DNA of 56,260 bases from an uncultured virus (IMG/VR IMGVR_UViG_3300006114_000006). Its lineage: Duplodnaviria > Heunggongvirae > Uroviricota > Caudoviricetes. Position numbers and translations under genes: made by a program. The stretch lies in IMG/VR virus record IMGVR_UViG_3300006114_000006; one strand, written 5' to 3'. The notes beneath the pieces are model-generated. The model worked only from the letters and a program-made list of their open reading frames with translations. It was not told the origin of the DNA and did not search any database. Positions within the stretch are counted from its first letter, which is position 1. The number at the start of each line of letters is the position of its first letter. Below, in pieces: positions 1 to 56,260 of the stretch.

Positions 1-3000
1 CTGCATTTGCATAACTGCTAGATAAACTTACAGTAAAACTGTTGTTTACACCAGTTGTTACATAATATGTGCCTGCTGACATACCGCCTGCGGCTGCCGC
101 AAGAGTAACAGATGTACCTTTAACTAATGTTTGAGCACTACTAAATGTTGCTAAACCACCAGCAGTAATGTATGTGATAGTTTGTCCAGTAGTTGCTGGA
201 GTCAACGATACTGAGAATGTAGCTGTACCGCCCGATGTTGTTACAGTAATTACGTCTGCTGTACCATAGGCAATAGTCTGTGTACCTGCAAGAATTGCTG
301 AACCAACAGTATTAAACGCTACTTGTCCATTGATCTTAGTTACGATATCATCAATCAATGTTTGTGCTTGAACTGTCGAACCTGCACTTGCAATTTGTTT
401 TGCTTTAAATCCAATAAATGTTATTGCACCGGTTGTTGCATTCAATTCTTGGTTTGTATTTGCCACTAATGCCAACGCACTTGCGTTTAAACGATTAAAT
501 GCACGACCGCATGCAATACTATTAAAGTTAGTACCAAATAAAACATCCCAAGCTAATGCCAATGCAATATAACCAGCATCGCGTTGAGTTAATGATTGAC
601 TGATTGGATATGCTTGATAATATTTTTGAACCCAAACTTGAGCATCGCTTGCAATTTCGGTTTGTCTTGCAATTAAATTATTATATGCTGTTTGTAAGTA
701 TTGATTGGTTACTAAGGCATACGCACCGCTTGTTACTGGTGTGAATGTTGACAATGCTGTAAATGTTGTACCAGTATTGCCACTAGTACTCAACGTATAA
801 GTACCTGCACCGTTAGCTGGATAGAATAAGTATGCACCTGTACCGCCAGTTGACGTAAAGTTTTGTGGAGCACCAAACGCATTAACTACGGTAATACTTG
901 TTCCGCTAATATATGATGAGCTAACATAAGATCCAGCTGGAAGGTTAGTACCTGTAATTAATTGTCCTGCCGCAATACCTGTTGCACTTGAAACCACAAA
1001 TGTATTAGTACCAGCTGATCCTCCGCTGGCTAATGTTGTAGCCGCTGTTGCACTTGCAGAACTTGTTAATTGATTAACAATATATGTACCTGCCACAACA
1101 CCTGTACCAGTTAACATAGAACCAATATAAATTCCATTACCTGTTCCTGAAGTAACAGTTAAAGTTGTACCACTCACACTACCGACTAGTGTTAATGTAG
1201 TTGCATTACTTGTAGCATTTTGTAACCAGTAAATTACATCACCAACGCGGCCTGCGGCAAAACTTGCGGCTGCGGCTGAACCTGCTGAACCGCCAGTTGA
1301 CTGCGTTACAGAGTTACCGCTTGTTGCTGTTACACTTGTACCTGTAACTATCTGACTGATAATTGCTTGTAAACGTTGTAGTGCTCCAACAGTTGCGGCA
1401 TTGTATGATGCTAAGATTTGTGGAATTTGTAAACTGTAATAAGAGCTACCATTAATAATACTTTGATTATTACAACCATAAGTCATATCGTACTGTAGGC
1501 CATCTAATACGAAACCGATATCACGTAATGTTTCTGTTTGGTTTGTACCGCCAAATGTTGTCCACACGCTACTATAATATGTATTTAGATATGCGGCAAT
1601 TTCTGCTTTGATAAACAAATAGTTATTTTGAATCTGTGTTATACCGTATCCAAATCCTACTAGATAACTTGTATTGTATCCAGTTAATTGTGGGATAGTG
1701 ATTGCAGGAGTCTTTGGAAGACCGTTATAAATCATATCATTAATTAAACTAACACTTGTGTTAATTTGATTAACTACGGTTGTGCTTCCTACATCGCCTG
1801 CTGGTAATCCAGTAGCTTGGCCACTTACAACTCCGCCACTTACATAAGATGCAGAAGTAGTGGAAGTATAACTCACACTATTAGTTGTTACAGCAGTTAC
1901 AATGTAACTTCCGTTATAACCAGAAGGGTTTACACTAGTTACAGTAATATATTGATTTACGTTAAATGGTGCAGATGTCTGTGATGCAAAAGTTAATGTT
2001 GCAACAGAACCAGTACCGCTTGCACCTGTTACAGTCAAATACTGAGTATTACCCGATGTTGGTGTAATTGCAGTATTTTGTAATAAATTTGGAATTAAAC
2101 TTTGAATACGTGTTAACGAATTGATTGATCTTGTTTTATCATTAATCATATTCAAATTTGGACCTGCTGGTTGAACTACGGTACCACGTAATTCGTCACC
2201 GATAATAGAAGTGTATGATGGAACTACAATTGGTAGTACTTCATTATATGTTCCTGTCTTAACAAAAATAGTTGTGTTTGGTGTAGCCGCTGGCTGTACG
2301 TTTGTTGTATAACCAAGAGTCAGTGGGCTAGTGATAATTGAAATTAAATTAGCTACTCTTGCAACACCAGTAAGTTCTGCTGTATATCCTGTATTGATTT
2401 GTTGTGTTGCTCGTGCAACGTTAACTGTACCGCCACTTACATAAGAAGTAGTTGTTGTGCTTGCATAACTTACACTTGTTAATGTACTTGCAACAACAAT
2501 GTATGTGCCGTTATATCCGCTTGGGTTGACCCCTGCAACTGTAATAAATTGTCCAACAGGATAAACATAAGGTTGTGTTGCAAATGTAATTGTTGCAACT
2601 GCGCCAGTACCGCTAGCACCAGTAATAGTTACACCTGGCCATACTGTACTTTGATAGCTTACTGCGGCCGATGTGTTTGTTAATACATAGTTTGTTGCTA
2701 ATGTATTCAAATAATTCAATGCTGATACAAATGGAGGAATATCATATGCATTCACATTAGTTGCAAAGGTTGTGGAATTTGCAAAATATGCCAATGCATT
2801 AGTTGTTGTTTTGTAGTTGCCGCCACGGCCGATATCAAATAACAAACCATCAATAACTGTTCCGGTATCGCGTTCTGTTTTAGCTTGATTGTAACTGTAA
2901 GTACCGATGTTTGCAGAACCTGTGCCTACTGTAAACAATGTAGGACTTGCCGCAGTTGCGTTAGCATAGGTTGTTGCAATATTAAATGAAGTTGAATTTA

Positions 3001-5632
3001 TCACTTGAGCAACAAAATATGTTGTACCTGCAACAATATTACCTGATGTTTGTGTAAACACAATAGGCATTCCAGAATACATATTGGTGGTCACAGTCTG
3101 TGCTATTGAACTAGTACCGCCTACTGTAATTGTTTGAACTGACGTACCTGTTACGTTAAAACTGTATGAATAATAAACATAGTTGTTGATTTCTTTCAAC
3201 ATGAATTGTTTATTAATAGATAATAATCCTGTGGTATTAGTATTTAAATAACCATTTTCAATTTGATAACACGCATATCTAATAGTTGCCCATGGTTTAT
3301 CAATAGTTGTACCTTGACTGGCTCCTAAGGAATCCACACCAGTAGTTGAACTAACATAAACAATATTATTAATTTGTCCGTAATATGCCCAAGATGGAAT
3401 TGTTCCGCCAACACGTAAAATTTGTCCGTCGGTACCAACTGGTAAACGAGTAGGACCGTTTGTTCCGTAATAGGCTAAATCACCTTGTGTTGTTAACACA
3501 GCACTTTCAGCACCGCTAGCTAATAAATTCCAGTATGTGCCAGTTGTGTCTGCATCTGGACGATTACCAGATGCAGAAGTATGTGCAGACACACAAATAT
3601 AACTGTTTGCACCAAAATAAACTACATCACCTAAAACATAGTTTGATGCAGTAATCCAAGTAACACTATAACCAGTCCATGTAATACCGCTTGATAAGTT
3701 AATTGCACCAGCAGTTACACCTGTTATAGTAATAGTAATATCATTAGCTGGACTGATACCGCCAACTTGTGTTCCTAAAATCTTTAATGTTGTACTTGCA
3801 CTATAACCAGTACCTTGTGATCCAGATTTAACAGTTACCGAATATGTTGTTCCACTTGTTGTTACGTTAAATTGTGCGCCTGAACCTGCGGCTGTTATAT
3901 TTGTTCCGCTTAATCCATTATAAGACTGAGTTGTTCCAGCGTTCCAGCGTATACCTGCATTTAGTCGAGTCCAATATGTACTGAACGGAGGTTGACTTTG
4001 TGTTGTACCAGTTAATGATCCTGTGGCATTAGTTACTGCAAGTGTTGAACCGCCTGAACTTGTAAGCAATGTGATATGTGTACTATCAATGATAGTACCG
4101 ACATAGTATGTTGTACCAGATACAATGTTACCAAAACTTGTACCAGAAAATACAATTGGCAAGTTTGCAACCAAGCTACCTGTTGCTGAAACACTTACAG
4201 AATTACTACCGCTAGATGTTTGATTAGCAATAATAGTTTGCTGTGCATTATCTGCCATGGCCATATATGTATAGCCACCTAAACGAACTACTTGTCCAAT
4301 TTTATAACTTGTAAGACCTGACCAATCACCTTGGAAACTAAAACCTGTACTGAAAACTTGCCAGCTGGCTGTGCCTGTACTAGGTGTGGTAGCTGTGTTA
4401 CTTGCTATTGCAGTATATAAATTTCCGCCGTAAGAAACGATGTCGCCTGTAACATAGTTAGCGGCAACAGTACCAAAGACCGATCCTGTCAATGATCCAG
4501 CCAATGCATACGATACTTGAGTTGTTGTTGGAGTTCCAGTTACGATAAATGTACCATTAAATGAACTTGGTGTAACTCCACTGACTGTTATACTTTGACC
4601 AACTGCAAATGGTATAGCAGATTGTGTAGCAAAAGATAATGTTGCAGTACCGCCTGATGCACTAGCCGCAGTTAATGTGATAGAACCGACCCAAGCATTA
4701 TTTCCGCCTGACACATATTCTAAACCATTAACAAAAACACTAAAGTTTGCTGAGGCAAATGTGCCAGAACTAGTGTGTGCTGTTGTACAAATCCAAAGAC
4801 TTGCACCGTATTTTACAATATCATTAATACGATAATGTGTACTGTTACCGTTCCAAAGTCCTTGATATGCTACTCCTGTATTGAATACAGTCCATGAACT
4901 TTGATTAGCTTCTAATCCAAGTGTAGTTGTATTTGCACTAACATGAGCTGTATTACAAATATAATTTAAACCACCGTAGCTTACTAAGTCATTATATTTG
5001 TAACGTGTATTAATTGTCCATGCACCTGTCCAGTTAAAACTGCTGGCAAATGATGTCCAGTTACTTTGATTAACTTCAAGTCCTAGGGTGCCTGTACCGC
5101 TAACAGTACCCATTACGGTACCAGTCAATGACTGAGCAAGAGCATAACTAACTGTAGTAGCTGTACATGCTGTTACTGTAAATGTTCCGTTAAATCCAGT
5201 TTGTGCTGAAAATCCTGAAACAGTTATACTTGCACCAACTAAAAATGGTTGAATATTTGAACTTAATGCTGTAAATGTAAGTGTTGCTGTAGTACCATTA
5301 GCAGTTGCGGCTGTTGGTGTTATGGTAGCTGTAGAAGAAGCACTAGTATGAGCAGTCGTACATAGATAAACAACTCCGCCATATAATACTTGATCGTTTA
5401 CAAGATAGTATTGATTATTTGTCCAGTTACCAGTCCATCGACTTCCGTCTGCAACTACACTCCAGTACCCTGAACTAAAATCTGTTGCAAAAGTAGCACT
5501 TGCTGTGTTACTTGTTGTACAAATATAAGTTCTGCCGCCGACTGTAACGACGTCATCTACAACATATCCGGTTCCTGTAGTCCATGTACCTTGGTAAACA
5601 AACTTAATTCTACCTAATTTAAACTGTGCCAT
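1..5632 (-). CDS. Giant mosaic virion fibre/appendage protein, >1877 aa, 3' end outside the window; paralogue of 5667..14204
   Basis: Not in the ORF track because it runs off the edge. ATG at 5632 (MAQFKLGRIKFVYQGTWTTGTGYVVDDVVTVGGRTYIC), AGAGGA RBS and TAAATA upstream. Frame was open wherever I translated it, including the window edge (...VSLSSSYANA). Contains W-x-Y-xx-D-x-V-x-YGG-x-Y-x-C repeats (CBM5/12-like), VYVSSTTGVD...PWATIRYA and KTGTYNEVLPIVVPSYTSIIGDELRG (start of a pectin-lyase-like beta-helix), and RD.G..(I/L)D...D helical repeats. Confidence 0.85.
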   Translation of the reverse strand, partial: MAQFKLGRIKFVYQGTWTTGTGYVVDDVVTVGGRTYICTTSNTASATFATDFSSGYWSVVADGSRWTGNWTNNQYYLVNDQVLYGGVVYLCTTAHTSASSTATITPTAATANGTTATLTFTALSSNIQPFLVGASITVSGFSAQTGFNGTFTVTACTATTVSYALAQSLTGTVMGTVSGTGTLGLEVNQSNWTSFASSFNWTGAWTINTRYKYNDLVSYGGLNYICNTAHVSANTTTLGLEANQSSWTVFNTGVAYQGLWNGNSTHYRINDIVKYGASLWICTTAHTSSGTFASANFSVFVNGLEYVSGGNNAWVGSITLTAASASGGTATLSFATQSAIPFAVGQSITVSGVTPSSFNGTFIVTGTPTTTQVSYALAGSLTGSVFGTVAANYVTGDIVSYGGNLYTAIASNTATTPSTGTASWQVFSTGFSFQGDWSGLTSYKIGQVVRLGGYTYMAMADNAQQTIIANQTSSGSNSVSVSATGSLVANLPIVFSGTSFGNIVSGTTYYVGTIIDSTHITLLTSSGGSTLAVTNATGSLTGTTQSQPPFSTYWTRLNAGIRWNAGTTQSYNGLSGTNITAAGSGAQFNVTTSGTTYSVTVKSGSQGTGYSASTTLKILGTQVGGISPANDITITITGVTAGAINLSSGITWTGYSVTWITASNYVLGDVVYFGANSYICVSAHTSASGNRPDADTTGTYWNLLASGAESAVLTTQGDLAYYGTNGPTRLPVGTDGQILRVGGTIPSWAYYGQINNIVYVSSTTGVDSLGASQGTTIDKPWATIRYACYQIENGYLNTNTTGLLSINKQFMLKEINNYVYYSYSFNVTGTSVQTITVGGTSSIAQTVTTNMYSGMPIVFTQTSGNIVAGTTYFVAQVINSTSFNIATTYANATAASPTLFTVGTGSANIGTYSYNQAKTERDTGTVIDGLLFDIGRGGNYKTTTNALAYFANSTTFATNVNAYDIPPFVSALNYLNTLATNYVLTNTSAAVSYQSTVWPGVTITGASGTGAVATITFATQPYVYPVGQFITVAGVNPSGYNGTYIVVASTLTSVSYASTTTTSYVSGGTVNVARATQQINTGYTAELTGVARVANLISIITSPLTLGYTTNVQPAATPNTTIFVKTGTYNEVLPIVVPSYTSIIGDELRGTVVQPAGPNLNMINDKTRSINSLTRIQSLIPNLLQNTAITPTSGNTQYLTVTGASGTGSVATLTFASQTSAPFNVNQYITVTSVNPSGYNGSYIVTAVTTNSVSYTSTTSASYVSGGVVSGQATGLPAGDVGSTTVVNQINTSVSLINDMIYNGLPKTPAITIPQLTGYNTSYLVGFGYGITQIQNNYLFIKAEIAAYLNTYYSSVWTTFGGTNQTETLRDIGFVLDGLQYDMTYGCNNQSIINGSSYYSLQIPQILASYNAATVGALQRLQAIISQIVTGTSVTATSGNSVTQSTGGSAGSAAAASFAAGRVGDVIYWLQNATSNATTLTLVGSVSGTTLTVTSGTGNGIYIGSMLTGTGVVAGTYIVNQLTSSASATAATTLASGGSAGTNTFVVSSATGIAAGQLITGTNLPAGSYVSSSYISGTSITVVNAFGAPQNFTSTGGTGAYLFYPANGAGTYTLSTSGNTGTTFTALSTFTPVTSGAYALVTNQYLQTAYNNLIARQTEIASDAQVWVQKYYQAYPISQSLTQRDAGYIALALAWDVLFGTNFNSIACGRAFNRLNASALALVANTNQELNATTGAITFIGFKAKQIASAGSTVQAQTLIDDIVTKINGQVAFNTVGSAILAGTQTIAYGTADVITVTTSGGTATFSVSLTPATTGQTITYITAGGLATFSSAQTLVKGTSVTLAAAAGGMSAGTYYVTTGVNNSFTVSLSSSYANA

Positions 5633-5658
5633 CTTATTTCATTCCTCTGGTCTATTAA

Positions 5659-5664
5659 TATTTA
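5659..5664 (-). promoter_or_regulatory. Late promoter core TAAATA
   Basis: GATAAATA 27 nt upstream of the ATG at 5632; matches the core of the T4 late consensus TATAAATA. Confidence 0.6.
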
Positions 5665-5666
5665 TC

Positions 5667-8600
5667 TTATTGCTGACTTGAGCTTCTATGTATACTATTG
5701 TTCATAAAGAAGTCTAAAGCTATCATATTTCCGTCTACTCCGTAGGCATCTACATACACTTTATTCAACATTTTAACGGATGATCCTACTTGTCCGTTAG
5801 GAATACTTGAACGAATATACTGTGCGCCACCAACTACAACTGTACCGGCTGTCATTTGTCCGGTATAGGTATTTGATCCACCTTGACTTAAACGACTAGC
5901 CAAGTAAGTTCTAATAGCTCTTTGTGTTGGGATAATACTGTCGCTATTAGCGGTAAATGCGCCATCTGTGCTAAACTGTTGTACAATAGTGGCTGATCCG
6001 CCTACGCTAATACCACCCAAGCTCAATGTACTCAATCCTGTTAATCCAAACTGGCTAGCACTTAATGTAACGATACCCGTTGCTTGTTGAACACCAAACA
6101 AGTTACCAACTTTGAAGTTACCGTCCTGATCTGTTGATGAAAAGAATACACGCCCAAAATTAACTTCAACTGTTTGATTGTTAACAATTAATTCACTGTC
6201 ATTTGTTAATGGATATAATGAGTTTACTATATCCCCAGAACCAATATATAGGAAGTCGTGATTTGTAATACGACATTGACTGTATTTTTGACGAATAGTC
6301 GCTACAGCTCCGTTGACAGGACTTAATGCTAATGTCATTGCTGGACTTATTGAAATGTTTGCTTGAATATTTGGAGCAACTGTTCCATATACTGCGACTG
6401 CACTGGTAATCTTATAAGCCTGTGAATTATTACCGGCAAACTGAATGTTTGATCCCTGACTTGGTAACAAACTTAAATTATTAATAACAATAGTTAATCC
6501 AGTTTGGAATGTATCTGCATATCCGTTACCTGTAATTGCCACCTGTGTTGTTGTATTACTATATCCAGCCCCCTTATTAACAAATGTTGGACCTCCTAAT
6601 GTACCGTTACTTACACGAGGAGTTACTGTAGCCAAACTAGTTACGTTTGGATCTGTAAATGTAATTGTTACGCTTGAAGAAACTGATCCGTTTATGCTAG
6701 AACTAAAAGATCCTGACAACGAATAAGCCACGTATGATGTAGAAGAATTAGTTACAATATAAGTTCCGTTAATAGCCGTAGGAGTAAATCCAGTAACTAC
6801 AATAGTTGAACCTGCAGGGAATGGATTTGTTGTTTGTGTTGCTGAGAAAGTTAATACAGCAGTGCCTGCTCCTACTACGGCAGTAGCAAAAGATGAAATA
6901 GTTTGTGTGACATAACCTGAACCAGGTTCAAATTCGCTTACACCATTTAAAGTATTAGAACTTATACTTGGTCTACCTTTAGCTCTGCAACCAGCTGATA
7001 TTAAACTACCTGTGCTTTGTTGACTTAATGTTGTAAACACTCCAACGTTGGTCGATGTAAAACCAAATGCCAAGGAAGTGTACAGATCATTTGTGACAGT
7101 TCTTGGAGTCCAATCTAAACCATTTTCACTGGTGTATGCAGTTGTGGATCCGTTGTATACTGCTACAAAAACACCTTGTCCGTATTTTACACTACTTGCA
7201 ACTACTGTTTGATTAGACTGATACCATGTTATACCATCAAAACTGTATATAGCTAGTGAACCGTCATTGGCAACTGCTACGAAACGGCCGTTTCCAAATG
7301 CTATACTAGTCCATGCACTGGCGGTTGGCAATGTAGTTGATATCCAAGTTTGGCCGCCGTTAACACTTCTTGCGCCTGTAAGAGATCCAGGACCTATTGC
7401 AACAAAAATATTACTACCGTATGCTAAACTGTTCCAAGTTTGGCTGATTGGTAATCCGTAAGCAGAATTTCCTCCGGATATAGTTCCAAAAATTCCAGAA
7501 CTATATGTTCCAGTTAATGCAAATTGTACTTGGCTAGTTGTACAACCAGTTACTACAAATGTTGTGTTAACAGCATTTACTGTACCGCTTGTTGTAGTAG
7601 GAGTAAATCCAGATAGTGTAATAGTTGAACCAATTGCAAAAGGTGTAATAGGTTGTGTAGCAAAAGCTACGGTAGCTGTACCTGCACTAACAGTAAATCC
7701 AGTTGCGGCTACTGTTGAAATAGTCTGGCCGTTAGTCCAATTTAATCCAAAGTTTGTTGAATACGCACTAGTGGTGCCGCTAGCGCCAATAGCTACAAAG
7801 TTTCCGTTTCCATATGCAATCTGTGTCCACTGAGAATTGCTTGGCATAGTGCTGGTTCTCCAACCAGAACCATTATTGTTTGAATAAATTACGTTGGCAT
7901 TTGAAGAATTTACTGCTACAAAGTAGTTGTTACCAAACGCAATACTTGACCAGCTGGCACTACTTGGTAGTACCATATTCGACCAGTTGCTACCGTCTGT
8001 CGAAGTTGCTCCAACAGCGTTAGCACTTGGTATTGCTACAAACGTATTATTTCCATAAGCTATTGCATTCCAGTATATACCAGATGCTAATGTGATAGTT
8101 GAACCTGCAACTGCTTGTGTAAACCCTGGACTACTAAATGCAGGTCTCGATTCGATAAAATAAACTGATGTAGAGTCAAGACTTGGAACAATTGGAAAAC
8201 CAGATGTTACATGATCCCAGCCTACTGCGGCTAAGTTCATAGTACCACTCTTTGTAGTTGGAACTACTACACCGACACTGTTTATTGCAGTACTGACTGT
8301 AAATGTCCCGCCATTACCAGGTGTTGGTATACTTGCAATATAGTAAGTTGTTCCTGAACTAATTCCGCCAAACAATGTAGTAGAGAATGTACCAGTCATT
8401 GAGCCAATTCCCAAATTAACTGATAATTTCTTGCTAGTTGTTACACCTACCATGCTACTACCAGTAACGGCTGTAAATGTTAAAGGTGTTGGGCAAGTAC
8501 GTAAACTCATACTGCCTGTTCCGGTGGTTACACCAAATACACCGCCTCCAAGTGTTTGACTTATAGTAAATGAAATACCATCGCCTGCCAATGATAAAAT

Positions 8601-11600
8601 ATAATAAACTGTTTCTGCTAAAATATTTCCAAATGTAGTACCTGTGAATATAATAGGTTGTCCTACTATAAATCCTGATGTACTAGATGTCACAACAGTA
8701 TTAGTTGTTCCGTTGGTCGAAGATACTGTTTGGTTTATAATTGATGTAGATATAGTAAAATCTGTTTGGTCTACTATAGAACTAATATAATATTTTGTTG
8801 TATCAGCAATACCACTTCCAGCAATAGCAGGCGCAGTGAATATAATTGGATTTAAAACTTGCAATCCAGTTGTTGATGCACATTGTAGTGTATTGTTTAC
8901 TGTACCTGTGACTGTAATATTAAATGTTGCCGCAGAAATTGTAAAATCATTGCTGTCAATAATATCATTAATATAGTATGTAGTAGCAATACTTAGTCCA
9001 CCGATAGCTGTTCCTGTAAACGCTATAGGATAATTAACAACCATATTTGTAGTACTGGCTTGGATATAACTATTACCCGAAGTAAAACTCATAACCATAG
9101 TTCCTGATCCGCTTGTCAACGGCCAAACAGTTCCAAATGCCTGTGTTGAAATTTGAATCGTTGTAGAACTTAAAATAGCATAGACATAATATTGATATCC
9201 TGCTGTAATGGTACTGAAAATTGCGCCAGATCCTGCTGAAAATATGATAGGCATGTTAACAGTCAAGCCATTTGTACTTGCTAATGTAAGTGTATTAGTT
9301 GTTCCGCCAATAGCTTGAGTTACTGTAGTCTGTGATAAAGAAGTAGATGTTACAGTAGTTGTATAGTATGTTGGAACAAATTGAACTGGCATGTTTAGAT
9401 ATAACAAACTAGTTGTTGAATTTGCTGATAAAGTAAAAGCACTGGTTACTGCACTACTACTTGCAATCTGTAACGGAGTAAATGATTCTTTTAATACGTA
9501 TGCCAATTTGCTTGTAGTATTGTAAGTAGCCATATATCCGTATTGGCCTGCACCTGTACCACTTTGAATAAACACACGCATACCGATATAATTACTTGGT
9601 TGATTAACATCAGACTGAGCCAATACAATGTATTGATTTGTTCCGCCTTGTGCATTATTACCTGCTGTCAAATATCCCGAGCCACCTGATGTAACTAATG
9701 TTTGGAATACACTATTAGATCTTAGTTCATCTCCAATTAATAATGCACCTGTTCCTGATCCAGTTACATTATAATAAGCATACGCACTATATCGGCTTAC
9801 ACCAGTATTTTCAATATAAAAACTTGGAGCAAGTGTAGGTTTAGAAATTTCAACTTGAGCACCATACAAATAATTATAAAGTCCTACAGCGCCATTGATA
9901 CCTTTTGGATATATTCTTAGTTGTAATGTGTTGTTTAGGCCGGCTGTGTCGTTGAACGCAAACCATATTCTATACCAACCAGCAACTAGCGTAACTTGTG
10001 AACCAAATTGTGTTGGTAAATATCCACCGTTAGAATTAGTTGGAGTAATTGTGTTAGTAGTAAAATTATAATTAATTGCACTAGTACGTGTACTAGATCC
10101 AGAATAGATTGCTTGGATATCAAGCTGTGTTGCAGTTCCTTGATATACATAAACACTAGCAGTATAACTTTGTGTACTGCCTGTTGGAACAATTCCAGTT
10201 GCAACTACCGAAGAAATAACATTACCTGTTACAGTATTAACTGTGATATTACAATTATTAAGACCAGATAGTCCTCCTAACAATGCACCTGAAATTGTAA
10301 GTGTATTGCCTGCGGCGTATCCGGTTCCTCCGTAGTTTACAGAAACAGTATATCCTGTGCTAGTAACTACTACGTTAAATGTTGCTCCGCCACCAGTACC
10401 CGTATTTGTTGTAGATGGAAGATTAGTATAACTTGCTCCAGCTGGATTTAATGTTATATTTTGATAGATGTAGCCAGTACCAGTACCACCAGTACCAATC
10501 ATTGTGTATGCTTCAATGTTGCCGGTCGGAGCGGCAAAAGTTTTGTCAAAAATAATATTTCCGTCAGATACCCAATTTGGTCCAAGATAGTTATTACTAT
10601 AGTACAACATATTTGTCGATGTTGTATTATATGCACTACCTGCATTTGCATAATTTAATTTAATCAATTGGGCTGCCGCACCTAAACTACTTTGCACACT
10701 TGCCTGTACTTGGCTCGATTGATTATAAACTGTGCCGGTGATAGGAACTTCAGTGGTATCAAATCCGCTACTAATAACACCATAGTTACCGTATGAACTA
10801 TTACCGTTGGCCGCACGGATACGACCGCCTGCTTCAGCAAAATAACCAGTATATCCAAAATAACAGAACACACTAATACACTCGGTCAATGCTCCGGGGC
10901 CTGTACACCAAATGCCTACGCCATCTTGAATAACTTGTGTAAAGTCGTTACTTGTAAATGATTTGTAACCGCCGTTATGCAAAGTTCCATCGATTTTATT
11001 ACCTGTACATCCGTTACCAAATGTTGTAATATTTTCCATAAATGGACTACGACGAATAATCCAAGCTGTCGAATCGTTAGGACCTTGTCCTGGATCTAAT
11101 GCTGTATAAGCACCACCACTTGGATGCTGAATATTATTTGCATCTGGTGCCAACAATGTTCCTTGTAGACCTGACAATGTCATATTACGAACGCTAGTAC
11201 CATTGCGGCAACGGAACATGTCTTTTAAACAATCTCCTGCATATACTGTCATAGTACCTGTTGCAGATGTTAAAGATAATGTTGCACCAGTAGATGTCAA
11301 ATATACATTGCTTGCAGTTACAGTCGTTGGTAAACTAATTGAAATAGAATTCAAACTAGAATTGCTAGGAGCAATAGTTATACCTGTAATTGTTGTACCT
11401 GTTTGTATACCAGGACCTGTAATTGTAGCACCAACCACAAGGCCGATAATATTTGAAACATCTGTTAATACCTGACTACTAGCAGTTGTTGTTGCAATAA
11501 ATTGTGTGGTGGGACTCAATGCTACACTAAATTGGTTTGATGTAATTGTCGACCCAATTACATAATATGTCTGGCCTGGAGTAATTCCACCAAACCCAGT

Positions 11601-14204
11601 ATAAATGGATGTGGTAAGAATAGTAGTATCTGCAAATTGAATTGGCATTTGATCTACTAATCCAGATGTGCTAGTAACTGTAATTAAATTTGTTCCTGTA
11701 GTAGTTGCTGTGCAAGTTGTTTGGATACTTGTTTTTGGAAGAACTACTACTCCTCTTAATTCATCTCCAATAATAGAAACGTTTGCCGGAACAACAATTG
11801 GTAACGATTCAAGATATGTTCCAGTTTTAACATTAATAACACAAGACACTCCACTATTTTGTGCAGGTAACAACGATGTACTTTGTGTAGCCAACGCATT
11901 GTAAATGTAATTAAACAATGTTGTTGCTGAACTTGCGCCAGAAGCTTCTGCCGCTGATCCAGAAGTATTTTGATAAATGACTGGAGATACGCTGTTTAAT
12001 ACTTGATAGTTGTATGCTGGAGTTGTTTGTGTTATTGCATCGGTTAATAATGTCAATGCGTAGTTTAACATTGGAAGATAATATGGCATATCAGCCGCAA
12101 CTGCTGTATTATAGAATGTACTTGTCAATCCATATGCAAAATAAGCCAATGCCGTTGCAACACTTTGACTGTTTCCACCTCGAGCTAAATCGTATGCGAT
12201 GGCATCGATAATTAATCCAATATCTCTTGCCGCTTTAGTTGAATTAAATGCGTATGCTGTACTATAAGGACTAATATTATTATTAATCTGATACTGTGCC
12301 CATTGTACCATCTCTGCTTGAATCCAAGATTTATTTTGTGTAATCAAAGCAACTGTGTTGGTGTTTTGTGTGCCGGCACCAACTGTGGCAGCCGCATAGG
12401 CAATAGTTTTCCATGGGCGATCCCAGTTTTTTCCATAGCCAGGCGCATCTATACCAGTTAATGCTGACACATAAAACACGTTTGGAACAACGTTAATTTG
12501 ACTCCAAGTCGGATTATTATTAGTAGCACGTAAAGTATAGCCACTTGTACCGATGGCAATGTTAGAATATGCACCGTTGCTAAATGTTTCAATATCGCCT
12601 TGCGATGTTAATGCTTCTTTTCTTGCACCAACTGCTAAAATTTTCCAATAGGTATTAAATGAATCCAAGTCTGGACGATTGGCATTAGATGCTGTATGAT
12701 TTTGATCACATTGGTATGTTGTGTTGCCCCATATTACCTGATCTCCTACAATGTAAGATGCTCCAGATGCCCAACGTCCGTACCAAATGCCGCCTGGTAT
12801 TACTAATTTCCAATAAAGATAATTGATTCCAACAAAATTAATATTTTGTCCATTAATTAATGTGCCATCAGGAGCATAATTTAAAGTTACTCCCACTGGG
12901 GAAGAAATAATACTATTAACAGATTGTCCTAAAGTTAATCCAGCTCCTAGAGCTATCATACCTACTTGAACACCAGATGTTGAACTAAGATTTACAGTTG
13001 TTCCGCTACTGCCTGTGCTGTTATAAGTGATACCCGAAGTAGAATAGGATGCTGGATCTTGACTTGTATTGTCTTGTACAGCTTGGAATACTAGACCGTG
13101 TCTGCGTACCACTGTTCCAATTTGATAAAGTTGTCCTGTAATCCAATCAACCGGACTACTACCATTTGGTGTTAGCAATGTCCAGTCTATTGTGTCAGTT
13201 GACGGTGCGGACCCGCTATTATTACTAGCAGTATTATTAATATATGTATTGCCACCATAGGTAACAATGTCTCCTATTTGGTATGTTACACCGACGTTAA
13301 ATCCTGAAATAAATCGTTGATCAGGAATATAAGCAATCCAATATGTAGATGTTGCAAATGCAATACCAGACACATTGTATTGTGTACAGGCATATAAACT
13401 TCCGCCCACTTGCACTATGTCATTTAATTTATATCTTGTATTGGCAGCCCATGCTCCAACATAATTATAATTACTATCTAGAACTGTCCAAGATGATTGA
13501 TTGGCTTCTAGTCCTAATTGCGACACACCTGTAGAGATACCTGGAGTTGCAATAGTACCATTGATTGTAATTTGTGATGCAAATGTTACACTACTTTGTG
13601 TACTAGAAACAACTGTATAAGTACCATTAATAATTGTAGGATTAAATCCTGATAAAGTTATAGTTGTACCAACTGCATAAATTACAACGGGTTGAGGAGT
13701 AAATGTAATTGTTACTTGGCTTCCAGTACTAACTGCGCCTACGGCTTGCAAAGCACCTGTGGATGTATGACCAGTTATACAAGAATAAACAATACCACCA
13801 TATTGTACCACAGCACCGACACCATAAACAGTATTAGGTTGCCATGTTGATAACCATTGCGGGTATTGAGTATATTGTGTCCAGTTAGACTGTTGACTCT
13901 TAAATGCTGTTGAAGTATGAGGAGTTGTACAATAGTAAACAAATCCACCAAATATAACAATATTACCTAAACTATAAAATGTATTTGTCTGCCAAGGACC
14001 ATCAAATTGTTTACCATCTAAAATTAGACTCCAAAGTCCATTATTAAGATCTGTGTAAAAATTTGAACTTGCTGTATTAGGTGTTACGCATGAATATGTT
14101 TTTCCTTGATAACCGACAACACTATCTTTTGCATATTGTGTGCCAGTAGTCCATGCTCCTGACCATATAAAACGTAATCTACCAATTTTAAATTCTTGTG
14201 CCAT
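5667..14204 (-). CDS. 2845-aa mosaic tail fibre/appendage protein (CBM5/12-like repeats, beta-helix, beta-propeller-like repeats)
   Basis: N-terminal W..Y..GD.V.YGG..Y.C repeats; beta-helix-like segment (RSPFMENITTFG...SNDFTQVIQDGVGIWC...GNSSYGNYG); repeated N.i.v.st.gl.v..PI.F......YY modules; W..IAYGN..FVA propeller-like repeats; C-terminal HDFLYIG...GRVFFSSTDQDGNFKVG and FSTD...SDSIIPTQRAIRTY. Confidence 0.75.
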   Translation of the reverse strand: MAQEFKIGRLRFIWSGAWTTGTQYAKDSVVGYQGKTYSCVTPNTASSNFYTDLNNGLWSLILDGKQFDGPWQTNTFYSLGNIVIFGGFVYYCTTPHTSTAFKSQQSNWTQYTQYPQWLSTWQPNTVYGVGAVVQYGGIVYSCITGHTSTGALQAVGAVSTGSQVTITFTPQPVVIYAVGTTITLSGFNPTIINGTYTVVSSTQSSVTFASQITINGTIATPGISTGVSQLGLEANQSSWTVLDSNYNYVGAWAANTRYKLNDIVQVGGSLYACTQYNVSGIAFATSTYWIAYIPDQRFISGFNVGVTYQIGDIVTYGGNTYINNTASNNSGSAPSTDTIDWTLLTPNGSSPVDWITGQLYQIGTVVRRHGLVFQAVQDNTSQDPASYSTSGITYNSTGSSGTTVNLSSTSGVQVGMIALGAGLTLGQSVNSIISSPVGVTLNYAPDGTLINGQNINFVGINYLYWKLVIPGGIWYGRWASGASYIVGDQVIWGNTTYQCDQNHTASNANRPDLDSFNTYWKILAVGARKEALTSQGDIETFSNGAYSNIAIGTSGYTLRATNNNPTWSQINVVPNVFYVSALTGIDAPGYGKNWDRPWKTIAYAAATVGAGTQNTNTVALITQNKSWIQAEMVQWAQYQINNNISPYSTAYAFNSTKAARDIGLIIDAIAYDLARGGNSQSVATALAYFAYGLTSTFYNTAVAADMPYYLPMLNYALTLLTDAITQTTPAYNYQVLNSVSPVIYQNTSGSAAEASGASSATTLFNYIYNALATQSTSLLPAQNSGVSCVINVKTGTYLESLPIVVPANVSIIGDELRGVVVLPKTSIQTTCTATTTGTNLITVTSTSGLVDQMPIQFADTTILTTSIYTGFGGITPGQTYYVIGSTITSNQFSVALSPTTQFIATTTASSQVLTDVSNIIGLVVGATITGPGIQTGTTITGITIAPSNSSLNSISISLPTTVTASNVYLTSTGATLSLTSATGTMTVYAGDCLKDMFRCRNGTSVRNMTLSGLQGTLLAPDANNIQHPSGGAYTALDPGQGPNDSTAWIIRRSPFMENITTFGNGCTGNKIDGTLHNGGYKSFTSNDFTQVIQDGVGIWCTGPGALTECISVFCYFGYTGYFAEAGGRIRAANGNSSYGNYGVISSGFDTTEVPITGTVYNQSSQVQASVQSSLGAAAQLIKLNYANAGSAYNTTSTNMLYYSNNYLGPNWVSDGNIIFDKTFAAPTGNIEAYTMIGTGGTGTGYIYQNITLNPAGASYTNLPSTTNTGTGGGATFNVVVTSTGYTVSVNYGGTGYAAGNTLTISGALLGGLSGLNNCNITVNTVTGNVISSVVATGIVPTGSTQSYTASVYVYQGTATQLDIQAIYSGSSTRTSAINYNFTTNTITPTNSNGGYLPTQFGSQVTLVAGWYRIWFAFNDTAGLNNTLQLRIYPKGINGAVGLYNYLYGAQVEISKPTLAPSFYIENTGVSRYSAYAYYNVTGSGTGALLIGDELRSNSVFQTLVTSGGSGYLTAGNNAQGGTNQYIVLAQSDVNQPSNYIGMRVFIQSGTGAGQYGYMATYNTTSKLAYVLKESFTPLQIASSSAVTSAFTLSANSTTSLLYLNMPVQFVPTYYTTTVTSTSLSQTTVTQAIGGTTNTLTLASTNGLTVNMPIIFSAGSGAIFSTITAGYQYYVYAILSSTTIQISTQAFGTVWPLTSGSGTMVMSFTSGNSYIQASTTNMVVNYPIAFTGTAIGGLSIATTYYINDIIDSNDFTISAATFNITVTGTVNNTLQCASTTGLQVLNPIIFTAPAIAGSGIADTTKYYISSIVDQTDFTISTSIINQTVSSTNGTTNTVVTSSTSGFIVGQPIIFTGTTFGNILAETVYYILSLAGDGISFTISQTLGGGVFGVTTGTGSMSLRTCPTPLTFTAVTGSSMVGVTTSKKLSVNLGIGSMTGTFSTTLFGGISSGTTYYIASIPTPGNGGTFTVSTAINSVGVVVPTTKSGTMNLAAVGWDHVTSGFPIVPSLDSTSVYFIESRPAFSSPGFTQAVAGSTITLASGIYWNAIAYGNNTFVAIPSANAVGATSTDGSNWSNMVLPSSASWSSIAFGNNYFVAVNSSNANVIYSNNNGSGWRTSTMPSNSQWTQIAYGNGNFVAIGASGTTSAYSTNFGLNWTNGQTISTVAATGFTVSAGTATVAFATQPITPFAIGSTITLSGFTPTTTSGTVNAVNTTFVVTGCTTSQVQFALTGTYSSGIFGTISGGNSAYGLPISQTWNSLAYGSNIFVAIGPGSLTGARSVNGGQTWISTTLPTASAWTSIAFGNGRFVAVANDGSLAIYSFDGITWYQSNQTVVASSVKYGQGVFVAVYNGSTTAYTSENGLDWTPRTVTNDLYTSLAFGFTSTNVGVFTTLSQQSTGSLISAGCRAKGRPSISSNTLNGVSEFEPGSGYVTQTISSFATAVVGAGTAVLTFSATQTTNPFPAGSTIVVTGFTPTAINGTYIVTNSSTSYVAYSLSGSFSSSINGSVSSSVTITFTDPNVTSLATVTPRVSNGTLGGPTFVNKGAGYSNTTTQVAITGNGYADTFQTGLTIVINNLSLLPSQGSNIQFAGNNSQAYKITSAVAVYGTVAPNIQANISISPAMTLALSPVNGAVATIRQKYSQCRITNHDFLYIGSGDIVNSLYPLTNDSELIVNNQTVEVNFGRVFFSSTDQDGNFKVGNLFGVQQATGIVTLSASQFGLTGLSTLSLGGISVGGSATIVQQFSTDGAFTANSDSIIPTQRAIRTYLASRLSQGGSNTYTGQMTAGTVVVGGAQYIRSSIPNGQVGSSVKMLNKVYVDAYGVDGNMIALDFFMNNSIHRSSSQQ

Positions 14205-14219
14205 TATATAATGTTCCTA

Positions 14220-14600
14220 TTAACCTAATGATATTGTTTGTGCGCCAGTATAGTTATATACCTGATTGATCTGAACACATAATTCGCCTTGGTTATCTAA
14301 AAAATAATAACAATTTTTATTATCCCAGCGATATTGATCAAACTGTAAATTAGGATAAGGACGACTGTGATCTGTTGCCAAACGTCCGTCGAAGAAATCG
14401 ACACCGTACTCAAACTGTTCAAAATTTCCAGTATTAGGACCTGGAACATTTACAGTTAGAGTTGTGACAGATGTTAGCTGATCGATTTTATAAAAATAAA
14501 GAGTACCATCATCTAAACGTTGTAGTCCGTAGAAATATCTAGGATTTCCTTCGCCTAAACTGTCATTTAAATTAAGTTCTGTACCAATAGTATATGCCAT
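14220..14600 (-). CDS. Hypothetical protein (126 aa), probably virion-associated
   Basis: AAGGA RBS, tightly packed in the fibre operon; aromatic/acidic composition; no motif recognised. Confidence 0.7.
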   Translation of the reverse strand: MAYTIGTELNLNDSLGEGNPRYFYGLQRLDDGTLYFYKIDQLTSVTTLTVNVPGPNTGNFEQFEYGVDFFDGRLATDHSRPYPNLQFDQYRWDNKNCYYFLDNQGELCVQINQVYNYTGAQTISLG

Positions 14601-14611
14601 AATAGTTATCC

Positions 14612-14944
14612 TTAACTGATCTCAACCCAACTCATTACTAAATCTATACTACTAGCAAGATTTGAAGTAACTATAACATAAGTTAATGGTCCTAGATTTA
14701 ATTTTTCACCGCCAGTAATTACCCTAGCACTACTATTGGGAGGTATGGTGAGATTGTTTATAAAATATGCTGTAGTACCTGCCACAGTATCTTGTAACTG
14801 TACGCTAGCTTGTATAATACTAGATGTTGTGTTAGTTAAACTCATGCCAATTACAGTAGTAGTAGCACTACCGTTAGTTGTTACTACTGTTGTAGGAGTT
14901 GTTCCTAGCCCTGTGTTTAATACGTTTTTAAATACTGTTCCCAT
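14612..14944 (-). CDS. Small beta-rich virion protein (110 aa); paralogue of 19521..19859
   Basis: Directly follows the 715-aa gene; shares the TTV.T...NT....L.IP...EKL.L pattern with the 112-aa ORF. Confidence 0.7.
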   Translation of the reverse strand: MGTVFKNVLNTGLGTTPTTVVTTNGSATTTVIGMSLTNTTSSIIQASVQLQDTVAGTTAYFINNLTIPPNSSARVITGGEKLNLGPLTYVIVTSNLASSIDLVMSWVEIS

Positions 14945-14947
14945 ATA

Positions 14948-17095
14948 TTATCCTAGTGCGATCGCTAGACCTGCGCCAATTGAATTTGCTGTTGCTGTTG
15001 TTACGCCTGAACTACTACCTGCAACACTTCCCCAACCTGATCCGTTATATACTTCAACATATTGTTGTTGAGTATTAAATCGAAGCATGCCTGTTGTTTC
15101 GTAAAGTGTTATAGGATAGTTGCCACTGGTTCCTACTGGAATTACAACACCGTTTGTTCCGGTAAATTGAAAATATCCTTGACTTGTTCCTGCAATAGTT
15201 ACGGAAGTTATAGTTTGACTTGGTGCAACATAATAAGTTCCTGTGCCGCCTGTTCCTGACAAATTGGCAACAATACCTGAATTTGCAAGAATTGTGTTAG
15301 CACCACTACCTCCGCTTATACCCATGCCTGGAATAATTGTTCCACTATTTACACTAGTTACGTTCAATACGATTGGTGTTGCAAGAATGGTTTCGATTGC
15401 AATAGTACTTGAATAATTTGAACTGATGTACCATGTACTACTAGAGCTTGAACCAGTTCCTGATATATTACTTACTATGTATGTTCCGGTTGTAATGCCA
15501 GTTCCTGACAAAGACATTCCAGGAACTAGTGTAGGAGTTCCGCTTGCATATGGAGTTGCTATTGCAAATGCAGTTCCGTTATTGGTCAATGTTTGATATC
15601 CGCTTGGACCAGAAGTATCTGTTGTAAATGCGCCTGGTGTTAAAGCTGTTAATAACAATTTTGTGTTGGCTACGGCTGTTAATGTTGTATTTGGTACGGT
15701 GATGGTTGTCTGTGTTGGATCGTAAACATTGCTACCAATTACAACTCTAATATTAGTCAAATTGCCTTTAAAGTAATTTGTATTACCTTGTTCGCCTACC
15801 AAAGACATATATCCTTGATAATTTAAATTGTTAGATGTTGTACCACTACTTGAGCGTGTTCCATTTAAAAATATAGTCTCTATACCACTACTGTTACGTG
15901 TGGCTGCCACATGATTCCATGTGTTTAAACTAATTGTAGGAACTGTGTATGTATTAGTTGTTGTGTTATAAGTTGATGTAGTAATGCTAGTTAATGAATT
16001 AATAATTAATCCATATCCATAATTATTTGACCCGCCTAGAATTACTCCGCTAGTGCCGCTGGTCATATAAAACCATGCTTCGGCAGTATATGCACCTGTA
16101 CCAAGAATTAATCCAGGACTCATGCTTAGATACTGTGGACTACCTGTCATTGCAATACTTCCGCCTGCTGGCCAGAAAGGAGCAACTGCCAATGTCAATA
16201 CAGAACCTGTTATAGTAGAACTTGTAGCAATTGGTGTACCAGGTGTGATAGTTCCTACAAAACTGGCATTGCTAACAGTTTGTGTAAATTGTGTTACAGC
16301 ATTGGGACTAATATTTGTAAGAGTATTATTAGTAAATTGTAAATTTCCAAATACAATACCGCCTGAACCTGTTGAGTTAAAGTAGATGCTAGTGTTGGTT
16401 CCAGTAGCTTGAATAGTACTTCCAGAAATTATTAAATTACTTGTATTAAATGTAGTTGTGTTTAATGTTGTAGCATTAAATGTGCTGGTTGTTAATCCTG
16501 CTGTATAAACGTTTGCCCAAGTTAAATTACTTGCGCCTAAATTATATGTGTTTGTAGTTGATGGTAAAATATTACTATTAACTTCACCTGTAAAAGTAAT
16601 AGTATCGTTTGTTGCGGCACCAAGATTAATGTTTCCGTCGGCTGTAATATTGCCAGTTGCATGCAAATTACCATTTACCAATACATTATTGTTAAGATTA
16701 ATAACACCAGTTCCGTTGGCTGTAATATTAATTGCTTCATTAGTATTAATACTACTGATAGTATTTCCACTAAGTGACAAATCGCCAATGTTGGCAGTTG
16801 TCATGTTAACTGATGGAGTGCCACCACTAGGTGTAAATGTAATTGTACCGTTAGTACTTGAAATTGTACTGCCAGAAACAGTAATATTACCTAGTGTACT
16901 TGATCCGCTAATGTATAAATTGGTAGTACGGGTTGTCCCATTAACTGACAAATCGTTAGTGGGCGTGGCGGTGTTGATGCCCACGCGGCTGTTATTAACA
17001 TCCAAATAGAGAAGGCTCGTCTCAAAGGCTAAATTGACCCCGTTACGAAGCAAATTATCCTTTAAGAGCGGACCTGAAATTCGACCAACAGCCAT
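14948..17095 (-). CDS. Tail fibre-like protein (715 aa) with an internal LamG/concanavalin-A-like domain
   Basis: N-terminus GRISGPLLKDNLLRNG shared with 17238..18302; Asn/Thr-rich beta repeats; LamG-like YTAEAWFY...NTWNHVAATR...IFLNG...YFKGNLTNIRVV; C-terminal GVVIPVGT...GMLRFNT...EVYNGSGW module. Confidence 0.75.
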   Translation of the reverse strand: MAVGRISGPLLKDNLLRNGVNLAFETSLLYLDVNNSRVGINTATPTNDLSVNGTTRTTNLYISGSSTLGNITVSGSTISSTNGTITFTPSGGTPSVNMTTANIGDLSLSGNTISSINTNEAINITANGTGVINLNNNVLVNGNLHATGNITADGNINLGAATNDTITFTGEVNSNILPSTTNTYNLGASNLTWANVYTAGLTTSTFNATTLNTTTFNTSNLIISGSTIQATGTNTSIYFNSTGSGGIVFGNLQFTNNTLTNISPNAVTQFTQTVSNASFVGTITPGTPIATSSTITGSVLTLAVAPFWPAGGSIAMTGSPQYLSMSPGLILGTGAYTAEAWFYMTSGTSGVILGGSNNYGYGLIINSLTSITTSTYNTTTNTYTVPTISLNTWNHVAATRNSSGIETIFLNGTRSSSGTTSNNLNYQGYMSLVGEQGNTNYFKGNLTNIRVVIGSNVYDPTQTTITVPNTTLTAVANTKLLLTALTPGAFTTDTSGPSGYQTLTNNGTAFAIATPYASGTPTLVPGMSLSGTGITTGTYIVSNISGTGSSSSSTWYISSNYSSTIAIETILATPIVLNVTSVNSGTIIPGMGISGGSGANTILANSGIVANLSGTGGTGTYYVAPSQTITSVTIAGTSQGYFQFTGTNGVVIPVGTSGNYPITLYETTGMLRFNTQQQYVEVYNGSGWGSVAGSSSGVTTATANSIGAGLAIALG

Positions 17096-17209
17096 TTACG
17101 CTCCCGTATACCCCGTGTTTCACGGTTAACCACTTTTTCAGCTGGACGCTCTTAGCGGGTTTACCACTGTTTAACCATACGAAAAATTGGTCATTTTTCG
17201 TAATCAATG
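17096..17209 (-). ncRNA. Candidate structured 5' leader (cis-regulatory RNA) of the 715-aa fibre gene
   Basis: Lies between TAAATA (17210-17215) and the GGGAG RBS. Contains a 10-bp perfect stem (17178-17202), hairpins at 17147-17157 and 17113-17125, and a repeated AGTGGTWAACC. Confidence 0.45.
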
Positions 17210-17215
17210 TATTTA
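17210..17215 (-). promoter_or_regulatory. Late promoter core TAAATA
   Basis: CTAAATA in the intergenic gap upstream of 17095. Confidence 0.6.
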
Positions 17216-17237
17216 GCTGTTTTTAATTTTTGGGTTA

Positions 17238-18302
17238 TTATCTGCCGAATATTATGGCATCTGTAAGCATAATAGTTTGTACTTGAGAAAGGCTTAGGGT
17301 AGCACTGGCTCCGCCAATGGCTTGCCAGGATCCGCCATTAAAAAATTCCCCATAGCCCAAAGTTGTATTAAATCTTATCATTCCTATAGTAGCGTTGAAT
17401 GGTCTTTGGGCTGTTGTTCCTGCCGGAATTGCTACCCCATCCGTACCGCCAAACTGGAAATATCCGTTACTCGTTGGAACAAATTGAAACGCACCCGTCG
17501 ATGGATTTGTAATACTATTTTGATTTACTGCTGTAAACTGAGTGCCGTTTAGGCTAATTATACCAGTACCAGTAGGCAAAATTTGTGTGTTTGTACTGGC
17601 TGTAGTATTAGTAATTGTACTACCATTAAAACTTAATTGTCCGCCATTAAATGTAGTAGCAGATGTTGTAGGAACTGTAGTAGATCCTACACTAAAAGAA
17701 TTTGTATAAACATTGTTCCATTGATTTGTATTAGATCCTAGCGTATAGGTGTTAGTAGTTGATGGTAAAATATTACTATTAATTTCGCCTGTAAAACTGA
17801 TAGTGTTACTATTGCTAGTACCTAAAGTTAAATTTCCATCAAAAGTTACATTTCCAGTAGCATGTAAATTTCCGCTCACTGTAACTTGAACACTAGAATT
17901 TCCGTTAGATAAATTGATTGACCCTGAACCGTTCGCAGTAATATTAATGTTGTCATTTGCAACATTATTACCAATAATATTACTACGTAAATATAGGTTA
18001 TTTGTAGTTAAACCAGGAGTAACCGTTGTTCCACTAACAGTAATATTGCCAACAGCATTTTGAATATTATTTGTACTAATGACAAAATTGCCAAGGTCGG
18101 CAGTAGAATCAACTGTTAATCCGACCGAATCTATTGCAGTAGGAGTATAAAGATCGTTAACTGGTGTAGTTGTATTAAATCCGACACGTTTGTTATTAAC
18201 ATCTAAAAACAAAACTTGAGTGTCAATGGCGAGGTTATTACCGTTACGTAATAAATTGTCCGATAATAACGGACCGCTAATTCTACCTAGTTCTCGCCCC
18301 AT
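17238..18302 (-). CDS. Tail fibre-like protein (354 aa), shorter paralogue of the 715-aa protein
   Basis: GRISGPLLSDNLLRNG N-terminus; GNLHATGN.T.DGN..LG....TI.FTGE.NSNILPSTTNTY shared with 715 aa; C-terminal IPAGTTAQRP...GMIRFNT module; AGGAG RBS. Confidence 0.75.
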   Translation of the reverse strand: MGRELGRISGPLLSDNLLRNGNNLAIDTQVLFLDVNNKRVGFNTTTPVNDLYTPTAIDSVGLTVDSTADLGNFVISTNNIQNAVGNITVSGTTVTPGLTTNNLYLRSNIIGNNVANDNINITANGSGSINLSNGNSSVQVTVSGNLHATGNVTFDGNLTLGTSNSNTISFTGEINSNILPSTTNTYTLGSNTNQWNNVYTNSFSVGSTTVPTTSATTFNGGQLSFNGSTITNTTASTNTQILPTGTGIISLNGTQFTAVNQNSITNPSTGAFQFVPTSNGYFQFGGTDGVAIPAGTTAQRPFNATIGMIRFNTTLGYGEFFNGGSWQAIGGASATLSLSQVQTIMLTDAIIFGR

Positions 18303-18315
18303 GGTAGGCTCCTAA

Positions 18316-19521
18316 TTACTGGTCAAAGCCAAGTAATGCAATAACTGTTTTTCCGTAAGGTACTGGTGCAGTAAATTGCAAATAATAACCAGACTCAAGT
18401 GTACTTGAACTAGTAATTGTAATTTGTGTATTAACTGCCAATGTGCTTGTTGTAGTTGCTTTGTTGATTGTAATACTGGTCAATGCATCTGTGTTTGGAT
18501 CTGTTGTGAATGCTGTTATTATAGTGCTTGCTTGAATATTTGTACCTGTTACTGTTGCTCCAGATATATCTCCAGTAACAGTTGTTGCGGTACCTGTACC
18601 ACTACCTACGCCAGTTGCCACAAAACTTGTACCAACGTTGCTGTTAGCCGCGCCAATTAATGTAAAGTTTGTAGTACCTGCTGAAGTAATTGTATAAGTT
18701 GTTCCTAGAATAAATGAACCAGCAGTTACAGTTGTACTTTGACTTGCTACAAACGTTGCATAACCATTAGTTGTTCCGCTAGTTGTAATTGTTCCCGGTA
18801 CTGTTCCTGCTCCAGGGTTACTTGCCAATGCATAGCTAACACTAGAACTTGTACTAGCTGTTACTGTAAAGACTCCGTTGTATCCGCTTGGAGTAAATCC
18901 TGTCACAGTGATAGTTGCACCAACTGCAAACGGTACCCATGAATAACCAGTAAAGGTTAATGTTGCCACACTACCTGACCAACTTGCACCAGATGCATTA
19001 GCACTTGTATTAAAATATAATGTTGTCGAACCACTTGGTGCAGCCACACTCAATGTTGGTGTATAAGTTCCATCTATGATTGTAGGATTTTGAACAACTG
19101 TATAATTGATACCTGACAACTGAGGAATGTTTTCAACATAGACTAAAACATTTTGTGCACCAAAGTTTGTAACATCGCTTGATTTATTTGTTGGATTGTA
19201 ATATACTGGATTCAAAGGTCCAAAGTATGTACTAGAACTATCTCCAGCACCTAAATTTTGTTGAACAATTTGTGTAGCCTCTTTAAAACGCAAAGCTCTC
19301 CACGTACTACCTTGATAAATTTCTGCTTCGTTAGTTGTTGTATTATAACGCATCATACCAGATGTTGGACTACCTGGACGTTGTGTAGTTGTGCCGTTAG
19401 GAAGTACTAGGCTTCCTGCACCGGTAGGACTTATATAGACGTTGGCATTTGCTGTATCTGAATATACAGTAGTATCAAAAATTGCACGACGACTAAGAGT
19501 TTGTTGTTTAAGAAATCTCAT
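18316..19521 (-). CDS. Virion structural/fibre protein (401 aa)
   Basis: LVLPNGTTTQRP...GMMRYNTTTNEAEIYQGSTW module as in the two previous genes; carries two inserted small modules (see findings). Confidence 0.7.
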   Translation of the reverse strand: MRFLKQQTLSRRAIFDTTVYSDTANANVYISPTGAGSLVLPNGTTTQRPGSPTSGMMRYNTTTNEAEIYQGSTWRALRFKEATQIVQQNLGAGDSSSTYFGPLNPVYYNPTNKSSDVTNFGAQNVLVYVENIPQLSGINYTVVQNPTIIDGTYTPTLSVAAPSGSTTLYFNTSANASGASWSGSVATLTFTGYSWVPFAVGATITVTGFTPSGYNGVFTVTASTSSSVSYALASNPGAGTVPGTITTSGTTNGYATFVASQSTTVTAGSFILGTTYTITSAGTTNFTLIGAANSNVGTSFVATGVGSGTGTATTVTGDISGATVTGTNIQASTIITAFTTDPNTDALTSITINKATTTSTLAVNTQITITSSSTLESGYYLQFTAPVPYGKTVIALLGFDQ

Positions 19522-19859
19522 TATACTGGCAATGTGCTTATGGTTATATTCAAAGTGCTAGCCTGACTGCTAACTGCTACGATTGTGTCGTTTGAACTCA
19601 AAACTAATTTCTCTTGATCTAAACTTACAGTTTCACCCGCAGGCACTGCAAGAGCATTAATGATCATATTAGAAGTACTAGCAGTACCTACTGATCCGCC
19701 ATTGTTAGGAACTGCATACAATGTTAAATTTGATGCAGTTGATCCACTTGTGTTGCAAACAATCATACAAGTAATAGCATTACCAATTTGAGGACTAGTT
19801 ACGGTACTAGTATAAACTGTTGTGTTTGTTGTTCCGATTATCTGTGATGTTAATGGCAT
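19521..19859 (-). CDS. Small beta-rich virion protein (112 aa)
   Basis: Stop overlaps the next start (TAATG); paralogous to 14612..14944. Confidence 0.7.
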   Translation of the reverse strand: MPLTSQIIGTTNTTVYTSTVTSPQIGNAITCMIVCNTSGSTASNLTLYAVPNNGGSVGTASTSNMIINALAVPAGETVSLDQEKLVLSSNDTIVAVSSQASTLNITISTLPV

Positions 19860-19868
19860 GTTATGTCC

Positions 19869-21119
19869 TTATAGTAAAATACTTAGCAGTACTGCTCGGT
19901 TTCTACTAATTAATTCGTCTGCGGTTTGTACGGTAGAATTGACCAAATACAATCCAGTTCTTCCTGGGCCAATTGTAGTACTAGAATATAATTTTGTACC
20001 ACCACTAGTATAAGTAGGAGTGCTTGCTTGGTTGTCCAACTGAGCAACTGCATTAATTTCTACAGGATAAGTTGAACTTTGTGTTGTTAAAATTAAATTA
20101 GCATTGGTAGAGTTTGAAATAGTATTAGGATTAGCTGTTGATCCAACTGATAAATTTCCTAAAACAGCACCTGTACTGTTAATAGTAACGACTGTGCTAC
20201 CAGCTATCTGGAATAAAAGACCTGAGCTGGTCGCTTGAATAGCACTATTGGCTGAACCAATAGCAACGCCGACTGGCTGTTGGATTGTTTGAACTGTAGC
20301 AGTACCTGGTGTACTTGAACCTAATGTATAGTTAGATGCGATATAAGTTTGTACCCATTGCACGTTTGGAATATCGTCACCACTTAACACACGTTGATAA
20401 TATGGAACTCCTGCGGCTGTTGTACTATTAGCCAAACGCAAAGTAGGAGCTCCTCTTTGCATGTCAATGATTAAAGTATTATTTCCGTCACTTGTGATTG
20501 TTCTTAATTCTAATCCGCTCAAAGATCCGTCAGCAGTTTGTAATTTAAATGTACCACCTTTGTTTAAAGTGATAGTACCTAATGTTGTAATAGTTCCAGT
20601 CACAGCACTGGCAAATGTAACAGAACTAGTAGTACATGCTGTTACTGTATATGTTCCGTTATATGTTGAAGGTGTAAACCCTGCAACTACAATGGTAGAT
20701 CCAGTACTTCCGTTTGAAGCCACTGGAAATGGTACAGAACTCTGTGTTGAAAAATTAAATGTTACTGCTGATCCTGTTGCAGTATAACTTGTTGCAGTTA
20801 TAGCAGTTGTTGGATCATAATGTCTTACTGATTCATCAAATAATAATTCTGCCGCTTGTGCAACACCCCTATCTATTTGTAATCCAGATTGATAACTTAA
20901 TGCACTAGGAATTCCGTTAGTAGTTAGTCCTGCATTGATTTGTAATACGTTTACTTCAACGTTTAAAGTACTCGAATTAATTGTAGTAGTTGTACCATTA
21001 ACAACAAGATTGCCAGTGACTGTTACTTGACCAGAACTAGTAGGGTCAAGAATAATTGTCCCACCATTTTGAACTAATACGTGGTAATCGCCTTGGTTTG
21101 TTTTTACAACTCTTGTCAT
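19869..21119 (-). CDS. Virion structural/fibre protein (416 aa)
   Basis: VTVTGNLVVNGTTTTINS...SGLQIDRG fibre-shaft-like motif; C-terminal TGLYLVN...DELISRNRAVLLSILL. Confidence 0.7.
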   Translation of the reverse strand: MTRVVKTNQGDYHVLVQNGGTIILDPTSSGQVTVTGNLVVNGTTTTINSSTLNVEVNVLQINAGLTTNGIPSALSYQSGLQIDRGVAQAAELLFDESVRHYDPTTAITATSYTATGSAVTFNFSTQSSVPFPVASNGSTGSTIVVAGFTPSTYNGTYTVTACTTSSVTFASAVTGTITTLGTITLNKGGTFKLQTADGSLSGLELRTITSDGNNTLIIDMQRGAPTLRLANSTTAAGVPYYQRVLSGDDIPNVQWVQTYIASNYTLGSSTPGTATVQTIQQPVGVAIGSANSAIQATSSGLLFQIAGSTVVTINSTGAVLGNLSVGSTANPNTISNSTNANLILTTQSSTYPVEINAVAQLDNQASTPTYTSGGTKLYSSTTIGPGRTGLYLVNSTVQTADELISRNRAVLLSILL

Positions 21120-21132
21120 TTAGAATCCTAAT

Positions 21133-21150
21133 TGGGGACCGAAGTCCCCA
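21133..21150 (-). terminator. cUUCGg hairpin after the 503-aa gene (weak terminator or mRNA 3' stabiliser)
   Basis: TGGGGAC-TTCG-GTCCCCA on the minus strand; no U-tract follows. Confidence 0.5.
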
Positions 21151-21159
21151 TTGAGTTTA

Positions 21160-22671
21160 TTAAGCGTTATCTAGTGTTACTGAAACGTTAGCGGTCGGAG
21201 TTGTTAAATTCCATTGTGCCGCTTGTCCAGTAGTAAACTGTGTACCTGAAATTGGAGTTAAGTATGCCTTACGGTTTGTTAACTTAGATACAGCATAGAT
21301 ACCACCAGCACTGTCAGTAGCAATGATTGCCATTTGACCTGAAGTCAAACTGCTTTCAGCAACTGCTGTTAGCCTGCACAATGTACCTGGGAATGTACCA
21401 CCTTGTTGGATAACACGGAATGTACGTGAACCTTCTTGTTTGATGATGTCACAATCGGTATACAATGTTCCGCCAATGTTGGCGTTAGCAATAATCTGCT
21501 CGTAACGTCCTGTGTAACCACTTGTTACTTGAGCGGCTAATGTAGCTGTAGCTGTAGCTGAACCAGAACTTAATGTTACAACTGGAGTGTAACCAGCGAT
21601 TGTTACAGAATCACTTACAGTATAAGTGAATGTCAAACCAGTTGATGTTGAACCACCAACTGTTACAGTACCTGTACCGGCAAGAGCACCTGCTAGTGAT
21701 GTACTTAATGTAACTGCTGTAGTTGTTGGAGCAACTGCTGAGCTAACATAATATGTTGTACCGCTTGTTACACCTGTTAAGTTACCACTTAGTGTACCTG
21801 TTACTGCAATCGCTGTTCCTACTGGAAGAGCTGTTGTAGTTGCTGTATATGTTAACTGACCGGCTGTTTGGCTAACTGCGGCCAATGCGGCACTGTTAGG
21901 TTGTGATGTTGTTGATGCGGCTGTACCAACACCTGCGCCAGTAACTGAAGTACTTACTGTAACTACTTTAGTTGCTGTGTTAGCAGTTTTGATATAGTAA
22001 GCTGTACTACCTGTTAACCCACCGATTGATTGGCTTGGTGTAAATTTCATACCAACAATCATTTCATCAATCGAACTAACTGTAATGTTACCACTACCGT
22101 CAGTTGCTGTGATGCTCATAGTCTTAGTATCTGCAGAATCTAAATAACCATCACCACCGTTGTTAGTTAATGAATAACTTGTAATTGTGAATGATGTTAG
22201 TGTGAATGTAGCGGCCGATGTAAATGTACTACCAACTGCCGTTAAAGCTGTTGCACCTGATGTTGCGCCAGTCCATGTACCGCCAGAAGTTACTGAGTTA
22301 ACTGTTGTAATAACGCCAGAACCGTTTGTTGTAACGTTCAATACTGCTGTACCACCGCCTTGAGCACTTGTACCAGTTACTGAAACTGTAAATGTACTTG
22401 ATGCTGGATAACCTGTACCACCACTTGTTATGCTTGCGGCTGCGGCTGTTAAAACTGCAACTGCCGTAGCTTGTACACCGTTAGCAAGTTGTGGACCAAA
22501 GATTGATAAACTTGGAGCACCAGATGTATAACCTGTTAGTGTACCGCCTGTTGCAAGACTTGCAATATTTGAACCACCAATGCCGGCATCAACTGCGGCA
22601 GAGCGGCTATATGTACCTGATGCTGACGCATTACGTGAGCCAAAGTACTTTTTATTAAGAGGACGTCCCAT
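21160..22671 (-). CDS. Virion structural protein (503 aa, MGRPLNKKYFG N-terminus), probably highly expressed
   Basis: Strong TAAGGAG RBS, own TAAATA promoter and downstream hairpin; Thr/Ala/Gly-rich core with ..GG.GY and T.YY repeats; C-terminal IIKQEGSRTFRV...VSKLTNRKA domain. Confidence 0.75.
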   Translation of the reverse strand: MGRPLNKKYFGSRNASASGTYSRSAAVDAGIGGSNIASLATGGTLTGYTSGAPSLSIFGPQLANGVQATAVAVLTAAAASITSGGTGYPASSTFTVSVTGTSAQGGGTAVLNVTTNGSGVITTVNSVTSGGTWTGATSGATALTAVGSTFTSAATFTLTSFTITSYSLTNNGGDGYLDSADTKTMSITATDGSGNITVSSIDEMIVGMKFTPSQSIGGLTGSTAYYIKTANTATKVVTVSTSVTGAGVGTAASTTSQPNSAALAAVSQTAGQLTYTATTTALPVGTAIAVTGTLSGNLTGVTSGTTYYVSSAVAPTTTAVTLSTSLAGALAGTGTVTVGGSTSTGLTFTYTVSDSVTIAGYTPVVTLSSGSATATATLAAQVTSGYTGRYEQIIANANIGGTLYTDCDIIKQEGSRTFRVIQQGGTFPGTLCRLTAVAESSLTSGQMAIIATDSAGGIYAVSKLTNRKAYLTPISGTQFTTGQAAQWNLTTPTANVSVTLDNA

Positions 22672-22689
22672 TTTGTTTTCTCCTTATGA

Positions 22690-22761
22690 AAAACACGGCG
22701 TTCTAGGCCGTACGCAGTTGGATTTCTGCATAAAACTCACCCCATGTGAGTTGTTACTATG
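22690..22761 (-). ncRNA. Candidate three-hairpin 5' leader RNA
   Basis: Back-to-back stems at 22734-22752, 22711-22732 (U-G pair possible only on the minus strand) and 22695-22711, between TAAATA and the RBS. Confidence 0.55.
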
Positions 22762-22767
22762 TATTTA
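22762..22767 (-). promoter_or_regulatory. Late promoter core TAAATA
   Basis: CATAAATA overlapping the stop codon of the upstream gene. Confidence 0.6.
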
Positions 22768-23352
22768 TGCGTAGGTAACTCTTACACCTATTTGATCTAT
22801 ATAAGCTGTGTCTCTGTGAGGGTATATACTGTTGCTTTTAAAACTAATTACAACTCCAAATGTAGGATCACTAATGTTGGCCGCTGTAAGCCCAGTTGTA
22901 CCCCATAAATCTGCAGGACCGCCATATATATTAAAATCACCCACAGGTACTAGCGGAATATCGTTAGGACCTCCACCTGTATACATATTACTTTGTACAG
23001 GATTAATTAAACTGGCATAATTATTTCCAATAAGATTACCTCCCAGTGTTAATTGTATTACTAAATCTTCAATTCGTCCTGCACGTAAAAGATTTAATTT
23101 AAATTCTATACCCTGTACTGCGGTTGCCTTCAATGGAATTTTTAAATTAGTCAGCCACAGTTGACTTGTATTACTAAGAAACTTTTCCATCCACATACCA
23201 CTAATGGTATACAACGGTTGTTTGCTTGTTGCATAATTATTTTCTGATATAATCTTATTAAACTGCCAATCAATACTAGGAGTATTAATGATTTCATTTA
23301 ATACATTAACATTTGTAACTGTTTGCGGATTATAAAATTGTGTGGTAGTCAT
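22765..23352 (-). CDS. Hypothetical protein (~195 aa) next to the major capsid gene; possible capsid decoration protein
   Basis: The ORF-track start (23460) overlaps gp23 and crosses its terminator. The likely start is ATG 23352 or 23355 (MTTTQFYNP), just after TAAATA. Contains YGGPADLWG...DPTFGVVISF...AYIDQIGVRVTY, which looks beta-sandwich-like. Confidence 0.65.
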   Translation of the reverse strand: MTTTQFYNPQTVTNVNVLNEIINTPSIDWQFNKIISENNYATSKQPLYTISGMWMEKFLSNTSQLWLTNLKIPLKATAVQGIEFKLNLLRAGRIEDLVIQLTLGGNLIGNNYASLINPVQSNMYTGGGPNDIPLVPVGDFNIYGGPADLWGTTGLTAANISDPTFGVVISFKSNSIYPHRDTAYIDQIGVRVTYA

Positions 23353-23356
23353 CATA

Positions 23357-23362
23357 TATTTA
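23357..23362 (-). promoter_or_regulatory. Late promoter core TAAATA (leaderless arrangement)
   Basis: GGTAAATA-TATG-ATG directly after the gp23 terminator; no SD sequence. Confidence 0.55.
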
Positions 23363-23365
23363 CCG

Positions 23366-23395
23366 AAAAAAAAAGTCCACCGAAGTGGACTTTTT
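23366..23395 (-). terminator. Rho-independent terminator after the major capsid gene
   Basis: AAAAAGTCCAC-TTCG-GTGGAC followed by T9 on the minus strand. Confidence 0.9.
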
Positions 23396-23425
23396 AATTT
23401 ACTAATTAACCTCTTGGTTATCAGA

Positions 23426-24601
23426 TTAGCTGAACTTAACGTTAGCGGCAGTGATAGCAACTAGACCTAAATAGTCAGCGGCGTTACCTAGAGATGATGC
23501 AGTGTTTGACAACTCAACATAACCATAACGTGTCATGAATGAAACGACTGGTTCGAATGTTGATGGGTCAAGAACAACACCAGAACTCATTAAAGGAATA
23601 TATGGGCAATAGAATGCAGGAGCATCTGATTCACTTGCACCTTTGTATCCGATAAGGATTGGTGTAGCATCTTGTGCGTAGCTGTTAACATACACTTTCA
23701 TTGCATTGTTTAATGTACCAACAAACTTAGTGTTTGTAGGTGCTTCAAATGTACCTTCTGTTGTACGAGCAAAAGCTGAAGTAGTAGCAGATTGTAGAAT
23801 TGTTAATGCAAATGGGCTTACAACAGCATAATTACCAGCGCCACGACGTGTTCTTTGAGCGATCAAGTTGCTTACGCGATTGATCTGAACAGCTAGAGCG
23901 GCATGCTCGTCACCTACGAATGTTGCAGTACCAGAAACTTGTGACTGGTCAAAAGTTTGTGTTGCAGTACCAGCTAAAGAAATCAATGAAGAAATAATTT
24001 CTTGGTCGATTTCAGCTGTAATTTCTTGTGCTAAAGCAGCCATTACTTCTGCTTCAACGTCGATACCTTGTTGTGCTTGAGCATCTTGTGCTGACTCAAA
24101 TGTCCAACGAGCTGATAGCTTGCGTGTTTTTGCTTCAACAGTTTGCTTCAAGATTTGAATACTTAAACGGTTACCAGCAACACCTTCTAAAGTAGCTGTT
24201 GAAGCTGCCTTAGCAAAAGCGTCGTTAGCGTTACCAGAATAAGCACTAGCAATCTTGAATGGGCTCAATGCCTCTTCACCAGCTAGTACGTTAGCACCAG
24301 TTGATGTATCACTATAACGCACACGCAATGTGTGGATCTGTCCTACTGGACCAGTCATTGGTTGTACACCTACTAATTCGTTAGCAATAACGGTAGGCAT
24401 AACGCGGCGGATTACTGGAAGAATCACGCGATTTAAAGTTGCAACGTTACCAGCAGAAGTGGCACCAGCAGTTGGAGATTCCATCAAATACTTGCGAGTA
24501 TTCTCTAGGGTTACACCCATTACTGATTTTTTTGTGCCTTGTAAGCCTTCTAATAGGGCTTCCTTAGTTTCTGCCCAACGTCCTGTTAATAGTTCTGACA
24601 T
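23426..24601 (-). CDS. gp23: Major capsid protein, T4 gp23-like
   Basis: PVIRRVMPTVIANELVGVQPMTGPVGQIHTLR, VEAKTRKLSARWTFESAQD, EITAEIDQEI, FYCPYIPL, FMTRYG: hallmark gp23 motifs. Confidence 0.97.
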   Translation of the reverse strand: MSELLTGRWAETKEALLEGLQGTKKSVMGVTLENTRKYLMESPTAGATSAGNVATLNRVILPVIRRVMPTVIANELVGVQPMTGPVGQIHTLRVRYSDTSTGANVLAGEEALSPFKIASAYSGNANDAFAKAASTATLEGVAGNRLSIQILKQTVEAKTRKLSARWTFESAQDAQAQQGIDVEAEVMAALAQEITAEIDQEIISSLISLAGTATQTFDQSQVSGTATFVGDEHAALAVQINRVSNLIAQRTRRGAGNYAVVSPFALTILQSATTSAFARTTEGTFEAPTNTKFVGTLNNAMKVYVNSYAQDATPILIGYKGASESDAPAFYCPYIPLMSSGVVLDPSTFEPVVSFMTRYGYVELSNTASSLGNAADYLGLVAITAANVKFS

Positions 24602-24613
24602 TTAAATTTCTCC

Positions 24614-25726
24614 TTAAAATTTTAGTCCAGCAAGTCTACGAATGTCAACAATATTGCTACTGTCACCATCTAACCCACTGCTATTTTGGTTGTTGGAAAT
24701 CTTATTTCCGGTTATTTCTTTAGCCTCTACTAGTGCCTGTTTCTTCTGCGGAGTCTTGCTAACATTACCATTGATAACGCTTGGCAAGTACTTTTCAAAA
24801 CTTTCGTTTAGACGTTCTGTTTTCACAGACTCCATCAACTCGCTCATGATTTGCTTTTGCTCACTGTTAAGTGGCGCCAACAATTCACTCATGATTTCTT
24901 TTCTTTCTTTAGCTTCTTTCAAAGCACGGATCTCTGCATCTTTACTTTCTAGGATTTGCTCAGCTTGTACGACTGCCTTAGCGGCCTCTTGCATAGCTTG
25001 ATCTTTCAGGTCTATAACCTTGAGTAATTTAGATGTTTCCGATTTTTCATTTAGGTAAGACGCTTGATATTCGTGAGCAAAAGCTTCAAATAACTTGCGA
25101 CCAAAATCTGCACGACGAGCTGTTTCGATGTCTTCTTTTAATGATGTAATTTCAGAACGTAGTCCTTCGCTTACAACACCTTGAACCATCTTAGCGGCAC
25201 GAGTTACAAATTGCTCTTTTACCTTCTTGATTTCTTGTCGACCTTCACGGATTAAGCGAACTTTAGTTTCTGCTAAATCCTTCTTGTCTTGACCAAACTC
25301 TGTAATTTCTTGAGCTAGAGCCTCAACTACAAATTGTTCTAACACGCCAAACTTATTTGCCATTCTTACTTGATCTTCATGAAGTTCACGAACTTCTTGA
25401 GCTAGTTGACGAGTAACAAATTCCTTCATCATCTCGGCATCTTTCTTCATCTTCTTAGCATACTTGACTTTCATCTCAGCTAATTGATTGCGATCATCGG
25501 CAAATTCTACGATTTCAACAGCTAGTTGATCAGTGATCATACGATCAATTGCTTCAACCATTGTTGCTTTATCGTGTTCATATTTTTGTGCAAACTCTTC
25601 ACGTAATTGTTGAGCGGCTGTTTCCTTAGCTTCGTTAACCTTAGCTTCAAACGCCTTCTCAATTGACTCTTTAATCTCTACAGAAATCACATTGTTTTCA
25701 AATAAACTTTTTAGTGCATCCAACAT
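24614..25726 (-). CDS. gp22: Prohead core scaffold protein, gp22-like
   Basis: Glu/Lys-rich coiled coil located between the protease and major capsid genes. Confidence 0.85.
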   Translation of the reverse strand: MLDALKSLFENNVISVEIKESIEKAFEAKVNEAKETAAQQLREEFAQKYEHDKATMVEAIDRMITDQLAVEIVEFADDRNQLAEMKVKYAKKMKKDAEMMKEFVTRQLAQEVRELHEDQVRMANKFGVLEQFVVEALAQEITEFGQDKKDLAETKVRLIREGRQEIKKVKEQFVTRAAKMVQGVVSEGLRSEITSLKEDIETARRADFGRKLFEAFAHEYQASYLNEKSETSKLLKVIDLKDQAMQEAAKAVVQAEQILESKDAEIRALKEAKERKEIMSELLAPLNSEQKQIMSELMESVKTERLNESFEKYLPSVINGNVSKTPQKKQALVEAKEITGNKISNNQNSSGLDGDSSNIVDIRRLAGLKF

Positions 25727-25739
25727 ATGATTCTCCTTG

Positions 25740-26369
25740 TTATTGGAGTCTGCTTATTATCGCTAATAAGCTCTCTTTGAGATATTTCTGTGCCTTAGGA
25801 TCCCCTTTCACCTCTTCCGCTATACGCAAGGCACTTAGACCACCGCGATTATTCATCAGGTGTTCATAAATTGGTGTGGGATATGCTCCAGGAGCACTAG
25901 GTTGAGCTACCATATCTACTGTGATAATCTCAAAATCTGATACTTCACCGGATCCGTCATCTTTGACGTTTCCGGATCCGCGACTTGAAACACCTAACTT
26001 GACTCCGCTTTCTAGCATCGTCTTGATTAGTTGTCCCATTGGTGTTGGAAGTATTTTCAACTTCCCGTAACCATTAGGACCGTCCATCCACATATTAACT
26101 ATCATGTGTGACACACGGTCCAGGTTAATTTTTAGATCATCTGGATGATCCACTTCTCCGAGAACTGAATAACCGTTTTGAATCTGATCGTTAAGGGTCT
26201 TAACAGCCTTGCCAATCTCATTAACAGGGTAAACACGCTGGTTGGCGTTTTTAATACCGCCCTGGATGCAAATCCCGGACATGTACAAGTTTTTCCCATC
26301 TTTGTCATCAGATTCAACGATCATTTTTGCTTCGTTGAAACTGAGATTCTCTCGGAGGTATAAAGACAT
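25740..26369 (-). CDS. gp21: Prohead core protease, gp21-like
   Basis: GICIQGGIKNANQRVYP, GEVDHP, DRVSH, LGVSSRGSG, DMVAQPSAPGAY. Confidence 0.96.
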   Translation of the reverse strand: MSLYLRENLSFNEAKMIVESDDKDGKNLYMSGICIQGGIKNANQRVYPVNEIGKAVKTLNDQIQNGYSVLGEVDHPDDLKINLDRVSHMIVNMWMDGPNGYGKLKILPTPMGQLIKTMLESGVKLGVSSRGSGNVKDDGSGEVSDFEIITVDMVAQPSAPGAYPTPIYEHLMNNRGGLSALRIAEEVKGDPKAQKYLKESLLAIISRLQ

Positions 26370-26390
26370 ACTTTTAATAGTCTCTTTTAA

Positions 26391-27458
26391 TTATTTACGA
26401 GCACGTAAAACGCTTTGTGTGTTGCTTTCGCCACGGCCATTAGAATCTTTAGCACCTACTTCTTTACCTTGTGCTTTTTTCTGATTGCCATTGCTGTCTA
26501 CACCACCATAACCATTTTGACGATCACGGAACGCTTTCTTACCAGCATCGCCACCTGGACGGTTCATTGTATCACCGATTAATGGTTTTGGATTGCTTGG
26601 ATCAGCTAAACCACCTTTGGTTCCGCCGGCTCTTGTACCAGCATCACCTTTTACTTCTACGTGATTCTGTGCAATGTTTTCTGAAGTGCCGCCCATGTTG
26701 TTTACCATGTGTCCGTCGATTGAACTTTTCTTGTTCATGTTACTTGTAACTGAACCAGCTTGAGCACCAACGTGTGCGCCTTCTGTTGAACCAGCAATGT
26801 TTTTGCCTGATTCGTATGGAGCACCGATCTTGTTAACGTATTCCATGATGTGAGCTAGTTCATCTAAACCGCCCATTTCATGATCATCGTCACTACCCAT
26901 GTCACCACCCATCTCAGCACCTAAATCGTGCATTGGAGCGCCATCACCATGGATACCTGGCTCGTTTTCTTCTTCGTGTTCTTCACCAGCCAATAGCTGT
27001 TCAAATTCTGCTTTTAGATCTTCTAATGCATCTTCTAGATCCATTACGCGATCTTCCATGTCGCCTGCATCTTGATCGATAGCTTCTGCGTCATCTTCTG
27101 CGTCATCCATATCATCTTCTGCGTCATCTTCTGCATCATCGCTGTCATCTTCTGCATCATCGCTATCATCTTCTGCATCATCTTCTGCATCATCGCCGCC
27201 GAATGGGTTTTCTTCTTTGTCTTCCCCGTCATCTTCGGAGCTTTCTTCTTCCATATCCTTTTCTTCCATCTCTTCTGTGTATGGATTTCCGGAATCTTTT
27301 TTGTTTGTACCAGCAATACCAAAGTCTTCTGCTAGTAGTTCTTCGTAGATTTCACGGCTTTTGCCTACTACGATATTATGAAATATTTCTTTTGCCGCTT
27401 GTTGGTCGTCATTGATTAACGCTTCAAGCATGGCTTCAAATTGAGCACGGTCAGTCAT
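26391..27458 (-). CDS. Highly acidic prohead core-like protein (355 aa)
   Basis: Located between portal and protease, where T4 has gp67/gp68; D/E-rich low-complexity N half, EDRVMDLEDALEDLKAEFEQLL coil, Gly/Lys-rich disordered C half; AGGAG RBS. Confidence 0.7.
   Translation of the reverse strand: MTDRAQFEAMLEALINDDQQAAKEIFHNIVVGKSREIYEELLAEDFGIAGTNKKDSGNPYTEEMEEKDMEEESSEDDGEDKEENPFGGDDAEDDAEDDSDDAEDDSDDAEDDAEDDMDDAEDDAEAIDQDAGDMEDRVMDLEDALEDLKAEFEQLLAGEEHEEENEPGIHGDGAPMHDLGAEMGGDMGSDDDHEMGGLDELAHIMEYVNKIGAPYESGKNIAGSTEGAHVGAQAGSVTSNMNKKSSIDGHMVNNMGGTSENIAQNHVEVKGDAGTRAGGTKGGLADPSNPKPLIGDTMNRPGGDAGKKAFRDRQNGYGGVDSNGNQKKAQGKEVGAKDSNGRGESNTQSVLRARK
27083..27195 (-). repeat. Coding tandem repeat (GATGA[T/C]GCAGAA-based 12/21-nt units; DDAEDD[S/M])
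   Basis: Encodes DDAEDDAEDDSDDAEDDSDDAEDDAEDDMDDAEDDAE. Confidence 0.9.
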
Positions 27459-27497
27459 GTTAAATTCTCCTGTTGTTATAGATACAAGGCTGTGTAA

Positions 27498-27503
27498 TAT
27501 TTA
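27498..27503 (-). promoter_or_regulatory. Late promoter core TAAATA for the core/protease/scaffold/capsid operon
   Basis: GTAAATA 40 nt upstream of ATG 27458. Confidence 0.6.
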
Positions 27504-27566
27504 CACCTATGTTAAAAAAACGGGGTGATATAGGCAAAAAACAGTCAAATTTTGACAGTTTTATTA

Positions 27567-27815
27567 TTATTGAGGTGCACCAGCTTCAGGAGCGGGCATT
27601 GCATACATGGCATGTATAAATTCTAGTTCTTTTTCTTGTTCTAGAATGTGTGCTTCTGTGCTTTTGCGTAATTCGTTGATTTGTCTAAGAGTTAAACGTG
27701 TCTTACGTGTATCGTCTCTATGTAATTGAGTATCGTCACGATGGGGCTCGTAGCGTAAGTCGTTAGCTACATTACGAGTGCTTGGATCAATATAAAACAA
27801 TTCACGTAGGATCAT
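27567..27815 (-). CDS. Hypothetical head-module protein (82 aa)
   Basis: Downstream of portal; DTRKTRLTLRQINELRK basic helix; TATAAATA immediately upstream. Confidence 0.75.
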   Translation of the reverse strand: MILRELFYIDPSTRNVANDLRYEPHRDDTQLHRDDTRKTRLTLRQINELRKSTEAHILEQEKELEFIHAMYAMPAPEAGAPQ

Positions 27816-27819
27816 ACTA

Positions 27820-27827
27820 TATTTATA
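27820..27827 (-). promoter_or_regulatory. Late promoter, full T4 consensus TATAAATA (leaderless arrangement)
   Basis: TATAAATA-TAGT-ATG; no SD sequence. Confidence 0.65.
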
Positions 27828-29585
27828 TTAAACCGGTCCTTGAGCACCACCTGCTACACCTGCTCCGCCGGTACTAGGAGGTACTGCACCGCCTGCACCT
27901 TCACCAGATTCAGGACCTTGCATATCTTCAGGTGCTTCCATATCGCTTGCACCAGCTAAATCGCCTGCAATACCAGCGGCACTAAGCCCTGCACCACGCA
28001 ATTCACCTTGACTATCTGTAGTAGTTGGCTCACCGTGACCGTTTTCTTCTGCCCACATGCGTTCATTTTCTGCAATTTCTTCGTCTGTTAGGGCTAGGAA
28101 ACGTTTAAATGCAAAGCGTTTTGACACGAAAGGCAATGCACTGATGGTACTAAAGGTGTTAATACGCTCTGCATCGATAGTAGCTTGACGGCTACTTGCA
28201 AAGTTCATCGGTGGATTAAAGTTTAATTCAAACAAATTAGGATCAATGTTCATGCCTTTGTAATACATGAAGCGTTTAAACTCTTCATCAAAGATATGAA
28301 CTAACAAACTTTGCAAACGTTCGCAATATTTGTTGAAACGTAGTTCTTGAATGTATGCTGTTCCGACACGACCGTCATTGAAATTGCTTTGACTGTCATC
28401 TTGTCCTGTAGGCAAATAGCTACTAGGAATACGCAATCCACGGAATAACTTGTTAGTAAAATACTTCAAGTCATCAATCTCGCCAATATTCTTACCGCCT
28501 TCTAGCATTGTTACGTCGGAACCTTTGCCGTCTGGAGTTTTAGGGAAGAAATAATCTTCGTTAATGCTTAGAGGGTTGTATGCAGAGTCTATGACGTTCT
28601 GTCCTCCACCTGTTTGTGAAGGAATACGACGTTGGTGGATTTCGTTCTTTACACGTTCTACAAATGCCATGGCCAAATGCGGAGGCATATTACCTACATC
28701 AATGTGGAATACTCTGCGTTCTGGAGCACGTTGTATACGATAGATTAGAATAGCATCTTCTAATAATTCTTTTTGTTTGTAAACTTTAAAGATATTCTCT
28801 AATAAACTGTTGCCAAATGGATAGTTGTTGTCTAACCCTTCTGACAAACTTAAATGTATGACATGTTCTGCATTGACAGCAGATTCTTTTTGATTTAAAC
28901 CAAAGCGACTAGTGTTGCCTGGAGTAGGACCTTTGCCACCACCTGGACCGCCACTTGTGCTTCCACCAAAATTTCCACCGCTAGGTTGTGATCCTTGTCC
29001 GCCTTGGCGTGGTCCAACTTGTGGAGTGATCTGTGTTGCTACTAAATTTTCAAAATTAGGAGCAAGATCTTTAATAATGAACTGCTCTGGTTTCTTACCT
29101 TCGCTTTCATTTACAATAACTTTAATAATTTGTGCAGAATCGACCCAATTCCATTTTTGATTTTCTGGATCACGTACAAAGAATGCATCTCCGTATTTGA
29201 ATGTGTTACGCACAATACGGAACATGCGAGTATCAAACTGTTGTAGCTTGTTCCATTGCTGTAGATATTCACCTAAGATTTTAATTTCAGCGTTAGTTGC
29301 TTTGTTGCGCCATTTAATAGCAAATGGACTCTTAGAATCTTTTAATTTTTGTGTGCAGAATTCTGCAAGAATATCTAGTGCCGCATTAACTTCTGGATCG
29401 CTATCCATGACTTCGTATTGAGCATAACGTTCAATACGGTTTGGACTACCAGTGTACACATCTGGCAAATAGCTGGAATAATTTGTACGTGCTGGTCCTG
29501 GACGGTTTCCGCTAGATTGCCCGCTGATAGGGCTTAGTAACTGACCGTTAACAGGGACGGGTGTAAAATATTTTTTCCAACTCAT
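27828..29585 (-). CDS. gp20: Portal protein, T4 gp20-like
   Basis: LLEDAILIYRIQRAPERRVFHIDVGNMP, EDYFFP, IGEIDDLKYF..KLFRGLRIPSSYL, ELRFNKYCERLQ. Confidence 0.97.
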   Translation of the reverse strand: MSWKKYFTPVPVNGQLLSPISGQSSGNRPGPARTNYSSYLPDVYTGSPNRIERYAQYEVMDSDPEVNAALDILAEFCTQKLKDSKSPFAIKWRNKATNAEIKILGEYLQQWNKLQQFDTRMFRIVRNTFKYGDAFFVRDPENQKWNWVDSAQIIKVIVNESEGKKPEQFIIKDLAPNFENLVATQITPQVGPRQGGQGSQPSGGNFGGSTSGGPGGGKGPTPGNTSRFGLNQKESAVNAEHVIHLSLSEGLDNNYPFGNSLLENIFKVYKQKELLEDAILIYRIQRAPERRVFHIDVGNMPPHLAMAFVERVKNEIHQRRIPSQTGGGQNVIDSAYNPLSINEDYFFPKTPDGKGSDVTMLEGGKNIGEIDDLKYFTNKLFRGLRIPSSYLPTGQDDSQSNFNDGRVGTAYIQELRFNKYCERLQSLLVHIFDEEFKRFMYYKGMNIDPNLFELNFNPPMNFASSRQATIDAERINTFSTISALPFVSKRFAFKRFLALTDEEIAENERMWAEENGHGEPTTTDSQGELRGAGLSAAGIAGDLAGASDMEAPEDMQGPESGEGAGGAVPPSTGGAGVAGGAQGPV

Positions 29586-29595
29586 CGATTATCCT

Positions 29596-31521
29596 TTAGG
29601 CGTGAAGATCTGGATGCAGATCTTTTAAGGCACGTATTTGTTTATCAGTATTGCTGGCAATTTCAGGCAAATGTGACATAAATGTATTTAACTGTCCTAG
29701 CAGTTGTTTGATATCAGTTAAATGAGCATCATTGAGTTGATTAACTTGAGCTCCGGCAGTATTACTATTAGTTTTTTGAATATCGCTTGAAATATTCATT
29801 GCAGTTCCGGCAACACTATTGATAATATTAGAAAATTGGGCTTCGGTGACCACTGCTTCTCGACCGTCTAACTGATGCAGTTCACCGTTAGTATTAAAGT
29901 CGTGAAATAGTTCTCCCCACACTCCCATAGTTCCAGTTGCATGGGGTTTTACATTTCCAGTTAATTTATCTGAAGCCCAATCGAATGCTGATTTACCATA
30001 TTTTGCAATAATGTCTGTAGCATTTTCTAAGCCTTTAACAAATCCAGCAGGCATAGTTTTACCTACAGCATCTGTTATTGCATTAAAAATCTCCTCGGTC
30101 TTACGCTGTATGTTGTCAGGGTTAAATGTATTAGGACTACCGTCCGGTTTTTGTTGATTTAATTTACTCGATATATCATATTTCAAAGCTTCAGAACCTA
30201 ATTTATTTGCTCCTACTTTTAATAACTCACCTAGTAGTATTGTATTCTGTTGATTTAATATCTGTTGTCCACGAAGCATGTCTTTTGATAATTCTTCCTG
30301 AGCTTTTCTTTCTTTTTTCTGCTCTTCTGTTTCATTTTTTCTTTGTTCTTCGTCTTTTTCTACTTTTTTCGTATATGCCTGTATTATAGAAGTTACACTT
30401 GCATTTTTGTCTCCGCCTTCTTTTGATCGTTCGGCACGAATAGCTTCGTTAATGTTTCGATTAGCGGCAGATACTTTTGAAGAAAATTCTCCCACTTGGC
30501 TGCCTGCATCTGTGTAAAACTGTTGATATCTTACTCTGTCTTGAAATTCTTTAGTTTTTGTTAATTCGTTAATGCCTTGTTCAGCCGCTCTTAAATCGGC
30601 TTTTGCTTTTTCTTTGACCGCAGGTTCTGCATCTGACGCCATGGTCTTAGTATAATTTAATAATGCATCTCTAAATTGAATACCAGGTGCACCTAACACA
30701 GCTAATTGTTCTGATTGTTTTTGTGTTAAATTACCGTTTTGTGCTACAATCGCTTTGCTAAGGTCTCCAACACCAAATGCTTTTAGTTCACTTTCCATAG
30801 ATTCAAAAGCGGCTCTCGCTCCTTCACCTAATTGATCGTATGCTACTTGTAAGGCCTCATTCTCTCTGGATTTTTGTATTTCTTCCATCTGGGCTTTTCT
30901 ACTTTCGCCGGTCAGTTCAGCAACTAAAGATAATTGTTGCCCTAAATCACGTGTTGCTTGAAGAGTCCGATCGATGCCATCAGGACCTAGTCTACCCATT
31001 TTAGAATTTAATGCTCCAAATTGTGTAGCCGATATGGCTAGCAACTCATTGTAACCTTCTGTGTCATATCCTAGATCTCTCAACTGTGTTGCAAAATCGC
31101 TCTTAGAAAGATCTTTACTCAATTGAGCAAATGCTTTTGTACTTTCCTCCATGCCGCCACCGAGTCCAGTAAAGCCAATTTTATTTTTATTGATTACTTT
31201 AACAAAGTCTTCTGTAGACAACATAGTTTGCAAAACTGCAATGTTGAAACCTACAAGATTTTTTGTAAATGTTACGCCGGTATCGGACGCTTGTTGAAAA
31301 TTTGTTATTAACTGTTCTGATGCTTTTGCAATAGATTGAAACGCACTTGCTACTAATTTTGCCGAGGTTACTACAGTACCAAACGTTCCACTTAGTAGTC
31401 CCATATTACCAATTAAATTTGTAATATTTCCACTTCCACTTCCAGCTCCAGAGCCAAAAGAGCTTCCGGCACTTTTGAATCCGTCTTTGATTGCGGCAAT
31501 GATTTCGTCTTTATCTGACAT
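29596..31521 (-). CDS. Probable tape measure protein (641 aa)
   Basis: Ala/Gln/Lys-rich alpha-helical sequence; C-terminal HATGT...LDGREAVVTE segment resembling tape-measure C-termini; size similar to T4 gp29; divergent from the hub assembly genes. Confidence 0.6.
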   Translation of the reverse strand: MSDKDEIIAAIKDGFKSAGSSFGSGAGSGSGNITNLIGNMGLLSGTFGTVVTSAKLVASAFQSIAKASEQLITNFQQASDTGVTFTKNLVGFNIAVLQTMLSTEDFVKVINKNKIGFTGLGGGMEESTKAFAQLSKDLSKSDFATQLRDLGYDTEGYNELLAISATQFGALNSKMGRLGPDGIDRTLQATRDLGQQLSLVAELTGESRKAQMEEIQKSRENEALQVAYDQLGEGARAAFESMESELKAFGVGDLSKAIVAQNGNLTQKQSEQLAVLGAPGIQFRDALLNYTKTMASDAEPAVKEKAKADLRAAEQGINELTKTKEFQDRVRYQQFYTDAGSQVGEFSSKVSAANRNINEAIRAERSKEGGDKNASVTSIIQAYTKKVEKDEEQRKNETEEQKKERKAQEELSKDMLRGQQILNQQNTILLGELLKVGANKLGSEALKYDISSKLNQQKPDGSPNTFNPDNIQRKTEEIFNAITDAVGKTMPAGFVKGLENATDIIAKYGKSAFDWASDKLTGNVKPHATGTMGVWGELFHDFNTNGELHQLDGREAVVTEAQFSNIINSVAGTAMNISSDIQKTNSNTAGAQVNQLNDAHLTDIKQLLGQLNTFMSHLPEIASNTDKQIRALKDLHPDLHA

Positions 31522-31546
31522 AAAAAAAATCCTGAAAATATGCGTA

Positions 31547-31570
31547 TATAAATACTGTACACTATATTTA
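31547..31570. promoter_or_regulatory. Face-to-face pair of late promoters: TATAAATA (+, 31547-31554) and TAAATA (-, 31565-31570)
   Basis: TATAAATA-CTGTACACTA-TATTTA in the 62-nt gap between divergent genes. Confidence 0.65.
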
Positions 31571-31583
31571 TCAGGAGCCTAAA

Positions 31584-32408
31584 ATGGCAGAAAACAACCC
31601 TTTACAGCAATACTTTAGACAACCAAAAATATTTGTAGATTTACCTTCTAAAGGGATCTATAATAAGCCCGGTTCTTTAAACAAACACAGTAATCTAGCT
31701 GTATATGGATTAACCGGCATGGATGAAATCATTTTAAAGACACCTGATGCTTTACTGTCAGGCGAAGCAATTACACGAACTGTTAAAAGTTGTTGTCCAG
31801 ATATTACAGATCCTTATGAATTACCCAGTATGGATATAGAAATGCTAGTGGTGGCTATTAGAGTAGCAACCTATGGCAATAGTATATCACTGACCCATAC
31901 ATGTAAAAAATGTCAATCAGAAAATGATTATGATGCAGATTTAGGAATTATTTTAGAACATTATAAACATGCGTCATTCTCTAACAAAATCAAAGAAGAT
32001 GAAATTGTTATAAATGTAAGACCGTTATCATACAAAGAATCAAACAAATTCAACATAGAAACTTTTAACCTTCAAAGAAGATTATTTCAAATAAACAATG
32101 TTCCAGAAGCTGATCAAGAAGGATTCTTGCGTGAAATATATGAATCGCTTGGAGTAATACAAACAAACATGATGTTTGAAAGCATTGAAAGCATTGAATT
32201 ACCTGACACTGTGGTAGTTGAAAGAGAATTCATTAAAGAATTTGTAGAGAAATGTGACCGAGCTGTTTTTCAATCACTTAAAACACAGTTTGAAAATAAT
32301 ATTAAAAATATGAAGTATCCAGATATTGATATAGTTTGCTCTTCTTGCGATACAGCTGACAAAATTTTATTGGAGTTAAATCAGACAAATTTTTTCGTTG
32401 GCGCCTAA
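31584..32408 (+). CDS. gp26: Baseplate hub assembly protein, gp26-like
   Basis: NPLQQYFRQPKIFVDLPSKG, DEIILKTPDALLSG, DIEMLVVAIRVATYG, two CxxC motifs (CKKC, CSSC), C-terminal NFF. Confidence 0.7.
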   Translation: MAENNPLQQYFRQPKIFVDLPSKGIYNKPGSLNKHSNLAVYGLTGMDEIILKTPDALLSGEAITRTVKSCCPDITDPYELPSMDIEMLVVAIRVATYGNSISLTHTCKKCQSENDYDADLGIILEHYKHASFSNKIKEDEIVINVRPLSYKESNKFNIETFNLQRRLFQINNVPEADQEGFLREIYESLGVIQTNMMFESIESIELPDTVVVEREFIKEFVEKCDRAVFQSLKTQFENNIKNMKYPDIDIVCSSCDTADKILLELNQTNFFVGA

Positions 32409-32413
32409 CAAAG

Positions 32414-32629
32414 ATGACTAACGAAGATATTAAAGATTATCTTGTTAGGCTAGAAAAAGAAGTTTTAGATTTTAAAGAAGAATTATTTAGAATAAGTTGG
32501 TTCATGCGTGGTGGAGTGAATATAAACGATTTATTTCACACGTACAGTCATGAAGATATCAAGTTGATTTCAGAAATAATTAAGGGTAATACAGAAGCTA
32601 CTAAGAATTCAGGCCTGCCACTGATTTAA
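32414..32629 (+). CDS. Small baseplate hub assembly protein, gp51-like (71 aa)
   Basis: Follows the gp26-like gene; ISWFMRGGVN motif; call rests mainly on size and synteny. Confidence 0.55.
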   Translation: MTNEDIKDYLVRLEKEVLDFKEELFRISWFMRGGVNINDLFHTYSHEDIKLISEIIKGNTEATKNSGLPLI

Positions 32630-33510
32630 TTCTTTTGCCAAGGATTTCCGTATTTTTTAGCAAACGCATTGTCTGATGTATAGTTGGCAGGATCATGTAA
32701 TAGTTTATCCGTGTCAAGACCATTGCCCGAAGCTGAAGTAGCGTTGATTGATGCATTAGGAGTTGAACTGCCAGCTGTAGTATCTTTACTGTTAGAACTT
32801 GTGGCATCTACACCCAATGCTGTGCCAGCAGTGCCTGCCAAACCGTTAAGTTTGTTTGAAATTTTATCGCCGATATCGCCAGGTCCTAATTTCTTATCGT
32901 ATCCAGCTTGGCCTTTGCTACTTAAGTCTTTTAGTTTGCCAGCAAATGTGCCTGGTCCTAAATCCCATAATACTTTTACACCTGGATCGACCAAGTGTAG
33001 TACAACATAGGCCACGCATTGTTGACCTTCTTTGGTAGCTAGCCATTTTTGCAAATACAATGCCGCGGCTTCTTGAGCCAACAATAAAGCAATACTTTCT
33101 GGAGCAAGTATGCCCCCGGTAAAAATACCAGCGGCAGTTCCAACTACGCCAGTTGCAATTCTACCAACTAAAAATATTCTAAAGAAAAATTGAATAACAC
33201 GCAGTATAGCACCGCTTGCTATCATAGACACCACCATCTTTTCAGCTTCAAGACGCATGGCCACAGGATAGTCTTCTTTTTCTAGCTCTCCAGCTTGAAT
33301 CATCTTTTCAATGACCATTCTGTGTTGCATGAACTGATAGATAAAAGTGGCAAGATTCAAATACTTGATGATTTTTAAATAACCACCAAGAACTTTTTCT
33401 GTTTTAAGTGTAACAGCTTTGCCGGAAATAGGTGTAGTACTGGCAAATTTATCAATAGCTGCCAATATACTACTGCCAGTTCCTTCTGAGATTATTTCAT
33501 AAACTTTCAT
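32626..33510 (-). CDS. Late hypothetical protein with hydrophobic helices (294 aa); possible internal head protein
   Basis: TAAATA (33529-33534) and AGGA upstream; N-terminus MKVYEIISE; hydrophobic central segments; low-complexity C-terminus. Confidence 0.7.
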   Translation of the reverse strand: MKVYEIISEGTGSSILAAIDKFASTTPISGKAVTLKTEKVLGGYLKIIKYLNLATFIYQFMQHRMVIEKMIQAGELEKEDYPVAMRLEAEKMVVSMIASGAILRVIQFFFRIFLVGRIATGVVGTAAGIFTGGILAPESIALLLAQEAAALYLQKWLATKEGQQCVAYVVLHLVDPGVKVLWDLGPGTFAGKLKDLSSKGQAGYDKKLGPGDIGDKISNKLNGLAGTAGTALGVDATSSNSKDTTAGSSTPNASINATSASGNGLDTDKLLHDPANYTSDNAFAKKYGNPWQKN

Positions 33511-33528
33511 TATTCAATTCCTGTAAGA

Positions 33529-33534
33529 TATTTA
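33529..33534 (-). promoter_or_regulatory. Late promoter core TAAATA
   Basis: GATAAATA 19 nt upstream of ATG 33510. Confidence 0.6.
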
Positions 33535-33544
33535 TCAAGTCATT

Positions 33545-34003
33545 TAAGAAGAACTTGCGTTCTTCTATTCTTCGCTTTCGCTCGAACTATTAAGGATTAG
33601 TTAACAACACTTATAACGCGAAGCGTTTAAGATATTATCCAGATCGTTCAGTCACACTTTGCCCTGGCGGGCAAAATGACAAACATTATCCGAGTCGAAC
33701 ATGCTCACTCTTACGTTTTGGCATTACAGTGGCGGTCATCCGGTACCACGAGCCAAGTCTTTATATGACGGCAGTCTAATAAACAACGTAAAACGTTTAT
33801 TAAACCCGAGGTTTCTCTCCTCTCTTTTAGCCTGTAAAATATATTTTCTTGCTGATCAAACGGGTTTATTCATAGGCATATCCCATCCGCGTCCTGTAAA
33901 GGATAGTGATCCAGCTACTCTGCGCCAAGCAGAGATTCCTTGCCGCCACACATCAGAGCGGATTCAGGGCACAATACTATCGCCTGTGCGGGCTTATTTG
34001 GCG
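33545..34003 (-). ncRNA. Large structured non-coding element (~460 nt), unassigned family; strand inferred
   Basis: Longest gap between credible genes in the window, visibly GC-richer than other intergenic DNA, with at least 9 local hairpins and several nested long-range complementarities (detailed in findings). Confidence 0.6.
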
Positions 34004-34447
34004 TTATTTTGCCTGGTTTTCTTGAAGTTTGCGAATATGCGAACCATGTACACGCACTTGAATATGACCATTATAATAGTCATTTGATTCTAAAACTCTG
34101 CGTGAAAATTGTTCTCTAGCCTCTATATAACTGCATTCTGCCTTGCTTCGACAGAGAAACAGTATCTCTCTTGTAAAATTTTCTGTGCCTAATGCCGTAA
34201 CATCCTTGCTTAATTCTGGGCTTGAACCATAATATTCCCGCCAGTCTGAGTCAATTTTGCTACGAATTTTCTTTTTTTTCTTGTTGCCGTTCTTTAATTT
34301 TACTGTCTTGTATGTGGTTTTTGAGAATTTAGCTAGTTTTTTGCCTATGTACATGCGACCGTTAGTAGTGTTTGTTATGATATAAACAAATCCTATACAG
34401 TCTTCTGGTAGTGTTTCTATTGGTTGAGATTGATAAGTCCAAGACAT
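34004..34447 (-). CDS. Short GIY-YIG-family (SegE-like) nuclease-domain protein (147 aa)
   Basis: GFVYIITNTTNGRMYIGKK, SDWREYYGSS, NFTREIL, YIEAREQF, YYNG; Lys-rich insert; no C-terminal DNA-binding domains. Confidence 0.85.
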   Translation of the reverse strand: MSWTYQSQPIETLPEDCIGFVYIITNTTNGRMYIGKKLAKFSKTTYKTVKLKNGNKKKKKIRSKIDSDWREYYGSSPELSKDVTALGTENFTREILFLCRSKAECSYIEAREQFSRRVLESNDYYNGHIQVRVHGSHIRKLQENQAK

Positions 34448-34459
34448 TAACTATGTAGT

Positions 34460-34729
34460 TTATTCGGACTCACCCTCCCCTGCCTTTTGATTTGCCTTGC
34501 GTTCTGCCTTGTTTTTATCTAACCATACGCGATACTGTTGCACATGTTCCCTGCGTTCCCGGGCAATAATGCGTATTTGTGCCAGCCAGTATCGCATGTT
34601 TTCCCCAGCACGACGAGTCCCACGAGCTTGCCATTTTTGATTTTCTTTAAAGTATTCCTTAAAAGCATGCATCAAACGCTCATGTGACTCTTCATTTTGA
34701 TAGGGACTGGGTTCTACGTGTCTACTCAT
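34460..34729 (-). CDS. Small basic helical protein (89 aa), possibly nucleic-acid binding
   Basis: Start overlaps the gp46 stop; Arg-rich (GTRRAGENMRYWLAQIRIIARERR); loosely reminiscent of the Hc1-like N-terminal helix pair. Confidence 0.65.
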   Translation of the reverse strand: MSRHVEPSPYQNEESHERLMHAFKEYFKENQKWQARGTRRAGENMRYWLAQIRIIARERREHVQQYRVWLDKNKAERKANQKAGEGESE

Positions 34730-36500
34730 GTATCTCTAAATCGTTTGCATAGCTGGTAAAACCGTTTTCTTTGATAACTCTCAGTACATTGTTTACACGG
34801 CCTATCAGCTCTTCCTTGTGACTGATCAAGAATATGTTTTTCTTGCGTTCACGACCCATCTTTTTCAGTATGCCCAGGGCACCTTCTACTCCTGAAGGAT
34901 CTAGTCCGTTGTCTATGAGCTCGTCAACAAACAGCAAATTAATACTTTGATATAGACTTTCCCATACATCACGGAAAGCCCACGACAAGCCCAGTATGAG
35001 TCTATTGCGTTCGCCTCGACTTAGATTATCAAAATCTAAATCTTGCCCCAGCTGTGTGATTAAGACCGTCAAGTCGTTTTGGAATGTAACTGTGTGTGGT
35101 AACCCCAGCTTGTCCAAGTAATAGGTCAAGCGATTGTTTAAGTATGCTAGGTTTTGATCTATAATCTTTTTGCGAATAAATGAATCTTTTGATGTCAGCA
35201 ATTTCAACAAGAACTCTTGATGATCCTTCAAGCGAGTCAGCTCATTGACCAAGTCCCAAGAAATTTCCTGCATGGCAGTCATACGCAGTTCTTCAATTTG
35301 CTCTTGATACGGATCAGTTTCACCCGCTTTGATAGTCAACTGTGTTTCAAGAGTTTTTAAGTTGTTTTGATGTTTAAGAGTCTGCTCCACGCTGTCATAG
35401 TACGTTGAAGGACGTTGAGTCAGCTCACCCAGGGTAGCAATTTCGGCTTGTATTTTTGACAAATCCTTAGTGACCTTGTCGAAATACTTTCGGGCCTCGT
35501 CAAGGTGCCCTTGTGCTGTTGATGTCATTTCTTCATGCTTGTGATCATGTAGCTCTTGTTCACATGCGTGACAGGTCTTGTTAGCCAACTTGACGAGCTC
35601 GCCGTCGTACTTCGTGACGCTTCGCTCCGCTTGTGCTATCGCACTTTCGAGCGTTGCACGCTCTTTATTTAGGCTTTTCAGCTTCGCTGACTTCTCGTCA
35701 TACACTTTGAGCTCCGCATGCTTCGCAAGCTCAGCGTCAATATCTACGTCCTCCAATTCGACAATGGCTCTGCCCATCTTTTCTAGCTCTTGAGTATGTT
35801 GATTACCCCAAGCCATTTGTTTGGTTAGCAAACTATCAATACTTAATTGTATTTTTTCGTTGCTTTTCTTTGTAGCTTCGAGATTGGCAGTCTCTTGTGT
35901 AATAGCATCTTTAGTTTCTTTAACTTGTTCTTTAAGAGTTTCTGCTTTTTCACTTAGTAATGTAATACCCAACAACTGTTCAATGATAGCACGTTGGTCG
36001 TTAGCCCGCATACTTAAGAAAGGTTCTGTATAAGTGTTAAGAGCAACAATATGTTTGAACATATCGTGGCTCATGCCCAGCAAGTCATCTAAGTCCTTCT
36101 GGGTTTCACGCATATCTCCTTGAGCATCGTCTGTTTCGTCTGTTTCTTGCTCTTGGTCATCAATAAAAAACTTTAATATGTTAGGTTTACGCCCACGTTC
36201 TATACGATAGAGAACACCATTTTTTTCAAATGTAAGTGTAACCAACATACCTTTGGCGTTAATCTTATTGATAAGATTATCTTTTTTAATGTTAGTGAGT
36301 GCAATACCGTAAAGTGCATAACTTAAAGCATTTACAATGGTTGTCTTACCTGTACCGTTACGACTTCCGCTATCATCACCGCCTTGATCTAAATTCTCAC
36401 CTAATACGAGTGTTAAATTTTCTTTACCAAAGTCTACAGCTTGAGTCTGGTTGCCCACACTCATGAAGTTACGTACTGTTAGTTCTTTTATTATAATCAT
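34722..36500 (-). CDS. gp46: Recombination exonuclease ATPase subunit, gp46/SbcC/Rad50-like
   Basis: Walker A NGTGKTT, coiled coils with a CHAC zinc hook, signature LSRGE, Walker B LLFVDE, ISH switch. Confidence 0.95.
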   Translation of the reverse strand: MIIIKELTVRNFMSVGNQTQAVDFGKENLTLVLGENLDQGGDDSGSRNGTGKTTIVNALSYALYGIALTNIKKDNLINKINAKGMLVTLTFEKNGVLYRIERGRKPNILKFFIDDQEQETDETDDAQGDMRETQKDLDDLLGMSHDMFKHIVALNTYTEPFLSMRANDQRAIIEQLLGITLLSEKAETLKEQVKETKDAITQETANLEATKKSNEKIQLSIDSLLTKQMAWGNQHTQELEKMGRAIVELEDVDIDAELAKHAELKVYDEKSAKLKSLNKERATLESAIAQAERSVTKYDGELVKLANKTCHACEQELHDHKHEEMTSTAQGHLDEARKYFDKVTKDLSKIQAEIATLGELTQRPSTYYDSVEQTLKHQNNLKTLETQLTIKAGETDPYQEQIEELRMTAMQEISWDLVNELTRLKDHQEFLLKLLTSKDSFIRKKIIDQNLAYLNNRLTYYLDKLGLPHTVTFQNDLTVLITQLGQDLDFDNLSRGERNRLILGLSWAFRDVWESLYQSINLLFVDELIDNGLDPSGVEGALGILKKMGRERKKNIFLISHKEELIGRVNNVLRVIKENGFTSYANDLEIHE

Positions 36501-37510
36501 AGGTTACTGTAAATCGATAGTAGTGTATTTTTGTCGTAGGTGTCTGAATCAATGCTGACAATTTGATTACTGACAATTTGATCAACACTTTCAAAACTTT
36601 GAATATCTATATTAGTGTTAATTTCGATTTCTTTCTTTTCAGCTATCAATGTAAGTTCTCTGATATTGTAGTCTGCAATGAATTTTTCTTTGATAAAACT
36701 TGCTTCTTCAAAACTAATATCAATGTCTAATGCAACACGAAGATGTTGTCTAGGCAGAATAATTTCATCGGCACGATCAATCAGTTCACTTAATTTAAGA
36801 GTTCGATATGTAGGTTGTCCAGGCCAGCTATGATATACAGGTTGTCCACCCCACTCCAATATCATCATACCACGTTCATCATCCCATGCATCCGAATAGT
36901 TGTGCGGGAACGCATTGCCAATATAAACCATGTTTTCATTTTGTTGACGTTTGTGGAAATGTCCACTAAACCCTAATTCAAAACCTTTAAATGCGTCAAC
37001 TTGTAGTTCTCCGTGATCCGGCATTTGCACCATGGCATTCATAAAAAATTTAGGAAGTTCAAAATGTCCAAAGCAATATTTGCCTGTACGTTTGTTTATG
37101 TTTTTCCATTCTTCTCCCACCAACCACGGATAAAGGGTGACATCTCCAATAGTAGTAGGCTCGTGTATGACAGTAACACCAGGAATGTATTTTCCAAATT
37201 CCACAGAGTGTATGTCTCGTTTGTCTTTGTAATACAAATCATGATTACCAGGAAAGAAATAGAAGTTGTTAAACGCCTGACCCAACTTTTCCAAGGCCCT
37301 AAGGCTATAATCCATTGTAGTAATGTTAAGGCTATTACGGTTATGGTGCCAATCACCCATAAAGATACCTGTATCACAACCTTCCTCCTTTGCTTTAGCG
37401 ATATACCAATCCACAAATTCCTCACAATCTTGATTGTGAATTGATGAATTACTTTTAAGACCAAAATGTATGTCAGTAAAAGCGGCAATCTTTTTAAACA
37501 TATTACTCAC
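36497..37510 (-). CDS. gp47: Recombination nuclease subunit, gp47/SbcD/Mre11-like
   Basis: Metallophosphoesterase motifs DIHFG, GDWHH, GNHD, GHFE, SGHFH; translationally coupled to gp46. Confidence 0.95.
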   Translation of the reverse strand: MSNMFKKIAAFTDIHFGLKSNSSIHNQDCEEFVDWYIAKAKEEGCDTGIFMGDWHHNRNSLNITTMDYSLRALEKLGQAFNNFYFFPGNHDLYYKDKRDIHSVEFGKYIPGVTVIHEPTTIGDVTLYPWLVGEEWKNINKRTGKYCFGHFELPKFFMNAMVQMPDHGELQVDAFKGFELGFSGHFHKRQQNENMVYIGNAFPHNYSDAWDDERGMMILEWGGQPVYHSWPGQPTYRTLKLSELIDRADEIILPRQHLRVALDIDISFEEASFIKEKFIADYNIRELTLIAEKKEIEINTNIDIQSFESVDQIVSNQIVSIDSDTYDKNTLLSIYSNL

Positions 37511-38351
37511 TAGCAGTATCCTCGTTGTGTCGTTTTAATGCGTTTGCATGTTCACCTGCGCCAGTACGGCTATAACTAGGATTCATTCCGTTGATTTCCA
37601 GTATGTCGTCACGGATATTTTGATTGCGTTTTTCTATATTAATAACACGAACAAAGCTATTAGTAACAGCCGCAGTAAAATACGCAAAAGGATTGTCTGA
37701 TTTCGATTCATCAAATTGTAGTCCTATCTGTGTAAGTTGCAAAATAGCCTGACCTTTCATTTCGTCATTATATGTGTACCCACGAACGTTACCCCGAGTA
37801 GCATAACGCTCACATAATTTTAACATCATACGAGCTAAGGTGTTAGTTATTTGGCCCGCATTTTTGTCAAAATGACCAGTCTTCAATCCACCTTTCCAAT
37901 GACTTTTACCAACACATATGAGTTCATCTTCGTCATTAAATTTCCAATGTTGGAAAGGAGGAAAATTAACCTTATCACGGTGATCTGCAAGACTCTTTGG
38001 ATTTTTCTTACGTGTATTGTTAAGTGGAATATGATCAAATGTCATGATCCTGAAGACTACATCTGTCTTTGGAATTTTTTTATAATCAATTTCGCAGTCG
38101 GCTTGTTTAATTTTTTCTCCGCCCTTTTTACGAGCGGCATAATCGGTGTCTCCAATACGTTTGGCACGATTACGTTTGGCTTCTGCAATAGTTCTAATAT
38201 TAATTTTATCTACGCTGGGCAGGATTATATCGTATTGATGATATTCTGGTTTGGAAAATACACAATAACTACTTTTTGATTTGTGTATTTCGGCCAACAT
38301 GTCTTTGTTGTTTAAGTAATTTACTTTGGGCGGGTTTGCTGGTATTGTCAT
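37503..38351 (-). CDS. gp55: Late-transcription sigma factor, gp55-like
   Basis: NYLNNKDMLAEI N-terminus; GYTYNDEM....I......QFDESKSDNPFAYFT....NSF.R.I..EK as in gp55; 55-47-46 order as in T4. Confidence 0.85.
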   Translation of the reverse strand: MTIPANPPKVNYLNNKDMLAEIHKSKSSYCVFSKPEYHQYDIILPSVDKINIRTIAEAKRNRAKRIGDTDYAARKKGGEKIKQADCEIDYKKIPKTDVVFRIMTFDHIPLNNTRKKNPKSLADHRDKVNFPPFQHWKFNDEDELICVGKSHWKGGLKTGHFDKNAGQITNTLARMMLKLCERYATRGNVRGYTYNDEMKGQAILQLTQIGLQFDESKSDNPFAYFTAAVTNSFVRVINIEKRNQNIRDDILEINGMNPSYSRTGAGEHANALKRHNEDTASE

Positions 38352-38374
38352 CCTTAAGAGTCCTCTAATGGTTA

Positions 38375-38403
38375 ATTATAAACTACGCACTTTATAAAGT
38401 CAA
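38375..38403 (-). promoter_or_regulatory. Host sigma70-type promoter for the gp55-gp47-gp46 operon
   Basis: TTGACT (38403-38398), 17-nt spacer, TATAAT (38380-38375) on the minus strand, followed by AGAGGA and the ATG at 38351. Confidence 0.8.
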
Positions 38404-38404
38404 C

Positions 38405-38410
38405 TAAATA
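38405..38410 (+). promoter_or_regulatory. Late promoter core TAAATA for the baseplate operon
   Basis: CTAAATA followed by AAGGA RBS and ATG 38434. Confidence 0.65.
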
Positions 38411-38433
38411 TTATACCAAAAAGGAATAATATT

Positions 38434-39423
38434 ATGGCCGTAACAGGAGCAACAGCACAGGTACAACAAGGCGCAAGTGCTAATTCGATTGGATCTGCTA
38501 TCAATAAAGCAGGTAAAATCACTGCATTGGCAGGAGCGGTGGGTAATGCCGCCAATTTATTAAGTTCTGTACGTTCGATAAGTTTACCAACTGCTGGTGA
38601 ATCAGTAGGCGATATATACGCCGCTTCGGCCGCTTTTACTGATTTGGAAGGCGCCCATGAATGGCGTGTTCGTTTAAGCATACCTACCTGGCCTAGTTTT
38701 AGAACCAGTGTAGTAATGAAACCATTAATCGATGCAGGCGGCATGATTTTTCCTTACACTCCAGACATTAATATAACTGCACAGGCAAAGTACACACCTT
38801 TGAATATTCCGCATACAAATTACAATTTCCATGCATATCAAAATAGTGATCCTGGACAAATTCAGATTACTGCTCCAATGTATGTTGAGGATCAAACACA
38901 AGGCTTGTACTGGATTGCAGCCATGCATTATTTAAGAAGTCTTACCAAAATGTTTAACGGAAATGATCCAAAGGCTGGCAATCCTCCACCGATTGTAAAT
39001 TTTAATGCGTATGGTCAGTATGTGTTTAACAATGTACCAGTTGCAGTTACATCATTTCAAACTCAGTTGGCAAAAGATTGTGATTATATCAGTGTACCAG
39101 TAGTCAACAGTGCCGCTAGTATAGCACAAGGTGCCGCAGATGCAGTCGGTGGAATAACAGATGCACTTGGTTCAATCTTTCCAGGAGCGGGAGATGTTAC
39201 TGCCGGAATAGGAAGTATTGCAGGCGGTGTTGGACAAGTGGCCGCCCTTGCAGGATTATTTGGAACTGGCGGGTCTATCCCAGGAGGATATACTCATGTT
39301 CCTGTAAAAAGTACATTTACAGTTACACTACAGCCAATGTATGCAAGAAATACAAGTCAAAGATTTAGCCTTGACAGATTTGTTGAAGGCGGATATCTAA
39401 ACACAACTCCGGGATACATTTAA
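38434..39423 (+). CDS. Baseplate/tail-tube initiator-like protein (329 aa)
   Basis: GMIFPYTPDI, HYLRSLTKMF, GNPPPIVNFNAYG.YVFNNVPVAVTSF resemble tube-like proteins of contractile tails; precedes the gp53-like gene. Confidence 0.6.
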   Translation: MAVTGATAQVQQGASANSIGSAINKAGKITALAGAVGNAANLLSSVRSISLPTAGESVGDIYAASAAFTDLEGAHEWRVRLSIPTWPSFRTSVVMKPLIDAGGMIFPYTPDINITAQAKYTPLNIPHTNYNFHAYQNSDPGQIQITAPMYVEDQTQGLYWIAAMHYLRSLTKMFNGNDPKAGNPPPIVNFNAYGQYVFNNVPVAVTSFQTQLAKDCDYISVPVVNSAASIAQGAADAVGGITDALGSIFPGAGDVTAGIGSIAGGVGQVAALAGLFGTGGSIPGGYTHVPVKSTFTVTLQPMYARNTSQRFSLDRFVEGGYLNTTPGYI

Positions 39424-39424
39424 A

Positions 39425-39727
39425 ATGCAAGCAGATTATTCTACAAGTAGTCCTTGGTACTTGACATCTATTACAAATAACTATCTAGACATTTTAAATA
39501 TCAGACCTGTCAGTGCAAATCCAGACGATTTTTTATATACTATTGAACCGCAATATACCTATAGACCAGACCTACTGGCATTTGACTTATACGGCGATGC
39601 TAATTTATGGTGGGTTTTCATTCAACGAAATTTAGATGTATTACAAGATCCTATTTTAGATTTTATTCCAGGAACACAAATATATATTTGTAAATTAAGC
39701 GAATTAACACAAGCATTGGGAATATAA
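39425..39727 (+). CDS. gp53: Baseplate wedge protein, gp53-like (LysM-like)
   Basis: YRPDLLAFDLYGDANLWWVF..RN. Confidence 0.85.
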   Translation: MQADYSTSSPWYLTSITNNYLDILNIRPVSANPDDFLYTIEPQYTYRPDLLAFDLYGDANLWWVFIQRNLDVLQDPILDFIPGTQIYICKLSELTQALGI

Positions 39728-39728
39728 T

Positions 39729-41927
39729 ATGGCTTCTGTATTATCTAATCTTGGATCTGCAATATCGGATGCCTTTACAAAATTTTCTTTGCCTAGACCA
39801 AATGTCTTGAGCAGTTATGCATCTTACGATTATGTGTTTGGTCTTTATTGTTTAGATCCTGCAAGTTATAATTTTCCAAATTCATCATACCTTGCAGGAC
39901 AACTACCGACTGCAATTTTAAAAAGTGCTGGTGCGAATCCTGACAACAGATTTATTATCGGCGGCACTAAATTTGAATTTTATATGACTGAACTTACAGT
40001 CAATAGTACAGTTTCATTCACACCTAAATTGACTAACACAAGCAATTTAACTTTAGAATTTAAAATAGTTGAGCCATACAGCATGTGCGGATTTCCTACA
40101 GCATTATCTGGTGCGGCAGGGCTAGCTGGGTATCAAAATTATAATGATGCTGTTTATTTGATTACTATTGATTTTAGGGGAAACACGGAAGGCGGAGCAA
40201 TTTCATCAATACCATCTACTTCAAAATATATTCCGTTTAAATTTACAAAAATTGATATGAAAATGACTCCCGCTGGCGCAACGTATGACTGTGCAGGCTA
40301 TGTTGCCAACGGAGAATCTTTAAAAGATGAATATCTTGCTCTTAAAACAAACGTAAATTTTTCAGGCCTTACTGTACAAGAAGCCTTGCAAAGCGGTGCT
40401 CATAGTTTGCAAGCTGCCTTGAACAAGTACTATGATAATTTAAAGAAAGACGGTGGTGCAGATCAACCCGAAAGAATTTATATAGTTTTTCCATCCACTT
40501 TGCAAACAGGTAAATCTGGATCACAAACTCCAAATGCTTCCAGCAAATACAATGTATCATCTGCCACAGTAAGTAAAATTACATCAGGTACAGATGCAAG
40601 TTTTTTAAAAAGTATAGGATTAAAAACAGCAGATCAGCAACAGGCAATTGCACAACAAGATACTAGTACTGTAAATAAAATTGGATCTTCAGAGTTTGAC
40701 GGTGAGACAATAAAAGCAGCCAATAAACCTTTTGCAAAATCGGTAGTAGATCCTAATACCGGAGAAGTAAACAAAGCATCTACGCAGGTTGTAGATCCAA
40801 AATCGATTGAATTTGAATTTCCACAAGGCACTAGCATTATTGATATGATTAATAAAGTGTTATTTGTTAGCAAATATGCGGTTAATAATCTTAAAAGTAG
40901 TGCAGTTGATGCCGACGGATTTAGAACATGGTGGCGAGTTGATACACAAGTTTATCATATAAATTCTGATGACAATATAAAATCAAAAGGAAGACTACCT
41001 AAGATTGTTGTATACAGAGTTTGCGAATACAAATCGCACGTTGCATGGAGTCTAGCAACTAACGTAGTTCCTCCTGGTCTAGATAGTCTTAGAAAAAAAG
41101 TAGCAAAAGTTTACAACTATATCTACACAGGATTAAACACGGAAATTTTAAATTTTAATATTGAAATTAAAAATGCATTCATTATGAGAATGGCTCCTGA
41201 TTTGTTTAAAAATACACAAAGTGAACTTTTACAAAATAGAAACGATTTTGCTAGTGAAGCAAATAAGGATGCTAAAAAAGATGAAGTTCAAGTCAACGAC
41301 AATGGTGCAAAAGTTAACAAGGGCAATGTAAATGCCGCTCAGACTTTGCGTTATACAGGAACTGAAACATCTTTAGGTAGGATAGGAGGTACATACGGAG
41401 CCGCTCAAACAGCACAAGCCGCGGCTTGGTACCATGATGTAATTAATACTCCTTACGACATGTCTAATGCTAACATAACAATTATGGGAGACCCTTACTA
41501 TATTTCTAATTCTGGAATGGGCAACTATACAGCAAACGTCAGTAGCCAGGTTAATATAACATCAGACGGAGATATGAATTATCAAGGAGGAGAAGTTTCT
41601 TTTATTGTTAATTTTAAATCACCTAACGATATAAATCAGTCAACTGGACTGTATGACTTCTCATCAAATAAGACAGCATATCAATGGCAAGGACTGTATA
41701 AATTAACTACAGTTAAGAGTACATTTAAAGACGGCAAATTTACACAAGTACTCAACGGTATTAGATTACCAAATCAGCCACCGCCAAATTCAGTAACTTC
41801 AAGTTCTGGCTTGAAACCTGGACAAGCTATTGGTACAGACAAACAATCTCCAGCTGCCGCTCAACCGGCACCCGGCACTCCCGAATACACAGCCGCATAT
41901 AATCGTGGCGATATACCGCAGGTTTAA
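39729..41927 (+). CDS. Probable baseplate hub protein (732 aa; gp27/GPD-like)
   Basis: Located between gp53 and gp5; FKIVEPYS, KVYNYIYTGLN, ITIMGDPYY, GLYKLTTVKSTFKDGKFTQVL (hub-type C-terminus). Confidence 0.65.
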   Translation: MASVLSNLGSAISDAFTKFSLPRPNVLSSYASYDYVFGLYCLDPASYNFPNSSYLAGQLPTAILKSAGANPDNRFIIGGTKFEFYMTELTVNSTVSFTPKLTNTSNLTLEFKIVEPYSMCGFPTALSGAAGLAGYQNYNDAVYLITIDFRGNTEGGAISSIPSTSKYIPFKFTKIDMKMTPAGATYDCAGYVANGESLKDEYLALKTNVNFSGLTVQEALQSGAHSLQAALNKYYDNLKKDGGADQPERIYIVFPSTLQTGKSGSQTPNASSKYNVSSATVSKITSGTDASFLKSIGLKTADQQQAIAQQDTSTVNKIGSSEFDGETIKAANKPFAKSVVDPNTGEVNKASTQVVDPKSIEFEFPQGTSIIDMINKVLFVSKYAVNNLKSSAVDADGFRTWWRVDTQVYHINSDDNIKSKGRLPKIVVYRVCEYKSHVAWSLATNVVPPGLDSLRKKVAKVYNYIYTGLNTEILNFNIEIKNAFIMRMAPDLFKNTQSELLQNRNDFASEANKDAKKDEVQVNDNGAKVNKGNVNAAQTLRYTGTETSLGRIGGTYGAAQTAQAAAWYHDVINTPYDMSNANITIMGDPYYISNSGMGNYTANVSSQVNITSDGDMNYQGGEVSFIVNFKSPNDINQSTGLYDFSSNKTAYQWQGLYKLTTVKSTFKDGKFTQVLNGIRLPNQPPPNSVTSSSGLKPGQAIGTDKQSPAAAQPAPGTPEYTAAYNRGDIPQV

Positions 41928-41929
41928 TA

Positions 41930-43558
41930 ATGACAGGTACCATATCCAGAATAGATACAGCTAAAGGTTCAGGCGGACAAAAAGCACCCGAAGTCCCTAG
42001 ACTAGCCATAGTAGAAGGTCATCTTGACAGCAAATTCATGGGAGGTCTTAAAGTACGAATCTTAAGAGAAGCAGGCGACTCTAGATTTGACAATCAATCA
42101 TTCCAAGTAAAAGCTATGTTTCCTTTTGCAGGGCAAACTAATGCTGACTTTGTTGGTAATAATAATGACTATGACGGAACACAAAAAAGTTACGGTATGT
42201 GGTTTGTACCACCGGATGTGGGGACACAAGTAGTTGTAATTTTTATCAATGGCGATCCATCTCGTGGATTTTGGATAGGATGTGTTCCTGATACCGAAAG
42301 TAACTTTATGGTTCCCGGAATGCCTTCAACAGAATTTACTGTTGAGCAAGGAACTACTCCAAGCGGACAACCATTAAGGGCTCCTACATCGGAATATAAT
42401 AAAGTAATTGCAAATACGGATACTGCTAATGCATCTAAACCAGCAACACAAATTCCTAAACCTACTCACAAATATTTTTCACAAATACTAACAAATCAAG
42501 GATTAAATCTTGACGATATCAGAGGAATTACAACTAGCGGTGCAAGGAGAGAAGCACCTAGTACTGTATTTGGAATTAGTACTCCTGGCCCAGTAGATAA
42601 AACACCAGGTGCTCCAACAGGCAAAGTTGGCTTGGATTCCCTTAATAATAATCCAATAGTCCAGCCAATCAGCAGACTTGGCGGAACAACATTTGTAATG
42701 GATGATGGCGATTCTGGATTTAGAAGAAAAAAGAACGCTAGCGAAGGTCCTCCTGATTATGCAAGTTTTCAAGCAGGCGATAAATCTGGAGATCCTACTC
42801 TACCTCACAACGAGATGGTTAGAATTCGTACACGTACCGGACATCAGATATTATTGCATAACAGTGAAGATTTAATTTACATTGGAAATGCCTCAGGTAC
42901 TAGTTGGATAGAAATGTCTAGCATGGGAAAAATTGATATATTTGCTTCGGACAGTGTCAGCATCCATACAAAAGCAGATATGAATTTTTATGCTGACCGA
43001 GATATTAATATGGAAGCTGGACGTAGTATTAATATGAAATCTACGACACAAACACAATTAGAATCAGGCGGCAACTTTAATTTTATTGTTAACGGAAATT
43101 ATAAAGTAAAAGTAACAGGCGATTATATTAATGTAGTTAAAGATTTTAATGTTAGTGCAAGTACATCAGTAAATTTAACTAGCGTTAATACAAATTTAAA
43201 CAGCAGTAACAATTTAATAATAACTGCATCAAGTGTCCTTGGTATAAACGGTGCAGGAGTTGCATCAAAGGCATTAACAACTGCTCCTAAACCTTTGCCA
43301 ACATTTAATAATATTTACGACACTAACGGTAGTCAAATAGTGAGTATTATGAAGCGTATTCCTAATCATGAACCTTGGCCTCAGCACGAAAATTTAGATC
43401 CAAAATCGATGGCAGCTTCGCAGACAGATATAACATCGACTTCGCCGATAACATTTAGTAATGGAAAAACTACAGCACCAGATTTTTATTTAAAGTACAC
43501 TACAGCAACAGACACGTTTAACTTTATTCCACCAAGTTCAAACCAATCTGCAAAGTAA
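41930..43558 (+). CDS. gp5: Baseplate central spike, gp5/VgrG-like
   Basis: OB-fold with SYGMWFVPPDVGTQVVVIFING...WIGC; RIRTRTGHQI; beta-helix repeats (DINMEAGRSINMKS); RIPNHEPWPQHEN. Confidence 0.85.
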   Translation: MTGTISRIDTAKGSGGQKAPEVPRLAIVEGHLDSKFMGGLKVRILREAGDSRFDNQSFQVKAMFPFAGQTNADFVGNNNDYDGTQKSYGMWFVPPDVGTQVVVIFINGDPSRGFWIGCVPDTESNFMVPGMPSTEFTVEQGTTPSGQPLRAPTSEYNKVIANTDTANASKPATQIPKPTHKYFSQILTNQGLNLDDIRGITTSGARREAPSTVFGISTPGPVDKTPGAPTGKVGLDSLNNNPIVQPISRLGGTTFVMDDGDSGFRRKKNASEGPPDYASFQAGDKSGDPTLPHNEMVRIRTRTGHQILLHNSEDLIYIGNASGTSWIEMSSMGKIDIFASDSVSIHTKADMNFYADRDINMEAGRSINMKSTTQTQLESGGNFNFIVNGNYKVKVTGDYINVVKDFNVSASTSVNLTSVNTNLNSSNNLIITASSVLGINGAGVASKALTTAPKPLPTFNNIYDTNGSQIVSIMKRIPNHEPWPQHENLDPKSMAASQTDITSTSPITFSNGKTTAPDFYLKYTTATDTFNFIPPSSNQSAK

Positions 43559-43570
43559 CGGAGACCTAAC

Positions 43571-44014
43571 ATGGCAAACAGTTTATACACAAAAACAAAT
43601 CTTACAACAAAATCGAACATTAATAACAAGCCAACTTCTCGTTTGTACAGAGGATTCAGCACAGTTAATACAAATAGTAAAAATTTTGCATTGTATGATT
43701 TTGAACTAATCAAACAAGACTTGCTAAACAGTTTTTATGTACGTCAGGGCGAAAGACTCATGAATCCAGCTTACGGTTGTATAATATGGGACTTGTTGTT
43801 TGAACCTTTGACAGAAAACATAAAGGAACTATTATTGCAGAATGTCAATGCAATCGTAAATGCAGATCCTAGGGTTCAGGCAACCAATGTAATCATATCT
43901 CAGTATGATACAGGACTACAAATTGAGTTTAGATTGACATATTCAGCGTACAATCTTAGTGAAAATCTGCAATTAAAATTCGATCAAAACAACGGTCTAG
44001 TATCAAATATCTAA
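43571..44014 (+). CDS. gp25: Baseplate wedge subunit, gp25-like
   Basis: LIKQDLLN.F..RQGERLMNPAYGCIIWDLLFEP, DPRV. Confidence 0.92.
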   Translation: MANSLYTKTNLTTKSNINNKPTSRLYRGFSTVNTNSKNFALYDFELIKQDLLNSFYVRQGERLMNPAYGCIIWDLLFEPLTENIKELLLQNVNAIVNADPRVQATNVIISQYDTGLQIEFRLTYSAYNLSENLQLKFDQNNGLVSNI

Positions 44015-44040
44015 TAAAATACGCATATAATTTTGTTCGA

Positions 44041-44046
44041 TAAATA
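44041..44046 (+). promoter_or_regulatory. Late promoter core TAAATA
   Basis: GATAAATA, then AGGA RBS and ATG 44065. Confidence 0.65.
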
Positions 44047-44064
44047 TTAATATTAGGATAAATC

Positions 44065-47000
44065 ATGAGTTCAACTACTAGACAAAATAATCTACTACTA
44101 GCAGAAGATTGGCAAAAGATATATCAAACTTTTAGCAATGCAAATTTCCAAAGCTACGATTTTGATAATCTACGCCGTACAATGATTGATTATATCCGTA
44201 CAAATTTTCCTGAAGATTTTAATGATTATATTGAATCTAGTGAGTATCTAGCTCTTATTGACCTGATTGCTTTTGTAGGACAAAGTATTGCATTTCGTGT
44301 AGATCTAAACGCTCGTGAAAATTTTATTGAAACGGCAGAACGTCGTAGTAGTCTTATCAACCTGGCACAACTTGTTAGTTATGTTCCTAGTAGATGTGTT
44401 AGTGCTAGCGGATTGTTAAAAGTTGCCACGGTTTCTACAACTGAAAATGTTTTAGATTCTAATTCAAGAGATTTGTCAGGACAAGTTATTGCATGGAACG
44501 ATCCTAGTAATACTAATTGGTATGATCAATTTATTAGAATTATCAACGCGGCACTTCCACAAAATCAACAATTTGGAAATCCATCCGATAGTGCAACAAT
44601 TTACAATATCCCAACAGCACAATATCGATTTAATGCTGTAGCCGCAAATCTTCCTGTGTATTCTTTTAGTTCTTCGGTAGCTGGCAGATCGATGGACTTT
44701 GATATTACTAGTACAACTTTTAATGCACAGACGTACATATACGAAGAAACTCCAAAAATTGGAAATCAAGTAGCATGTGTTTACACTGATGACGGGTACG
44801 GCGCCGGTAGTCCAGGCACAGGTTTTTTCTTTCGATTCACGCAAGGTACATTGAACAATGCAACATTTACAGTTACTACTCCAAGTACTAACATGCAAAT
44901 TAACATTGACACACCTAATATAAACAATACAGATGTTTGGTTATGGCAATTAGATTCTAACGGAAATGAAAGTGTTTTGTGGACAAAGATTCCAGCACTT
45001 ACCGGTAATAATATTATATACAACAGTTTGAATCAAAATGTGACAACAATTTATAGTGTTACAACACAAACTAACGATTCTATTATATTAAATTTTGCAG
45101 ACGGTATATTTGGTCAGATGCCTCTTGGTACTTTTAGAGTATACTACAGAATTAGTAACGGATTGTCTTACGTTATTAACTCGACGGATATTAATAACGT
45201 TTCAATTTCTGTTCCTTATATCTCTGCTAATAATGCACCAGAAGTTATAACATTGACATTATCTTTAAAAACGTCAGTAATTAATGCAACCACAACTGAA
45301 TCCAATGCAAGCATAAAACAAAATGCTCCTCAAACATACTACACACAAAATCGTATGATCACAGGAGAAGATTATAATATTAGTCCGTTGAGTGCAAGTT
45401 TACAAGTGGCAAAAGTTAAAGCTATTAATAGAACATCAAGCGGAATTAGTCGATATTTTGACCTGACAGACCCAACCGGAAAATATTCATCAACAAATTT
45501 ATTTGCTGATGATGGTATACTATATCAACAATTATTCAATACTGGAACAACATTTACCTATGTAACACAAACAGATATTCAAGGAGTTATTGATAATAAA
45601 ATTCTTCCAATATTAGAAGATCCTAACATTAGAAATTTCTTTTATAGCAATTTTATTAACTTTATTTCAAAGAGTGTTAGTGCTAATTGGTATTCTAAAA
45701 CTATTGATAACAACAGTTCTACTGGATATGTTGGTGCAATTGACCAAACGCCGTTAGCAGTTGGATACAATAATACATCAAATGCGTTACTGTATCTTGG
45801 AGTAGGGGCTTTGATTAAGTTTACAGCACCGACCGGATATTATTTTAATACCTTGCAAAAAAATATACTAACTGCTATACCTGCTTCGGGAGTTTTGCCA
45901 TCAGGGGGTATTACTTATTTGTGGGCGACAGTTGAATCTGTGTCAGGTGACGGAACAACCGCTACGCTGTCTAATGGTCAAGGTCCAATTACATTAAGTA
46001 AACCTGTAAGTACTTTGTTTAATAGTTTAGGAGCAATAACAGCCACTCCGTTACTAACACAAATTATTCCAGCATTTTCAACAGCATTAACCTCGAGCGT
46101 ACAAACACAAATAATTGATTTAATTTTTAATAATCAATCTTTTGGTTTGAGATATGACAGCCCAACCCAGACATGGCAAATTATATTTGAAAATAATCTT
46201 AATACTACAGGTTCTTTTAGTCTAACAAATCAAGGAGATGTTTCTAGTACACAATTAGATGCTAGCTGGTTTTTATTGTTTACAACAGATAATCAAACTT
46301 ATACAATTACACAGCGATCTTTAAGATATGTTTTTGAAAGTGATGCAGAAGTTTCATTTTACTTTGACGATAGTGTAAAAATTTACGATATAGTATCAAG
46401 TTCAACAATTTCAGATATCATTAAAGTACTAAGCATTAATACACAGCCATTATCGACATCTGCATTCACAACTGATTACTCATGGCAAGTTGTAAATGAA
46501 TATTTTGGACAAGACGGATACATTGATCCTAAAAAAGTTATAATTACTTTTGCAGATCCATTAAACAATGGTAGTGTTGACAACCCTCAGGGATTCATAG
46601 ATATTGTTGACCCTTCATTACCAACATCTTATATTGTACAGAAAAAGTATTCTATTTCTCAAGGACAAGAAGATTACAAATATGTCTATAATGATCCTGC
46701 GATTGGCGGAGCTGGACCAGTTACAATTTTAGCTTCACAAAGTTTGGCTTATCCGTTATCACAATGGACTGACGGACAGTATTTTTATTTTATAGATACA
46801 CAAATAGTAGTTCAGTATACCGTGGCAAGCGGAATATTAAATCCAACATTAGACTATAAAGTTTATGTCGGCCGCGACGGATTAAAATTTCAATATACTC
46901 ATAGTGCAGATTATAATTCAAGAATTGACCCAGGCGCAAGTAATATTATAGATGTTTATATCTTAACTAAGAGTTACGATACTGCATTTAGACAATGGGT

Positions 47001-47565
47001 GGATGGCGGAACGACAGGCACTGAACCATTGCCCCCAAGTCAGGATGAGTTGAATAATTTATTAGCACCAAATCTTAACATAATTAAATCAATCTCAGAC
47101 GAAATAATCTATCATCCAGTAAATTATACATTACTGTTCGGAGCGGCAGCTGATCCAGGTCTTCAAGCTGTGTTTGAAGTTATTATTAATCCTAGTTCGG
47201 CAGTATCTAATGCCAATGTTACTGCACGTATTCTAACAGCTATCAATCAATTCTTTGCTTTAGAAAATTGGAATTTTGGAGATACATTCTATTTTACTGA
47301 ATTATCAACTTATGTAATGCAACAATTAGCACCAGATATTATTAGTTTCGTTATAGTTCCAACACAATCTGGTCAGTATTTTGGAAGTTTATTTGAAATA
47401 ACATGTGCAAGTGATAGTATTTTCTTAAGCTGTGCTACATTTAGCAATATCCAAGTAGTATCTGGACTAACTCCAAGTAACCTTAAGACAGTTACAGGTA
47501 CTGCATTATCTTCAACAGCAAATCTTCAACAAATAACAAGTGCAAATTATGGGGCAAATAGTTAA
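44065..47565 (+). CDS. gp6: Baseplate wedge subunit, gp6-like (1166 aa)
   Basis: YDFDNLR..MIDYI...FNDYIESS..LIDLIA, ENFIETAERRSS, FADGIFG..P, YRISNG, ESNASIKQNAP..Y.TQNRMITGEDY. Confidence 0.9.
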   Translation: MSSTTRQNNLLLAEDWQKIYQTFSNANFQSYDFDNLRRTMIDYIRTNFPEDFNDYIESSEYLALIDLIAFVGQSIAFRVDLNARENFIETAERRSSLINLAQLVSYVPSRCVSASGLLKVATVSTTENVLDSNSRDLSGQVIAWNDPSNTNWYDQFIRIINAALPQNQQFGNPSDSATIYNIPTAQYRFNAVAANLPVYSFSSSVAGRSMDFDITSTTFNAQTYIYEETPKIGNQVACVYTDDGYGAGSPGTGFFFRFTQGTLNNATFTVTTPSTNMQINIDTPNINNTDVWLWQLDSNGNESVLWTKIPALTGNNIIYNSLNQNVTTIYSVTTQTNDSIILNFADGIFGQMPLGTFRVYYRISNGLSYVINSTDINNVSISVPYISANNAPEVITLTLSLKTSVINATTTESNASIKQNAPQTYYTQNRMITGEDYNISPLSASLQVAKVKAINRTSSGISRYFDLTDPTGKYSSTNLFADDGILYQQLFNTGTTFTYVTQTDIQGVIDNKILPILEDPNIRNFFYSNFINFISKSVSANWYSKTIDNNSSTGYVGAIDQTPLAVGYNNTSNALLYLGVGALIKFTAPTGYYFNTLQKNILTAIPASGVLPSGGITYLWATVESVSGDGTTATLSNGQGPITLSKPVSTLFNSLGAITATPLLTQIIPAFSTALTSSVQTQIIDLIFNNQSFGLRYDSPTQTWQIIFENNLNTTGSFSLTNQGDVSSTQLDASWFLLFTTDNQTYTITQRSLRYVFESDAEVSFYFDDSVKIYDIVSSSTISDIIKVLSINTQPLSTSAFTTDYSWQVVNEYFGQDGYIDPKKVIITFADPLNNGSVDNPQGFIDIVDPSLPTSYIVQKKYSISQGQEDYKYVYNDPAIGGAGPVTILASQSLAYPLSQWTDGQYFYFIDTQIVVQYTVASGILNPTLDYKVYVGRDGLKFQYTHSADYNSRIDPGASNIIDVYILTKSYDTAFRQWVDGGTTGTEPLPPSQDELNNLLAPNLNIIKSISDEIIYHPVNYTLLFGAAADPGLQAVFEVIINPSSAVSNANVTARILTAINQFFALENWNFGDTFYFTELSTYVMQQLAPDIISFVIVPTQSGQYFGSLFEITCASDSIFLSCATFSNIQVVSGLTPSNLKTVTGTALSSTANLQQITSANYGANS

Positions 47566-50500
47566 TGGCCAATAGTAATATTCCAACCGGCAACACTGGT
47601 CTAGGTGTTAATTTTCTTCCTGATTTTTATCAGACTATTGCAAATAAAAAGTTTTTGCAATCGACGATTGATCAGTTATATCAACCTGGTACAATAACAA
47701 AAACTAGTGGATTTATTGGTCGTAAAAATGCAAAAGCCGCAACTGGTAAAGATGTTTATGTTACTGCGGCAGATAATACTAGACAGAATTATCAATTAGA
47801 GCCAGGATTTACAGTAACAGATGCGTTAGGCAATGTTACATTCTTTAAAGATTATATTGACTATATCAATCAGTTAGGAGTGTTTGGAGCCAACACAAAA
47901 AATCATAACAGATTAAACAATCAAGAATTCTATAGTTGGGATCCTCATATCGATTGGGACAAATTTGTAAACTTTCAAGATTACTATTGGTTACCATACG
48001 GCCCTGACACTATTACAATTTACGGTCAGCAACTAGGTACGAATAGTACTTACAATGTTGCAATACAGGCTGAAGGTAATACAAATGAATATTTGTTTAC
48101 ACCTGACGGACTAACTTTAAATCCTGTATTAAAATTATATAGAGGTCAAACTTACAATTTTAATATTGTAAGCCCGGGTAATCCTTTTAGTTTTATGACT
48201 GAACGTAGTATAGAACAAGGGTATCTATATAAAGAAGGAGTTAGTGATCATAGCGTAGAGTTAGGAACAATAACATTTACAGTACCGCTTAATGCTCCTA
48301 GTTTAATATTTTATCAAAGCGAAACTGATATTAATTTAGGCGGCGCTATTGAAATTTTTGACATTGTAGATAATACATTTCTTGACGTAGATAAAGAAAT
48401 TATTGGAAAACAAACATACACCCTTTCAGACGGAACTGCATTAAGTAACGGGATGAAAGTAAATTTTGGTGGAAATGTAGCTCCATCGCAATATGCTGTT
48501 GGTAGCTATTATGTTGAAGGAGTTGGCGTTGCAATTAAATTAGTTTCTGAAAAATTACTAGAGATATTGAGTCCTTATACTTCCAATTTATCAGTCGAAT
48601 TTGATTCTTCACCATTTGCTTCGTTGCCCTTTGATGATTCAACAGGCTATGCAAATGTTAAAGATTATATAGTAATTAATCGTGCAAGTACTGATCATAA
48701 TCCTTGGTCTAGGATCAATCGTTGGTTTCATAAAGATGTTATTATAGCTAGTGCAAATTATAATAAAGATGTTCCTTCATTAGATCAAACAGCAAGAGCT
48801 AACAGACCTATTATTGAATTTGAAGCTGGTTTAAAATTATTTAATACAGGAACGATATCAATAGCAGATGTAGATTTAGTTGACACATACACAACTGATG
48901 TCTTTAATGTAATTGAAGGATCTTTAGGATATACGATTGATGGTATTTCATTAACCGATGGGCAACGCATATTGTTTACAAATGCAAATGCCGATCCTTT
49001 AGTGCAAGGAAATATATATCAAGTAAGTTTTGTAAACATTCAAGGTCGCAATCAAATACAGTTAACTCGAGTAGCAACCCCAGAATTGAATCAATCAGTA
49101 CTAGTATTACAAGGAGTTAAAGGTCAAAGCCAGATGTATTGGTATAATGGTACAGCATGGGTTGAAGGACAACAAAAAACAACTTCAAACCAACCACCGT
49201 TATTTGATATATTTGACAATAATGAAATAAGTTTTAGTGATGTTTCCACTTATCCAGGTTCTACGTTTACAGGAACTAAACTGTTTTCTTATCAAGTAGG
49301 ATCAGGCCCAAGTGATTCAGTTTTAGGATTTCCATTAAGCTACTTAAATGTTGCAAATATTGGAGATATTGTTTTTAATTTTAATCTTGCAACAGATACA
49401 TTCAATTATAAAGACAATTCGACTACTATCACAACAGGTATTGATACCGGATTTTTATTAAAAACTAATTTTGCAGGAGTTTCTAGTTATGTAAACGGCT
49501 GGCAAACATGTACCACACCAACAGTACAAGCCGCTGTGCGTATCTATGAAGGTGCTGAACAAACAAATAATTTTAACATTGACATCTTTGATGACATAAA
49601 AAACTTATCAGATCTTGTAGTTAAAGTTTATATTAATAGTTTTAGAGTTAGTCCTTCAGAATGGACAATAGTCGATACGCCTCAATACAAACAATTAGTG
49701 TTGAATACGCCAATTACTACAACAGATGTATTAACAATAAGAGCATTTAGTTCGCAAGCAATTAACAGTAACGGCTATTATGAAATACCGTTGAATCTTC
49801 AAAATAATCCATTAAATGATATTATTGATACATTTACATTGGGAGAAGTTACTGACCATGTTGTTAGTATTATTGACAACCTCCCAACGGGATTTGTTGG
49901 AGTGTTCCCGGGAGATGATAATTTAAGAGATTTAGGAAATGTAACACAATACGGAACAAAATTTGTACAACATAGCGGACCTTTAAGTTTAAGTTTATAT
50001 CATATTACATCCGAATCTAATAATATTATTAAAGCTATTGAAACAGCAAGGGATGATTATAATAGTTTTAAACGTAATTTTATTGCGGCAGCTAGTAATT
50101 TAGGAGTAGATACAGATCCAGTTACTATGGTTGAATTAGTAATGCAATCTATTAACGGTAACAAACCAAATACTGCTCCTTATTATTTTAGTGATATGGT
50201 GCCATACGGTGCAAGTATTACTACACATCTTACAGTTGTAGATTATAGAATAAAAACTTATCCTTTAACTAGTGTTTTTACGTTAGATAAACTTAGCAAT
50301 CAGGCGGTTGGTGTTTATCATACAACTAATGCTATAAAAACTCAGTTAATATACGGACAAGACTATACATTTAATAGTCAAGGATTTATTGTCATTACAG
50401 ATATTGTTGTGTTAACTAACGGTGATACAATTACTACAGTAGAGTATGACAGTACAGATGGAAGTTTTGTTCCGCCAACTCCTACTAAATTAGGAATTTG

Positions 50501-53500
50501 GCCTGCATTTGTTCCTAAAATTTATTTAGATACAACACTAGCATCTCCGCAAAACGTAATACAAGGGCACGACGGTAGCATTGTGTTAGCATATGGCGAC
50601 TATAGAGATGCAGTATTATTAGAATTAGAAACACGAATTTTTAATAATATTAAAGTAAAATACGATTCTACAATTTTTGATGTCGCAGATATAATTCCAG
50701 GATATAACCGAACTACTCCTTACACCCTAAGCGAATTTAACGAGGTACTTTCTCCTTCATTCTATTCTTGGGTTGGATTAGTAGGCGTAGATTTTACTCA
50801 ACCTGTAAATTTTGATGTTGCTAATCTATTCACTTATAACTATTCTTTTGATACATCACCGGACGGTAACCCTGTTCCGGGATTTTGGAGAGGTGTATAT
50901 CGCTGGATGCTAGATACCGATCGTCCTAATCTTTGCCCATGGGAAATGTTAGGATTTAGTCAGCAACCCAATTGGTGGGTTAGTGTGTATGGTCCAGCAC
51001 CTTATACTAGTGATAATTTACCTATGTGGCAAGATATCTCTGCAGGACTTGTTAAAGAACCTGGGATGCCTGTTATTAAATTATCTAAATTTGCAAGACC
51101 TTTCTTAATAAATCATTTACCAGTTGACGAATCTGGAAACTTAGTAAGTCCTGCAACTAGCGGATTGGCCAGCGGACCATTATTACAAAATACAAATAGT
51201 GTCTTTGTATTTGGAGATGTGGGACCAGTTGAATCAGCATGGAGACGTAGTAGCTATTATCCATTTAGTGTGTTAGTATCTTCTTTGTTGTTAACTCCTG
51301 CTAAAACTTTTGGAATTTTGTTAGATCGATATAGAATTGAAAGAAATATTGCCGGCCAATTAATTTATAAAGACACTGGGCTACGTATTCGACCAGCTGA
51401 TGTAAAAATTCCTAATTTATATTCTAGTAAATCTAGAGTACAAACAGCTGGATTAATCAATTATGTAGTTGATCTTATTTCAAATATTATTTTTAGTAAT
51501 AATCAAGATTCATATAATTTATATGTTGCAAATTTAGCTAATTTAACTCCTCAATTAAGTTATAGAGTTGGAGCATTTACTAACCAGCCACAATTTAATT
51601 TACTATTAGAAAGTAAAACCCCATTGGCTACCGGTAGTGTTTTTATTCCTCCAGAAAGTTATAACATATTTTTAAATAGTTCTAGCCCTGTTCAAAAAAT
51701 AACCTATAGTGGTGTGATTATTACAAAATTATCAACCGGTTTTGAAATTAAAGGTTATAGTAAAACACAACCATATTTTAATTATTTTAATTATTTAGAA
51801 TCAGGCATCACAGTCAATGTCGGAGGAATTTCAGAAAGTTTTGTAACTTGGACTCCGAGACAATCTTATACAGCCGGACAGATTGTGCAATATGGAAATT
51901 CTTATTACAGAGCAGTAACTAGTACAGTTGCTACTGAAACTTTTAATAGTCAATCATTCGCATTATTGGCATCTCTTCCGTTAACTGGCGGAGTATCTGC
52001 TGTTTTCAGATCGGCATGGGATACCACATCTTTACAAACATTGCCTTACGGAACACAATTAACTACTATTCAAGAAGTAGTAGACTTTTTATTAGGATAT
52101 GAACAATATCTTTTAAGTCAAGGATTCATATTTGATGATTTCAATAATAATCTTGGCCGTGTTGCTAATTGGTCCACTAGTGCTAGAGAGTTCATGTTCT
52201 GGACAACACAAAACTGGAGTAACGGACAAGAAAAATGGTCTGACTGGTCTGTAAATCAACCTTATAGTTACGGAACTGTAGTGCGATACGACGGCAATTA
52301 TTATAGTGCAAACTACAATATTCCGGCATCTGCTGTGTTTGAATACAATCTATGGACTGCATTACCTGGATTAAGCAATCTTGGAAGTAGTGTTATCAGT
52401 TTAAGTCCTAGTGCCAATGGTATCAATTTTATTACTAATTTGACAGTTGTTGACAGTATAAGTAATCCGTTCAACAGCTATGAAATATTTAAAGTGGACG
52501 GTACGCCTTTAACTCCAAACGATATAGATAGCTATCGAACTGGAAATACCGTTACATATAGTCCAAGAGGTACACATGGAATTTATTGTGCAAGTTTTTA
52601 TTTGATACAAAATGAACATGTAGTAACAATTAATAATACAGATATTTTTAATGATATCATTTATAATCCTGCTACAGGTTATAGAAGAGAACGTTTAAAA
52701 TTGTCAGGGTATGTAACCGAAGGCTGGTACGGCGGATTAGATATTCCTGGATTTGTGTATGATGCCGCTAAGATCGATTCTTGGCAAGCGTGGCAAGATT
52801 ATAATATGGCCGATATCATTGAATATCAAGGAAACTATTATAGTGCTAATGCCTTTACAGCAGGAACAATTAATTTTGTATCTGAGCAATGGACCAGATT
52901 AAAATCTAAACCATCGGCACAGCTATTGCCAAACTGGACAAATGTTGCTACACAGTTTGTAGATTTTTATAGTCTTAACGTTGATAATTTTAATACAGAT
53001 CAACAGAAATTTGCACAACATTTAATTGGTTATCAAAAAAGACAGTACCTGGATAATATCATACAAGACCCTGTCAGCGAATTTAAATTCTATCAAGGTA
53101 TGATTCGAGATAAAGGTACACAAAATGTGCTGAATCATTTGTTTGGAGTATTGAGCGAAGACAAAGCGGAGAGTCTAGTATTTTATGAAGAGTGGGCATT
53201 GCGTGTTGGCCGATATGGGGCAACTAATGCTTTTGAGGATATAGAATTTGTGTTAGACCAAAAAGATTTTAGAAATAATCCTCAAGGATATTTTTTAACA
53301 AATTCTATTAATAAAAATATTAGCGACTTTGTGAATCAACAAACACCTAATGATGTATATGTAAAACCACTCGGCTATAATTCTAATCCATTTCCAGTAA
53401 ACACAAATTATAATCCGTTATTGCGTGATGCTGGTTATATTAATCCAGCAGATGTTAAATTTAGTTTAAAATCATTATCAAATATTAACGATACCGATAG

Positions 53501-56260
53501 TAAAGGAAATTTGTTATACCCCATTACTTCAATCGATGAAGGCCAGTATATTTGGACTGCATTTGATAATAACAGTTGGAATATATATCGTTTTACAGAT
53601 TTAAAAATCAGAGTATCATCTGTTGCATACAGTAACGGAGTACTAACAATAACAGCATTGAATAGCTTACCATTAACAGCAGGTTCTTACATTGGAGTAA
53701 GAGAAACTGGAACTATTAATAGTCAAGGTGTTTATCTAAGTACTTTTGATGGGTTTTATCAAATTGCTACTGTTAATTTAAATGTAATTACTATCAATAC
53801 TAAAATCTCAAATTTTCCATCTCCGTTTACACAAACTGGACAGATGGTAATGTATTCTTTAGTATCAAGAAGATTTGCAGGTATAGACACTGTGAATTCA
53901 ACAAGTAATACAGTTAAACTTAAAGCCGGTGAATTAGTTTGGACCGATGATAGTGGGGCAGGATCTTGGGCTACTTGGAAATACAATCCAGCGTTTAGCC
54001 AATCTTCCTTGGCAAATATTTCATTCTCTGCAAATTTACAATTTGGTTCAGTTGTAGCTATGAATCGTAAAGGTTCTGTACTAGCAGTAACTAATGGATC
54101 AACCGGTGTTATTACTACCTATGATAAAGCAGGAACAGTAGTTCCTTGGGCACAACGCTCAACTCTTACTGCACCTTTCATGTCTAACCCTAATCCGTTG
54201 TATCCAATACAAAATACAAAACCTACACAACTTTCTACTGTGTTAAGTTTTAGTGATGACGGAGTCTGGCTAGTTGGCGGTAGTCCAACAGTCAACCGAG
54301 TAGCAACCAGCTATGTAGGACTGTATAACAGTAGCAATACGTATACTCCTGGAAGTATTGTATCTGATACAAATGGAATATTTTATGAGTGTTTGATTAC
54401 TAGTAATGGAATTGCTCCGTCCTCAACATCTTTATCATGGCAAATTATTCCGTATGTTCCTGTAAATTCTTTATCGGGAATAAATTCCACAATAGTAGGA
54501 CAAGGTGCGATAAGCCTGTATGTTAAAGATTTAAATAACAATTATAGTTTAGTTGATTCAATTATTAGTCCATCTCCTAGTACTAATGAACAATTTGGTT
54601 CTAGTGTAGCTTTTGGAAATAATGTTATGTACGTTGGTGCTCCTGGACATAATAACGGAGCAGGTAGAGTTTATCAATTAAGATATACAACAGTCACACT
54701 GGCTTCGTCACAGTATAATCCTGTAGGCAGTGAAGCAGTAAACCAAGGAGTTACTACATCTGAAATACTTAAAGTAACGGCTGGGTCATTTGTTATAGGA
54801 ACAACTTATACAATTTACACTCTAGGTACAACAGATTTTACTACAATTGGTGCAACTGCAAATACTGTTGGCGTAACGTTTATTGCAACTAACGTTGGAT
54901 CAGGATCAGGAGTTGCAACTACAGTTATATTCAACAATTTAGTTCAGTCAGGACAAAATATTTTAGTAGTTAATTCAACTCTTGGAATACGTGCAGGTAT
55001 GATAGCAGTGTCTTGTGCAAACGGTGGATACACTAGCGGTCAAAAAGTTGATTATGTATTAACCAAATTCATATTATATTCTTACTATAGTGTAACCAAT
55101 AGTGCTAGTTATAATTTAAGTCAGGTGTTGGCAGGTATGACAGTTACAGGTACAAATATTCTACCTGATACTATTGTAATAAGCCAGGGACAAGAAAATC
55201 TTACAATAAACGGATCACAACAAGCATTTAGTTATTTGATTGTTGGTTCTACTCAAGACATGAGTACATCCATTACACAACTGGTTATTAATAACGATGT
55301 TAATTTAACATTTGCTGTTGCTAGCACTAATCAACTAAGCGGAACTTCTGCTCCAATTATACCTTTGAATACGTTATTCTTAGATTCACCGGTTGATCAA
55401 AACAGTTTACCAGGCGGAACAATTAACTTTGTAGAACACACATGGACTTATAGTGGACATATCGATCCAGATGCATCGTTAACTAACCCTGTAAATTTTG
55501 GTAGTGCATTAAAAATAACAGCAGATGGAAACACATTATTAGTATCGTCATCCGGTGCAGTAAGTGTGTACGATGTGTCTGATGTTAACAATCCTGATTT
55601 TATGCAGGTGTTAGTTGGATCTGACTCTAATTTTGGATTTGGAATAGCAATATCCGACTATGGAAATTATATTGCTATTTCCGATGATACACAAAGTAAT
55701 ACAAAAGTGCAAGCAGGCGGTATCAATGTATATTCTCTTGTAAATGGACAGTATATTTTTAATCAAGCATTAATTAGTAATAATCCTGAAACTAATTCTT
55801 TATTTGGTAACAAGATATCATTTATGAATGATAGTCAAACTATTGTTGTTTATAGTTTATACGGTGATACTACAGTTAGTACTTCCTTTGATAGCTCTAC
55901 AACGACATTTGACAGAAATTCAACTGATTTTTTAACAGCAGATAATGCAAGTGGTAGGGTTGACATTTACGACAGATACAATAGTAAATGGATATTCAGC
56001 GAATCATTAGCAACTGAAAATAAATTTGGAGAAGGATACGGAACTGGATTTGCAGTAGGCAATAATCAAATTGCAATTAGTGCCCCGTATGCAATGTTTA
56101 ATAATATTGAATCTGGACAAGTTTATACATATACAAAGTTAAGTAATGTATTTGCCTGGACAATTTATAACACGCAAGTATCCATTCCAGATGTAAGTAA
56201 AATTAAAAAAGCATTCCTGTATAATAAAAAATTAGGAACATTGTCTACTTATTTGGATGT
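47565..56260 (+). CDS. Giant baseplate wedge/virion protein (gp7-like), >2898 aa, 3' end outside the window
   Basis: Not in the ORF track because it runs off the edge. ATG overlaps the gp6 stop (TAATG): MANSNIPTGNTGLGVNFLPDFYQTIANKKFL...DWDKFVNFQDYYWLPYGP. Same frame still open at the end (KIKKAFLYNKKLGTLSTYLD). Contains DTDRPNLCPWEMLG, FYQGMIRDKGT, CBM5/12-like repeats and FG-GAP-like repeats. Confidence 0.85.
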   Translation, partial: MANSNIPTGNTGLGVNFLPDFYQTIANKKFLQSTIDQLYQPGTITKTSGFIGRKNAKAATGKDVYVTAADNTRQNYQLEPGFTVTDALGNVTFFKDYIDYINQLGVFGANTKNHNRLNNQEFYSWDPHIDWDKFVNFQDYYWLPYGPDTITIYGQQLGTNSTYNVAIQAEGNTNEYLFTPDGLTLNPVLKLYRGQTYNFNIVSPGNPFSFMTERSIEQGYLYKEGVSDHSVELGTITFTVPLNAPSLIFYQSETDINLGGAIEIFDIVDNTFLDVDKEIIGKQTYTLSDGTALSNGMKVNFGGNVAPSQYAVGSYYVEGVGVAIKLVSEKLLEILSPYTSNLSVEFDSSPFASLPFDDSTGYANVKDYIVINRASTDHNPWSRINRWFHKDVIIASANYNKDVPSLDQTARANRPIIEFEAGLKLFNTGTISIADVDLVDTYTTDVFNVIEGSLGYTIDGISLTDGQRILFTNANADPLVQGNIYQVSFVNIQGRNQIQLTRVATPELNQSVLVLQGVKGQSQMYWYNGTAWVEGQQKTTSNQPPLFDIFDNNEISFSDVSTYPGSTFTGTKLFSYQVGSGPSDSVLGFPLSYLNVANIGDIVFNFNLATDTFNYKDNSTTITTGIDTGFLLKTNFAGVSSYVNGWQTCTTPTVQAAVRIYEGAEQTNNFNIDIFDDIKNLSDLVVKVYINSFRVSPSEWTIVDTPQYKQLVLNTPITTTDVLTIRAFSSQAINSNGYYEIPLNLQNNPLNDIIDTFTLGEVTDHVVSIIDNLPTGFVGVFPGDDNLRDLGNVTQYGTKFVQHSGPLSLSLYHITSESNNIIKAIETARDDYNSFKRNFIAAASNLGVDTDPVTMVELVMQSINGNKPNTAPYYFSDMVPYGASITTHLTVVDYRIKTYPLTSVFTLDKLSNQAVGVYHTTNAIKTQLIYGQDYTFNSQGFIVITDIVVLTNGDTITTVEYDSTDGSFVPPTPTKLGIWPAFVPKIYLDTTLASPQNVIQGHDGSIVLAYGDYRDAVLLELETRIFNNIKVKYDSTIFDVADIIPGYNRTTPYTLSEFNEVLSPSFYSWVGLVGVDFTQPVNFDVANLFTYNYSFDTSPDGNPVPGFWRGVYRWMLDTDRPNLCPWEMLGFSQQPNWWVSVYGPAPYTSDNLPMWQDISAGLVKEPGMPVIKLSKFARPFLINHLPVDESGNLVSPATSGLASGPLLQNTNSVFVFGDVGPVESAWRRSSYYPFSVLVSSLLLTPAKTFGILLDRYRIERNIAGQLIYKDTGLRIRPADVKIPNLYSSKSRVQTAGLINYVVDLISNIIFSNNQDSYNLYVANLANLTPQLSYRVGAFTNQPQFNLLLESKTPLATGSVFIPPESYNIFLNSSSPVQKITYSGVIITKLSTGFEIKGYSKTQPYFNYFNYLESGITVNVGGISESFVTWTPRQSYTAGQIVQYGNSYYRAVTSTVATETFNSQSFALLASLPLTGGVSAVFRSAWDTTSLQTLPYGTQLTTIQEVVDFLLGYEQYLLSQGFIFDDFNNNLGRVANWSTSAREFMFWTTQNWSNGQEKWSDWSVNQPYSYGTVVRYDGNYYSANYNIPASAVFEYNLWTALPGLSNLGSSVISLSPSANGINFITNLTVVDSISNPFNSYEIFKVDGTPLTPNDIDSYRTGNTVTYSPRGTHGIYCASFYLIQNEHVVTINNTDIFNDIIYNPATGYRRERLKLSGYVTEGWYGGLDIPGFVYDAAKIDSWQAWQDYNMADIIEYQGNYYSANAFTAGTINFVSEQWTRLKSKPSAQLLPNWTNVATQFVDFYSLNVDNFNTDQQKFAQHLIGYQKRQYLDNIIQDPVSEFKFYQGMIRDKGTQNVLNHLFGVLSEDKAESLVFYEEWALRVGRYGATNAFEDIEFVLDQKDFRNNPQGYFLTNSINKNISDFVNQQTPNDVYVKPLGYNSNPFPVNTNYNPLLRDAGYINPADVKFSLKSLSNINDTDSKGNLLYPITSIDEGQYIWTAFDNNSWNIYRFTDLKIRVSSVAYSNGVLTITALNSLPLTAGSYIGVRETGTINSQGVYLSTFDGFYQIATVNLNVITINTKISNFPSPFTQTGQMVMYSLVSRRFAGIDTVNSTSNTVKLKAGELVWTDDSGAGSWATWKYNPAFSQSSLANISFSANLQFGSVVAMNRKGSVLAVTNGSTGVITTYDKAGTVVPWAQRSTLTAPFMSNPNPLYPIQNTKPTQLSTVLSFSDDGVWLVGGSPTVNRVATSYVGLYNSSNTYTPGSIVSDTNGIFYECLITSNGIAPSSTSLSWQIIPYVPVNSLSGINSTIVGQGAISLYVKDLNNNYSLVDSIISPSPSTNEQFGSSVAFGNNVMYVGAPGHNNGAGRVYQLRYTTVTLASSQYNPVGSEAVNQGVTTSEILKVTAGSFVIGTTYTIYTLGTTDFTTIGATANTVGVTFIATNVGSGSGVATTVIFNNLVQSGQNILVVNSTLGIRAGMIAVSCANGGYTSGQKVDYVLTKFILYSYYSVTNSASYNLSQVLAGMTVTGTNILPDTIVISQGQENLTINGSQQAFSYLIVGSTQDMSTSITQLVINNDVNLTFAVASTNQLSGTSAPIIPLNTLFLDSPVDQNSLPGGTINFVEHTWTYSGHIDPDASLTNPVNFGSALKITADGNTLLVSSSGAVSVYDVSDVNNPDFMQVLVGSDSNFGFGIAISDYGNYIAISDDTQSNTKVQAGGINVYSLVNGQYIFNQALISNNPETNSLFGNKISFMNDSQTIVVYSLYGDTTVSTSFDSSTTTFDRNSTDFLTADNASGRVDIYDRYNSKWIFSESLATENKFGEGYGTGFAVGNNQIAISAPYAMFNNIESGQVYTYTKLSNVFAWTIYNTQVSIPDVSKIKKAFLYNKKLGTLSTYLD

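Follow-up and report, generated by a model that had tools for sequence, protein, structure and literature searches.

Which described systems come closest to a large structured RNA beside a small phage nuclease gene? In ColE1, base pairing between an rG stretch of the RNA and a dC stretch on the template strand is required (PMC4412123); RNA II forms a persistent hybrid, and the helicase is loaded on the displaced strand (PMC5043065, PMC4412123). In the account given in PMC4412123, T4 origins appear as a promoter plus an unwinding element, without a folded RNA. The motifs GCGAAAGC and GCGTTAGC have been reported for the G4, St-1, and alpha3 primase origins, and such motifs are described as DNA mini-hairpins that are less stable as RNA (PMC13037366). 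Ssn nucleases cut neighbouring ssDNA hairpins (PMC11893778). Finally, the RNA motif Polynucleobacter-1 is entered in the Weinberg 2010 table as probably cis-regulatory, with the taxa given as 'Burkholderiales, fresh water/estuary' (PMC2864571).

The element at the locus described here is real and more elaborate than first described, and its 5' third is already known. Tentatively, and with a probability somewhat short of even, the element is read as a cis-acting origin, resembling that of ColE1, at which transcription would prime replication in large uncultured phages related to T4.

Gene Neighbourhood

The stretch of DNA analysed (the window, 56,260 nt) is part of a 153,700-base virus record that is 42% complete. 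The gene order is late sigma factor, gp47, gp46, an 89-aa gene, the GIY-YIG gene, a gap, and a 294-aa gene, with the names gp46 and gp47 assigned from the sequence. A gp26-like hub gene (31584-32629, plus strand, followed by a 71-aa ORF) faces the operon from the other side of the gap. An earlier note on this DNA had described a 147-aa GIY-YIG ORF at 34004-34447 on the minus strand and a gap after it; both are present as described, the gap reaching down to the ATG at 33510. The gap is the largest intergenic one in the 153.7-kb record, and the genes flanking it are uninterrupted ORFs. The features of the locus are as follows.

34004..34447, minus strand: stand-alone SegE-family GIY-YIG nuclease, 147 aa (PF19835, fold model)
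33849..34002, minus strand: 5' RNA domain, Polynucleobacter-1 (Rfam and covariation)
33776..33803, minus strand: long hairpin, its loop 33792-33786 pairing with 33710-33716 as pseudoknot 1 (covariation)
33710..33772, minus strand: most conserved core, two nested helices and pseudoknot 2 (covariation)
33685..33695, minus strand: repeat r1, ACTC plus a 7-mer (7-mer identity with r2, concerted change)
33658..33675, minus strand: GC-rich hairpin between r1 and r2, then a TGAC motif (all four RNA types)
33634..33644, minus strand: repeat r2, ATCT plus the same 7-mer (identity with r1; putative DNA site)
33615..33628, plus (template) strand: mini-hairpin D1, GCGAAGC at 33618-33624 (motif in homologues)
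33588..33614, unstranded: variable AT-rich spacer (alignments; putative role in unwinding)
33568..33587, minus strand: hairpin D2, tandem G-A pairs, cap GCGAAAGC at 33581-33574 (motif in homologues)
33547..33566, minus strand: terminal hairpin D3, in homologues chiefly with C(GNA)G triloops (loop counts)
33529..33534, minus strand: T4-late-promoter-like TAAATA motif (found in 86 of the 153 loci listed, 90-260 nt past r1)

A conserved small protein in the gap was considered and rejected: of 91 homologues, only 4 have an ORF of at least 60 aa in sense and 15 in antisense. ARAGORN and Rfam gave no tRNA or tmRNA in the element; Rfam matched no group I intron or known ribozyme there, and other families gave only sub-threshold chance matches. 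The TAAATA motif, which resembles the T4 late promoter consensus, probably serves the next gene. Elsewhere in the window, Rfam freshwater-2 (RF02980, 75 bits) is matched at 22669-22751 on the minus strand, after a TAAATA motif and directly upstream of a 503-aa structural-looking gene.

How is the element transcribed? The claim that no terminator separates the ORF from the element agrees with the search, which found no terminator-like site between them, and promoter-like sites above shuffle level are likewise absent from that interval. Because both are lacking, co-transcription with the gp47/gp46 operon, which the earlier note had proposed as co-expression, is most likely.

A Pseudoknotted RNA Larger than Polynucleobacter-1

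The minus strand folds with z = -3.39 (none of 100 shuffles as good) and the plus strand with z = -2.39 (1 of 100). A large conserved RNA on the minus strand, as first suggested, is borne out by covariation among 91 non-redundant homologues of the window-like type A, in which covarying pairs span 34002 to 33549. The covarying RNA is about 320-370 nt long and has three pseudoknots. The covarying set comprises a 5' pseudoknot, the junction of the Rfam model, a long hairpin with a loop that finds its partner 70 nt downstream, and, in the core, a second helix that crosses.

In the earlier note, the RNA was left without a family. The Rfam search corrects this, placing 33849-33994 on the minus strand in Polynucleobacter-1 (RF01718) as a full-length member of 146 nt (model positions 1-141 of 141; score 69.5 bits, gathering threshold 37), and the family was also matched in 13 of 20 related loci tested. 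The model is too short for the whole RNA. Its 141 positions make up about a third of the element, without the three pseudoknots, the repeats, or the 3' module, and covariation runs ~300 nt further 3'. Whereas the taxa in the table of PMC2864571 are bacterial or environmental, Polynucleobacter-1 here belongs to a phage element.

All seven local stems that had been listed can be read out of the sequence. The three long-range pairs proposed with them are present in the window but are not conserved, with 0.22-0.54 of cells pairing in 90 homologues; the local helices that compete with them pair in 0.88-1.0 of cells, and the long-range pairs that are conserved are different ones. The extra 5' pseudoknot, which the Rfam model lacks, joins 34002-33998 with 33924-33928. 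The nested helices of the core are 33755-33752/33719-33722 and 33749-33746/33729-33732, and pseudoknot 2 crosses them at 33769-33766/33735-33738. In a 30-sequence subset, the share of pairing cells is 91.3% (shuffles: 74.2%), and both sides have changed in 26 of the 36 pairs; this is a confirmation and not an independent test, because the structure was derived from overlapping data. In 30 sequences, compensatory changes are seen in 10/10 pairs of the long hairpin and 7/7 of pseudoknot 1.

Which strand and which nucleic acid do these helices reflect? For the part of the helices included in the count, G-U stands against A-C at 0.171 to 0.007 in the long hairpin with pseudoknot 1, and the 5' and core helices together give 0.171/0.007, 0.169/0.012, and 0.149/0.009. 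The excess of G-U points to RNA with the sequence of the minus strand.

Four types of this RNA (A, B, C, and D) differ in their 5' halves and have a common 3' architecture. In types B, C, and D, the 5' domain is exchanged for other domains that have no Rfam match, and the 3' module is kept beneath them. The RNA types number at least four and are exchangeable.

The element is found in a defined genomic position. A nucleotide profile matches 79 of 80 loci, taken as the best 80 of 585 confirmed protein relatives, although the figure is partly circular, the profile having been built from 61 of the same 80 sequences; the one exception has no downstream DNA. The profile matches the home record once. 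Each record searched has one copy, in most loci in the slot between gp46 and gp26, and records G000 and G004 hold no extra copies of the unit. Among cultured phages, blastn gave no match for types A, B, C, or D. Bacterial genomes gave eight pattern matches, all on MAG contigs (six with an adjoining GIY-YIG gene, two truncated), and these are read as binned phage DNA. Six loci with pattern matches and no profile match (L127, L139, L150, L177, L185, and L187) were set aside as chance.

Across loci L001-L160, the gp46-gp26 interval is a hot spot of inserted genes on both sides of the nuclease-RNA block, the inserts being radical-SAM-like, methyltransferase-like, and deaminase-like by eye. L097 has a type B RNA in another setting: the gene before it looks MazG-like, and four 10-nt repeats in tandem precede the RNA.

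Twin Repeats That Change Together

The two repeats of the element, r1 and r2, are spaced 47-60 nt apart. Of 120 sequences, 119 have the same 7-mer in both repeats, in nine variants (four more sequences were not parsed), and so do 279 of 283 homologues of a later, larger set; the search pattern set the shape of the repeats and not their identity, except for 80 loci with both repeats fixed. Matching variants were also found in type D, in a scan that selected for repeats. When the variable positions are followed over a tree of 156 nuclease genes, r1 and r2 almost always change together: for the four positions, the Fitch counts in r1, in r2, and jointly are 32/31/32, 9/9/9, 14/14/14, and 20/21/22. 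Normalised MI between r1 and r2 is 0.92-1.0; that of the repeats with columns of the GIY-YIG gene is at most 0.31, and with other RNA columns at most 0.52 (two of four RNA columns).

What could hold the two repeats in step? Neither the RNA nor the nuclease gene nor the flanking DNA offers them a Watson-Crick partner, no complementary copy recurs within about 3 kb in the 196 loci listed, and no consistent recurrence of the repeats was found elsewhere in two genomes examined. The simplest complement shared by r1 and r2 would be the element's own template DNA strand, and a template strand complementary to both would explain their identity without an RNA partner. In local folds, r1 shows a mean unpaired value of 0.28-0.72, with no clear unpairing.

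Alternatively, the repeats might be equivalent sites for a dimeric protein, or for two nucleic-acid copies, on a large ncRNA that acts in trans as a scaffold, sponge, or structural RNA, with the 3' hairpins ending and protecting the transcript. The covariation with its three pseudoknots goes beyond the obvious needs of a primer, and both the variable spacing of the repeats and a TGAC-like motif before each of them are in keeping with such an RNA. However, a partner protein would need dozens of in-step specificity switches, including switches between relatives as close as L076 and L079, which are 3 aa apart; no partner protein was found, and the loops of the 3' hairpins are of DNA type on either strand. 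A trans-acting RNA is unlikely on this evidence.

Template jumps, such as those of DRT2 and telomerase, need identical donor and acceptor sites, a requirement that identical r1 and r2 would fit. It is extremely improbable, though, that the element is a reverse-transcriptase template RNA on which r1 and r2 serve for template jumps, or a ribozyme for which they are two equivalent sites: RVT_1, the only family searched, is present in none of six records (G000 and five related, two of them at least 99% complete), the extra copies looked for in G000 and G004 are missing, and no ribozyme family was matched in Rfam.

DNA-Type Hairpins at the 3' End

In the 3' 90 nt of the element, mini-hairpins of DNA type, some on one strand and some on the other, surround an AT-rich stretch. 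In 74 of 114 homologues, D1 has the form C-TTC-G, which reads C-GAA-G on the other strand, and the spacer at 33588-33614 is a candidate unwinding element. The D2 motif is present in 109 of the 114, with tandem G-A pairs under GNA or GNNA loops; GCGAAAGC and GCGTTAGC are both found in it, and the form GAGCG-N1-2-AGCGA occurs once in the whole 153.7-kb record. The loops of D3 are C(GTA)G in 47, C(GCA)G in 14, and C(GAA)G in 4 homologues, so that C(GNA)G accounts for 65 of 114, and this hairpin is free of G-U bias (G-U 0.041 vs. A-C 0.038). Standard folding parameters miss the stability of DNA mini-hairpins.

The priming signals of G4, St-1, alpha3, and ssiA, as reported in PMC13037366, contain the same GCGAAAGC, GCGTTAGC, and C(GNA)G motifs. 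In contrast to those signals, the hairpins described here belong to a dsDNA phage, occupy both strands, and lie behind a large RNA, and their words also occur elsewhere in the genomes: GCGAAGC is found 9 times in G000 and 25 times in G004. Five GCG-N1-2-AGC mini-hairpin words are clustered inside gp46 (35624-35726, minus strand), 1.7 kb upstream of the element, and possibly belong to the same signal system.

Do the hairpins merely end transcription? The element might be a cis-regulatory 3' element or a bidirectional terminator between the replication operon and convergent late genes. The listing of the motif as probably cis-regulatory in the table of PMC2864571 favours this, as do the convergent genes that follow in many loci and the A-rich runs before D2. 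By contrast, the downstream genes vary in family and strand, a terminator search made no call within the element, the tandem G-A pairs of D2 favour one strand, and the identity of the repeats would have no explanation. A regulatory or terminator role is very unlikely.

The Adjacent Nuclease

The protein encoded next to the RNA matches Pfam PF19835 (1e-34; 119.8 bits against a cut-off of 25) and is phrog_447, which carries the label 'NAD synthetase' in PHROGs and in many phage records. Pfam and the fold both disagree with this label, and the protein is mislabelled. The best fold match of a predicted model with a pLDDT of 96.3 is the I-TevI catalytic domain (Z 7.8, rmsd 2.6, 82 aligned); a single-sequence fold model (pLDDT 43) was rejected, and Foldseek and PDB sequence searches gave nothing significant. 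K37, E109, and N126 are invariant in 106 sequences. The protein has its fold and the positions of the invariant Tyr, Glu, and Asn in common with the I-TevI catalytic domain and T4 endonuclease II. Unlike I-TevI, it has no appended DNA-binding domain, and a beta-hairpin modelled at residues 40-66 replaces the first (Arg) helix. This hairpin is the basic insert to which attention had been drawn; the insert is there, but it is a family trait, and homologues without adjacent RNA have it too. The SegE family is widespread in T4-like and Felix-like phages (429 records) and is no sporadic homing gene.

What might the nuclease do? PF19835 is found in none of five partial and two complete resolvase records. 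Conversely, the phrog_244 resolvase is found in 0/10 GIY-YIG records and Endo VII above cut-off in 0/9 (the T4 control was positive, and phiN3 gave one sub-threshold match), and RuvC is found in 0/11 records. In the tested records, several of which are partial, the GIY-YIG protein and the known resolvases searched (phrog_244, Endo VII, and RuvC) thus exclude each other, which suggests branched-DNA resolution. Judged from sequence, it is on balance probable that the GIY-YIG protein is an operon neighbour of the RNA, a predicted branched-DNA nuclease that stands in for a Holliday-junction resolvase.

Is the RNA Tied to the Nuclease?

The earlier note had proposed a GIY-YIG ribonucleoprotein, in which the RNA would scaffold or guide the nuclease; on such a reading, r1 could guide it to its own locus. 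The adjacency of the two is strong. The gene adjoins the RNA in 79 of 80 protein-selected loci and, among the matches listed, precedes it in 65/67 and 59/65 RNA-selected loci with enough upstream DNA. A clade at about 60% identity retains the adjacency, inserted genes are found more often upstream of the nuclease gene than between it and the RNA (where unrelated genes occur in 8/65 of the matches listed), and the basic beta-hairpin of the predicted model also favours an RNA partner.

However, the RNA occurs without GIY-YIG, and identical proteins occur with different RNA types: the proteins of L063 and L064 are identical, yet one locus has type B and the other type C RNA, the types swapping at the nuclease stop codon. 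The neighbour of the element in L160, L363, and L371 is a phrog_244 resolvase, and in L324, L336, L382, and L386 there are other upstream neighbours. Loci of the phrog_244 resolvase have a GIY-YIG gene within 2.5 kb in 0/38 cases; the repeat-hairpin module is present in 17 of 20 distinct phrog_244 loci with enough DNA, and the resolvase locus L434 has RF01718 itself at 63 bits. Five cultured phages with homologues of 30-54% identity show neither the gap nor an element match (0/5). No residue of the GIY-YIG protein tracks the repeats, and no guide-like hypervariable segment with a match elsewhere was found within 3 kb in the loci listed or consistently in two genomes. The presence of the RNA behind an unrelated resolvase, together with GIY-YIG homologues that lack the RNA, indicates that the RNA belongs to the genomic slot and not to the protein. 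The earlier note had itself named a clear Rfam match and an element without a GIY-YIG gene as findings that would speak against its proposal, and both were obtained. An RNA-guided GIY-YIG is unlikely, and the ribonucleoprotein as a whole is highly improbable. OMEGA systems (IscB and TnpB with omega-RNA) likewise have a small nuclease gene beside a large structured RNA; unlike them, the locus described here has no obligate linkage, no variable guide that could be found, a fixed single genomic slot, and a different fold.

Could the element be a site for the cutting of DNA? In a cis recombination, resolution, or packaging site, slipped r1-r2 pairing and the hairpins would form branched DNA, to be cut by the adjacent nuclease (GIY-YIG or resolvase) and gp46/47. 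With few exceptions, a small nuclease adjoins the element, its fold being one of two that are unrelated, and the swapping of RNA types at its stop codon would fit such a site. Contig ends are also concentrated in the element (in 160 protein-selected loci, 34 lie within 600 nt downstream and 5 upstream), which indicates that assemblies are often broken there. Ssn nucleases provide a precedent, being minimal GIY-YIG proteins beside DNA hairpins (PMC11893778), although they are of a different family from the one described here, and in the present case there are no dispersed hairpin repeats and no co-variation with the protein. Against a recombination site, the RNA pseudoknots with their G-U bias are left unexplained, the contig ends are spread out, as expected of assembly breaks at a conserved sequence, and some copies have no nuclease nearby. 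Such a site is quite unlikely.

A Possible Transcription-Primed Origin

How would a transcription-primed origin operate at this locus? Read-through from the gp47/gp46 operon would make the RNA, whose fold would present r1, and r1 would then pair with the template DNA strand at r2. This pairing may seed a persistent R-loop that opens the AT-rich stretch, so that the mini-hairpins on the exposed strands could load primase or helicase. Several observations are consistent with an origin: the concerted changes of r1 and r2 without a recurrent complementary copy within about 3 kb, the G-U bias that is seen in the RNA helices and is missing from D3, the presence in D2 of both GCGAAAGC and GCGTTAGC of phage primase origins, and the exchange of whole RNA types behind identical proteins. 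As would be expected of an origin, the predicted folded transcript leads into an AT-rich region with priming-type hairpins.

Like ColE1 RNA II and T4 oriF and oriG, the proposed origin would have a long folded transcript running into the origin region, and, like RNA II as far as described in the sources cited above, it would use RNA-template pairing and loading sites on the displaced strand. It differs from ColE1 in its mixed-sequence 7-mers, which contain no G-run, and no sequence similarity is claimed; neither an antisense RNA I nor a promoter of its own was seen. RNase HI (PF00075) was not found in the three records G000, G003, and G004, which are of the same clade, and this counts against the origin. 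So do the 7-11 nt match, which is short for seeding a hybrid, the absence of clear unpairing of r1 in local folds, the four loci with other upstream neighbours, and the T4 origins, which are described without a folded RNA. Strand skew is uninformative on this point: no origin signal emerges, skew follows gene strand, and the residual T-A extremes near the slot in PA5oct and G004 are of opposite sign.

In the cultured phages PA5oct and Phosso, the resolvase of this slot is followed by a long stretch poor in ORFs, which speaks for the origin, but the analogy is positional only, because neither region matches any of five nhmmer profiles. Both regions (L473:8410-9425 in Phosso and L472:8020-9530 in PA5oct) are hairpin-rich and reach from the resolvase to gp26. 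That of Phosso contains two 11-nt direct repeats 66 nt apart and has RNase HI next door; that of PA5oct has a motif like type B by eye. The four annotated ncRNAs of PA5oct were considered as counterparts and rejected, since all of them, according to PMC7318152, lie elsewhere.

A more specific form of the origin reading is a family of 'initiator RNAs' widespread among phages, multi-pseudoknot RNAs in which an internal guide, r1, invades the RNA's own downstream DNA at r2 and thereby specifies the origin. This is possible, though on the unlikely side.

Implications

An orphan Rfam motif of 2010 becomes the first third, at the 5' end, of a phage element that is far larger and comes in four or more exchangeable types, and the two repeats that change only together place a sharp constraint on any account of its function. 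Neither the extension nor the exchangeable types nor the concerted repeats turned up in the literature searched on Polynucleobacter-1, a motif named in one paper, or on GIY-YIG proteins with phage ncRNA or structured RNA; this search covered material other than the gene-context and discussion supplements of PMC2864571, which may bear on novelty. For a very common phage protein mislabelled as 'NAD synthetase', junction resolution is suggested as its job. For origin choice in large T4-related phages, the element is a single-copy candidate. If the initiator-RNA reading is true, the exchangeable RNA types would be incompatibility groups, and these phages would have an RNA-programmed form of origin recognition that could be reprogrammed by a joint change of r1 and r2.
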